Below are positions 1-64,000 of a stretch of 64,000 nt of DNA, in pieces. The DNA is taken from assembly GCA_973895155.1 (NCBI GenBank), contig OZ316898.1, positions 8,915,079 to 8,979,078 on the forward strand, given 5' to 3'. The notes below the pieces were generated by a model, which worked only from the letters and a program-made list of their open reading frames with translations, was not told where the DNA came from and searched no databases. The stretch is from Marsupella aquatica (taxonomy: Eukaryota; Plantae; Marchantiophyta). The position numbers and the translations under genes were made by a program. The first letter of the stretch is position 1. Each line of letters opens with the position of its first letter.

Positions 1-3000
1 GTAGATGGACTCATTATGGATCTCCAACCCGCCATGAGCTCCCTTTGTACGTCAGAGAATTTAGCTGAGTGTGAGAATTTAATTGTGGACATAGCAAGGC
101 TCATCCTCCAGGCCCGAGGGGACCAACGATTGGTTTCTATTCTCAACAAAACTGGTGCCATTACTGGGATGATGGAACTCCTCTTCAATTCTCACGAAGC
201 GAGGGTTTTGGATGCTACCCTATTCATATTATCGGTAGTAATAGCCACAGATGACACTGCGAGACAAGCAGTGGTCAGTGCTGATCCAGACGCCGGGTGT
301 TTGGTTGGGCTTTTGAGGAAGGGATTGAGTTCATCAGCGTCGGTACTGTACCAGCTCAAGCTTCCTAAGGACCAGCTAGCAGCACTAGATTTATTCCCAC
401 TTCTCGTAGTGATGATCAAGGAAAATGAAGAAATTGAAGGAGTTGATGCTTGGAATGAGCAACAGGAGATCCATTCAATGATGATGAGGCCAAAGTCTGC
501 AGCGATCGTGCTACTGGATCAGATTTTAACGGGAGGGGATCCAATCACTTTTTCACAAAATTCTCAAGCGATACTGGCACTACAAGCTATACCAGCTCTG
601 GTCACTAGCTTGGACCAGACCAAGGACATTGAGGTGCGAACGAGTGCGATTTCTCTCTTACTATGCTGCATACAGTCTGATGGGCGGATCAGGAACAAAA
701 TTGCCAAGAAAACAAACCTTGCTACAGTTGTGGATCTTCTGCATAGTGGAAGCAACAGAGCTAGGACGGTTGCCATCACCTTTCTCAACGAATTGGTGCA
801 TCTAAGCAGGTCAGTACTAGTTCAGCTTGTCAGTTTTTAATTCTGTCAAACCAAGCGTCCAGATTTAAAGATTTCAAACCATAACTCTGATCAACAGGCT
901 ATATTTATGATTTCTCTGGTTTGGATTACTGGAGAGGGTTGTGTGGCCTACATGTCTGGGACGTCCACTGAAACTTAGAAAGCCAAAGTGTTCTACCTTC
1001 GTTTTAAACAACAGTGATCATGAAGGCCATCATTTTATGTATTAGTCAGATTTGGCGAAGGAACTTAGCTGATTCTACTTTTGATTTTGCAGGAGAACAC
1101 TGTGTACAGACGTTTTAAAACGATTGAAGGCGGAAGGAAGTCTAAGCAGCATGCACGGCTTGTTGGTATATTTGCAAATGGCTCCGCTAGAGCACAGGCC
1201 TGTGGCTGCAAGTCTCCTTCTTCAGCTTGATCTCCTCGTGAGTAAAGCTAATCCACTGAGAAATTCTTTTTGCTGTAGTACCTACTTTGAATTGGAGCCA
1301 ATCTTGTCATGATGGTAAGCACCTGTAGAGATTCAATTCAAGGGCCAATTAGAGTTTAGTGTTTAAGCCCACCTGAAGGTGATGTAACTGTCCAATATGG
1401 ATGTCCCTTCTGACCGATCAGAATTCGCAGCAAAACCAGAATTGGTCCCAGGTTTCTGGTTTGAGGTAACAATAAAAGGCATTACTGCAGGAATCAGAAT
1501 CCTCGAACTAAACATAGCGCCAGTTTTGGTCAATGGATCAGAAATGCAGGGGCTTCAATCCCCGTTGGAAGACGCTTCACATCCGCTTGATTTTTCTCAC
1601 ACTGATAACCATGGGTTTCGGTGCCCACTGAGACAGTAATAAGTTCTTGGCTGGCTCTTGTTTATGGCATGTAGCAAGAACCTCGTAAGGGGAGTATATA
1701 TCGAGAAGAAGCGGTGGACTCTCTGGTGAAAGCTCTGAAAAGCACCGACTGGCCTTGTCCTGCGGAAGCGGCGAACACGCTGATTGCTTTAGGCGGTCGT
1801 TTCTCGCATTCTGGGAAACCCTTGATGAAGGCTTGGTTGTTGAAGATATCCGGTAATGACAAACATTTCCTGTCATTGACGAAAAACGAGCAGGACAATG
1901 ATGCAACATACGATCAGGTGAGGATTGGTCATTAACTAAGGTGCTAACTAACCTATAAAAGAAGGTGCTCTGAATGGACCATTCGTAAAAGGCTGGGAAA
2001 TGTTGGGAAGTAACAAGTATAGGCACTAATGTATCAGACAGAAGAAAGTCCACTACAAATTACTTGGGATTAAATTATCACTCAAAAGTACTGCTTCTTA
2101 ATCTCACAGGAAGAAGAGGAGAGAGCCGCCAAAGCGTGGGAGACGAAAGTGGCAAGAGCCCTAGCTGGTCACGATTCGGGCACGCTGATTAAAGCTCTGG
2201 GACAAGGGATTCAGAACAAGAACCCAGAGGTGTCCAAGCCCTGTATGATTGTAGCGGCGTGGGTCACGCATGTGTTGTCCAAATTTCCATACACAGGCAT
2301 CAGACAAACTGCACGCAAGTATCTCCTCGACCACTGTGTAGGAGTGCTACACACGTCCGATGACCTTCAACAAAAGTTTCTTGCAGCTCTGGCCATCCAC
2401 AGCTTCATCTCAGATCCTGGTAAGCGATGAAGGGCTTCACGAACTTGATCAGTCTGACATGGAACATAGTCGATAGCTTCACCAGGTCTGTTTGAAGATT
2501 GTCTGCTAATTTGGCAGGGCCATGTATTGAACTGCTGCTTGATTACTCTTCTCTGTTTGCTGCGCTGTAGAGGGCGTCCAATCACTTATCAGCCACGTGA
2601 AGGAGATCTCCAGCCCTCTTCGTCACCTGAAAAAGTCAACATGGACAGCCAAAGAAATATTACAAGCTTTTATTACCCATGGTGGAGCCAACTCGGTGAG
2701 CTCACTCTATTCTACATCGTAGTTTCTATAGAGGCCCTTGAAAATTATTTCATTAATTTATTCCTGATTTCTCTATCAGGTTGTCATAATGATTTTAAAA
2801 TGAGTTGTCCTCTCCGACAATGGCCCCTACACCTTTTGATACGCTACATAATTTATTGAGTCTTCGACTTAGACTGATCTTTACATAAGTACTATTTGAT
2901 TTGCTTTGAGAACTATCTCAGTCTACACAAACTCAATCTTATTTTCAATAAATCTGGCTTTGACTGATGCCAAAATGTGCTAAGATTTCCAAATTTCTGC

Positions 3001-5266
3001 TGATCAATAGAAGTTAAAGTTATTTCCATTCAATCTTTGATTCCTCTTACAATTGAATGTTCTGGAATCAAAGACCTCCACTCATTGAAAGTTTAGGGCA
3101 TTACAAGATATTGTTTTGTGTAGATTGTCACCAATTGTGTGCATATGGTGAAACAGCCGGATCTGTGGGTGCACGCGAAGCAGGGTCAACTAGACGTTAA
3201 GGCAAATGGAGAAGTTCGTGCTCTCGTCAAGGCAAAAACCCGTATCTTCTCTGGCCATTCTGATGGCACAATTAAGGTTTGTTTCGTGTAGTCTCCAGGC
3301 CTTCTCTTAGCCTTTAGACAAAACAGCCGCCTAGCCTCAATATGGCAAAAAACAATTCAGTCAGTGGTTCAATCAGTGGATTATTAGTGCCTCTCATACA
3401 ATAAGAAGACCTTATTTATCTCATTGATGAAGTGCAAATAACCAGAATTGCAATTAACTTACCAAAGACACTATTGCTGTAAGATCTCGTTAGTTTCACG
3501 TCATTCCTCCTGGCCTTGCGTTTGCAGATTATCAAAAATTGATGTTATTGATTAGGTTCTTTCTGGCCATTACCTTTGCGAGAAGAAAGATCTTGACTGT
3601 CCCTGATTAAGCCTCTGTTGTGTAATAGATCTGGGAGGTAAAGAAGGGGTTCCCAGTTCTCCTTCAAGCGCTTAAGGAGCATGCAAAGTCGGTCATGGCG
3701 CTGACCGTTCCACTAAACGAAAATCGAATGTACAGTGGTTCCATCGACAAGAGCATCAGGGTATGACTTCATCGATCGATGTTTATCACAGATCTTCCAG
3801 ACAGCTTGATTCCATGTTTCTACTAAGGAGAAGGTTTCCATCGCTTAGGTACGATGTGAATTATGGTTTAAAATATTGAACTGAAGTTTTCAATGGTAAT
3901 ATTCTCAAATCGGGTGGTCAATTGCAGGTTTGGGCCCTTGGAGCAGAGGACGTCCATTGTCTGCACGTCTTTGACTTGAAGGACGTTGTTGTGGGACTTC
4001 TTGTTAATGGGGGAATGGCATGCATTATACCACACGGAGCTGGCCTTAAGGTATGTTTTCCGAAGCGTGCTAAACTGTTCTTCACGTAGCTTATCTAATC
4101 TTTGATTATGTGACTTTACCCTCGAGTTATTGACTTGAAAAAACTGGTGTGAGTACAGGTCCAGTGTGAGGAAAATGCAACAAAAATACTGAATTCAACT
4201 AAGCATGTGCAAAGCCTTGCCATTTCTGATGGGAAGATCTTTTGTGGATGTACGGACAATAGCGTACAGGTCATTGCACAAATCCTCTGTTCATTGACCC
4301 TCCTCTGCAAATAGCACAAGGTTTATTCATGCTTGACATACTGGGAAAGTTAACCAAGAGAGAAAATTGCTTCTACTCAAGTTATGCTGACCATGCCAGA
4401 ACTTCTACTCTTCATTGGATAGGAACTTGACCCAATATCAGAGTCTGTCGACACTATCCAGCATGGAGCTAGGAAGTTAATCGGGAAGAAGTCAATCTAT
4501 GCGACCCAGGTGTTCCAGAACCATCTTTATACAGCAGGTGCACCGGTTGACGGTGTTGCTGTCAAGGTATAACCTCAAACACTCCTTTCGTTGCACAGCT
4601 CAAATCATTGTCAGGACGTATCTCTACAGTAAAATGAATCCTAGCTTGAGTTGACACTGCCGAAAATATTTTGTAGGTTTGGAAATTGGCGGACCACTCC
4701 TTGGTCGGTACCATTTGCACACAATCTGAAGTGCGGTCCATGGCTATAACTGAGGATTTTATCTACCTAGGCTCAAATTGTGGTGTCATAGAGGTGAGCC
4801 CTGTCACCTGGCCTAAGTTTCAATTCCTTAATTGATGCTATAAATTAGAATTTTACTCAAATTTTGAGATGCAGTTGGTGGTTGTAGTGTGCTGTTGTAG
4901 TGTGCTGTTGTCTGGAATACTTTTGCTCTCCGCTAAACAAATCGTATTGCTAAGCTTCGGTCGCTTGTATCAGGTTTGGCTCCGAAAAAGGCTTTTGAGA
5001 GTATCAACCTTGAAATCTTGGAGTAGAGTACTTTGTCTCATGCTGGATGGTGAAACTCTCTACAGCGGCCATGAGGATGGAAATATTCGGGTCAGTTGTC
5101 ACAATCATAGGAGACTAACTTAAGTTCATGTGGTTCACTGGTAGATTAATATAGCTACTTAAATCCAAAGTTTTGATACCCGCGCTTCGGAGACACTTAT
5201 TACATTCATCCAATCCATCCTGAAGTTTAAATTTGTTGTGGTTTTCAGATATGGACAATGATGTGA
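1..5266 (+). CDS. LIN: LIN/CERBERUS-like putative E3 ubiquitin ligase (ARM repeats + C-terminal WD40); the 5' part, including the expected U-box, lies outside the window
   Basis: GT-AG exons read in frame: <1-809, 1093-1237, 1675-1917, 2110-2419, 2571-2695, 3157-3276, 3629-3760, 3928-4050, 4159-4269, 4423-4566, 4677-4793, 4974-5090, 5249-5266 (stop TGA). LIN-family-like motifs SMHGLLVYLQMAPLEHRPVAASLLLQLDLL-QEPRKGSIYREEAV and LGGRFSHSGK. WD40 repeats include FSGHSDGTIKIW, YSGSIDKSIRVW and YSGHEDGNIRIW. Confidence 0.85.
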
Positions 5267-7568
5267 TGAGGGCGATGACCAACACAATCGTCAAATCTGC
5301 AGCTGGGTAATTTCATATATATCTGTGAGTGCAGTCTGGCAACAAATAGGGAGTTTTGTTGTAGTCAAAGTCCTGTGAGTTTCTCCAAATATGAAGGCTG
5401 GTGCCAAAGGAGATGTGGACTGACAGCACCTTGAATTGCATGATCCGAACCGAATCCTTTTGTACAAAAGTCTTGAAACTGGCCCATCCTTGAAGGTAAG
5501 GCGAACTCTCTTTCCAAAAATTACACAAGTAGTTCTTTGAGGAATTCTAGCTTGCATTTTTTACAAGATCAGGAGGCAGAAAAGTAAGGAGCTAACTCCA
5601 TACAAACGGACTCTGTGGTGGGGAGCAGAAATCTTAAAGAAGATTTTGGATCCATTCCCTTGATTGAGAGATTCGCCCGGATCGATTCAAAACAAGGATT
5701 ATAGTGTTGTACAAGTCTCTCCAGACTCCCTTGATTGAGAGATCCATTCAAAGCAAGGATTACACCGTTATACAGACTCTCCGGGCCTCTTCTGCTTGAA
5801 AAGTTTACAATTACGACTTTCCAGATGCCATCTGCTGGGGGGACAAGTACTGGGGGACTGGTGAGTGACTAGTCAAAACATGTGATCTTTCAGCTACTCT
5901 CTACTGGGGGACAAAATAAGTCTACAAGTGCTAGACATGAACTAAATCATTAGAGTGAACGAATGTGATTGAGTTCCACTGAGGAGAGGACACTGCAGGA
6001 TGGTCGTATGATCTCCCTACAATTACACTCGGCTGTCGGCTTGAGGCTATAACCGGATCTAAGCTCCTATCAATTACCTGTCTTAGAGAGAGAGAAGTGC
6101 TCCCGGAAGTGCTATGGCCTGAACTCCCTAAGTATCCAGATCATGGTTATTGCTAGCACGCTAGGAACCATAAGACCGGAAGAGGGACTCTGCAGTATTG
6201 ATCCTTGAATCAGAAAGTTGATTTGTTTTTTACCTCAATTTCGAGATGCATTCAAGGTTCAGCTTTACTTTGCAGGGTGAACCTGAGACGTACATGAGGC
6301 GAGATTGTAAGTCACCAATCAGACTTTCTCGCCCCTAAGGAATGGGGCCCTCGGTTACTTGGGCCATGTGCCCTAAATTATATATAGCGGTTGCTTGTTG
6401 AATGACGTGGTTTTTGTTGAATTCCCTTTAAATTGAAATTTAGATCATTGCATGCCCTGCATCTAGTGTTGCCCAGCCTGGCACTTTATTTGAGGGGCGT
6501 GGCTTTTACTCCTCGACTGCAATGTACATGTCAGTAACTGATGCGTTCAAGATATTTATCTATATCACGAGCATATATAAAAATATGCATCAATCAGACC
6601 TGTCAGTAATGTAGAGATTGTGGGCAAGAAGAACACTATTCAGATAGTCAACAATTATTTTACCGTGATACAGACAACACCGAACCACCTCATGCAATGT
6701 CTCGAACGCATAAAAATCTAGATTTTTGAAATGTAATTACGCTAGTAAGTTGCAGACAGATCTCTACTGTAGATACCTAAATGTACATTGCATGTATGTC
6801 GAACGGCTCATGTCCTTTTCAACACAGTGAGAAACAAGGAACACTCAGCTCAGACCCAACGCTTCATTTGCATGTATAAATAGTGATTCTGGATGCGAGT
6901 ATCAGTATGTGGACTTGTGTTTTGAGTGCATCCCCACACAAAACATCTTGAAATGAGAGCGGGCTCGTCAATCAGTCAATGTATACTTTTATTGCAACAG
7001 AGTTTCATCCACGCGTGTAATTTCAGAGCGATGAAATCGAGCGTGCTTCATTGGCAATCTCACCTCCCACGCTTCAGTCCTTAGCTTCGTTACTGCATTG
7101 GCGTCGGTATGGAATGTCCGAAGATGGATCCTTCTACATGACCCCAAATCGTTGGCCTTTCCGATCAAGATAAACAAACTATAATTTCATGTAGACGAGC
7201 AGGCAGCAGGCACGTCACTCTGTCGAATGGAAAGTAATGGCGCTTGTAACGATTCTGCAATGAATGAAATTTGCTGTCGAGGTGGTTTCGGAGAAACGGA
7301 ATTCGTTGATCAAAAAACGTACAGGAAGTAGACTGTCCTATGCTGATGAGTGTCCAATGAAGAATGAAGCAGGTTGCAATGGATCGATTACAACATTTTG
7401 ATAGTCTTCAATCCTGTCTTATTCAAACTTTGTGTTGTGTATTCAAAAAGATCTTTGAAGGCAAAAAAAAAACTTTGTGTTGTGTATTTTTTCACTTGTG
7501 CATCACAAGGTGCATCGTTTCTAATGTTTAGATTTTGAATTTATTTTGGCACCCCCATTAATGTTTAA

Positions 7569-7980
7569 CTGGGATTTATTAGATTGCCACATTCTTTTTT
7601 TGACATAATATACTCTTTGCCACTGATCTGCAATCCTTCACATGCCCATCATTGCATCCAGAGTTCTATTCTGTCTGCTCCCATCTCCCTCAAGGTGACT
7701 TTGACCTTCCTTACCAGGAGGGTTTAGGGACAGGCTAACTCTAGACAGAGGCTGGGCATAGGATGGGAGGACCCAAGGGTGGTCAAAGTTACCTTGAGCG
7801 AGACCAAGGCCATCTGATTGCAAATCTGGATGTGATGACATCCATTGAATGCAAAAGGGCTAACCCTGGTTATTTTTCTTAACCCCCAAAACAAAAATAG
7901 TGGCATTGTGATGAAAAGATGTAATTCAGTGGCAATGTATGTATTACGCCAAACAAGAGTGGCAATGTAATAAATCTCAG
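7569..7980. mobile_element. Mutator-like foldback MITE
   Basis: TIRs CTGGGATTTATTAGATTGCCAC and GTGGCAATGTAATAAATCTCAG. Identical 10-bp flanks TAATGTTTAA (7559-7568, 7981-7990). Internal inverted arms CTCAAGGTGACTTTGACC (~7690) and GGTCAAAGTTACCTTGAG (~7781). Confidence 0.8.
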
Positions 7981-8553
7981 TAATGTTTAATTTCATCTTT
8001 GCAATCCTGGGCCTCTTATTTCATACTAATGTTATATTAGAGTACTGTGCATTAAACTCGTTAGCAAATCTCAAGGAATCAGTCCAGAGTGATTCTATGT
8101 ATTGGTATGAGTGAGAAAGAAATGATTCTAAACAATGTGGACATTTGGTGTATTAAATTATTCTCATGGACCGTTTTGCTTCCCAAGTTTATGATTTTAA
8201 TTGATTTGAGTGTCGTTACCCTAAGGCAAGTGAGTATAGATTCCTTATGTGCACAACTCTTTTACACCATGGACTTGTGCTTTTCCTGGTCATTATGTGA
8301 AAGATATTTTCTATGCATGTGCTGTACTTCAATGTACTCTTGTATTTGATTCCACTCAATTTCAACAAATACTACAAACTAGCCAAAAAGAAATTAGATC
8401 ACCAACACATGACAGGATGAGCATGCTATATCACGGAGCTTAAGATTGGTCAAGATAAAGTTTGACACTAGCTGTCTGCTATATGACCAATCCACCTTAG
8501 TTTCAGTATGTTGTCTTAATAAGATTTCAAATTATGTTTGACACCTCTCTTAT

Positions 8554-8770
8554 CAGTCTATTCATTAAAACTGGAAAATTCTTTGATCTTTGGACATTTA
8601 GGCACCAAAAAATATATATTTTGGCACAAGAATTGTACATTTGGGCAGTGCGAGTTGTACATTTGGGCACCAGATGTTGTACATTTGGGGGATCAAGATT
8701 GTACATAGGAGAAAATGAAATATTAATTTGGATTCTAAAGAAAAACATTTGGGTGATAATAATGTAAAAT
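8554..8770. repeat. Left TIR plus ~22-bp subterminal repeats of a TIR element; the partner end is at 23838-23996
   Basis: CTATTCATTAAAACTGGAA (8558-8576) is the exact reverse complement of 23974-23992. It is followed by tandem ~22-bp units starting TTGTACATTTGGG. Confidence 0.6.
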
Positions 8771-11745
8771 ATGTTGGATGAGAAGTAGAACTTACTTACA
8801 TTGATTCAATTTGACTAATAGAATATAAGTGTCTAGTAACTTAGCTTCAATATGATCTCTACCCTTAGCTAGCTAAATTAACCTTCTACTTAGTTACTAA
8901 TTGAGAGCATTTAATATATTAAATTTGAATGATACCTGGCTTACTATCCATTCAGACAATTAGTTCGTGGACCCCTATCTGTTGATTGTATGTGAGGTAT
9001 GTGTTGGACAATATATGTGAAATAGATAAATGTGTTATAAAATGTGTGACAATGAACATATCTTTATTGAGACTACATGGTGGATCGAATCTGGAGACTA
9101 GGCCAGCTGAAAATAGTGACCGAGCTGAATATATGAGCAAACCTCAACTAGTTCTGAAGCTGCAGCGTGGTGCTCTGAGCTTGAGGCAATCCCAATCGCT
9201 TGGGAGTTCAGCTCTGGAGCCAGCAAAGGTATTTCAATTAGGAATCATGAGCACAGTTGAAGATCTAATTGCAGGTTGGAATGGAAATGGAGCTCACCCG
9301 AGGACGTAAAATATAGCTCTCGTTTGGATCATCTAGAACACCTTTGAACAAAGATCGGACAAACTGCAGTTCAACAATTTCCTTGCCAGAATAGTTTTTC
9401 AACTCATCCAAAGCCAGTTATTTCAACAATGGATTTTAGAAAGTAATGCAACACACTTCTCCACGGTATTGCTTAGAGTGAGTAAACCTATGTGTCAAGC
9501 TTAGGGCCATCTACATTAATTCTCGCTTGTCTCAAACGATTGCTGTCTGGTAGGTAGCGATGGTGGCCAGAGTTGGTTTGCAATTACCTTGTACGCATCT
9601 AGTATGAGGCACTGTGGAACCCACGATGCCATCACAATTTAAACCATATGGTCAGTTCGCAAAACTTTGTTCACTGGAAGTTTTTATTGTTTAGCATAGT
9701 TGTCAAGGTTTGGTCACGTAAGGTTCACGACGGAGACTTTCTAGTAGTCACAGCTGTACCGTGGTACTCTGCCACCAGGACACTGACGCTACCACAGAAT
9801 GGGCATTTGTTGTATGCCTAGAAGGATTCAATTTTTTTCAAGCAGTGGTGGGCAGAGTTGATTGAGAGGCGTTTAATTTCGCGCCGAGGGGATTTCAAGT
9901 CCTCAAGAATAATTCTTTTCTGAGTAGCTAGATTGTGCGATTGATCATACTTCCGGATGAATGGAGCCTATGTAAGGGGAGGATCGCAGCATGGCCATTG
10001 AAATTGTGTCATCTCGGAGCCTTCCTGTACTTGTCTGATCTTGGGCACGGTGAAGACTAGGATGCCCATTTATTAATTTTTTAGATAGCCATACTCTTGC
10101 ATCTCTCAACAGAGCTCGCTGCCAAAAAACTCATGAGTGTATCATCAATAAATTTCTAGCCGAGCTGCAAATTGTTACCCTTGAATTGTTTCTTTACCAG
10201 AAGTCCAGGAGAGACTCAAAGCATAAAGCCGGGTCCGCAATGAGAGAGAGAGAGCGAGGGGCGGCAGGCGAAGCAAGGAAGATTCTAACCAGAGCGTTTA
10301 ATAGTCTCAGCGCACTCCCTGTTCTCCCACTCGGCTATGAAAGTGGAGTGGTTGAAGTATTTGAACTTGGTGACCATTGGGTCTGTCCTGTCACTTTGAG
10401 ATTGAAACACATTGTTGGTCTCCTCGGACACTCATTTCGTCATTTCATCTATTATTGCTGTTCGAGACTTCGGTGTCTCATGACTTCATTGGACCCCTTC
10501 ACATTCAATTCTTCCGTTTATTCAATCATTCTTTCCACCTGTTGCGGATTTCGGGTATAAATCGCGGATCACATAGTCCCATTGGAATCCTTGGAGATAA
10601 ATTGCTCTCATCCTTTCACCTTCACAATCACATCCTGGCTAGTTTTGGTGTTTCCCTCCCCTCCTCTCTTTCGTTCAATCCAAAGTCGTCTCTCTATCAT
10701 TAGTTGCCTCGCGTCTCATGCATCGTTGTGGAGCAAGAGTACTCAACCACTTCATGGTCCAATCAATGCCTCTGTCTTAGGTGAGGAGCAATGACGTCTT
10801 CCTGAATTCCCTTACTGTCAAAAATTTTTGATTCGATATTCATTTGCAGATTGAAGCAATTTCCGAAATTCAATTCCGAGCAGCAATTTCAGAGCTCTCA
10901 CTAAGGACTAAAGTGATTTCCTCAAGAGAGACTATCGTTTGTTAGCCATGACTGAGAATTGCTCTTCTGACTGCCTCTTGTGTGCTGATGAACTTGACCT
11001 TCCGCTAAAGAAAGAGAAAAAGAGAGAGTCAATCTTGCTTTGCACTCTCTGCACTTGTTCGGAAGGTTAGATGAGTATTCCATTACCTCATCGCCACTTC
11101 TTCTATCCTCGATTACGACACGAGGAAATGAGGAAACACAAGGTTACCTTCTGCCCCTGTGGGATTCTTAACTGCCATGCTGTGTTGCTTCATATAATTA
11201 CTTATTTTTTATTGTGGAATTGAAACCACAATTCACAAAAAGGGTGGGCAATCGGTTATTTGCAGTAGATAAAACTGAGTTGTGGGCCTACTCAGGGTAA
11301 ATAAAACAGTTATTTTGATTACTTTGTACATGAAGATTTACGGCATGGCGTCACCAATTTTACCAAAATCCTGCCGCAAACACGAATGTTAAAGTCATTT
11401 TATTTTGTAAACCAATTCATACCTGTTTGCAGCACGTCATGATGACATGGCGCGCTGTGGAGCCAGGAATTTTGGAAGGGACCTCTAGTGGGGTCCGTAA
11501 GTAATTTGTTACATTCTAAGCAACTCGAGTTGAAACTAAGGTTTACTACTAGACAGTACTAAGAGGCACTCACATCCTATCATGGATATTAAGACTTCAT
11601 GTAATATATAGTCTGTATTGATATTATAAAGGTATCCAAGTCCAATTACCTCCACCTATTCAAACTAGTATCCCAAAATATTATAATAATTAGTTACTTA
11701 AATAGATATACTACTTAGTACTAACCAGTTATAGTAAGTGCTAAA

Positions 11746-11833
11746 GACATGTCTGATTCCAAACTAATTGACATAGACTCCCTCACTTTGACATGTCTAA
11801 TTCCAAACTAAATGACATAGACTCCCTCACTCT
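11746..11833. repeat. 44-bp tandem duplication just 3' of the transposase stop
   Basis: GACATGTCTGATTCCAAACTAATTGACATAGACTCCCTCACTTT followed by a near-identical second copy. Confidence 0.85.
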
Positions 11834-11862
11834 GACAGAGTGACTACTAAAAAACATTTGAC

Positions 11863-14800
11863 TTACTCAACAATCCCTTCCATGTAGGTTTTGAGTGTTT
11901 TCAAAACATTCTTGGGAATGGTCAAACCTCTATCAATTATATTTTCTTCTCTAGAGCGTGACTTGAATCCATACATAGCAGAATTAGCAAATTACCAACG
12001 TTCAGTGGCACTGTCAAACCCAGGATCCACCTCCCAAGTCTTAGTGGTCTGAAAGCAACGTGAATATCGCACATGATCCGGTGCATCATGCTTACCATGT
12101 TTAGGCCTCCACCATTGCACTTGGAACATAGGAGCATACCGTGTACTAGTAGGAGAATTCTCATTGCATTGCAAGTCTCCTAAGGGAACTTCATGGTTTG
12201 GGTCCACAACACCCAAAGCTCTCACCAACCAGAAATATTCTTTCCCATTCTTCTTTTCCCATTCATCCTCTGGACGGAGAAATACAAAGTGACCCTCTTG
12301 AATGTCCTGCAGAGGAATCCAATGTGCAAGTTCTCGCTCGTGTCGAGCGCCAACAAATGTTGCAGCTTGATCCTCCATCTCTTCCAGGTACTCATTCTGA
12401 AGCTCCACCATTTGTGGATTCTATGTACTACTACTAGGCTCCCCCAATGGTTCAGAGGTTCCTGTACTATTAACCTTGTAACCAGTTCCGTGGTTGGTTT
12501 TTGGCCAAAATTCATATGTCAATGCTAACTGTATTTCTGCCTCCCCTTCAATTGTAAGCTCCCCAGATTATACTTGCACCACCATCTCCCAATATTTCAC
12601 CAAAGGAAACCGCTCACGATATGCTATAGAGGTCTCATCCTTACAACTCTTCTTCAAAAACTCAATGTAACGATTAAGGAATGGGATGATTTCTTCAACC
12701 TTGCCTCGTACATCCCCGGAGATGGGCTTTGCATATGGTTGAGCTTCTGGTAAAATGAGAGCATTGGTGCTGGAATCAGTTCTCCAAATGGACCTTCCAG
12801 TTGGAGGGTACCAAGGTTGTTTCACATGTGCTTTGTATTGATATATTGGAACATTATCTCTCATAGAGAAAAGAAATGCCACTGGTTTTGAGTGACCCTC
12901 TATGTCTTTTACCTTGAAAGTTTTCAAAAACTCTTTGTAAGCTGCAACCTCTTGGATCAACCGTGGGACAGGATGAATGCTTTCACACTCCCAAACCTCA
13001 GCCATCAACCCCAAGAGGGTAGAAACCTCCTTGTACTTCACTTGGTTGGATACTTTTGAAAACAATGCATCGACATCCTCATGGGTGTGACCAACCATGA
13101 GAAACGACATCTGCACTATTTCAAAAACCCCTCTACTAACAAGCTCACTGCAAAATGCCATCAAGTACTGGTTTTTGTTATCTTTCCCTGAATTATCCAT
13201 TTGCAAGGTCAGGTGCCTTGGCAATGGTTTGAAAGAGGTAGACGTAGCCTTGGGATCAACACCAAAGTCGTCTTGGTCATCTTCAGCTCCTTGAAATCTA
13301 GCAATTGAGACTTTTTTGGGTTCTAAGTAACCTGCGAGAAATGCTTCAAACTCCAAAAGAGATTGAAAAATTGGCCTCATTGCAGCCCAATATAATCCTT
13401 CAAGGAGGTCTCCAGATTTGTCCCCCTTGTAATCCTCCAGATCTCTAAGGCACTTTGCCAATGATGTCACTGTGAAGTCTGCATCTCCCGGCCAAAGCCC
13501 AGTGAAACTGAAGTGAGCATACACTCTGGGATCCCTTCCATGGGTCAACATCCCAGTGAGCGCAATGGGGAGCGGTTGACCACTACCAGACAATGATTTA
13601 GGAGTGGGGACCAACCTAGGGATCCATGTCTTGGCCTAGTCCATCTTGTCATGTATAATGCAAAGATAGTTCTCAGGATCCTTCTTCGCAAGAACCCTAT
13701 GAGCATAGTAAACATATCTCCTAGACATTTGCTCACGAAGATGGCGAGCTCTTCTTTCCTCAATCTCTAAACGCTCTTTCTTTCTCTTCTCCCGCATCAA
13801 CTGATCTTTGAACTCAGTGCAAAGTGTACACTTTGCTAATGCACTTCCCTTGTGAAAGTCAAAATTCATGAAGGACTCACTCCAGAGTTTATACATAGTG
13901 TTTTCACTCACCTTCATGTAGCCATCTAATTCCATTTTTGAGTATACCTCCTCAAAAATATCTTTCTTCGTGAAACAAGATGGAAGTCTGTACTCAACCG
14001 TGTCAGTCCCGTGAGACCCTCCATAGGGAAGATGTGGCATGGGTTCTCCGTTTTGGGTTAGAATGGACTCCAACAAAGCACGAGCATGCAAGGTGCTTCC
14101 TCGTGTCTTGTGTGAACCCTTGTTTCTGTGGAATCCAACCGTGCAACCTGCTTCATATTGATTTTTATAATCATAATACTTGGCAGTGCTGAATCCATGC
14201 ATTTTAATAAATGCACCCTTGCAAACAAGTCTACTTCTTACAACGAAATATCCTTTTGTCTCCACTTCCTTCTCCCTACAGCCAAAAAGAGTGAGAATGT
14301 GACTGGTTTTGTTGTCGCTTGACATCCCATGGTATTCCCTCCTTATCGCCTATAGGTCTTCTCTGGGCATGTTGAGGCAACACTTCAACTTACAACAACC
14401 TTCTCTTTGGATGGAGTCGATTTCCTCCTCTGTGATTTTCAGTATGGCCCAAGACTCCAAGTGCTTCTTCCTTTTTTCATCTGGGTTGACCTTCGTTCTC
14501 TTGATGAAATTATACGGGCGTTTCGAAAACTCAGTGTCACCTTTCATATCTACCTCTAGATGATCTCGACCATCAATAATTGGTTTCGGAGAAACCTCTT
14601 CAATGAGATCCAGAAGAAAAATACCCCTTGGTATCAGCAGAAGTGAACGGACGGCCCACCTAACAAGACCAGGCACTCATGGGTAGATATTTGGGAAAAA
14701 TAGAGGGTCAATCACGCGTGTGACAGCAACCCCAACGTGATCTGGTCCAAGAACATCATCATCAATTGCACCTGACTCGAAAGGAACTGTGATGATGCCA

Positions 14801-15569
14801 ACCCCCACTTTGGTCCGATTATCCTTAGCATACAATTCCACCTCCTCGATCATCCAATTAGAACGCAAACTATAATCCTTGAAATTATAATTTGAAAAAA
14901 CATCCCGTGTGGACAGATCGTTTAGCATATCCTGGGAAGAACTCCTCCGAGTAACATCCTTTAAATTCCAGAATACAAAAGTGTCCAATGCTTCCGAACG
15001 GTATCGGCTCCATTGTGAGGAAAGGGTAACCTCTCCCTTCCTTGAAAAACTTCACATATTTTCACACTAATCCTAGAAGTGCCAAGTCTTTCATTGTGAC
15101 AGGTTTCATCGGGATTCGTCTTGAACACAAATCCACGAGCCACAATCTGATTGCCAATCCAGAGCTCGACTTCAACGCCAGATATAATCGAGTCTCCAAA
15201 ACTTCCCACCAAAGATTTGTCTGGTACAAAACCGGGAACCGTATCCTTTGTAGAACAAGAGGCATCCATTTGTGTTGTCGCTGGAGTTGACTGTGACTTC
15301 AAATATGCAAAAGAGGCATCCCAAATAATGCAGGAGTCGACAACATCAAACAAGGTCCTGATCGGCGGCAAAGGGTAAGGAATTTCCCATGATCCCTCAT
15401 AGCACTTCTCAATGAGAACTCCTATACGATTACTTCCCAAATCAACATTACGCACTGAGTCACCCGGGTCAACCTTGAGGACGGTCCCGCAAGAACTTCC
15501 ACTCCATCGATTACGAGGCAAACCTTGTCCCCTCGAAAGAAAATCCCCATTTTGAAAACGTGGTCCGAA
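11863..15569 (-). pseudogene. Sola-like DDD transposase (DUF7869-type core) with three N-terminal Tnp1/DUF8039-like repeats and a C-terminal beta-rich domain; disrupted
   Basis: ORF-track pieces 14677-14988, 14350-14676, 13636-14325, 12568-13614 and 11992-12411 are all one frame, separated by single stops (14677, 14350, 13636, 12568, 12421, 11992), and the frame runs on to TAA at 11863. One frameshift near 14990. Motifs: CCKLKC, VCKGAFIKMHGFS, KCTLC, IIHDKMD*AK (D1), LTLQMDNSGKDNKN (D2), FLMVGHTHEDVDALFS (D3). Confidence 0.8.
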
Positions 15570-16189
15570 CTGTTGGATGTAGTTACCTCGAGATGATCTC
15601 AAGGTAAAGTGACTACAAAAACAAACCAAAAAACCCAAGTGTAGAAGTTTATCCCACAAATTGTGTGATAGAGAAAATATGAAACTCTTCTACCTCGAGA
15701 CGATCTCGAGGTAGAAGAGGGACCAAAAACTCCAATATGTAAAAATTCAGAAGTATTTAGCTTGAGACGATCTCGAGGTAAAATATGAAATCTCACTATA
15801 TAGCGAATTCAGATTCTATACCTCCGACTCTCTACAAACTCAATTATAAGAAGGAAAACCGAATGCACCACTAGAAATAAGGCAAAAGTGAATAAGTTTG
15901 AGGATCAAACTTATGACTCGAGATGATCTCGAGCCAAAAAGGACATTGTATTTGACAAAGAAACTATTATGAATAATAAGCCACCCAAAATAAGAACATA
16001 TAAATGGCTCTAGATGATCTAGAGGAATGATTTGGTGCAATTAAGAAAGTAGGCTCCTAGTCTACTTCCAGACACTGAGAAATAGCTTCTAAAAGGCCAT
16101 CAAATAGAGGGAAAAGGCTTCCAAATGGATTTTGACCGACACTAGTATAAGCTGAAAAGGTTTGGTTTTCTAAAAGATAGGAGCTCAAT

Positions 16190-16950
16190 TATTTTAGACC
16201 TCTTTCAAGGCTTAAAATGAGAATTTCTCGAAATATCCTAAACACAAACGTAGAGTCCACAACCCTTGAAAAGAACAACAGAAAGAGATCAGAGTAGAAA
16301 TCTAGAGCCAAAGAGAGGGAGAGGGAGAGGGAGAGAGAGCAGAGAGAGAGCAGAGAGAGGCAGAGGGAGAAACGAGCGAGCAATGAAACGAAATGAGAAG
16401 ATGGACCAGCTGGAGACCAAAGAGAAGCAATATATAAAACCCTGACAGACAAAAAGGCCAATAAGACGGCTTGGTTGAACTTGTGTCACGGCTAAACTCG
16501 CGACAGGGCTGAAGTACGGATAACAATAATGACAACACGTGTGACCGTAATAATGACTGTAGCACCCAGGCAGGTTGCGTGGCAGCCTGCCTGAGCCTAC
16601 ACGAGCCCTGGCACGGTTGGCACGGCCAAGGCTGACCCCCGAGGGGCTTATAGTGGCTTCAGGGGTTTTGAATTCCCCATTTTCACATTCGCCTCCTCGT
16701 CTCTTCGCCTCCTTGCCTCCTCGCGTCCCTTGCCTCCTTGCCTCTAGATTGTTTCGCGCTCTTGCATCGAGATACTTGTATTAGCCTCGAGATTGCACAG
16801 GGTCGAGATTAGGTTTTTTCCTCGAGATTTTATAGAGTCAAGATTTTGTATTTTGGCTCGAGCTTCGATAGGGTCAAGGTTTTCTGTTTAGGCTCGAGAT
16901 TTGTTTTTAAGTTCTCAGCCCGTAGTACGTTCCTCTCTTCACCAGCCATG
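16190..16950. promoter_or_regulatory. Putative bidirectional promoter between the transposase and the cargo gene
   Basis: GA-rich tract at 16310-16370 (CT-rich leader on the minus strand), TATATA at ~16431, a GC-rich core, and a CT-rich leader on the plus strand at 16690-16745 before the ATG at 16948. Confidence 0.45.
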
Positions 16951-19900
16951 TCAACTGTTGTAGATTTCTCCAAGGAGGACTTCGTTGAGTACAACCTTGC
17001 AACCATTGGTGAAGAGCTTCAGACCCATCTAGACTCAGCGCATCAGATCCATCGCACCATTAAACGTAATTCATCATCTTTGTTTTGTTCAGGTTTAACT
17101 CGAGATCGTCTCGAGCTTCAATTGGTCCACTTGTTTCTGGATTCCTTGGATGCAGTTGAGGCTCGAGATCATCTCGAGCCTATTGATGTTTTCTGCAATA
17201 CTTTGCTTCAAAAGTTGTGATCTATCAATTGATTTTGCATTTGATGTAAGTGGCATGAGGCTCGAGATCGTCTCGAGCCAATATGCAATTCCTGCATGTG
17301 ACCTAGTGAGATTTCTTCAAGTTGGAAACCCTTATCCTTCAAAAGTGAAACATAATATCCAAAATATCTAAAATTTCCTTCCTCTAGGGACTTCTGTACC
17401 CTCCAACTCATTCTGATCATTAACATCCGAACGGGTTTGTGGGTATCAGAAGTCAAATGGAGAAAGTGGATTTGAATCATTGATTGAATATGATGTTCAT
17501 TGTTGAGTATGATATTTGGATCCCTCGTTTGACATGTTAGGCCAATTTCTTCCAGTTGGAAGGACTCCATGTCGTCTACTTGAATTACTAATATCCTTTT
17601 CATTGTGATCCAAGCTTGCCTTTTGGACCACTTTCTTAGTCCTCCAACTCGTTTGTGAAGATGACAAACCACTGAGTTAGAGGGTTTTGAATGTGGTCGA
17701 ATAGGTGACATTGGATCATTCTTGAAAATGTTGTTCGTTAAATTTGACTGGTTCATGATATGCAATGGAATAAAACCTCAACTGATATATATGAGGATCG
17801 AGATCATCTTGAGCCCTTGTCTTTTTCTTTTAAATAGATGGTGGCTCGAGATCATCTCGAGCCTATTGTGTTTCCTAACTATTGTGTTATCTTTTTAGAT
17901 TTCTTGGGTTTGAAATCTCTTTTTAAATTCCATGGATGAAATGGCATTGGAACATGTCAGACTATTAAACTTAAAAGGAAGATCGAGATCATCTCGAGCC
18001 ACCTATTTGTTTCTTGGTTTTGTAGTACATGTTTCTGACAATTGCTACATTTTGGCTGTACCAGGTGCAAAATTGGGATCGCCTAATTTGGTAGTCGAAG
18101 ATGAACATGCAATTGAGGTTTCCTGCCCTGGACAGGGTTTATTTGGATTCTGTTGGGCCATTGAGCTTGCTAAAACTGAAGACATGGAAGGAACTATTAT
18201 TTGTGTGAAGACGAGGTCTCCATCAGTCGATCCTCTAGTGTGCAGCCTTCTAGGGCCTGTTGTTTCTATTGTGACGAGTAACGGTAAGGACATGGTTTTG
18301 ACGGTGGAGAACCATGAGACAGGGAAGTGGACTCTAATTAGACTTCACGCCAAAAACTACTCTTGCGATCTTAACATTGAACGTGCAGCCAGGAAACAAC
18401 TGAGCGTGATATCAATGGGGTTCTTCCCCGAGGGTTTTACTACAAGTAATTTGCTAGAAGATACTCCTATATCTGGAGTGGACATAATTTTTGGATTCCT
18501 TTATTGTCGAAAGTATGGGTTTGATCGAGATGATGCATTCACGACTCCTTTCACGTGGAAGGTTTTGAGACTAATTTTGGAATCCAAATTGGGGGAGTTT
18601 GAATCCATATCCCCTGATTTTGTGTTTGGATCCGGAGAATTTGACGATGATGCTTGTAAAAAGTGGGTGTTGTCTCATCGGAGACAAACAGGTAAATTGA
18701 AATTTATAGCTGCGGGAGACAAGACGTCCGGTTTGGACAAAAAGGATGCAAAGGTGTCTCAAAAGAGGAAGAGGGTTGAGAAACCCGAGAGCAAAGCGAA
18801 GAAGGCTCCACCTCAAAAAAAGTCTGCGCCGCCCAAGGTAGATCTCATTCCGGCATCTTCCTCGGGTGTGAATGCACATACCGATGATGATGGCACTCCA
18901 GGAGATGCTCCGGGAGAAAAGAGCATTAAGGAAGGAGCCAAAGTTCTTAAGGAGATTGAGGAGTATTACACATTTGGCATGAATGAAACTTTTGACATTC
19001 CTGTCACTAGTATAGATTCGTCGTCTGCAGTTTTGGTATATAGGATGTTCAATAAAGACCATGCCATGGAGGTCGCAAAATCCATGGTTAGAAACCCTGG
19101 AATGGTACCAGCTGTGGCGGATTTAATTCCGTATTCAAGAGAGTTTGTAGTTACTCCATTATGAGAATACTGTTGAGGATCGAAAGGAGTTCGAGTGGGG
19201 TGTTAAGAATAAGAAGGTGCAGTTCCTTGCAATCAGTGGACAACACTCGGCAAAGGCAGCTGTTTGGATCATAGGTTGGGCTAAGAGCGATGCAAAGTTG
19301 AAGGAGGTCACGAAGAGTCTGCAATATCGAAAGTCACGAATTCTTTCGGACAGAACTCCAAGAACAATACTTGCTCAACACTCACAAAGGGCAAATGCTG
19401 TTAATAAGACCATGGAGTATGAGTCCTGTTTTCTTGATACTATGGTCCATGCCCGTCGACAGTTTGACGAGTGTGGCCGTCCGGAGAGACCCGTGATTGG
19501 GTCCAATAGACTAACGGATCATCAAAAGTTCCAGGTAAATTCGAACTCAAATCCACTTCTAGCTCGAGATTGTCTCGAGCCTCGAGGTCTGTATTTGATT
19601 TATCTTCATGTATTCTCCCATAAATTTTACCATAGTTCCTTAATTCTACCTCGAGATCATCTCGAGCCTCAGATTTTCTTTGTACTGTTTGGATCAGGAT
19701 TTTATGGCCCTTGCCAAAATAACAACTGGAAAATCCGATCTGAGGAATATTTTTTGGTTGCTATTTTCGGATGAGAACCTCTTCCGAACTTGGAGACAAA
19801 TGTGCATCGATTGGGTCAAGGGACTTCTTCCGAATGGTCTAGGGGAGTTAGGTTCAAAAATAAATGGGAAATCCCGGACAACAAAAATGATTACGCCGGC

Positions 19901-21962
19901 ATTATTTAGATGCTTTGAAGGAGACCTGAGTAGTGACGACATTCTGAAAGTTTTTACTGCCGTTCAACAACAAAAGGTTTTATTGAAGAAAGACCCGGCC
20001 AACAAATCTGATGTTCAATCAATGAGTGATATGGCTCATACTTTCAAAGTCATGACCAAGCTGAGGGCAAAAATTGTGGAGTACTTTGTTTTGAAGTATC
20101 CGGATTGGTTTGCTAATTCACTCACTTGGTTTGAGCTAACTCAATTTTTGCCTGCATTTATGGATCGTGGTGAGTTGCTGAAACTTAGACAACTTGCTGG
20201 AGAGGTTTGGATTTCCAACCTCCTAAAAAGAAATAGGCCAAAAGACCCATTTCTGCAAAGTCTCATTGTTAGGCTTGAGCAGATATATTGCAAGGTATTT
20301 GGCGGGTTGCCTTCAATGGAGGATACTCCTTATCGCATATTTTTTAGCGATAATTTGATGAGGACAATGAAGCCTGAGATTGTTGACTCGGTGCAAAGGA
20401 CGTGCCCACTCTCCATTGTTGATTTTGGTCGTCTTCGACAACGGCAGTGGACAGATGCCAAATTTTTTGTCTTGCTGGAGTATTGTTTGCAGATGGCGAA
20501 CTCGACGGAGCTCTTAGTAATCTTTTTTGTCCGTCAAGGCCCATTGATAGGCCAGATTCATAGTGCCTTTGAAAAGATTCGTCGTGAGAAGAAAGTCCAC
20601 ATGAAGCTAGAGTACGAGAGCTATTACCGTGATCAGCTGCCCAAGGAGGAGGGAGATTTTCTCATTGGAGCCCGAGACTCAATCATCTTTGGGGGAATTT
20701 GTTGTGAAGAGGAACCAGTCTGGTCCCAAATTTTCTTTGATGACTTTTATGCGTTCTAGAACTACAGTGAGAAGTGGGACAAAGACTTCACAGTCTTGCC
20801 TTTGAAGGCCCCTACTGGGAACAACAAAGACCAATCAAAGGGGAAAGATAAGCTCGATGAATCCACTGTTGATGTTGAAGTTTTGGAGAAGATGGCCCCA
20901 TCTTATGAGATGGTCGGTCGGCGTGGTGGCTTTGTAAATCTGAGAGCAAAGCCTTTGCGAATGACAAAGCGTCTTGTTGATTATTTCTCGTGCCCAGGTC
21001 ATACAGTGTTGGATTTCTTCTCTGGAGGACAGACATTGAAAGCTTGTGTCATTCTTGGTCGGGATTGTTTTGTGTATTCGGACACAGCTCAAGAGATGGA
21101 ATTCACAGAAGCCTTTGCTCAGCTCCTTCATGACAACAAGCAGGTTTTATATGTGCCACCCAAGGAGCCGTTACCATCTGAGGAAATTACTGCCGGTCCC
21201 CTTGTTGTAATAGAAGAGGCGGCCTTAGACATAGCTCCAGTGGAAGCCAGTGTTTATGAGGAAGTATTTGCGGAGAATTTAGAGCATCGCAAAATGGAGG
21301 GCCCAAAAATCACAAGCTACATGGAAGAGGAGGGTGAAATACTGCCTGAATTTGGAAATGATGCTCGAGATGATCTCGACGTTCTAGGTGTTCCTTCATC
21401 GGGTGACCTTGGGGATGCACAACATGAACAACAGTCTTCAACCTTGGATGTTGGCTGGGAATCCACCTTGAAGGATGCAATTAGCCAACCAATTCCAAGC
21501 CCTCCTCAACTGGATGAGATTTTCTCTACTAAGAAAGCTAGTGGCTGCCATACTCCCCCTCAGGACGAGACAGGTGCATCGTCCTCTCCCTTGGACCAAA
21601 TGTTTTGCGCTTCAGAGAATAAGCTTGTTTTCCCAGATTCTTCTACTGGAATCCCCGTAATTCTCCCTTTTGTTAGGAAACCAGGGACTGAAATTGGTAG
21701 AACTGGTTACAAATCACTCAAAGCAAGTGCTACTCATTATGTTTGGACTGATGGACCGTCAAAAGGTCAACACGTCTCTATAGAGCAATCTGAGAAGATT
21801 ATTCGATCTAGAAAGTATAGGAAGGATAAGTTCAAATTAGTGCCAGTTTGGTCTGAGCCAGCTCTTGTTGAGACCCTTCCCGGAGGGATAAATTTGGACA
21901 TCCAAAACCAACTAGGAGATAACCTTCTAGATGAATTTGGGTCTTTCAGCACGGGAGGTTGA
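16948..21962 (+). pseudogene. Spliced cargo gene: ParB/DGQHR-like domain plus an N4C/N6A (N6_N4_Mtase-like) DNA methyltransferase-like region; disrupted
   Basis: Frameshift near 19160. The phase-0 intron 19535-19697 joins HQKFQ to DFMAL. The in-frame TAG at 20757 is followed directly by ORF 20796. ParB-like segment FDIPVTSID..YRMFNKDHAMEVAKSMVRNPG...VQFLAISGQHSAKAA. MTase C-terminal signature KPLRMTKRLVDYFSCPGHTVLDFFSGGQTLKACVILGRDC (20949-21070). The 5' exons (from 16948) are tentative. Confidence 0.62.
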
Positions 21963-22228
21963 AACCCAAGTTAGTTTGAACAGTCTTGAAATTCAGCCGT
22001 CTAAATTATTATGTCTACCTTCACAGAAATAGGCGGGCCCTTACCAGTTGTGGAGTGCGTCGACAATAATCTCCAAAGATGTCCTGAGATTTCTTCAACT
22101 ACTGACCTTCAACCAACAATAGGTATGACGTTGACTGTTATTCATTCACTTGTGATGCTCGAGATCGTCTCGAACATTCCTTTATTTTATCTCCCACAAT
22201 TCTAACATTGGTGTTCCTTCTTTGCAAG

Positions 22229-23297
22229 ACCCTTGCCTCCACTTCACGGTCCGATCAGACGGAAGCTATTGATTCTTGACCTCAACAAAATGTGTTGGGA
22301 TTCTGTCAAAACGCCAAGTTCTGGACCACGCCGTAGTGCAACAAGTGTCAAGGGTGTCCACTGGGGGAGACGTGGAGGGTTTAACTTTATGTATGTTGAA
22401 CGACCCCATCTTCATGAGTCCTTAATCGCAGCTTTTTTGTTATTTGATGTTGCCATTTGGACTTGTGCAAGGAAACCCAGGACGGATGAAATGATTCATT
22501 TGATCTTCAGTCAAGAAGAGCGAGAGCAATTCAAGTTTATTCTCACACAAGAAGATACATTCGATACTGGAATCCAGAGGCCTGACATTACCGATGGGAA
22601 GGAAAATATTCATTTGAAGGATTTGAGGGTGGTTTGGAAACGTTATGGTGGATTATACGACGAAACCGATACACTCATTCTTGATGACACTCCAATGAAG
22701 GCATTTGCAAATCCAGAGAATTGTGGGTTGTTTCCTTCCTCATTTTTGCATCACTCCACAGATGATACATTCTTTCCAGAAATAGTATGGCCTCTGCTCA
22801 GGAAATTGTATCATGCCTTCAATCTTCAGCACTACCTTTTTATCAATCATCCAAAGTGGTCTATGATAAATGTTTTAGCGGACAGAGATCAACAGGCTGC
22901 CCGGGAGGCTGCCATTTATGCATTGTTGACGGAGTGGTGGGGTAGTATGGTATGGGTTCATTCGGTTATCCATACAGTCTTGGATGTCACAGCGGACGAA
23001 ATTCCTTGGGATGTCAAGAATGAAGTGCAACAATTACCACCAATGGAGGAATTGACGGAGGAGGCGATCAACGACCTTGCAAAGACGTTAATTGGATATC
23101 AGTACACAGGACCCTATAGAGACAATCATCGGGGATTTGTTTCGGAAGTCTTGAGGTGTAGGGACCTCACCACGAAGTTCTGGAATAGGAAGCCTCTCGA
23201 TTTCTGCAATCGTGATATGAAATATGACCCGTCAGAGTCTAGATTTACTTGCTCAAATGAATTTTGCGCGGTGGAGGAGCATGAGATTTGGGTCTAG
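22229..23297 (+). CDS. FCP1/SCP-like (NIF) HAD-family phosphatase domain; transposon cargo, possibly the last exon of the upstream gene
   Basis: RKLLILDLNK (motif I variant), ERPHLHESL, FDVAIWTCA, KDLRVVW and TLILDDTPMKAFANPENCGLFP match NIF-domain proteins. Preceded by a probable intron 22123-22228 that contains a palindrome. Confidence 0.75.
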
Positions 23298-23837
23298 ATT
23301 ATCTCGACCCTACACTGAACAGTTACAATGTGAGTTGTAGATATACATATTCTTACTCAAAAAAAAGTGAAGCTATGCGTACTATCCATTTGAGTCTAGA
23401 TGCTGTTGATCCTCTTTTATTTGTAGATATGTTCTCAGAAAAAGGTTATTTGGGTCTCGACCCTATACAAAGGGAATAGCTAGAGATATAGATTCAACAA
23501 CGGGTCAAAATTATGTGGACCCTACATTTGGGTCAAGATAATCTTGACATAAATTTTTACATAGTAATTGATATACATTCAACAACCGGTCAAAACCATC
23601 TAGAGCCTGCATTGGGGCAGACCTGGTCTCGACCCTGTAAAAATAAGTTTTTTACTTTTATAATACATTTCTGGTTTACCTTTCGTGTTTGTGTAACTTG
23701 GTTATCACGGGTCATTTGAATTTATTATATTGTCTTATTCTATTTTTCATTGTTTATATTGTATATAATAAGAACACTTTATTATCTTTTAATAAATAAG
23801 TATTTATAATTGATAACTGAATTATTTAATTAATAAT

Positions 23838-23996
23838 TTGGGCATTAGAATTGTAATTTTAGACCTTAAAAAGTGTATATTTGGCCACTAAAATGTATGT
23901 TTTTGGGGAACAAGTTATAGAACTTTTGGGGGTAAAATAAGAAATTTGAAGGTCAACTTCTGGACTAGAGAAATTCCAGTTTTAATGAATAGGGTG
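23838..23996. repeat. Right TIR with degenerate ~22-bp subterminal repeats, matching the 8554 end
   Basis: AGAAATTCCAGTTTTAATGAATAGGGTG is the inverse of 8554-8581. Units such as GTGTATATTTGGCCAC resemble TTGTACATTTGGGCAC. Confidence 0.55.
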
Positions 23997-26900
23997 ATTC
24001 TTAATGTGTTCAATCTTGCTATCCCAAAGCTCTTTACAGTAATTCCAATACAATGCATCCAAGGCTATCCCAAAACCATTTACAAAGATTCCAATACACT
24101 GCATCCAAGTCCTTTGTACATTTTTTGGGAATTTCTACCAACAGCTTTTCATTACTTTGACACTAAAGATGGTGGTAGTTCAAATACTGCCACAGTTTTC
24201 CCAGAAATTGTAATACTGCCACTATTTTGCTACAAGGTTGCTTGGGTTAACTAAGGTTTGATGTGTCACGCCATGATTAATTGACTATATTCTCGGTCTA
24301 GGTTGTCGTGGGTTTCAATTTTCAGTTGCCCAGGATGTCAAACAGGGTACACGGCGGAAGGCCAGTCAGATTAGGTTTTCATGCCTGGGACTGAATTTTG
24401 AACTGGTAACATGAACCACAGGAGAACAAAAAATCAATTCTGATGGAAGAAATGTCAATTGCAGTGCGCATTGAACATTGAAGTACACATGAGGACAATA
24501 CACGTCTAACAAGCTCTAAAGCTGAACCTAGCCATCCAGAAACACCATGGATTAACATCCAAACAATCCAGATTAAAGCACTTCACGTGTGTTTTCCTAT
24601 TTGTCTCAAGGTGTGTCAGTGCATTTAGCAACAAAACAATCCTACGAGCATGAGAAAGGCTCAGTTACACTGTCTTTGTCACTGATTTGCTAGATTGTGC
24701 TTCATTTTGTGGATGCAAATTTTTGTTGTTGCACTGCACAACATTTCCAGCAATAAAATCCTGTTTCGGCAGGTTCGAAGTGAGTACTTAATCAGTGCTT
24801 GTTCCAATGTCGAGAGCTGCTTTGAGAACTTTAGGTTGGGTTGAGTAAAGCACTGCAAGGACTGGATGGATAGTGCCAACAGACTTGTGTCATAAGGACG
24901 GAGCCTAACCCATGGTTAACCATTGTCTTCCATATTGTACATGTATGTCAAAACCATGGCAGTTTTCTAATATCCAACATCTTTAGTGGTAATGTAGTTC
25001 AAAGCTGTTTTCCTCAATGAGGAGGAGAAACTATATTTAGAAATGTGGACACCTACTGATTTAGCTACTCCCAAACCTTATTTTCTAAGTTTATGGTTTT
25101 TATTGTCATTACGCAAGACAAGTGTCTGAGTATCTTATGTACCCCCTATCTGCACAACTTTTCAAGACTTGTTCTAATTTTCTCTCCATTAATATGTAAA
25201 ATGTGCTGTCTTTTATTTTTCTTTGGCATGTGATGTATTTTACTCTTTTATTTAATCTCACGCAAACTTATCAATACTATTCAATAGTCATCTACATGAC
25301 AGAAAATAAAGCATATTCGGAGATTAAGATTGGTCAATGGTATCCACTAATTATGCTTTATTTCCCTGTCCCAAAGTGGTCAAAATCATTACAATCCCCA
25401 AAACTATTTTAATTATCAGGTTACCCCCTTTTGTATAGGTTAGTAACCAGACTAGAGTAAACCAAGATGACATGTAATTGGTCTATCAACACTTGACACA
25501 TGGAGATTCATAATTTTCCCAAGTTAACCCCCTTCAAACAAAACCGTGCCAAGGGAAAATGCAATCGTATCTGCTACTAGACAGTAGTTGACATTTTTCT
25601 TGGTGAAGGTTGGATGGGGAACCTGGTCCAGGGCAAAGGTACACTTGATGGGGTTTACCTCCAGGGAATCAGTCAGAGCCTCGATGTGCACAAATTAATC
25701 ACATGTGATCTAGGGTAAGTCTAGTTTATTCAAACCGGACCAAAATGGAGGACAACCTGATAATTAGATTAGTTCTGGCAGGGGCAAGTTAGTAATTTAT
25801 AGCAGTTTGTGGGATAGAATAATAATATAAAAGGACGATATATACAGATGTATATTTTTAAACTTGCTATCCCTGTAGCTAGACTTACAAATCCAAATCA
25901 TAAGCCAGTGAATTGAAGATGTGTTACCCTAGTGCTATTTGGATTAGCTCAATAAATAAATAATTTTAATAAATCTGAAGTTTCTTAAAATGTTTTGAGA
26001 TTGAATGAATTGAAATTTCTATTGCTTGATCTGTCTGGATTATCTTAGTCCCTACAAGGATGTAAAACCCTACAAAATATTTAAATACATTGTATGTCCC
26101 TTTGTAAATCCTCTCTATTGTTGGCAAGTATAGAACATTGGGTGAACGTCGCTCCCCGAGGATTTCGAAACGAGCAATAACAATATCAAAATTCTATTGT
26201 GCACTAGTCTAAGATTTGGTTACATAGACTCATTGAACTACCAAGTATACGAACTCAGCAACGTTTGAGAACAAAGGAATACTTAATTTCAATGTACATC
26301 ATCCCAGTGACATTTGGAAAGTTCATGGTCTTCATAATTTATATTGCAGTATTCCTTGTGCATGGACATGCTGTTGAATGCTGCTGACTACGACACTAGG
26401 ACTAACACCTGCCCTACCTGGTCCTTGAGCAAGGAGCACTTTGGTAACACAAAGATTGGATGAACCTTCGATGCCTCCATTTCCCTTCTTGGTTTGTTTT
26501 CTGTCAGAATGTCTTCACCATGGCTACCCTAGGTACCCTGGGATGCCAACTATATAATGTGAAGTCGCACTAGTTGACTTCACTGCGTCAGTCAGCAGGA
26601 AAATGAATTTTTAGTAAGTAAAAAAATGTAGCTGGATTTGTTGTCAAATTAAACTCAGCTAGCTCTTCATGGGATGAAGACCTTACAACCAGTTGTTGGG
26701 GCTATTGACGACATGAACTTTAGTAGGGAGGGTTTTGGATCTTCGATAATGTGGATCTTATCACATAAGTCTAGAAGTGCAGGTCTGAGAGGGACCAAGT
26801 TGCATTGGGATGCATAATTATCTATTTCAACTACGTACTAACCAAAATTAGCTTGGGTTCATTAAGTGTGGAATATTTTCGGAATAAATGTAAGGCTGGG

Positions 26901-27057
26901 TGAATCAAATAGCTTTAATCCAAGTAACGTCAAGATAGGTGACCTAGTGAGGGGTGAAATCCAAAAGTTGATTTCAAATGGGGAGGATTGGGTATGCGGG
27001 TAGTGAGTCAGCACTGACATATTCAAAGACAGGTGCCCATGCTTAGAAATTAGAAGG

Positions 27058-27129
27058 GTTTAGACGCATCTCCCATGTGAAGAAACCGGTGCCCATCCTC
27101 AGTTTAGACGCATCTCCCATGTGAAGAAA
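27058..27129. repeat. 28-bp direct repeat
   Basis: GTTTAGACGCATCTCCCATGTGAAGAAA at 27058 and 27102. Confidence 0.85.
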
Positions 27130-28158
27130 TTGACTTAGAATTACTATTCATTTGGAGATAGAAGGTATAAATTCAGGAAAACGTGTAGAGTGGATTTTCA
27201 TGTGGTCCAATGAAAGGCTAACTTAAGGACAGTCAGTACTAATTCAAAGAGACAATAGTTAGAAATCAAGTCTTGCAGCCATCCCTTGGCTTCGGTCTTC
27301 CTGAAGTCTAGCCAAGATCTATGCAAACAAGAAACCCCATTATTTTGGATGACAGCACGAGCTCACTATTTAAGTACTTATCTTTCATTGGTCTTCCTCA
27401 TTTCCTGTGTTTTGGCGCTCCTCGAGCCTAGCAAACATCCTTAGAATACAAATGACTCTTAGGGTGTCAGCTCAAGCTTGGAATTTCAGTACTTTGCTTT
27501 GCTGTTACTGAAGTCTGGCCAAAATTTATGGAATCCAAGCAACCATTGGGATGACTATCATAATCATTCACCAGAATGATAGGTTACTCGGGACTCTACA
27601 GATTAACAAAATGGATTTCTAATAAAAAATGGATTAGAGATTAAATAAAAACTAATTTTGTTTTTAATTTCAATTTCCAATTTTGATAATTAAGCTGATT
27701 TTTGGACATGATCCAGGATGGACATGTGAGACCCTGATGGACACAACATATTCAATCTACACTTCTGTTCCAAAGATGACACATAAAACATGCATATGAC
27801 AAGTAATAGAAAAGTGGAATACTCTGGTAACTCCTCTGTCCTTCCAATGGCCTCAGTTCTGACTAGTTCAATTGAAGCAGCTGGGTTCCCTTGCTTATCA
27901 TGGTTACCTGTATATAATGTCAGACTTGCGATTCCATATGAAACAGGGAATATGGTGACACTATTAGCGTGTCTCAAAGTTTAAAAGTAAAGATGATGGT
28001 TAATTTTTGACTGTAAAAAAATGGTCATAACTTTTTCACATTGTATATAAACAGTTTGAAATTTATTTGTTTCACTAGCATCTACAGTGACCAATGATAA
28101 TGACATTGCAACCACTCTCTATGGCAAAAAGATGTAGACTATGAATTTAATAGTCCTT

Positions 28159-28373
28159 CACTTTTTGTGTCCCTAACCCCTAACTTTAATTGAAGTTAAG
28201 GTCCATCAAATTTTGAGCTTTGAGACACCCTGTTCTAAAATTCTTCTGTCCTAATTTTCACTTCCACTTCTTGTGTCCCTAAGTAACCTCTAATTTTGAA
28301 GTTAAGGTCCATCAAATTTTGAGCTTTGAGTAGCCCTGTTCTAAAATTCTTGCGTCCTAGTTTACACCTCCAC
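28159..28373. repeat. ~108-bp tandem duplication
   Basis: TTGAAGTTAAGGTCCATCAAATTTTGAGCTTTGAG...CCCTGTTCTAAAATTCTT occurs twice. Confidence 0.85.
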
Positions 28374-30656
28374 ATTTTTACATCACAATATTATTGTTGT
28401 ATTTTTCGTTCTGTGGCTTTGCTGTCTATACTGTCACGCACACGAATCTCGTGTTGGTAATCCATCACTGGAGCTTACATCCCAGGAGAGTTATGTGGAG
28501 GCACCGATCGATACTCGCCACATTTTGGACCTGGTTGTACCTTTATACGGTAACATTGATACCATGGCCGGCCGCCTCCATCGTCTCGCTTCCATCGGCC
28601 ACTGAACGTCGCTGCCCACTCATGGCACACGCTTCTGACTTCTACTGATGCAGCGCGACTTCGGAGACAAGATACAACAGTCAAAAGGAGAACTGCAGTA
28701 CGACACATCGGACTATAGAACTATGGAAGTCATCACCAGGATTCCGAGTCCAGACCACTGAGACCAGGCCAGGACTTTCCTGGAACTCTGATATTAAGTG
28801 CGGCTCAGATCGACGGCGGTTGCAGTGCTGTAGTTTTCGAGAGAAGGAGGTCAGGCGGTGACCTTCGACGATCTTTCTAATAAATGACGATGATAATATC
28901 TGACTTGCGGTATTGTGTGCATTGATTCTGCAGCGATGACATGGTCCTCTCCGTTAGACATGGCTTGTGGTCTCTCCGTTAGACATGGCTTGTGGTAAGT
29001 ATGACTCGTAATCTCGTATCCTAGTCAGAACAGTTTCTGTACAGTACTGAATGAATGTGTAGAATATTCAATGCCTTTAGAAGGTTACCTATTACATTAA
29101 TGATTACTAGTAGTAAATGGTTACGTGCCAGTGATGGGTTCAAGACTCGAGAGTTGGGACATCGCTTGGCAGATTCTCTCCATTATGAGAGTAGGTTCAG
29201 ATTTGAAGTGCCCAATGTGTCTAGCCCTTCTGTCATTGACGTAATACATGGCGGACACTCGTTTAACTTCGATGCCCAATTACGCTGCGGTCCACAACCA
29301 CACGGCCCATCCCGACTCCAGTAAGTTTCGATCCCTTTCTCCAGGAGAGGATCTGGTCGAATGTATTTTACAACAGTAAGTTCCTTGCTACCACTTCTTA
29401 ATCCCAAGTCTGAATGTCAACTTGATGTATGGCTACCGCAAAAGCTTTTGATCGTCGTTTCACTTCACAGAAACTTTCACGAAACAACCCTTCATGCTTT
29501 GTAAGCAGTTCATCGGTCAGCTGCAGGAGACTGTTTTCTTCAGACATTTCAATATAAAGGCCATGTCGAATGGCGTGGTACTGACAACATTTACCTTAAA
29601 CCCTAGACTAAGTCAGGATACGAGAAAAAGCTTGATTCCATCAATTTTACAGTCTTTCACAGTACCTACAGCTGAGAACCAGCGTTATAACCAATTTTTG
29701 TCCACGACACGTTTCCCCTCTTACAATAAAGACATGTTATTTGCAACATGGTGAAAAGGATTGTACTAGTTCCAAGAGCCTTTGTTCGCTTCAAGTTGGC
29801 GCCTTATTTTACGGCCAGTGTTATGTGCAACATCCGTATAGTTACTACCTTGCAATTTATAAAAGCTACAGAAATGAACCATAGTATCGCAAATTCCAAG
29901 CATCATGTTTTCTCGTTGGAAATTATTAAAACTGTGTATCTGATAACAATGGCGACATCTCTTCTCAGCTACTTCTATGTTTTGACGTGAAAGAATAGCA
30001 CGTCGTAAACAGGGCCTCGGCATTTCGCTGCGCGTACGATGTCTCCATAAAACGGTGAGATAGTAAGCTATGAAAGCAGATTTTCGACCGAAGATGAACT
30101 TCGTGCATACGCAAGAGTTGATTGAAGCACGATAACGTGCCTGGAGGTCGTTTACCGAGGGAAATGAAGCACAACACAACACCACTGTCAATCGTACAAC
30201 AGAGTACGATAGAGCACGATCTTGGTAGGTGAAGCCTTCACATCTTGTACGCTCGAATCATGATGAAAGAACGCAACTTGAGCACAGGTTGGAGCTAGAA
30301 TCCTGACTAGTCTTAACTTTAAAAAATGGGGTAGCTCAATGCTGAAACGTGCATTTAGAATAAGGTACAAACAATCAAATTCTATCAAATATTCCGCTGG
30401 CAGAAGAGCCGCGTGAAAAGGTAAAAATTTACAGACCAAAAACTTGGGAAAGTATGAATAAGGTCAATGATCAATGCTCCGCTCTCAAGAACAAGCTGCT
30501 TGAGTTTTGATGCTTAGTACTGCATATATCACTAGTAATGCTACTTTAAGCAGCCCCTCAACAGCTTGAGTCACACGCGAGGGCCTGCTCTGACTTCCAT
30601 CGTCGACCTGCGGAGACGCTTCGCACTAATTGGGATTCAAATATTTTGCAAAATTT

Positions 30657-32964
30657 TCAAGGATTATTAGGGCCACATTCCGCTGGAGGTGTCGCATATC
30701 TGTCTTTGTCATTGCAGTAGGAATACTGCAAGTAATTCTGACGGACCCATCTCAGCTGCTTGATTTGGTTGGAGTTCAGGGTCCTGTAGCTTGGCTGCAT
30801 CCACCAGCTGTTAGCGTCAGCTGCGCATGCGGCTAGAGATGACCCTCCGGGAGCAGTATTGCAACCGTCAAGGCCGAATGCCTGATAACTAGCGACGAAA
30901 GGACCCTTGGTGAAGTCGATGGGAACAGCCCCTCCACGTGTTGCCCAAGTACTAGCATCAAAGATACTTGAGAACACGGACATTGGCTGGCTGGGGTAAC
31001 TGATGCCCAAAGTCTGCAAATTCTTATAAACTCGGATGGGAATGCTGTCAATCAAAAACCTGCATTCCATTACCACCAGCCACGTCAGGTTCCTTCAAGC
31101 TTTATAACCTACTGTGAATTTCATCAACATCAGATGATTTTGATAGAGGGGAACGTTTCTGAGTACTTCACGTCGTTTCGTTGCCTAATGCAAGAAAGGT
31201 AGAATGAACTAGGCATTGTGGTTCTCGAAGAGGCCGGGAATCTGGAGGTGTGTGTGTGCTAACTCGACAACGACGGAAGTAATGTCACCCTCGAAGAACA
31301 TATAAGTCTAAAGGAACTGCTAGGGACAAAGTGGTCAAATGATCAGACTCAAGCGTGATGAAGAGATTTACGACGGAAGCTGCGGCGCTGAGGAGACAAT
31401 GCGCTCAGCCCTGCTTGACTGTAGGAGTTGTAGCGGTATAGATTGCATCAGCCGTTACAACATTTTCTATAGATTGCATCAGCCGTTACGTGCAACATTT
31501 TCTAAGCGAACGTCACAACTGACAACCAAAGTGACATGTAGCTAGAGAACAGGGACAACATTTTCTCAACTCGAAGAAGGATTTAAACAGCGGATAGGAA
31601 TTAATAGTACTCACGTGACTTGTTCTGGATTCCAAACGACAGAGTAGGTGTGGAAATCATCTTGAGGATTGAACCAAAGAAAGATGCGCTCCTCGCGAGC
31701 TCCGACTCCGTTGGCGAAAACATTTGTTTGCACGATGTAAGGTTCTCCAGAAACGTTGCCCAGGAACTCGTAGTCAAGTTCGTCGTGATTACTTCCGGCG
31801 GAGGTCAACTGCATTTCACGTAAGCAATATCCTCAGATGCAATTCAAACTATCCAGGCACTACTCCCCAATAGTACTAGGTGATCACCGGAATGCAAGTT
31901 AGGGCGGGAATCCTAGAATCCAGCTCAACAAAAAAATTCCATCGGCGTAAGCTAGTATCAAAGACTTGCAATGCCTACATGTCTATAGGGGCGCTTTCAG
32001 GATTCCAACATAAAATCCTGCAGTGGATGTCCGGAATGCTTGGTGGTGGCTTCACAATATTTACAGCAGCCAAACTGACAACTTCGGTGACTAGTGTGCT
32101 GAGGTTGATCAGAATCAATCAATTAACCCAGCCGTAGAGACCGGGGATATGCGAGCTTTTCTATTCCCTAGCTCAGTTCGACGTTGAGAGTACGAGAAAA
32201 TGCAAGAACTCTTACGAAATAAGCGGTGCAGACACCGGCCGAGTCGCCCTGGGGCAGCTGCATTTGAGCACTGAAGCCTCCATACAGGAAGGTCTTGGTG
32301 GTTCTGAAGTTCGCTCCTGTTGCATAGTACAGAACGAGCCAAGATCAGGACTAGAATAACGCAGTATTTAGTTACGTAGTGGCATTCTCACATTTGCTGA
32401 GCTGAGAGCGTTTTTACACTGAGAGATAGGCGAAGAAGAGATAGCGCTCTAGGACGTCTAGTTGAAAATTCCGATTTAAATCCGACTCTGTGATCTAAAA
32501 AATGCTGCCCTGTTTTATTCCACAGGATGCCACGTCGTACAGTGGGACCATGCTCCCGAAAATGACTTAAGGGAAGGATACTCCCGAGCCTTGTCCTACT
32601 AGGAAGAAATTAGTAGCAACAAACGAATTAAAGTTTAGTTGGAGTCACCGGACACATTGCATGCACGTCACCAACACACTCCTCGTATTGTCTAATGTCA
32701 TTGACCAGACAATCCCAGGAACACTTCAAACACATGCTAATTTGCAGCTGGAATAGTTTCACTGAGGGGAGACAAAGAAGACAGTAAATGTGTTAACCTA
32801 CCTGAGATCTTGTCCAGAGACATCTTCACTGAGTTTCCATCAGGAGAGGGCTGCACATGATCCGCTCCCCACGTAATCTGGAAGCTATTTTGGAAGAAGT
32901 TTCCTGCACCAGCCGCCAGGACAATGCTAACCAACAGCAACGAGGCCACCAACGCCTTTCCCAT
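30657..32964 (-). CDS. XTH: Xyloglucan endotransglucosylase/hydrolase (GH16)
   Basis: Exons 32964-32802, 32316-32216 (101 bp), 31808-31615 (194 bp) and 31059-30657, the canonical XTH exon sizes. Signal peptide, catalytic [20 protein letters not shown], and an XET_C end ([10 protein letters not shown]...PAEC). Confidence 0.95.
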
Positions 32965-33646
32965 CTTGAATCTCTGAGTGACCGGTGCTTTTCAGTCTAG
33001 CTTCTACCAGTCCTCCTCAAAATCTGTAATGCACCTTGAAAACTTAATCTACTGCAAAGGGACTTCTGAGGTGACTAGTTCTGTACGCTACGACTTTCCT
33101 GGGCCCAGAACTCAATTTCTCCCTGCAATGAGCCACGAAAAACCTGTGTATAGCAGGATTCAACCGACAAGCTTGAACGAGAGAATGCGAGCGATTGATA
33201 GATGACTGCTTAGCTGCTCGTTCCTCAGGCTGAGCTACAGAGACGTCTTCCAAAGCTGAATCAGTCGACCCACTCAGAAGATCTCGCAGACAATGAGAGA
33301 GAACGGGCAATGAGCTGAGCTCAAGTAGTTTCATCATGGCTACCGAGGCTCACAGAGGCAGGCGCAGGCAAGCAAGCCGTCAGTCACTACCGTGAGCATG
33401 AGCTTAACCCGTACAGCAGTGTGGTGGACGCGGACAGGAAGCTCACAGCCTTCTTCGTAACGGGAACAGTTGGGTATTGGCGGTGGTCCGACTGCTTGCT
33501 GCTGCACCAACGAGCTCAGCCCATTCAGATTCACAGACTCACAGCCCAACAAGTGCCTCTGCTCAGCTCCTCGGCTCAGCTCTGCTCTGCTGCCGAAAGG
33601 CGCAGAACAGAGCTCAGTCACTGAGGGAAGGGAAGCCGAGGCAACC

Positions 33647-33937
33647 GTACGATTCCGAGAAATGTACACCGTACGATGTCGCAATGTACGTTTCCGCGAG
33701 ACCTCTGACTTCTGTCGCCGGTACGGGTCGAAACGATACCTGTACCCGTTACAGAGACAGCTCATTCCCCGACTGCAAAGACCTCACTCAACTCCCGTCA
33801 CCCGTCACCGTACCTCGTCTATTATTTATTCAACCTGCACTTATTACACTGTCAGCGGACAGCGGTACTGTACTGTCTTGTACTCCTGTACCATACTGTA
33901 CCCATACGGTCTTACGATGTCACCCGGTGGCCGGTAC
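33647..33937. promoter_or_regulatory. Dense GTAC (SBP/SPL core) cluster upstream of XTH
   Basis: 13 GTAC in ~290 bp (33647, 33664, 33671, 33686, 33721, 33742, 33810, 33865, 33870, 33880, 33888, 33898, 33934), several as CCGTAC. Confidence 0.5.
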
Positions 33938-34539
33938 TTATCCTTTTCCCACTTGTTTGCTAAATTTATCTATTTACAGTCAGCTCTCCGCTAAGTGGAC
34001 ATACCATAAGTCCAAACCCTCGCTAATTAGCAAGTCGTCCTGTTCTTCCCGTTTGGTCCAAACATTTTGCACTCTTTTTTTTGTTCAGTTTTATAAGTGC
34101 AGAGAAGGCAGCACTTAGCGACTTAAGAAAACCCTTTATAACGACTTATGGCTAAGTACGCAGTTTGTTTGACTTACACTATTGGTAAGCGCATGGCAGT
34201 TTTACATAAAATTGCACTTACAATGTATGGGATCACAGATACGGTAGGAATGTACACTTTAGAAAGGGAGTCATGAGAATATAGACTGACAAAGAGCCCA
34301 TTGCATGTCAAGCGACTGTACACTCTTATCCATAAATAAATGCAAATTCTAAGTTGTCCCCACTTATCACATAGTCCAAACACTATTTAAGTGCACACCA
34401 GATGCTGCGCCCCAGGAGTGTGCACTTAAAGAGAGCCAATTGTAGTCGATCAAGCAGCTGTGTACCATCGGGCACCGGTAATACCCCCGTTCAATGAACA
34501 ATAAATTAACATTTTTCTGATTCCGTGTGCTGACCGTGT

Positions 34540-34645
34540 GTCCCCACCGGGAATCGAACCCGGCACGGTCTCGTACTCTTGTTGTCGCTTGTTGCCGATT
34601 CCCACAGTTCGTTGCTACGGAGAACAACTTACCAGTACTCTAAGC
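34540..34645 (-). other. tRNA-derived (SINE-head-like) sequence
   Basis: On the minus strand: A-box-like TAGAGTACTGG and T-arm CCGGG-TTCGATT-CCCGG (B-box). No complete acceptor stem or anticodon arm. Confidence 0.35.
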
Positions 34646-36389
34646 TTTTTCCTTCGGGTGACCTTTCCATTGCCAGATCTGCGGTCAGATCTGCACGCAT
34701 AGCCGCCAGCGTTGTGGGCGCTTGCAGAGCACTTACACTGTAACACTGATTATGGGAGGTGCTGGACGCCTGGACCCTGGAGCTGCTTTGGGTTCCACCC
34801 CCACTCCTACTGCACTGCTGTAGTAGACCAGAATCCTCGAGGACAAGCATGGCTGCAAACGCTGCTGCAACTTGAAGCTTCACAGGCTGGCGAGAGAGAG
34901 TCTCACTGGACGAAAGATTTGAGTCGGGCTGCTACGAACTAGAGCTTCCAACGTTCCTACTTCTTCCAATCACCATGCATGCAGATTGCAGAATCGAAGT
35001 CCTGGACCTCACTAGGTCCAGGACGGACGACTATGGCTGTGAAACGGGCGCACCATGATGTGTTTTCAATTTTGCACCACAGAGCCATTGAGCTGTCCTT
35101 AGAGTATAGGTGCTACTCGAAGCCCCACTCTACATGTCAGCAGCTGTAGACCGAACCATCGAAACGAACACTTGCCAGGACCATTGGAAAGCAACGGTGT
35201 ACCATTTGAAGTAAAGAGTACCCTAGCCAACACTGGTCTTGCAGTAGACCTGCAGTTACCTCGCCGACTCAGCTCTCAATCAAAGCTAAGTAAACCGTAG
35301 TTCAGAAATAGCCACCCTGACCGAAGGAGTTTCCCTTGCTTCTCCCCTTACTGGGTTTTCTGACCTTTGGAATCATGTCTCGATCCCAGTTCAGCTCTTT
35401 TTGTTTCTTTTGTCTTTTTTGTTTTTTGGGCAGTGTACATATGTCAGAGACGGACATCAGGTAACTGAAACACAAGAACCCAAATTGAACTAAACTAGTC
35501 TACAGTAGATAGGAAAATCCTGCCATAAAGAAAAAGGATGGAAAGCCTATGGATAAAAAGTTTTCAAAGGAACTAAGAGACCTGTCAAAAACATGACTGA
35601 AAAAGGTCAAGGAAAGAAAGAGAACTTGTCCTAAACATTAAATGAAGACAGAGGCATGAAATCTATGTCTCGGGTCCTTTTCGAAGTTTCAAAAATTTGG
35701 AGTTTTTTACACTTGAGAATGATGGTTTGGTCCTCCACCAGGCCTAGAAATGATTGCAAAAAACTGGCCACTGAACTGCTATCTTAGACCACTTCCCACC
35801 TGGTACAGGCAAACTGGCAATCATAGAGGAGGGTATGTTACAAAGAGGGCAGGTTTGCTTCCAATACAATAAAAAGTAAACCCAGAACTTTATGAGAGAA
35901 AAACCCTTAGAGAGTTTTGAGAGATATACTTAATGTACCTTCAACCACAACTTTTTTTAATTAACCCACCAAATGGACCCAAATTCCCTCCCAATGGACC
36001 TCTGGGCCCACTCCATACACCAATATTCTTGTGAAAGGGTGCACCACACAGTTCAAGGTGCCTGAGTAGCCATAGGATACCGTCGTTGGGTCTGTGTAGT
36101 AATGTCGACAATAACTATGCAGTGCGTGGATCACGTAAGCTCCGTAACCCCTAGTTGCAATGAAGAACTGGGCGTTGCAACTATGGTTATTGAATTCCAA
36201 CTACAATTGAATTAAATTAAATTAAATTGCGGCAGCATCAAAGCACGCCAGCCCTGTCATGCTCGGCCTCTCAGCTTCTTAGAATACATTGTTGCTATAC
36301 AACAAAAATATATACACGGTATACATTGTATTATGTCAATGTTCTTAGGAAGAAAAAATATTGCGTCCAGCTTCACAGAAACGCTTGAC

Positions 36390-36630
36390 ACTAAAGTCTG
36401 CATGAATAGACAGAACCATGCCATAATCAACATAAAAGTAAGATTGTGATGTATACAGTATGCATGTTGTACATGCATAGTTCACACTTAGAAAAGCATA
36501 CTAGTGTCAACTTTACAAAGACTCTCGGCGTTAAAGTCTGCCCAAATGGACAAAACCATAGAGGGCATGGATTTAAGATTGTGATGTATACACAGTGCAT
36601 GTTGTATGCACAGTTCACACTTTGAAAAAA
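36390..36630. repeat. Degenerate ~140-bp tandem repeat
   Basis: TAAAGTCTGC...AAGATTGTGATGTATACA...TGCATGTTGTA...AGTTCACACTT occurs twice. Confidence 0.7.
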
Positions 36631-37640
36631 ATCAAGACATACGCACATCAATTTTGATTTTAAGCACCTAAACTCCAGTTCACCCTAAACCCTGAGTCCT
36701 CTAACATATATAATACATTTTGTATACATTGATCTCCACGTCTACAAAAAGTGAATCCGGCACTTTGTATTGTGTTGTGGTCACTTGATGTGTGGTTCAT
36801 TTAATTGACACTGGGGTCTGTACTTGTACACATTATGGTCAATGTATACAAGATCTAGTTGAGATGCTCTGTGTTGTGTTGTGTTGTGTTGCGTTGTGTT
36901 GTAGTCGCACGGTGAATGGTTCTTTTGACATTGCAGTCTGTGTATGCATTGTTGTCAGTGTATACAATGTCAATACATTGGCTCATTCCACATTACGATA
37001 ATAGTCAATCGCATTCAATGATGGTGTTGGACATCGAAGAACAGTAGAGCATATTGCATTTTACAATGAAAGACGTCATCGCCCAAAAGATGTGGGAAAA
37101 TATGTTTAAATAATAAAATATATTGTTTGGCAAAAGATGGCTAATGCATGATTGTCGTTATACTAAAGATGTTCTTCCGAAAATATCTCAGTGCAAAATC
37201 CCGTGCAAATATATCATGATTGACTACAAGATTTTTTGTATCTTTTTTTTGTTTAGTCCGCCACCGGGGCGCACACCACCCCCCCCCCGGCATGGAGAGG
37301 AGTATTTTCTATGTATGGATGACTTCCTATGCATAGATGTATATGAATGGTCCAAAAAGTACTTGATTATTGTGCATTGACATTACATTTTATTTCTTGC
37401 TTGGAAAACGTGTCACTCTGTCTGACTTTATTTCACACTAAATATATTTATATTTGGTTTAGTCCTTCTCATTCCCATTGGTTAGATTCTTTACTTTTTG
37501 GGCCCTTCAAATTCAAAAGACAATTAGTGCATAAAGAGGAGGAACATTGTATTATAGTTCTTGATATTTTGCACTAGAATCTATAATTTTTTTGGATTTT
37601 ACACAAGTTAGGTCTAGTATGCGCAGAGTTACTACATAAT

Positions 37641-37972
37641 TGTTAAGGATTGCTCTTAGTCTTGTGACTCATAGGTTACGGCACTTAGGCTAATCACAGT
37701 TAGGATCTTAGCTGAGGTTAGGTTAGTCGTGTGTGACCTTGTATATACCAGGGCTAGTGTAAGCCGCTGGTGGGTGGTGCTAACTCATTGTAACAGAGCA
37801 ACTTGAGGAAGAGGAAGAGCATGTGTGTTCGTCTACTCTTGAAGTAAAGCTTGAGTGTTCGTGTGGACGTAGCCTTGGAGAAGAAGTGAACCACGTAGAG
37901 ATTGTGTCGACTACTTGTGCATGGAATGAGTCATGGTTGTATGGTCGTTGCGAATGACGTCTTAGTTCAACA
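37641..37972 (+). mobile_element. Solo LTR related to the Copia element at 43460
   Basis: TG...CA ends (TGTTAAGG...TTCAACA) and a 5-bp TSD ATAAT on both sides. Shares TAGTCTTGTGACTCAT, GTGGACGTAGCCT and GTGAACCACGTA with the 46432 LTR. Confidence 0.85.
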
Positions 37973-39204
37973 ATAATCACAACCTTACTCGATGTGTACT
38001 TGGTTAAGGTTAGACGTGTCACTACTATATTCAGTAGAAGTACTTACAGGAGTTAGTGAGGGGAATACAGGTTTATTGTTATAGAGTAGCCTAAGAGTTA
38101 GGGAGACTGGTTTAGAGTGTGAAGACTTGGTACTCACAGTAAGTTGAAGGCTTTGAGTCTAATTACTAATTAAAAGCTCTTTTGAGTGTTCCTATGGACG
38201 TTTGGAGACGTGAAACACATATCTCTTGTGTCAACAATTTGTGTGTTGGATGTTATATACAAATGTGCATGCTGTTGTGAGTTACTCAATAGAATGACTC
38301 AGCAATTGGAAAGGCTTTTACAACTTCAAGTGCCAGAATTCTTTGTTACAAGAGTAATTTACGGCTTGTTATGAGCAATAGCCCCTCAAAACTCGGGGAA
38401 AATACCATGAGAAGAGGGCATCCCTATATACAGAAATGCATTGCCAAAAAAATTTGGAAGATGTCAAACTATTGTGTAGCTTTGCTTATATCATATGTGA
38501 CCCTTGCAACCTCAAAGTTTTGGGGGCCAAGGGGGCAAATGGGATTTGTTGAAGAAGCTGTCTTTGTATGGAGCCCTCCACATCATCTGCAACATTTATA
38601 GGTCTGTTAGAACTTCAACTTCACTAGAAAAAATTCTCTTCTCCCTATTCATTTACAATATTCTAGCTTAATATTCCAAAAAACCACTAACTTTTCTTAT
38701 AGGTCCTAATATTGGATTTAAAATACCCTAATATTCTTACACTTGGAACCAATAAAATTTGACCCTATGTTTTGTCAATGTGATGTGTAGTTTCTGTGGA
38801 AGTGAGACCCCCAAGAAGAGGACCAACCATAAGCCTTCATTCATCCAAACTAATGACAACAATCTTCACATAGATGCTTGTGGCGATGTTTGACAGCCCT
38901 ATTAACCTGCAGCTAATAAAAACTGGAACCTGCTATTGGAATGCATATTGGAGTGTGCCAACTAATCTGGCACACTTTCCCTATTTATCCTGTCCTCCAT
39001 CAAATGTGCCTTGAAGACTCACTGCTGATTGCCAGCCAGGTGTGCCTCAAATAGGGGTTTCCCTTCCACACTCAATTTTCGGCCTCATATTTGAAGGTAC
39101 AAGCTAATGTGGGTTAAGTTTCCTCTCAGACTTGTCTTCTGTTTTTCAAAGCAGACAATCTCACATGGGTTTCAATACCAGTAGTTCCAAGAGCAGATCA
39201 CATA

Positions 39205-40374
39205 CTCACCACATACTCACCATGAGTACCACTGAAAAGAAATGTCCCTGGCAAAACAGGACCACCAGGAGAATGTCTAAAGACAAGAAAAACTGAACTC
39301 ACTTCTCCACAAAATGCAATCGACGTGTTCAACCAGTGGAAGAGTAGTTGTGCTCTACTACTTGCAGATATTAGGTGAGGCGCACCAACAATCCCTTTAC
39401 TACTTAGAATGCAATATGCATGTTGTACCAGCTAGGTACAAGAGTATAGTTGCTCTACTAACTTCTTTGTGTTAGGTGAAGCATAGTTTCCTTACATTGC
39501 CATAGACAAATATCAATCTACTTTCTGTTTCTTTGGGGGCGAGGGGGATGGGGAGCTTGGGCAATATGGAGAGTACATAATTTATGTTTATTGTTAAAGT
39601 GCGTACTTGTAGACCAAAACGTTTCCACAATTTTGGATGGTAAAATATGACGCTATGAGTACTTGATAGATTGACAAACAAAAGTGTGATAGTCTTTTGT
39701 GATATGATGACTGAAGAAGTGCTAGTTTACAGGTTTGAAAGATTCTGACATGTTTGAAAGACTCTGATTCACTAAAGATTGACTGACAAGTTTGAGTGAC
39801 TGAGTATCTGAAAAAGTTTATATTTTACACCAAGACATGCTTGTTGCACTTTTGAGACAGCCCGTTCTATGATTGCCTTCACTGGTCACTAAAATTTCCA
39901 CTCAGAAAAAAAAAAACCAAGAAAACAGGACTCTAAGGTCAGCCGCCTTTATCAGGAAACTAACGGTAGAGTCAGAAAGCTCATCACATGCTCGCCATGC
40001 GTACCATTGAAAAACAAAACACATCCCTGGCAAAGGAGCACTACCAGAAGGATGTCTAAAGACAAGAAAAATCTAAAACCACTTCTGCACGAAAGGCAAT
40101 CGACGTGTTCGACCTCTGGTGGAGCAGTTGTGCTTCACCACTTGCAGAAATAGTAGGTGAGGCGCACGTCAACAAACGCTTTACTACTGCAAATGCAGTA
40201 TGCATGTTGTACCAGGTACAGGAATATAGTTGCGCTACTGTCTTCCTTGTGTTAGGTGAAGCAATTCATTTTCTGTTTTTCTTTTCTTTTCCTTTTCTTT
40301 TTTGGGTAAGCTAGGGGCGATATTGAGAGTACATAATCTCTGGTTTAATGAGCCTTGTTCATACTTGTGGACCA
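39205..40374. repeat. Diverged ~400-bp direct duplication (39205-39617 and 39985-40374)
   Basis: Colinear blocks TCCCTGGCAAA, ATGTCTAAAGACAAGAAAAA, GCAATCGACGTGTTC, TAGGTGAGGCGCAC, TGCATGTTGTACCAG, TTGTGTTAGGTGAAGCA and GAGAGTACATAAT. Confidence 0.8.
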
Positions 40375-43300
40375 AGTATTTGTTATATGACAACTGAAGC
40401 CATATACTACACTCTGATTCACGAAACATTGTGTGACGGGTTTGAGTGAGCATCTGATGGAGTTTACCGTTCACATATATGTATCTTATACCATAACAGA
40501 AGAAGACATCTGAGCGACTGTACCAATTATCCATGGAAGCAAGGGGAACTTCAGTAGTTCAAGTAGCAAGACAGGATGAAAATTGCTGCAGTCATACCCC
40601 TGCATTGACACTCTGCTTCGTCTTTGCCTTGGAAGGAGTATTTTCATAAAGGCCGGCCCCAAAAGAGGTGCCAAGAGATTGACACGCTTCTTTGGCGTAC
40701 ATGGTAGAGTTGCAAGTGAAGATTTACATGTCCACGAAGTATTGTCCACCAGGGTTGAGGAAAACCGAACGTTCGAAAGGATAGCAAATGCAGGACCATA
40801 CAATGTAATTAAATTCCAATGTACACATTGAATGTAATTAATCGCTACGAATCTGCCCGGAGAATGAATCACAGGATCATTTCAGATAATTTCCTCAAAT
40901 GAATTTCGAAATTCCTCTCGGACGACAGATAAGGCGGAGAAGATTAGTTATGGAATTCTCTTGTTCCAATTTACAGTAGTGACCTAAAGAACATGACGAC
41001 ATGGTTGGGGGTAAGTTCATTTTCCGACTGGCGACATGTTAGTGTTGATTTTCAAGCTCGCCCAAGAAGTTGATCTGGAAATTTTACGGCGAGCACAGAC
41101 CAGGTTTGTCGCGGCTCCAATTGTGTGAACTTAGGGGTCTCTCTGTGGATCATAAGATCTGTGCATTGTATGTGCTAAAGCCATTGGAACGTTACTGGGA
41201 ATCCATCGCAAATACAGTACAGTAAATGACTAGAAAGAGTCCAGCGCAGTTCTTCGTAACTTTGCCCTTCGTAACACTGCCATTTCAAGCAAGCTTACAG
41301 TACCTCCTGACTTGAAAGGGTCCTCTCATCCCGCCTCGCTCTCCGATAATCCTTGCTCCTTGATCATCTTTCTCAGGATTGGAATGTCAACTTACAGTCC
41401 GTAAGTGACAGATCAGCTCTCCATTTTTCTTTCCCCTTGAAAGATTTCAGTTAATTCCATCATGATTGAAGAGAAATTACGGTCTTGTCCTAGTACTTAA
41501 GGACCTTTCTCAGGACGTGGCAAGCTAGGAAACGTTCTGTGACAAATTAATTTCGCTTGATGGCTGGCCACAGATGCAAGGACGCTCTTTGCTCCTCATC
41601 GAGTCGTTGTTGTTGTTGGTTAGCTACAGTAAGTAGCTCAGAAACGTGTGAGACAGAGCTTCATGTCGGTGACCGTGTGCAACGTCAACAGTCTTTACGA
41701 ATCATGGGGATTTGTCTCGTTGCCCGTTGGCTTGGTATACGTAGATAACCTTTTCCTCTGCAAGAACAAATCCAGGTCTAGCCAATATTTACTGGTTGGG
41801 TCGACGTACATATCACACCAGAGGTGGCGACAATACTGATTACAGTTACTCAGCTCTATACCATAACATTTCCGATGGCGTGAATTGGACTCAGTCTACC
41901 ATTTTTTGTGAATGGGTTCTATTGTAAGTTTAGGTTCTAGATGAAGGGGATGTTTTAGATTCGTTGCAAGGGACCACATCGAACTTTATAACTTTATCGG
42001 GGCAGGGCTTGATCGGGTTCCGTTCAAAAGCTCAAACCACCACATCTTTGGTGCGATGTCATATCAGAAGGTCGTTGCCAGCATAGTCGCGGTTATCAGG
42101 AGTGACCTCATCTCTCGCTGAGTGTGTGCTGTCAGGCTTGACTGCTTTCCGGGTCGCTTTTGGTGATGAAGTTGGGAAATTTACATCTGCAGATCTCTAC
42201 TCTGGGTCGCCCTAGTTGATTGTAGGATACGGTACAGGGTTGTTCTCTTTCCCTCTTGTGGATTTTACTTCAATTTCCCACTCGGCAAATGTTTTTGTAG
42301 CCTTTCCTTGTCAGTTGTGAATATGAATATGTCAGTTGTGATTGTGGCATACTAGCTACAACCCCTATCGTTGTCAGAAAATTAATTCAGACACTGCCCA
42401 GGGCCAAGTAAACAATGTATCCCAAAGCATTTGGGAGGAATCTCCCTGGCCAGGACTCATGATTACGGAGTAAGAAACATGTGACACACTAGTATTGAAA
42501 TGATTTTTATGTTGGGAAATGCTTAGCAAGGGTAAGACAAGCCACCTGGACAAACACAAAGGTTTGACAGGTGCTTAGATGAACTCACAGAAGTTTCTGA
42601 TAGACTCAAAGCAAACATTAAATTGTATTGATTTCACATCACATTTTACAGTTTCTTCAGAACCCTTTGCTTGTTTTGTTGCATTATGGTTCAAGTGTGT
42701 TCATCCCAGTCTCCAAAACCAACCTTTGTCTGTAGGGGCTTTCCTTTCATTAGCAGAGCTTTGACGCTACACCTTTTCACTACACCTTTTGTTGGTGCTT
42801 GGCTATTGTAGCTCCCAAGGGAACGGTGTATCTGCGTATCCAAAAAGAACATGTTCTGCTACCCCTGTACAAAGTCACCAACAACATAGGTGGTCACACT
42901 ATATTGTCCAAGATCCACATAAAGTCATCAAAAAATATTTTAATGAAGACAATGAAGACCAACTAAGTATGAAACACAGTCACCTCAATGGTTTGTAAAT
43001 CTATTTTTCTTTAATGGGTTTTTACTTAATTGCAATGCCATATGTACAACCAGTTGTAGGCTTCTCAAATTCAAGAGTAAGTTTATGAAACATTGCAAAA
43101 CCACCATGGCTGCATAATCAAAAATTGAAGGCAAAGCTCTAACCACTACTTGGAGCTATGTATTTAAATTTTCTGAAGCTATTGATTTTGCACCCAAATT
43201 TGCACTACTAGCAAAGAATTGTCTTGCCACGGATCAGCCACTTGTTTGCAAAGCAATTCAGAAGTTATTCTTTTGGCAAACATCCAAACCTCTAAACCTC

Positions 43301-43459
43301 ACATTGTAGTTCTAATACAATTGACTTCACAAAGGCTTTGCTAACCTAATAGATTTTGTGTTGAAATTGTTTGCTTCTGCATAAAGTTCAACTATTGTAG
43401 GCAAGCGCCTCAAGGGTTTCACTTCCACAAAAATGGCACATCATGAGTGATGAATAATA

Positions 43460-46400
43460 TGCTAGATATTGCTCTAGTCTTGTGACTCATGAACTAACCA
43501 TAGTTAGTTTAACTCGAGTTAGGACTTAGCTAATATTAACGGTAGTGCTGTTGTGTATTTTAGCCAGGGTTGATGCCAGACCCTGGTGGAACTTAGGCTC
43601 ATTGTTACGGAGCTAGTTGAGAGATAGAGAGAGCTTGTGCTGTGGATGCCCTAAACTCCTTCACATTGTGGACGATTATACTATGTCACGTTCATTGATG
43701 ATTACTCAAGGTATGTGTGGATATACATTCTACACAGTAAATCTGATGTTTTTGCCACTTTTAAAGAATGGAAAGCCCAAGTTGAGAATCAGACTGGTAA
43801 TAAGGTGAGATATCTTCGATCGGATAACGACGGTGAATACAGTTCCGCGGAATTTGGAACATATTGTAAGGAGCAGGGGATTACACGTCATTTCACAACA
43901 AGTTATACTCCTCAGCATAATGGTGTTTCTGAGAGACTTAACTGAACACTATTGGAATGCTCGAGGAGTATGTTGAGTCAATCATGCTTACCACATGAGT
44001 TTTGGGCTGAAATTGTCAACACTACAACTTATTTGGTAAATTTTTCTCCATCTAGTTCTATTGGATTCAAGACGCCATTTGAAATGAGATATGGGCATTC
44101 AACAGATTACTTACATCTGAGGATTTTTGGATGTGATGCTTATGTGCTTACACCTTCCCAACTTTGATCCAAGCTGGAGTCCAAGTCGAAGAAGTGCATT
44201 TTCCTTGGCTATCAAAAAGGTGTGAAGGGTTATAGGTTATGGGATCCAGTAACCTGTAAAATAATTGTCAATAGAAATGTGTCCTTTAATGAATCCAGAT
44301 CATCAAAGGAGGGGGAGAGTTCTCAGGACAAGGGGAAATCTCTCATCCTAGACCGGGTTGAGGGGGAGATTAGTCATGATGCTGTTCATGATAGGAGAGA
44401 TGGAGAAGCTCCGGGCTTGGAGCTGGTTCCTATGATGGAACAAGAGGAGTAAATTGTTGCTGCCCGGGTACCTCAAATTCAACCAGCAGCAACAGCAGAT
44501 CAGCCTGAGTCATCTTCTAGAAGAACTTCCGATCGTTCTACTAGAGCTCCTACCAGGTATGGTCAATGGGCAAACTCATCTAAGCTAGATGATATTGACA
44601 TTGCACCTGATGATGATAATATGGCTTTGATCTTGGAAGAAGGAGAGCCTTTTTCGTACAGTGAGGCTTGTGCTTGAGAGCAGAAGCATGAGTGGAATGC
44701 AGCAATGCAGAGGGAGTTGCAATCTTTGAGTGATAACAACACATGGGAGCTGGTGGAGTTTCCAAGAGGTCAGCAAGTGGTGGACAGCAAGTGAATTTAC
44801 AAGTTGAAGGATAGTCCTTCAGAGGGTGGAGCTAAGATCTACAAGGCAAGGCTAGTTGCCAAGGGATCCACTCAAGAGAAAAGAGTGGATTACAATGAGG
44901 TCTTTTCACCGGTTGCTAAGTATTCCACAATTCGGATCTTGTGTCAGCTTGTTGTGTTTTTGAGTCTGGTGATGGATCAGATAGATGTTGTTATTGCTTT
45001 TCTCTATGGCAACTTGGAAGAGATGATCTTCATGAGATAGCCACTAGGCTTTATGAAGAAAGGCCAAGAGAACTTAGTTTGTAGATTGCTCAAGTCCTTG
45101 TATGGATTGAAGCAATCTCCAAGACAGTGGAACAAGCGGTTTGATGATTTCATGCTTGCTCAAGGTGTTACAAGAATGGTGTATGATCCTTGTGTGTATA
45201 CAAAATTAGTCAAGAATGATGTATTTGGTTTTATCATTCTGGTGATCTATATGGATAACATGCTGATTGTGGCTAAAGATCAATCTGAGGTTGACAGTCT
45301 CAAGGAAAAATTGAGTGTTGAATTCAGGATGAAGGATCTTGGTAAGGCCAAGAGGATCTTAGAGATGGAGATTTTTAGGAACTCTGCTACTGGACACTTG
45401 TGCTTGAGTCAAGGCCAGTATGCGGGGAAAGTACTTGCACAATTCAACATGAAAAACTATAAGCCAGTGAGTATTCCTTTAGCTTCACATTTCAAGTTAT
45501 CATTGGCTTTCTCTCCTACGGATGCTGTGGAGAAAGGTCTGATGACTAAGATTCCTTATGAGAAGGCAGTAGGCAGTCTGATGTATTTGATGACTTGTAT
45601 TAGGCCTGAGTTGGCCCTAGCGATGGACAAGGTTAGCAGATTCATGTCAAATCCAGGGAAGGTACATCAATTGAGAAGTTGTGAAGTGGATTCTCAGGTA
45701 TCTGAAGGGAACACAAGACTATGGATTACTATTTGATAACAAATCAGATAGAACATTAGTAAGTTGGCTATGTAGATTCTGATTATGGAGGTTGTCTGGA
45801 TACAAAGAGGTCTACAACTGGGTTTGTATTTACTTTTGAAGGAGGATGTATCAGTTAAAAATCTACCTTGCATAAGTGTATATCTCAGTCTACTATAGAA
45901 GCAGAGTATGTTGCAGCAGTAGAAGCAGCAAAGGAAGCAATTTGGTTGGACAAGTTGATCGCGGGGATGGGTTTAGAGCATGGCAAAATGACTCCAAACT
46001 GTGATAGTCAGAGTGCTCTTCACTTGGCTGCTAACCAGGTGATGGATAGTAGGGTGAAGCATATTGATATCAGGTACCATTTTATCAGGCAAGCAGTGTC
46101 TGATAAAACTTTTGAGCTAGTCAAGATTGATGGAAAGCTCAATCCCGCTGATGCCTTTACCAAAGTGATTCCTTTGGAGAGTTTCTCAAGACACCGTGCT
46201 ACTTTGCAGGTTTTGCAGTTGTAGTGCAAGTAGAGCTATTTAGCAATGTATGACTATTGGTATATGGATCACTCATTCCAGTTTGACTACGGCTTAGTTC
46301 TAGTTAACCCTTAGTTAATCCTTGTGGTTTTTAGGGGGAGACTTGTTTAGGTGATTGTCTAGAACTTCCTGTTGAGGATTCCATATGGTAGCATTTAGTC

Positions 46401-46778
46401 CAGTCCCCAAGACAAGAGTCAAGGGGGAGTTTGTTAGATATTGCTCTAGTCTTGTGACTCATGAGCTAACCACAATAGTCTAACTCAGGTTAGGACTTAG
46501 CTAATGTTAGCGGTAGTGCTATTGTGTATTTAGCCAGGGCTGATGCCAGACCCAGGTGGAACTTAGGCTCATTGTTACGGAGCTAGTTGAGAGATAGGAA
46601 GAGCTTGTGCTGTGGATGCTTGGTATGGCCGGTCGACCTAGAGTGCAATAAAGCTCTTGTGTGTTCCCGTGGACGTAGCCTCATGTGGAGGTGAACCACG
46701 TATCTCTATGTGTCGACTCTTGTGCGTTGGATGGTTCATGGGCTTGCAATTGCGAATGTCGTCTAGCTATGCTCAACA
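43460..46778 (+). mobile_element. Ty1/Copia LTR retrotransposon, internally deleted and degenerate
   Basis: Truncated 5' LTR 43460-43648 and full 3' LTR 46432-46778, TSD TAATA, PPT AAGGGGGAG at 46421. Remnants in Copia order: integrase (FIDDYSR, LRSDNDGEY, PQHNGVSER), RT (YKARLVAKG, LYGLKQSPRQW, IYMDNM) and RNase H (EAEYVAA, CDSQSA, KHIDIRYHF), with stops and frameshifts. Confidence 0.95.
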
Positions 46779-47350
46779 TAATAGACTTTTTATTGGTTCT
46801 AACGGAAGTCTTAATAAGAATTTTCTCAAAAGAACAATAGGGTTTTTCAAATCCAATTTTGAAACTTATAAGTCCATTAGGGTCGTTTTTATAAAAAAAA
46901 TATAGGGGTAAAAATTTAATATTTTCTTTTACATTTTAGGGGGTCCAAGGCCAAAAACCGTTGTAGGTGATAGGGAGACCCCCTATAGTAAGACCCTTAA
47001 GGCAAGCACTACCAACGGTGCAAAGCTGTCACAAAATCAGTTTCTAACTATATTGCCTCTGAAGTTGTCTAGAATTATAATACTGGGCCACTATATGGTT
47101 GTATTTTTAAAATATCGCCACTATTCTCCACATCACCATGTCTATTGTACTGTATCCACATTGTAAAACCGTGGCAAAAAAGTGGAAGTGTTCTAATTCC
47201 AAGAAACTTTAGTGGAAAAGTACTTAAAACCTGGTTGCAAAATATGTCACATGCTGGTTGAGATAAACATTTGAACCTGATTTGGAAAAGCTTAGTTGCC
47301 ATAGACTTTCTGAAGAGCTTTTTGCAATGTATGGGGAGTCGCATTTGATG

Positions 47351-48134
47351 CACGAAAAGACTTAACAGGACCCCTCTGGCACTGGACTTAAGAGTCCAGC
47401 AAGATGCCATGAAGACTTAACAGGACAAGATGCCATGAAGACTTAACAGGACCTCCTGTGACTACAAACCCTTGCCCCATGTTCTTGTTGGTCTAGGAGT
47501 GCACACACTAAGTCACACACTTACTGTTCAGAGGGAGCTTCCTTTATTCTGAAAATCCATAACAGCGGAAGCTGATTGCCTAGCTCTAAGGTACATTATA
47601 AGTTATCGAGATGAGATAGTCCACTTAGAAGTGTGGAAAATTTGGAGTTAATAGGCCGGGAAGGGCTGTCATTCTTGTGCAGCAGCAGGTGAGCTTTGCC
47701 GTCAAAAGTGAATCGCTAAAAATTGAATATCAGGAGTATTTCTATGGCGCCTTGAGTAATTGGTCAGAATTGAGAAGAAAATCAACTCAACTTTCCCTAA
47801 GTATGCTGAAACTCCCTTTCCTTGCTCCCTTCCCCGACATTTGTTGTTCATGCTACTGTTTGAAACTGACCCTGTTGCTTGCTGTTTATAATTGCCTAAA
47901 CTGCTTCTCCAAGAGCCTCTGCTTAATCACCTCTACTCTGGTCCCAACTGCGTTGTACTACTTCAGTTGATGACATTCTGTTCTTGTATGACAATAACAT
48001 GCACTGATAACCACTCCATAAGAACCTGGCCACAGTGTGCAGTCACAAGGGTCTGGTTAAGTCTTGATGGCATCTTGTTGGACTGTTAAGTCCAGGAGAT
48101 GCCAAAGGGGTCCTGTTAACTAAGTCTTTTCCTG
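47351..48134. mobile_element. Mutator-like non-autonomous element with ~100-150 bp TIRs
   Basis: CACGAAAAGACTTAACAGGACCCCTCTGGCAC... is inverted at 48050-48134. 9-bp TSD CATTTGATG (47342-47350, 48135-48143). Confidence 0.85.
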
Positions 48135-51100
48135 CATTTGATGTAATGTGAGGAGAAAGGTTCTTTATATATTTTCAGGCTCACAAAGAAGCTTTGCAAG
48201 CAGGACAAATATCCTTTAGGTAAAATGATAGCATCCCATGATTGGACTATTTACACTTATGGCTTCTCCCCTCTCTCTGTGCAATAATATCACAAAATCA
48301 GTCTCATTGTTTACTCACAAAGCTCAATTTACTGAGTATTTCAAATGCTCAAAGTACTCTAATTGCAAAATTAATATTCCTCAAAGTGTGCCTTGAAACC
48401 GGTGAGTATGTTCATTGTGACCAATGGTTTTTTGTGCCAAACTGCTGTCGACGATACCCCCCCCCCCCCCCCCAAATCAATCTCTTGCTCACTGTGTGCT
48501 GTAATAGAACATCCACATCCAAAGTCACAGATAGCCAGCATATTGGCAATCCCAGTACGTGGATACCTGGCCATTCTGATGCTCCGGGTCTGAAAACAAT
48601 ATAATTGAAGAGATGGGAGATCCTTCCTTGACTTCAGCACTCCACACCTTCCCACCTTCAGGGGCAAGGGAGGATAGGAACAGTCATACAAAGCCATATC
48701 CAAGTGGGCCAACTGAAGCCAGACTACTCAATTGGTGCCCTGGTCTTAGGACACTTTGGAAGTAATCCTGGGAGCAATACTTGGCGTGCCAGTGTATGCT
48801 AGAATATCTTGAAAGCCCATAGCTCTCACTTCATTGAGCAGAGTAGGTCCAATAAAAAAGGCCCTAAGTTTTTACAAGACTCAAAATTGGATTTGAAATA
48901 CCTTAAGGTTTTTTCCAAGAAAATTTCTAAGTATTCACTTAGAACTAAATGAAACAACAAAATGCCTCCCCATATGTCTCATGGCAAGTGATATGACAGT
49001 TTTGCTGAAATGAAACCCCCAGATCTAACTTGATATATGTGTTGATTGTGGGGCCTAATATCAGGTCTTTGGGTGGTCCACATGGATAGATTGCAAGTCC
49101 CCCATCCCACCCCATCCGCCATGAGTTCAGTTAGTCAGGACTACAGTAGATGCCCCCCACACCCACTCGGGTTTTAGTTGGACACTTCCTATTTTTGGTC
49201 CCCTTTCTGGTGTTGCCCTGTCAGTGGGCCACCCTGGTGCATGCTGTTTTTTGATAAAATTCTTGGATAAACTTCATGCATGCTGTCTTTCGGATTGAAT
49301 TCGAAAAGATCTTTCAAGGCAAAAAGATCTTTCAATGCAAAAAGAGAGCGAGGTGTGAGATCTTTCGGGGCAAACCGAGAGTGAGGTGTGTTACCTAGGA
49401 GTTTCCTTCCTGAGTCGAGATTGACGGGCTTCCCAAAGTCATTGAATTCAGCAATCATTACAAAATTCCTGACCAGCGTGGGATTTCGTTGGCACGTAAC
49501 AACGAATCCTACAGTTCTGCTGAACGATTCGTTTCCTACCATCAATCACACAAGTTCATGCAACATGTTTAGAACATATGTTTAGGAGTTCAAGGCGCAT
49601 GAACATGTTTAGAACATATATTTCTCTCCTGATCCCGTCAGCAATCCTCCACAGTTTGTAGGAACAACAGATGGATCCTGAACAGGCCCAAAGATTACAC
49701 TATAGAGGTCAGCAGTTGCCAATCTACTGTAGTTGAAAACAAAAAATTACCCAAAAACCGAAGGAATCGTTCTCTGGATCACCTGCAGCTAGAGCAGCTG
49801 CACTGTGCCAAGATGCTCTTTCAAAGCTGAGCGGGATCTTTCAATATGTAACTCCAAAATCAACCCAAAAGAGTTTCAAAGCATGGTTTCCGATCCCAAT
49901 TGACTGTCGTAGCGGCTCTAAGTAGTCCAAGTCATCAACCTCAACTCCAGCACAGTCGCCAAGATCGGGGCAGGCTCATTTTCCTCAGATTCTCATGACC
50001 GAGGGAAGTGGTAAACTGCGTTGCAACATCAAAAGAACCCTGGTTGTAGGTAGTGCAGAGCTTTACCTACATTTGTCAATATATCAAATTATATGTCGAT
50101 CAGGATGAGACTTCAGCATTTCAAAAGCATTTTCCCTTGTCGTGAAAGTCCTCATCTCACACTAACTTCGACGAAATCTGCGACAATACAACGGTGCAGT
50201 GCTCTTTTATCCTTCAGTAGTAGCCAGCTAGGATAAGTCATGGACTCAAGATATGACGGCAGAGACGAAAAACAAACATGCTCAAGCCAATCATCGGTTA
50301 ACAATTGATTACATATAAACCTTCAGTTCCTCGAAAATTCCTCCCGCCTTTTCGGCCTGCGCTGCACCTACAATCGATCGAAGACTACGATCAAGGGCAA
50401 CTTTGCCAGTGGGAAGACCCTATGTACACGGTACATCGCTATGGATATGAGGATCGCACAGAAACGAGATTCGGCATTGTAGAGGTCACTACGATCATCC
50501 CTTCGTTGTTGGACTGCTACAGCACGATTTCAAATCAAACGACGACTAATTCCTCCTGCAGAATCAATTGGACCATAGAACGAAGATGAGATTTGTGTCA
50601 TGCGCTAGGCAAGGAATAATGTTAGGTGAAACACGTTTTATTTCGTTTGTCCAGGCAAGTCAATGAGTACTGTAGTTCCGGCCTCTTATATATCCTGTCG
50701 ATCTATTTCTGAATGACATTAGCAGCAATAGCTTTAAGGCTCATGGGGAAAGTCAAATCTACGTCAAGGAAAACCTCCAGCACCGTTGTAGCTAGCTGAA
50801 TAATATTGAGGTGTAAGTTTGCATTAAACTGACATCAAAATGTCGATGCTAAATAGCCTCTCATATCCTACTTCAGACACACTGCCCAAGTGAAGGCTCG
50901 TTGTGATGGCCTCGTCCTGCTGAAATGAACGCGGTACATTCAAAGTCTAAGCAAAAGATTGACGTCATCTCAATTTATGAGGGCGGCGACCTCTTACTTC
51001 CCCGAACACACGACACACGATGCCAAGATGCTACGAGCGACTGATGAAAAGCTAGCTCCATCTCGCCTGCAGCCTTCAAACCTGCGCTTCTATGGACAGA

Positions 51101-51588
51101 CTCAACAGCACTTCTTTTGATTTCCGTTCTCAGCAGCAAAAGATGTTCCAAACACAACATTTACGGCGTGGTAACGCGCTCGTTCCATCTTCATTGTGTG
51201 GCACCTTCTGGACTCGACACCAATGGTATGCATTCCGAGGCGAGATCAGTTCAGTTACATTGTAATACTACGCATGACATATATCAATGTACAGAAAATG
51301 GTGAGCAGTCCGCAGGTTGCCCGAAAGAGGGGTACAGCCACAACACTCTAATGTGATTTCTGGACCCCATCTGTTCTATCTGGACCTAATCGAAGCAGAA
51401 CCTGACTACATCAACCTCCTAGAGAATTTCTCGGCATGGTTCGCCAGTCCGTGCAGCATTAGACCAAGCTCTGACTAGTCTTCGTTCAGAACTGGTAAAG
51501 AAATCATGCTTTTCGGAGAAAGCCTTCTGATTAGTAATCCGACGAGTCACTGTATGAGACATTCTCTGACAGGGAATTCTCTCCCAAA

Positions 51589-51775
51589 GATCCGGTGCAA
51601 TTAAAGGTTATGAAATATGCCACCACGTCAACGCTTGAATGTCATGCACTGTTATCAAACACATTTCGTTTGGGAGTTTCTCTTCCAACGATCCGGTGCA
51701 ATTAAAGGTTCTGAAAGTTGTATCTACATCAACGCTTGAATGTCATGCGCAGTACGGTATCAAACACACTTCGTT
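51589..51775. repeat. ~101-bp-period tandem duplication
   Basis: GATCCGGTGCAATTAAAGGTT...TCAACGCTTGAATGTCATGC...TATCAAACACA occurs twice. Confidence 0.8.
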
Positions 51776-54700
51776 CGAACAGCTTGGATTAAAATTATGC
51801 TTCATTCTATCCTTTCCTTAGCTTCTGGTAAACCCTAGATCAACTTAATGCTCCCCAGTTTTATTCGGGGCCATTATCTGCCCTCCCCAATGCATGTTGT
51901 TGGTTGTTAGCTCCACTTTGGTTTGTATTTTAGCCCCCTTCACTTTTTGCCATGCTCCATCTGTTGAAGGAGCTTAAGCCTTGGTGCTGCCCGCTTGTGA
52001 GGGTGAGCTTAAGATAGAGTGCTTACAAACTGATAAACTTGAACTTCATAGCAATAATCATGAGGTCCTCTTGCCATAAAACCATGAGTTTGCCAAAATA
52101 CAAACTGGGACACAAAGCAAGACTCTACCAAGGATGACTCTGTGAGCTAAAGTACCAGGCTCTGGTGGAACTCTTAGCTTTTGTGAACTTTGTTAGCTGG
52201 GGTGTCTCATTCTACAATTCATGTATACAAAGCATAGAGTTATTTTATTGGTTCTAGAATGAAACTTTTCATTCAAGTTTTTGGAAAAGATTAGGGTCTT
52301 TTTAAATCCAATTTTAAGAGTTATAAGAAATTATGAGACATTCTTAAGTACTTTTTTTAGAATACTCCAACAATATTTCAAAATGATTAGGGGAAGTAAG
52401 GAATAAATACACTTTCTTCTTACGTTTCAGGGTATCTGAGCCTTCAAAATATTGCACAAATATATGGGGGCCCCAACATGGTGAGACCCCCAAGTTTCTC
52501 AGTCATACAGCCATGACTCGGCCATGACTCGGCCATGACTCGACTGGAACAAAGTGCTGCCAAAAGGGCAGCTAGGACTCCGCAGGGAACAACTACTTGG
52601 CAGGACATAAACCGACTGAAAACTCTATCAGCCAAAGCTTTGATATTAAAAGAAACCAAAGGCTCATAAGAGGTTAGTTGACCAAGTTAATTAATGTTGA
52701 TGCTACTCAAAAAAAGCTTGCACATGACTGTACAACATCCGACAAACACAAACAATCATCAATATTTTTTTTGAGACCATTTCTTTTACGGGTTCAAAAT
52801 TGTGCTTAAATAGTCGTGATAAAGTTAAATTTTAGCAATGCTTTTGGCTCGCGTGCAATTGTATTAATTTTTATCACGGCTTACTTGCAGTCGGCTCAGT
52901 ATGGAGGACCTGATGTATGTTGAAAGTAACCATTCAGTGGGTGGGATTTGGATTTCTGTCATGGCGGAACCTTTAAATTATGCAAACCTTTGTTGTTCTG
53001 TTATGTGGGAACCTTTAAATTATGCAAACCTTTGTTTTTCCGTTCTCGTTGTATGCTCGAAGAAACTAAAAGTCGCTTTCAAATCGAAATCAAAGAGTGT
53101 GTATGCTTGTGAATTCCCTTCGTTCAAATTAAGTTTCAGTTGGCAGTAATTGGCGTCCAATTGTGGAACTTCACGGAGTGAGATCCAGAACGAGACTCAT
53201 CCATTCCGCAGACAGTAATAAAATTGAGCCACTGGGTTTCAAGTCTCTGAAACTTTTCAATCTACACAGTTTGTGGATTCAATTATGAAGTTGTGAAGAT
53301 TCTTTAGAACCTTTCTTCAATCTACACAATTTGTGGACCTCAAAAATGTTCACATGAAAAGAACCAAGTTCAAGTAGTTCACCAGTAACATGTAGCACAT
53401 TAGTCGGTCACAGTAATTGAGATTCACCAGAATTTAATATCAAATTTATGTTCTGAACACCACAGTAGGAACGTTGTCTGTCAAGATTTCATTAGGCCGT
53501 GAAGATTGACCGGTAACCTGATACCAAATAGACATGCTCCAATGAGTCAGCCAGGAATCGCAAACTGAAAATAGAAACAAGCTGGCTACTTTATAAAGAT
53601 TACATATGGAAGTTTATTATTTTCTAGACTCTTGAGTTGCGGGATTGTCATGATCAAAAGTCATCAATGAAGCTCACTGATTGCTATAATGATAGCCAGT
53701 CTTTAGGACCCAGAAGAGAAAGAGATTCTGAAGATGCAATCCCGCTTCCAAGCCGATCTTCTTTGATTTCCAGCACATAGATACGGAGATTGCTACATAG
53801 TTCACCCATATGCGTACACTTTTGATGTCTGCGGGGATCTCTATATGAAGTGCCCGGACATCACATGCATTCCTGTTTTCAAGGTTTCTTCTGTCTGTAG
53901 CCTCACAGAAATTTCCTAGCCTATCACCAAGTCTCCAATATAACTTCAAACAAAAAAGCACCACGAGTATGAGGCACAAAGTGACCTCTGTACTTTGAGC
54001 TTGCCCATTAGACAGGATAAACTTGTGAACTCAAAGTTAATGGAAGTCCCTCCTGGACACGCAAAGAACAGGAATTCAGATGGAACTTCTATTTAAACTA
54101 TGTGAGTTTACGGCTGACCTCGTTGACAGCTTGACAAGTGAGACTAGTTTAGCTAGCCTTCAACCAGCAAACAATAATCACCGAACCAACTATAACTAAA
54201 CGACCTATCGCTGAACGAGACATGACGAATTCATTGCTATCTCAGCTCTTGTCCTTTTAATGCGTCATATCAAAATAAGCACCTTTTACAGCAAATCATT
54301 AGAGAAAACTCTCAACTGAGAAATGTGGCCAGTATGACCATTAAACATTCTTGACATAGTTCTTTTGTATATAAGTACTCCCAAAAATGAGTGTCAGAAT
54401 CTGGAGCTCGCCATCCCCAATGCCCCCCTTCATCTTCTTGGTGGTCCTTTTGATCCTCCCAGAGTAGGTTTGCAGGTCTGTAAAGACCCTCAAAATGACT
54501 CTAAAAACAGGTATCTACATCATCGGAGTTCTCCACCTTGTCACACATTTTTTAAGTCTGTAGTATACCTCTTGCTGCCTCTTCCTGATACACAGAGTGA
54601 CCGATACTCGTACTTTCATTCTCTTTGACTTCCTGAGGTTCATCAATTCCAACTCCCTATCCAGATTGTGCAGTTTTGATGAGGTTGCCATCAGGACTCG

Positions 54701-57700
54701 GAAGCCTGTTCCTGCCCTCCTTAAAGACTGGCCTGCACTGAGCAATTTCCATCAAGTCTAGACTGAGCTAGACTCTTCCCATGCGCCATTGAGGTCCAGT
54801 CCGTAGTCACTGCCTAATGTTCGTACGCTTGTCAATTCACAACTTAGGGAAACCGGCTGCATGCAAGCTGGAGGAAGAATGCCTTCCTGGAACATCCTGT
54901 TCGTCCATGCCTTCCCATCTCCTTGCCAAAGACCTCCATCACTCCATTTTTTGTGCTCCAGCCAATTTATCAATGCATCTTTAATCTTGGAGATTTCAAA
55001 GGATTCCCGTGGTTGCACCTAGTGTGGCGTCGTTAGAAATATGGCAAATGATACTACTGTAAATGATCCATGCATGTTGACACTTTAGATTCACCTAATG
55101 GCGTGGATGAGCATCGATCTACTGAATTTTCTGTCCCCCATTCAGATCAGAAAAGGGTACTCCAGCCACTTTGTAATACTCTCTAAAACTTAGCTGATGA
55201 AGTGACGATCTTTCCCTTTGTGTACATAACAAAGAACCCTTGGAACGATATCTATGAGCAATAGCTATTGAAATCTATCGACCCAGGTCTCGTTCTTCAC
55301 ATTGTACAACAGAAAACCATCACTGAGCAAACTAGTAGTCAACTACCTCTCGCCATAAATGTACGCGGAGCTTCTTAGCGATTCATTAATCGTCGAAATA
55401 GGAGAGGGGCACAGCAGCTATTTGCTTCACCCCTCCCCGTCAGGGTACCGTGTGCCGTGGCTTATGAGAAAGGTCTTGTATCTTGGCGTCACAGGACCGG
55501 TCTGACTACTAGAGGCATCAAGGTGTCCACTTCGCGGCGTTTGGATTGGTAAAGGAACGTACGCGACTGCCAGTGGCAGTAGTAGGCCCATCGATCCGGT
55601 GGGATTGTCGCCATAGCCGGACCCTGTCCTATCCCCGTTCATGGGTGCATTGAAAGCTTTCAGTTTACAGAGGTAGTTTTTTTTTTTCTCGTGAGACGAA
55701 GAGATTCATCGAGAAGCTACCTTATGTCCTCTTCTTTTTGTTTTCCTGATTCTAAAAGAGACGTAGGGGTGACGTTGTTCCGGTTTCTTGGATAATTGCC
55801 TCTCATGGACGATTTCCTGGTGGTCCGCAATTCGAAAAATCGAGTTCACCGATTTCGGGAACAGGGGATGTCATTTGATGGTGTGCGCATCAAGCTAACT
55901 GCTGTTTAGGTTTTCTCCTTGATTATTTCCCGCACAAGATTTAGGATGTTGTCGAATCGTTGACTCCGCGATATTTCGTAACAGGGCTTATGTACAATGG
56001 CAGTACCGTGATCCAGACTCTTCTTGTATCCTCATGCACAAAGGTGTATTTCATTTGCGAATTTAGGGTAGAATCTTAGAATTCCGCTCGGAGACATTGT
56101 TATTCCATACCTCATAACCAGTCTAGTCCATGTTTAGGCAGTAGATTCATCCAGGTCTCCAAATCCTCGAAAAGCGGCTGAAGATACTGTTGTAATCTAC
56201 GATTCACGATTCAAGCAACTACCGAGATTGACATCGGAGAGGAATTTCGGTTCATTCACTGAGCCTTTGCTTGGGGTTATTGTCAATGCTAGCCGTGGAA
56301 TCCTCAGTTACTTCAGCGGTGTCCTGACTGGACTTGCAATTGGGAATCCAAGCGTCCCGATGACTTGCAAAAAGGCAACTTTCGGTTACAATTGTTAGCA
56401 TTCAACTAGATAATCATACAACTCTTGTAGTCTAAGTTGTAAGTCTCGCCTCTGTTTCGCATCTGCGATCAAATACACTTGCAAGATCAGTCACTCGGTA
56501 TCCTGGTCGGTTCAAACTAGAACACAATCTCCATTGTAACAGGGAATTTTTGTTGAGAGTTATTGTATTGCTCGGGCAAGCAGTTAAAGCAGTCAACTTT
56601 CTTGTCCATCCATGCTCTAACTTCTTTTCTTTATGAAACTTAATCGAATGACTCTTTCGAAGATTGTTGACGCTATTTTATCGACGAAACTACAGATATC
56701 TAGCCCAGTGTAAGTTCAGCATTGGGTTTTGAGCTCCACAAAAGGTGCTGACTGCAAAACCTTTTTTTGGCAAGTACTCCACAAAAGGTGCTAATGTTCC
56801 ACCTTTTATGGTGAGTAATGAGACATGGAATGAGTCTTTTATAGTGGCAGGTGTGGTTTAAGTGCTATCGACTGGGTGACCGATCCACAGCCTTTGAACA
56901 ATAGCACAGGTCGGTGACACCCTTCGCTTGAATCGCTGAAGGCGCCCCCTCCAGATTCTTGCCAGCCACCGTAGTTAGGAGATACGAAATTAGACAACAG
57001 GCCAAACAATATTCGAGAATTCATCCTAACTTTCCAGGTCCCTGACCACCAAACTTGAGGGTGACGCTGCTGAATTCCTCGCCACTTCTCTTCAACATCT
57101 AGTCTTTAGAAATCCAATTTCAGCGGACGACGCCCCGACAACGTGATTCTGGAATGGTCTGGTAGGTTTTTTCTTTCCTTAGAAGTCATTTTGCGACTTC
57201 TTTCGTAATCTCCCGAATGTAGGCAAGCAATCTGCTGTAAGCCTCTAGGCCCCTCAACTTTGCAGTAATCCATAATCCACCCACTTTGCTCCGAAACGGA
57301 AGCTTGCTGGTAGATCAACTAACCATATCCTCGAGGAATTCTCACCACGCAGCTTCGGAGGAGGACTAGAACCATCCAGTATCAGGAAAGCCTGGCCGGC
57401 CGATATTCTGCTACCTTGAGCTTTACGCTGTAAGCTCTGTATTGATTCTCCTTTATCTCGGGGATTCACGGCCAGATGCGGGTGAACAGTATGGGCAGTC
57501 TCTTAACTTGTGCTCTTTTGTGATAGCCGTGCCTCTATACTGCGAGCGTGCAATATACTCGGAAGGACGTACATACTAATCAGAGGAGGAAGCTTCGGAG
57601 TCAAGCAAACGCAACCTCCCTCGAAACACAGACACACGGCATAGGAAGGGACCCACCGCCCTCACTCGGACTATATAACCCCAACGCTCCGTGCCATCGC

Positions 57701-57941
57701 CTCAGTCTGCTAAGCAGTCTGGAATGTCCGCCTTTCAGAATTCTGTTTCCTTCGTTTAGGTACGAGCATACGCGCGGATCACTGGAACGCGCCAGCCTTA
57801 GTTTCGTTTCGTCAGTGGATTATACAGAACCACATCAGGAGCGGATTACCTGAACGCTTCAATCTACACAGCTTTGAGGAACGGCGGGAACCTCGAAACC
57901 ACTTAGATAAGTTTGCTCGCGATCAATTGAATAATCGCATC

Positions 57942-60900
57942 ATGGCGTACGTTCTGAAGGTCAGTTTCTTTCCCCTGCTATCGATTGCTTCACACTTCAC
58001 TTCGGGTCAGTTGGTAGCACCTGATATTGGTAGGAAAGGGCGGAAGTGAAGTTTTGTCATGTCGGAACCTTCGAATTCAGTTGTTTCGACCTCTGTTCTA
58101 TCTTCCTCGATCCGTATGTTCAGAAGTTAGTGTGCTTGTGAATTTTCCTTTGGTCATATCATGTTTCAGATGTGCGCGGTGCTTCAAGCCCAAGTTGGCA
58201 ATAGTTGGTGTGCCACGCAACTAAGAAATTCCGTGTCGTGAAATCCTGACATGCACTGATTAGCTATGACTTCGAATACTGAATGTTTTCCAATTTTGTT
58301 CGATTGCAGATCAAGTACGAGAACAATGTTCGTCGCCTAACTGTACAGAAGAATGAATTCGGGAGCGAATCGTTCACGTTCGCTCACCTTGAGGGGCGGA
58401 TTCGTGATCTCTTCCAGCTACCGGCCGCTGCTCCGTTGGCGGTGACGTACACCGACGAGGAGAACGATGTCGTCACCATGGGAAATGATCAGGACTTGAA
58501 GGATGCTCTCATTCAGCAGGGTCTCAATCCTCTACGAATTCATGTGACGCTCTCGAAAACAGAGAGCAATGATAAGGCAAACACCGGGGAGGCCTCAGAG
58601 TCGGATAGTACTGCCCTTGCTTTAAGCCGGGTGCTGCGGACGCTTTGTTCAACTCCAGATGCCGTCGGAGAGACTGCGAAGCACGCTTTTCAGCCTTACG
58701 AGGCATTGTTGGAAGGCATGAAATCCCCTGGCCAGATACCTTGTCTGCTGGAAAATCTGTTGCAGACACTTGCCGCACAATTCACATCTGCTGTGAAAAA
58801 TGGAGCCACCGTGGCTGCAGCAGCTGCTCCTACTGTTCCTGGTACTTCTGAGGTTGGTTCAGGTGCTGTTCCAGGCCTTCCAGCCATTCCAGCCCTTCCG
58901 GAGATTAGACAAGGACCTCAATTTTGCCCCTTCGTTGGTGGACCTCCTTCCATGTTCCATGCTCCCACCTCTGAGCATGACGGGTCCTTCACCGTCCATC
59001 ACGGTGTCACCTGCGACGTTTGTGGAGTTGCTCCAATTGTGGGGAATCGGTGGAAGTCGAAAGAGTGAGTCATTTAAATCTTTTGGCCAAGAAGCTTTTG
59101 AAATTTCTGTAGCGTTTTTCTTCCGTTGCAATTACTTCGTGGTCCTGATGAGAGAATTCTGATTGTTTCTAAATACATACATACGTTTAGAAATTTCGTT
59201 GTCAACGTGCCGAACATGGTCAATGAACAAAGGATCGATATGACATACACTTGATTCTTTTTAGACATTACTGCCCTATTCTTTGATTGTTTGCAACTGG
59301 TGACTTTGTCCGTGTTTGCCTCGGTGCAGTGAGTAGGATGATTAGGAAGTTGACGTACAGAACGCTGATGTTGCTACGCTTTCCTCGTGTTCACAGGAAG
59401 TTTGACTACGATCTCTGCCACACTTGTTACGAGAAACACGGGAGCGAGAATGACTACACCAAGATTGATCAACCCAAGTTCCGTCCACGCCATATGCATG
59501 GACCGGCCAGGATGGGACATCATTTCCATCCAATGGGAGGTGCATTCCCACATTCACTCCCCGTTCCTTCGTTCTTGCCCATGCATGGTCCGGGTCCTTT
59601 CCTTGGGGGCAGATCTTGTGGTGGGCGTGGACCCTCCGGCCCACCTGGGCGTCACCACTGCAGCCCCATGATGGGACCCTGCATGAGCGGGGCGGACAAG
59701 CTTTATGCTCGGTTTGTCTGCGATGTTACCGTTTTCGATGGAACTGAAGTTGCCCCTGGAACTCAATTCGTCAAGATCTGGCGTCTCCGAAACAGTGGCA
59801 CAATTCCATGGCCTGTCAACACCAGTCTCGTGTTTGTAGGAGGCGACGTGCTCGGTCTTCTGTCTACGGTACCGCTAGAAATTCCTGAGCAGGGTTTAGC
59901 ACCAGAAGGGGAGATGGAGATGTCGGTGGACATGGTAGCACCAGAGAAACCTGGCCGTTACGTCTCTCACTGGCGTCTGGCTTCCCCTGCTGGTCCCAAG
60001 TTTGGACAACGCTTGTCGGTTATTATCCAGGTACTTCCCACAGCTGCATTATAGAACAGTAGTAGATCGGAGACGCAATTGGGGCTAGATCAGCAAATAT
60101 GGAACTTGGAATTCTGCTGTGATGCTCCATCCTATTGATAGGAACTGAGTCGAGCTAAATCATGTGTTGAGTATTAGTTTGTAAACAGAGATGTTAACTG
60201 ACTTTGTTTCATCTGGGAATTCGCAGGTCGTACCTAAAGCAACTCTCGATGCGGTCGCTGTCGAATTGGACCCACATGGTTTTGGAGGCACTTCACAGGT
60301 TGCTCCTGACCAGGAACCCGAGTTCTTTGTAGCCAGTTCCTCTCAGACCCCTGCAGAGCCTGCCGGCGAAGGAGAGGTAGTGAACGCGCTGTCAGACCTG
60401 CTTATCTCATCTCGTGGGATCGTGGACGACGCCAGCAGCGCTCGATATGTTGGTGAGTCTGATCTTTTGAAGAGGGTGGAGGATGACCTTTCGAAGCTTT
60501 TGGAAGAAACGAACGAGGAGTCGCTCGAGAAGGATATCGCTTCAGCACAGAGCTCCTATGATGGGGGAGAATTAATCTCCCTGGTTGGCAATCCTGCTGT
60601 GGATGCTGCGATTACGCCTGGCAAAGTTACAGAAGTAGCAAGTGGAGAGAAAGAGGCGGTTCCCAATGTCTCTGAAACTTCTCCAGCAGTGGAGCAGAAG
60701 ATTACATACCCCGTGCTCGAGTTCACGGAAGAAAAGGTTCCCATCCCTTATCCAGTGGTCGATACTGGATTGACCGTCGAACCGGTCGTGGGAGAAGACT
60801 TGTCCACAACGAAGGCGTTACTTGCCAAGTTAGAGGCCATGGGTTTCACTGACTCCAAGCTCAATGCAGAGCTGTTGGAGAAAAATGAGTTCGACTTGCG

Positions 60901-61093
60901 CAAGACACTCGACGACTTGTGCGCTGCCGAAGAGTGGGATCCCATCCTCGAGGAATTGGAGGAGATGGGATTTTACGACACCGTCATGAACCGGCGTCTG
61001 ATGTTCAAGAACAATGGCAGTGTGAAGCGCGTGGTGAAAGAACTGGTGCAGATGTACAGAGACATCCAGGGAAAGCGTGAGAAGGTCGAGTAG
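57942..61093 (+). CDS. NBR1: NBR1 selective autophagy receptor (PB1-ZZ-NBR1/FW-UBA-AIM-UBA)
   Basis: Exons 57942-57959, 58310-59064, 59397-60030 and 60227-61093. PB1 (TYTDEENDVVTM), ZZ (CDVCGVAPIVGNRWKS..DYDLCHTC), FW domain (DVTVFDGTEVAPGTQFVKIWRLRNSG), AIM motif EEWDPI between two UBA domains (MGF). TATA-like CTATATAA at ~57671. Confidence 0.95.
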
Positions 61094-61481
61094 AGCGCGA
61101 GTTGATGTTATACGTCAGTGAGCCTACTCAGAGCCAATTCACGGTTGTCCCGAACTGGTTGTCGACGCATGTTATCGTACCATAAACTGCCATGCGATCG
61201 AGCTATTCGTTCGTCTGAAATTGGGTGTGTTGTTTGGACGTTGTTTTCGTTTTGCTAAGTCAATAAACGTGGCATTCGTTTCAGAGGAAAATCTTCGATC
61301 TCCACTGACACGAGTCTTCTTAATAAACCAGGCCTTGTACTCGGCACCACCGGGAAGGTTTCTAATCAGCGTGAACTAGACACGATAGGTGTGGATCGAG
61401 AACAGTCGATCATTGTACAGAATATTTTTTTAAAAAGTAAAAAGTGTTGTGGGAAACCTTTTGTACAGAAGATCTTGTTTA

Positions 61482-61635
61482 CAATTGGCTTGGATGAATG
61501 GAACGGATGAATACCTATGGCAATTGGCTTGGATGAATGGAATGAATGATCCAGCGCAGCATTTGTATTTGTTTTGTATTTGTACCTCATGGCAATTGCA
61601 ATTAGCTTTGGATGAATGGATTGAGTGAACCAGCG
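61482..61635. repeat. Short repeats CAATTGGCTTGGATGAATGGAA, three copies (third degenerate), downstream of NBR1
   Basis: Copies at ~61482, ~61521 and ~61599. Confidence 0.7.
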
Positions 61636-64000
61636 TGGTGTTAGTTGTGAATATTGGTATTGGATAAACTCGACTGTCCTACGATGGTCGAAAGTGGTAT
61701 GCTGGAAATCATCGAGTTCACTTCCAATTGTCTGAAGCTGGTGCAACTGGTGCCTGAAGTTGACGAGCGTGAGAGACCAATAAACTTTTCAGGATTGTTG
61801 AGAAAATCTAGCGACCTCGTGGTTGACTATGGGAAGAACCTTTTAACAAACGTTGGGAATTAGTTCTCTACATTCTGTGTGAAGGGAATCGTAGACAGTA
61901 GGTTGGCTTGATCACTTCGAAACGAAGTTAGGACGTTTGTAGAAAGCTCAATCCATTTGTAGATTGTGAATTCCACAGACAAAACACTGTCAAGTCCACA
62001 GTGTAATCTGAAGAACTTCAAAATGAACTATAATGCATGTATGGACAGGACCAGGATGGAGTCCCTCGCTATTCCCAACAATCTGTTGCCTGGAAAGTAT
62101 TTTTTTCCATACAGAAATTACTTAATATAGTGCAATATCTAGGGCAGGGGTTCTAGCCTGAACCCTGTTCCCCAGGGAGTTTGGCCATGGCCCCAGAACC
62201 TTTAATTGGCTTGGTGTTGAGGGAGTATGGGCTGTAATTGCAAGGGAGTTTGGCCATGGCCCCAAAACATTGATCTAAAAGGGTGCAGCTCTACTCGTCA
62301 AAAAGAGAGCTGCATCCTTTTGATTTGTTTTTTGTTTGGTTCGTGTGCCAGCTTTAAAGAGATCATATGGGTTAGCAGGTAACCCCAACCCTCCTTTTCA
62401 CATAACATTTTGAAATTTTGAGACTGGCTAGGCTGGCCAGGGGTTATGATTTGGAATCCTCTGTCCTATCCAGGCTGGATAAGAATTAAAACGCCACTAG
62501 CCAAGACAAAAATGTGGTTACAAAGTGTTCACCATTTTCAGTACTGTTTCCTAAAATTGTGGAGCAAAAGTCTCACGGTAGAGGTGAGGAATGTGAAAAA
62601 GTGAGAAGTTTTGGACACTACTCCTTTTATATGGCCAGTGGTGGTGGTTTAAGCAGGCTACCACCTAAAACTACATAGGAGAGAAGAAAGGAGGGGTTTA
62701 GAAATGATGGTCTCTCTTGGGTTTTCCATGGGCATCTCTACACTTATTTGGATTTTGTTGTACTTTTTCAGTCATGTCACCATGCCTCCTTTCTGAAAAA
62801 CACCTGAAGTTGGGGATTGTTTTCCAATAGCCAAAGCAGGCATGGCTGAGTGGTAGCTCACTTGAGTAGGGACTTATAGGTCTTGGGGTTCAAATAATCA
62901 ACTGGCTTCTGTTGCCTCCCTTTCCGTGGGGTTTCATGAACTTCCACTATAAGTAAAATTAAAATAAATAAATAAAATTGCAAGTTTTTTTAGTGCATTT
63001 TGGTCATCACTAAAAAATATATATATATATACAAGTGATTATCCATAACTGCAACTTATAGGCAAGATTGGAGAGTTTGTTGATAAGAGCAATCAACAAT
63101 TATATTGTAGACCGTCCTGGTTGTTTGAAAAGGGGGGAGGGGGACAAAAAACAAAAACAATTATATTGTAGTTAGATTAGATATACTTCTTCGGAGAAAG
63201 CCCCATACTGAAGGTTTTTGACTCCACTAGAAGCGGAGCTGGCAACTTTGGGTGCGCTGAGTATTGACAAGGTCTGGTAGATGTAAACCGTCCTGCAGAT
63301 ACTTAAATAATCCATTTCAACTCGAGCAGATAAGAGAAAGACCGTGTACCCATTACACAATGCATATTGTGCATAAGTGCATGTCAAGCCTTCGTTCCGG
63401 GAACCACACTTTTAAGCATGGTAGATGCTATTGTCTCTTTAACTTTAATGCTATCTCGGTGGTTAACAGACTTGACTCTGTTTAGACCGGTCTCACAGGG
63501 GTCTCACAGGCAGCTAACAAATATTTTAAGTCTAAACACTACAATATATGCAGATCCTCCCATTCTCCTCCATTGTGTGTTTTGTGATATATAGCATGTT
63601 CATCCTTGAACATGCCTCTTTGTTTGTCTTGTAGTGACATGCAATTCATTTTATGATAAAAGAAATAGGTACATGTAAAGTATATACCAAGAAATTAACA
63701 TCTCTTAATTAAGAGTGAATGACATAACACACAAAACCATAAGTACACATGCAAAGGAAAACACATTATAACCAAGAAAATACCAAGGTATTAAAGAGTT
63801 GTGCACACACAAGACAGATTTTCACTTGTTTTTTGGTAATGAGAATGAACTCAATTAAATCATAACTTTGTAAAGGAAATCACAAGGGGAACTTAGTACA
63901 CCAGATATGCACATTGTTCAAATTCATTTTTCACTCTCATGAGAAAATAAAAAGATTCAAAATGAAAGATTAAAACATTTATGAGGGGAGCCAAATACAT

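What the first reader, a model, noticed from the sequence alone, without database searches (positions are those of the whole stretch)
14554..23548. parS-like 17-bp palindrome CTCGAGA-N3-TCTCGAG dispersed through the element, mostly in introns and leaders
Seen: about 19 copies with a fixed 7-3-7 geometry over 9 kb, and none noticed in the other ~50 kb. Five lie upstream of the transposase coding region, six in the 5' introns of the cargo gene, two inside intron 19535-19697, one in intron 22123-22228 and several near the 3' end; a few are tolerated in coding sequence (14554, 21364). The flanks differ between copies, so this is not a tandem repeat. Inference: binding sites for a dimeric element-encoded protein (the ParB-like, MTase-like or DUF8039 domains), kept by selection.
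Basis: partly seen in the sequence, partly recalled or inferred. Interest (0 to 1): 0.88.

Follow-up and report, generated by a model that had tools for sequence, protein, structure and literature searches.

The report
Transposon's own palindrome docking sites
A liverwort-type jumping gene carries about 19 copies of one 17-21 bp palindrome in its leaders and introns, and distant relatives keep the same kind of palindrome in the same introns, so these are probably docking sites for a protein, as already proposed for algal transposons.

Summary
CTCGAGA-N3-TCTCGAG occurs 8 times exactly and 17 times within 2 mismatches, all between 14554 and 22174, against about 0 to 0.1 expected. Fifteen of the 17 sites are non-coding (p = 3e-6).

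The real unit is an 8-1-8 palindrome, usually with GG/CC flanks (21 nt). There is also a decayed 36-bp tandem array of half-sites in the cargo gene's leader, and degenerate copies at the 3' end.

The new evidence is comparative. Cargo-gene relatives with only 28-41% protein identity carry multi-copy palindromes of the same geometry and the same TCG(A/C)GA core in the homologous introns, often as tandem arrays. One relative has a different 21-mer, including one copy at the homologous coding position.

In intron 1, 13 of 20 CpGs lie inside the sites. This fits selection on a cis-element.

The best reading is docking sites for an element-encoded dimeric DNA-binding protein. That resembles VANC targets and the arrays proposed for algal ParB-type accessory genes, but binding is untested.

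A ParB/Srx fold is supported in a relative. DUF8039 is not supported. The methylase-like and phosphatase-like domains lack their catalytic motifs.

This scan has already reported the same family on other DNA of this genome. I class it as a new member of a known kind.

The parts
11992..15553 (-). Transposase gene (approximate coding span). Contains DUF7869 at 12568-13614. ATG near 15553.
   Evidence: Pfam DUF7869, E = 1e-44. ORFs. Translations. The atlas search gives DUF7869 clusters from animals.
14554..14570 (.). Palindrome copy inside transposase coding sequence (2 mismatches). Read as GRDHLEV.
15587..16024 (.). Five palindrome copies (15587, 15694, 15761, 15917, 16008) in the leader upstream of the transposase ATG. 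Three have TAC..GTA flanks that extend the dyad to 25-29 bp.
16738..16901 (+). Array of about 8 direct half-sites (CTCGAGAT / GGGTCGAGAT type) in the cargo gene's 5' leader. It is a decayed tandem repeat of 35-36 bp period.
   Evidence: The family majority has C at 16766, which makes that half-site CTCGAGAT.
16949..23297 (+). Cargo gene. Exon 1 is 16949-17066, with intron 1 at 17067-18064. The next exon, 18065-19534, encodes a PH-like N-domain, a basic linker and a ParB/Srx-like fold; in this copy it is broken near 19140-19151. An intron follows at 19535-19697. Exon 19698-22122 encodes a helical domain and the methylase-like part; in this copy it has a TAG at 20757. An intron follows at 22123-22228. 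Exon 22229-23297 is CTD-phosphatase-like (NIF).
17099..17998 (.). Six palindrome copies in intron 1 (17099, 17162, 17261, 17797, 17845, 17982), mostly GGCTCGAGATCRTCTCGAGCC.
   Evidence: 13 of 20 intron CpGs lie in these sites. The family majority has C at 17810.
19563..19666 (.). Two palindrome copies in intron 19535-19697, 87 nt apart.
   Evidence: As RNA, the two copies pair with each other.
21364..21380 (.). Palindrome copy in cargo coding sequence (ARDDLDV), in the variable acidic linker. It is the only copy with reversed centre base.
   Evidence: It is homologous in position to the coding copy of the L001-type motif.
22158..22174 (.). Palindrome copy in intron 22123-22228.
23288..23640 (.). 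Cluster of degenerate copies (GGGTCTAGATTATCTCGACCC, GGGTCTCGACCC and similar) downstream of the phosphatase-like ORF, near the element's right end.

Best explanation
The palindromes are a cis-element of this transposon family. They are dyad-symmetric DNA sites, 8-1-8 with core TCG(A/C)GA and usually 21 bp with GG/CC flanks.

Inferred mechanism. A dimeric sequence-specific protein made by intact copies of the family docks on these sites in trans. The protein thereby recognises the family's own copies and acts on their chromatin or transcription. The sites sit where sequence is free to vary: leaders, introns, the 3' end, and one tolerant linker in the coding sequence. They multiply by tandem duplication.

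The likeliest binder is the cargo protein, which combines a PH-like domain, a ParB/Srx-like fold and a catalytically dead methylase-like domain. The transposase is the second candidate.

What is shown: the sites are non-random, confined to the element, biased to non-coding DNA, and conserved in type and position across deeply diverged relatives.

What is inferred: that they act as DNA rather than RNA, that the binder is element-encoded, and what the binding does.
For: - Enrichment and confinement.
- 15 of 17 sites are non-coding, binomial p = 3e-6.
- Relatives with DNA carry palindromes in the homologous introns:
  - L006 (28% identity) has GGCTCGAGAG-W-CTCTCGAGC, 4 + 3 copies, in the two introns flanking the homologous exon.
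  - L002 (34%) has CATCG(A/C)GAT-S-ATC(T/G)CGATG, 4 copies, in the intron homologous to 19535-19697.
  - L005 (30-33%) has six tandem 27-nt palindromes with the same GAGGCTCG..CGAGCCTC outer arms, in the intron homologous to intron 1.
  - L008 (38%) has CpG-decayed CTCGAGAT-W-ATCTCGAG copies.
- L001 (41%) has a different, imperfectly palindromic 21-mer in four copies. One is at the coding position homologous to 21364.
- CpG observed/expected in intron 1 is 0.24 outside the sites, while 13 of 20 CpGs lie inside them.
- The family majority restores the motif at 17810 and 16766.
- Direct half-site arrays fit protein binding better than hairpins.
- The fold of the cargo protein's relative is ParB/Srx: Foldseek top hits have probability about 1, and VIA-align Z is 7.9-5.1 for PadC, KorB, pNOB8 ParB-N and Srx.
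- Published analogues:
  - VANC21 binds short motifs in introns and intergenic DNA of its own VANDAL, and the targets form tandem repeats that differ between relatives (PMC5735166).
  - Red-algal Plavaka PAG3, which is ParB-like, lies next to tandem arrays of inverted repeats, and self-binding was proposed (bioRxiv 10.1101/2025.02.11.637652).
  - Ectocarpus Sola1-1 carries a ParB-methylase gene on the strand opposite the transposase (PMC12477816).
Against: - No binding data exist.
- No helix-turn-helix or other DNA-reading domain was identified. The ParB/Srx N-domain alone does not read sequence.
- The ParB CTP-box arginine is absent.
- Two related clades show no such palindrome: L003/L007 (short introns) and L004.
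- Motif similarity does not track protein similarity. L006 at 28% identity has a near-identical site, while L001 at 41% has a different one. Simple co-evolution is therefore not shown.
- All sites seem to lie in transcribed DNA, so RNA-level action is not excluded.
- 15 of 16 informative sites have the same centre base relative to the direction of transcription. A symmetric dimer would not require that.
- Earlier notes of this scan report private palindromes in unrelated transposon families of this genome (a MULE, a gypsy element). That may point to a host-side mechanism.
Confidence: 0.55

Rival explanations
1. RNA-level element. Because the sites are self-complementary, copies in one pre-mRNA form hairpins or pair with each other. 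This would bridge intron ends or flank exons, and so tune splicing, intron retention or back-splicing, or feed small-RNA production.
For: - All sites lie in presumably transcribed DNA (leaders, introns, 3' end).
- In intron 19535-19697 the two copies pair into one long stem that brings the splice sites together (MFE -38.9 kcal/mol, z = -3.8).
- In L006, arrays flank one exon on both sides.
- In L001, where the motif is only a weak palindrome, copies occur in both orientations in one transcription unit.
- The centre base follows the direction of transcription in 15 of 16 sites.
Against: - The direct half-site array at 16738-16901 cannot fold on itself.
- An RNA stem would need only complementarity, yet a specific core (TCG(A/C)GA) at fixed distance from the dyad is kept across lineages.
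- There is no Rfam match.
- No RNA run was available, so nothing shows these stems form.
Confidence: 0.15
2. Host-factor sites. The palindromes are binding sites for a host transcription factor or chromatin protein that the element uses as promoter, enhancer or insulator modules, or as CpG-rich islands that resist methylation.
For: - The core is conserved across lineages whose own proteins have diverged to about 30% identity. A conserved host factor would explain that easily.
- The sites cluster around the divergent promoter region.
- Earlier notes of this scan report palindrome arrays in unrelated transposon families of the same genome (unchecked).
Against: - There is no copy in the other 54 kb of the window, which includes host genes.
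- Lineage-specific variants exist (L005, L001).
- Most copies are deep in introns rather than at promoters.
Confidence: 0.15
3. Transposase-binding sites needed for excision and integration, like the subterminal repeats of En/Spm or Ac.
For: Degenerate copies cluster near the right end (23288-23640). Multi-copy short motifs are typical of subterminal transposase sites.
Against: - No site lies in the left 2.7 kb of the element.
- The best copies are central, in introns and between the genes.
- Relatives keep them in cargo-gene introns.
Confidence: 0.08
4. No function. Hairpin-prone sequence spreads by slippage and tandem duplication, then hitch-hikes with a successful family.
For: Tandem arrays occur in L005, L006 and at 16784-16901. 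Contigs of other runs show deletions between copies.
Against: Type, geometry and intron position persist across lineages with unalignable introns. CpGs are kept inside the sites but lost around them.
Confidence: 0.05

Closest known systems
VANC anti-silencing proteins and their target motifs in Arabidopsis VANDAL (MULE) transposons (Hosaka et al. 2017, PMC5735166; Sasaki et al. 2023, PMC10398659)
   Same: A short motif is confined to the element's own non-coding DNA (introns, intergenic and terminal regions). It has many copies, often as tandem repeats, and differs between related elements. It is read by an element-encoded accessory protein.
   Different: VANC motifs are 9-bp and non-palindromic. 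VANC has DUF1985/DUF287 domains, which are not found here. This element belongs to a different superfamily. Binding and hypomethylation are shown for VANC and untested here.
Sola1-1_Ec32 of Ectocarpus: giant Sola1 transposon with a ParB-like + N4C/N6A methylase accessory gene (PMC12477816)
   Same: The accessory gene is transcribed on the strand opposite the transposase. It combines a ParB-like and an N6_N4-methylase-like domain. The authors propose that the protein binds and marks its own element.
   Different: No cognate palindromes were described there. Here the methylase-like domain has DFGR where DPPY is expected, and a CTD-phosphatase-like part (DLNKM instead of DxDxT) follows. The host is a liverwort-type land plant.
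Plavaka PAG3 of the red alga Bostrychia: ParB-like accessory protein with adjacent tandem arrays of inverted repeats (bioRxiv 10.1101/2025.02.11.637652)
   Same: A transposon-borne ParB-like protein is paired with arrays of inverted repeats in the same element, and self-binding was explicitly proposed.
   Different: PAG3 is fused to a 2OG oxygenase rather than a methylase-like domain. Its arrays are adjacent to the gene, not spread through its introns. The transposon superfamily differs.
Bacterial ParB-parS (and KorB/Noc) systems
   Same: Roughly 16-17-bp palindromic sites occur in several copies, and a ParB/Srx-fold N-domain is present in the candidate binder.
   Different: There is no ParA and no detected helix-turn-helix. 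The CTP-box arginine is absent. The setting is eukaryotic and intronic. No segregation role is conceivable here.

Membership tests
ParB-parS type system | ParB/Srx-fold N-terminal domain | tested here: met
   An AF2 model of P0067 (47% identical to window exon 18065-19164) was searched. Foldseek top hits are Srx, Noc, ParB and KorB (probability about 1, E = 0.008-0.03). VIA-align gives PadC Z 7.9, KorB 7.2 and pNOB8 ParB-N 6.1 over residues 312-468. Pfam finds nothing.
ParB-parS type system | CTP-binding GxxRxxA box | tested here: not met
   The window has ISGQHSAKAA and relatives have SGQHSARAA. The arginine position is Ser.
ParB-parS type system | Helix-turn-helix that reads parS | tested here: inconclusive
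   Matches to KorB and ParB cover only their N-domains. The 200-residue helical domain at the start of exon 19698 gave no hit of its own.
ParB-parS type system | ParA partner ATPase | tested here: not met
   No ParA-type Pfam hit in any large ORF of the element.
ParB-parS type system | Several copies of a roughly 16-bp palindromic site | tested here: met
   17 copies of an 8-1-8 palindrome.
VANC-type anti-silencing module | Motif confined to non-coding DNA of the own element, including introns | tested here: met
   15 of 17 sites are non-coding and none lies outside the element.
VANC-type anti-silencing module | Targets form tandem repeats that differ between related elements | tested here: met
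   A 36-bp array in the window, a 40-bp array in L005 and 27-bp arrays in L006. L001 has a different 21-mer.
VANC-type anti-silencing module | VANC protein (DUF1985/DUF287) | tested here: not met
   No such Pfam hit.
VANC-type anti-silencing module | Protein binds the motif and removes DNA methylation | not testable with these tools
   No ChIP, EMSA or methylome data. No RNA run was found.
Sola1 transposon with ParB-methylase accessory gene | Accessory gene divergent from the transposase gene | tested here: met
   The transposase is on the minus strand (ATG about 15553). The cargo gene is on the plus strand (ATG 16949).
Sola1 transposon with ParB-methylase accessory gene | N6_N4 DNA methylase domain | tested here: inconclusive
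   In the window, PF01555 scores 25.8 bits against a cutoff of 26.7, and only the C-terminal motif I region matches. Relative P0024 scores 29.2 bits. DFGR/DFSR stands where DPPY is expected. Fold hits to methylases are weak.
Sola1 transposon with ParB-methylase accessory gene | Sola1 DDD transposase, terminal inverted repeats and target-site duplication | not tested
   Only DUF7869 was found. The termini were not defined here. The Sola1 assignment comes from earlier notes of the scan.

The most novel reading that the evidence does not exclude
A land-plant transposon runs a self-recognition system unrelated to VANC. A fusion of a ParB/Srx fold with a catalytically dead DNA-methylase fold docks as a dimer on palindromes seeded through the element's own introns and leaders. 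It brings a pseudo CTD-phosphatase to the element's chromatin. This protects or boosts transcription of the family's copies only, and site variants define which sub-families respond.
Probability: 0.25. Interest if true: 0.8.

Novelty: new member of a known kind. Interest (0 to 1): 0.5.

Why it matters
If the sites are bound by the element's own protein, this would be a second, independently evolved case of a plant transposon that recognises its own copies through private motifs. VANC of Arabidopsis is the only one with experimental proof. It would also give the algal 'ParB-type accessory gene plus inverted-repeat array' hypothesis a tractable land-plant system.

The comparative series found here supplies ready-made specificity controls for EMSA or DAP-seq. 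It offers the same 8-1-8 geometry with variants at three positions, plus one lineage with a different 21-mer.

It also illustrates how enzyme folds without catalytic motifs (methylase-like, phosphatase-like) may be reused as DNA- or chromatin-targeting modules.

Tried and rejected
- Pfam does not support ParB or DUF8039/Tnp1 in the window's ORFs, even at E up to 5. ParB rests on fold only.
- A PDB sequence search of the ParB-like part gave only noise.
- The first literature search, for Sola plus ParB plus methyltransferase, was mostly irrelevant, but it surfaced the Ectocarpus paper. A search for 'DUF7869' found no paper.
- The search for related loci on metagenome contigs failed once for lack of conserved columns. 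It then found no relative.
- P0047, a 2937-aa phage-like protein, was a spurious hit.
- P0071 (Calypogeia fissa) could not be fetched. The P0067 and P0068 contigs had no DNA served.
- No RNA run holds the stretch. Only contigs could be laid, so splice sites, expression and transcription start sites are inferred.
- The read-laying table is truncated (40 of 523 differences shown), so site-versus-flank substitution rates could not be computed.
- The fold search of the methylase-like half gave only generic alpha/beta and methylase hits, Z no higher than 7.2.
- I rejected the idea that the sites are strictly private and co-evolve with the protein, because the CTCGAGA core is shared by lineages at 28-38% identity.
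Exons were searched separately by reference.

Full report
**Observation**

The pattern CTCGAGA-N3-TCTCGAG has 8 exact matches in the window, against 0 in 100 shuffles. Within two mismatches it has 17 matches against a shuffle mean of 0.10. All lie between 14554 and 22174.

Two further 3-mismatch copies lie in the element (16742, 23292). Two chance-level ones lie outside it.

Inspection shows that the unit is really an 8-1-8 palindrome, CTCGAGAT-N-ATCTCGAG. In the cargo gene's introns it is flanked by GG..CC, giving a 21-nt dyad. In the transposase leader it is flanked by TAC..GTA, extending the dyad to 25-29 bp.

A half-site weight matrix finds 50 of 61 hits, and every hit of 11 bits or more, inside 14000-23700. 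These hits include:
- about 8 direct half-sites at 16738-16901, which Tandem Repeats Finder reads as 3.3 copies of a decayed 35-36-bp unit;
- a cluster of degenerate GGGTC..GACCC copies at 23288-23640.

No site lies in the left 2.7 kb of the element.

**Setting**

The stretch holds two divergent genes.

On the minus strand is a transposase with DUF7869 (E = 1e-44) and an ATG near 15553.

On the plus strand is a cargo gene with its ATG at 16949. I analysed it exon by exon, by reference.
- Exon 1 is 16949-17066.
- Intron 1 is 17067-18064. It is GT..AG and in frame with the next exon.
- The large exon from 18065 is homologous to P0066-P0071.
- Intron 19535-19697 is shared in position with L001, L002, L007 and L008.
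- Exon 19698-22122 follows.
- Intron 22123-22228 follows.
- The last exon matches NIF/CTD-phosphatase (E = 8e-15).

On this model 15 of 17 sites are non-coding, although non-coding DNA is only 32% of the span (binomial p = 3e-6).

This copy is not intact. It has a TAG at 20757-20759, where all laid contigs of three runs read G at 20758. It also has a frame change plus a TAG near 19140-19151, relative to the homologues.

Contigs of runs from three coded organisms lay on the stretch in hundreds to thousands of pieces at 85-100% identity. The family is therefore multi-copy.

A homologue is annotated in the liverwort Calypogeia fissa. Earlier notes of this scan call the genome a liverwort and the element Sola1-type.

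**Comparative evidence**

This is the main new result. A search of 1.84 billion representatives with exon 19698-20756 found only 65 relatives, the best at 41% identity. A search with the upstream exon found six. I fetched the DNA wherever it was served.

| Locus | Protein identity to window | What it carries |
|---|---|---|
| L006 | 28% | GGCTCGAGAG-W-CTCTCGAGC, four times in intron 1 and at least three times in the next intron, at 27-bp period |
| L002 | 34% | CATCG(A/C)GAT-S-ATC(T/G)CGATG, four times, in the intron homologous to 19535-19697 |
| L005 | 30-33% | Six tandem 27-nt palindromes, GGAGGCTCGCGAA-A-TTCGCGAGCCTCC, at 40-bp period, in the intron homologous to intron 1. The outer arms match the window's (GAGGCTCG..CGAGCCTC). 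|
| L008 | 38% | Two CpG-decayed copies of CTCGAGAT-W-ATCTCGAG, one of them in the homologous intron |
| L001 | 41% | A different 21-mer, GGGTTGATCTAGTATAGACCC, only weakly palindromic. Two copies lie in the homologous intron, one in a later intron and one in coding sequence. |
| L003, L007 | 27-29% | No palindrome (short introns) |
| L004 | 33% | No such palindrome; unrelated tandem repeats only |

The coding copy in L001 sits at the position that aligns with the window's coding site 21364 (ARDDLDV against EREGLYEIN).

Introns of proteins this diverged are otherwise unalignable. Persistence of the same geometry, core and location therefore argues for constraint.

Motif similarity does not follow protein similarity. 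The core is old and widely shared, with variants at three positions and one outlier lineage.

**Evidence within this copy**

In intron 1, 13 of 20 CpGs lie inside the sites, which make up about 10% of its length. CpG observed/expected outside the sites is 0.24.

Two of this copy's departures from the motif are the consensus letter in the family majority: T at 17810 and A at 16766.

**Candidate binder**

An AF2 model of P0067, which is 47% identical to the window's exon, has mean pLDDT 63, with the domains at about 80.

Foldseek returns only ParB/Srx-fold proteins as its top hits (probability about 1, E = 0.008-0.03). VIA-align gives PadC Z 7.9, KorB 7.2, pNOB8 ParB-N 6.1 and Srx 5.7 over residues 312-468. 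The N-terminal 150 residues look PH/PTB-like, but only weakly (Z 4-5).

The ParB box reads GQHSAKA, so it lacks the arginine. No helix-turn-helix was detected.

The methylase-like assignment rests on a marginal Pfam hit in the window (25.8 against 26.7 bits), a passing hit in P0024 and weak fold hits. DFGR/DFSR stands where DPPY is expected.

The phosphatase-like part has DLNKM instead of DxDxT.

DUF8039/Tnp1 was not found.

**Mechanism**

The most likely reading is a family-specific docking site for a dimeric DNA-binding protein supplied in trans by intact copies. This parallels three published cases:
- VANC targets, which are motifs in introns and intergenic DNA, form tandem repeats and differ between relatives (PMC5735166);
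- the proposal for red-algal Plavaka PAG3, a ParB-like protein next to inverted-repeat arrays;
- the Ectocarpus Sola1 ParB-methylase accessory gene.

A recent preprint also argues that transposases themselves act as sequence-specific transcriptional regulators of their own copies (10.64898/2026.08.24.746577). The transposase therefore stays a candidate binder.

**Rivals**

- RNA duplexes. The two copies in intron 19535-19697 pair with each other (z = -3.8). All sites appear to be transcribed. The centre base follows the direction of transcription in 15 of 16 informative sites.
- A host factor. This fits the conserved core, and earlier notes report palindrome arrays in unrelated transposon families of this genome.
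- Transposition sites. This is disfavoured by the absence of sites at the left end.
- Neutral slippage. This is disfavoured by the deep conservation and the CpG retention.

**Novelty and verdict**

The kind of system has been sketched in the literature for algae. This scan has also reported it several times on other DNA of the same genome.

This report adds, for this copy:
- a verified site map;
- the finding that the sites sit in homologous introns across lineages at about 30-40% protein identity;
- the shared 8-1-8 / TCG(A/C)GA core;
- the co-varying coding site;
- the CpG evidence.

Binding is plausible and untested. I class it as a new member of a known kind.

Noticed in passing
window 20757-20759 and 19140-19151: This copy's cargo gene is broken. 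It has a TAG at 20757, where all laid contigs of three runs read G at 20758. It also has a frame change plus a TAG between '..DLIPYSRE' and '..LLHYENTVEDRK..' relative to the homologues. The supposed intron 19147-19216 is therefore a lesion inside one exon, not an intron.
   Followed up: partly
window 14554-22174: The centre base of the palindrome follows the direction of transcription. It is G on the + strand for all 6 sites on the transposase side. It is C (or T derived from C) for 9 of 10 informative sites on the cargo side. The exception is the coding site 21364. With C on the sense strand the site contains no ATG, which may matter in 5' leaders. Relatives L002 and L006 show both centres.
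   Followed up: partly
window 15705/16771, 17185/17843, 19666/15709 (joints): Contigs of other runs join one motif copy directly to another. They skip 657 or 1065 bases, or change strand. This suggests recombination between the repeats creates deletion or rearranged derivatives of the element.
   Followed up: no
window 22233-23297; L001 3250-3300: The NIF/CTD-phosphatase-like part has DLNKM (window) or DLNKV (L001) where the catalytic DxDxT motif is expected. It is probably not an active phosphatase.
   Followed up: partly
window 20400-20450 (protein ..CPLSIVDFGRLRQRQW..): The methylase-like domain has DFGR (DFSR in relatives) at the strand where DPPY is expected. Motif I is kept as FFSGGQ. 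It looks like a pseudo-methylase.
   Followed up: partly
window 18065-18560 (model of P0067, residues 15-165): The N-terminal domain of the cargo protein models as a PH/PTB-like beta sandwich (Z 4-5, including an M18BP1 SANTA domain hit). The match is weak and its function is unknown.
   Followed up: no
window 16312-16370 and 16689-16744: A GA/CT microsatellite and an 8-bp TCGCCTCC repeat lie between the two divergent genes. A TATATAAAA box lies at about 16432. This is probably a bidirectional promoter region.
   Followed up: no
window 11746-11833 and 27058-27129: Two unrelated short tandem duplications were seen: a 44-bp unit in two copies just left of the transposase gene's 3' end, and a 28-nt exact repeat 44 bp apart.
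   Followed up: no
L004 2700-3330: A related cargo locus has a long intron filled with unrelated tandem repeats (95-bp, 11-bp and 29-bp units) but none of the palindromes.
   Followed up: no
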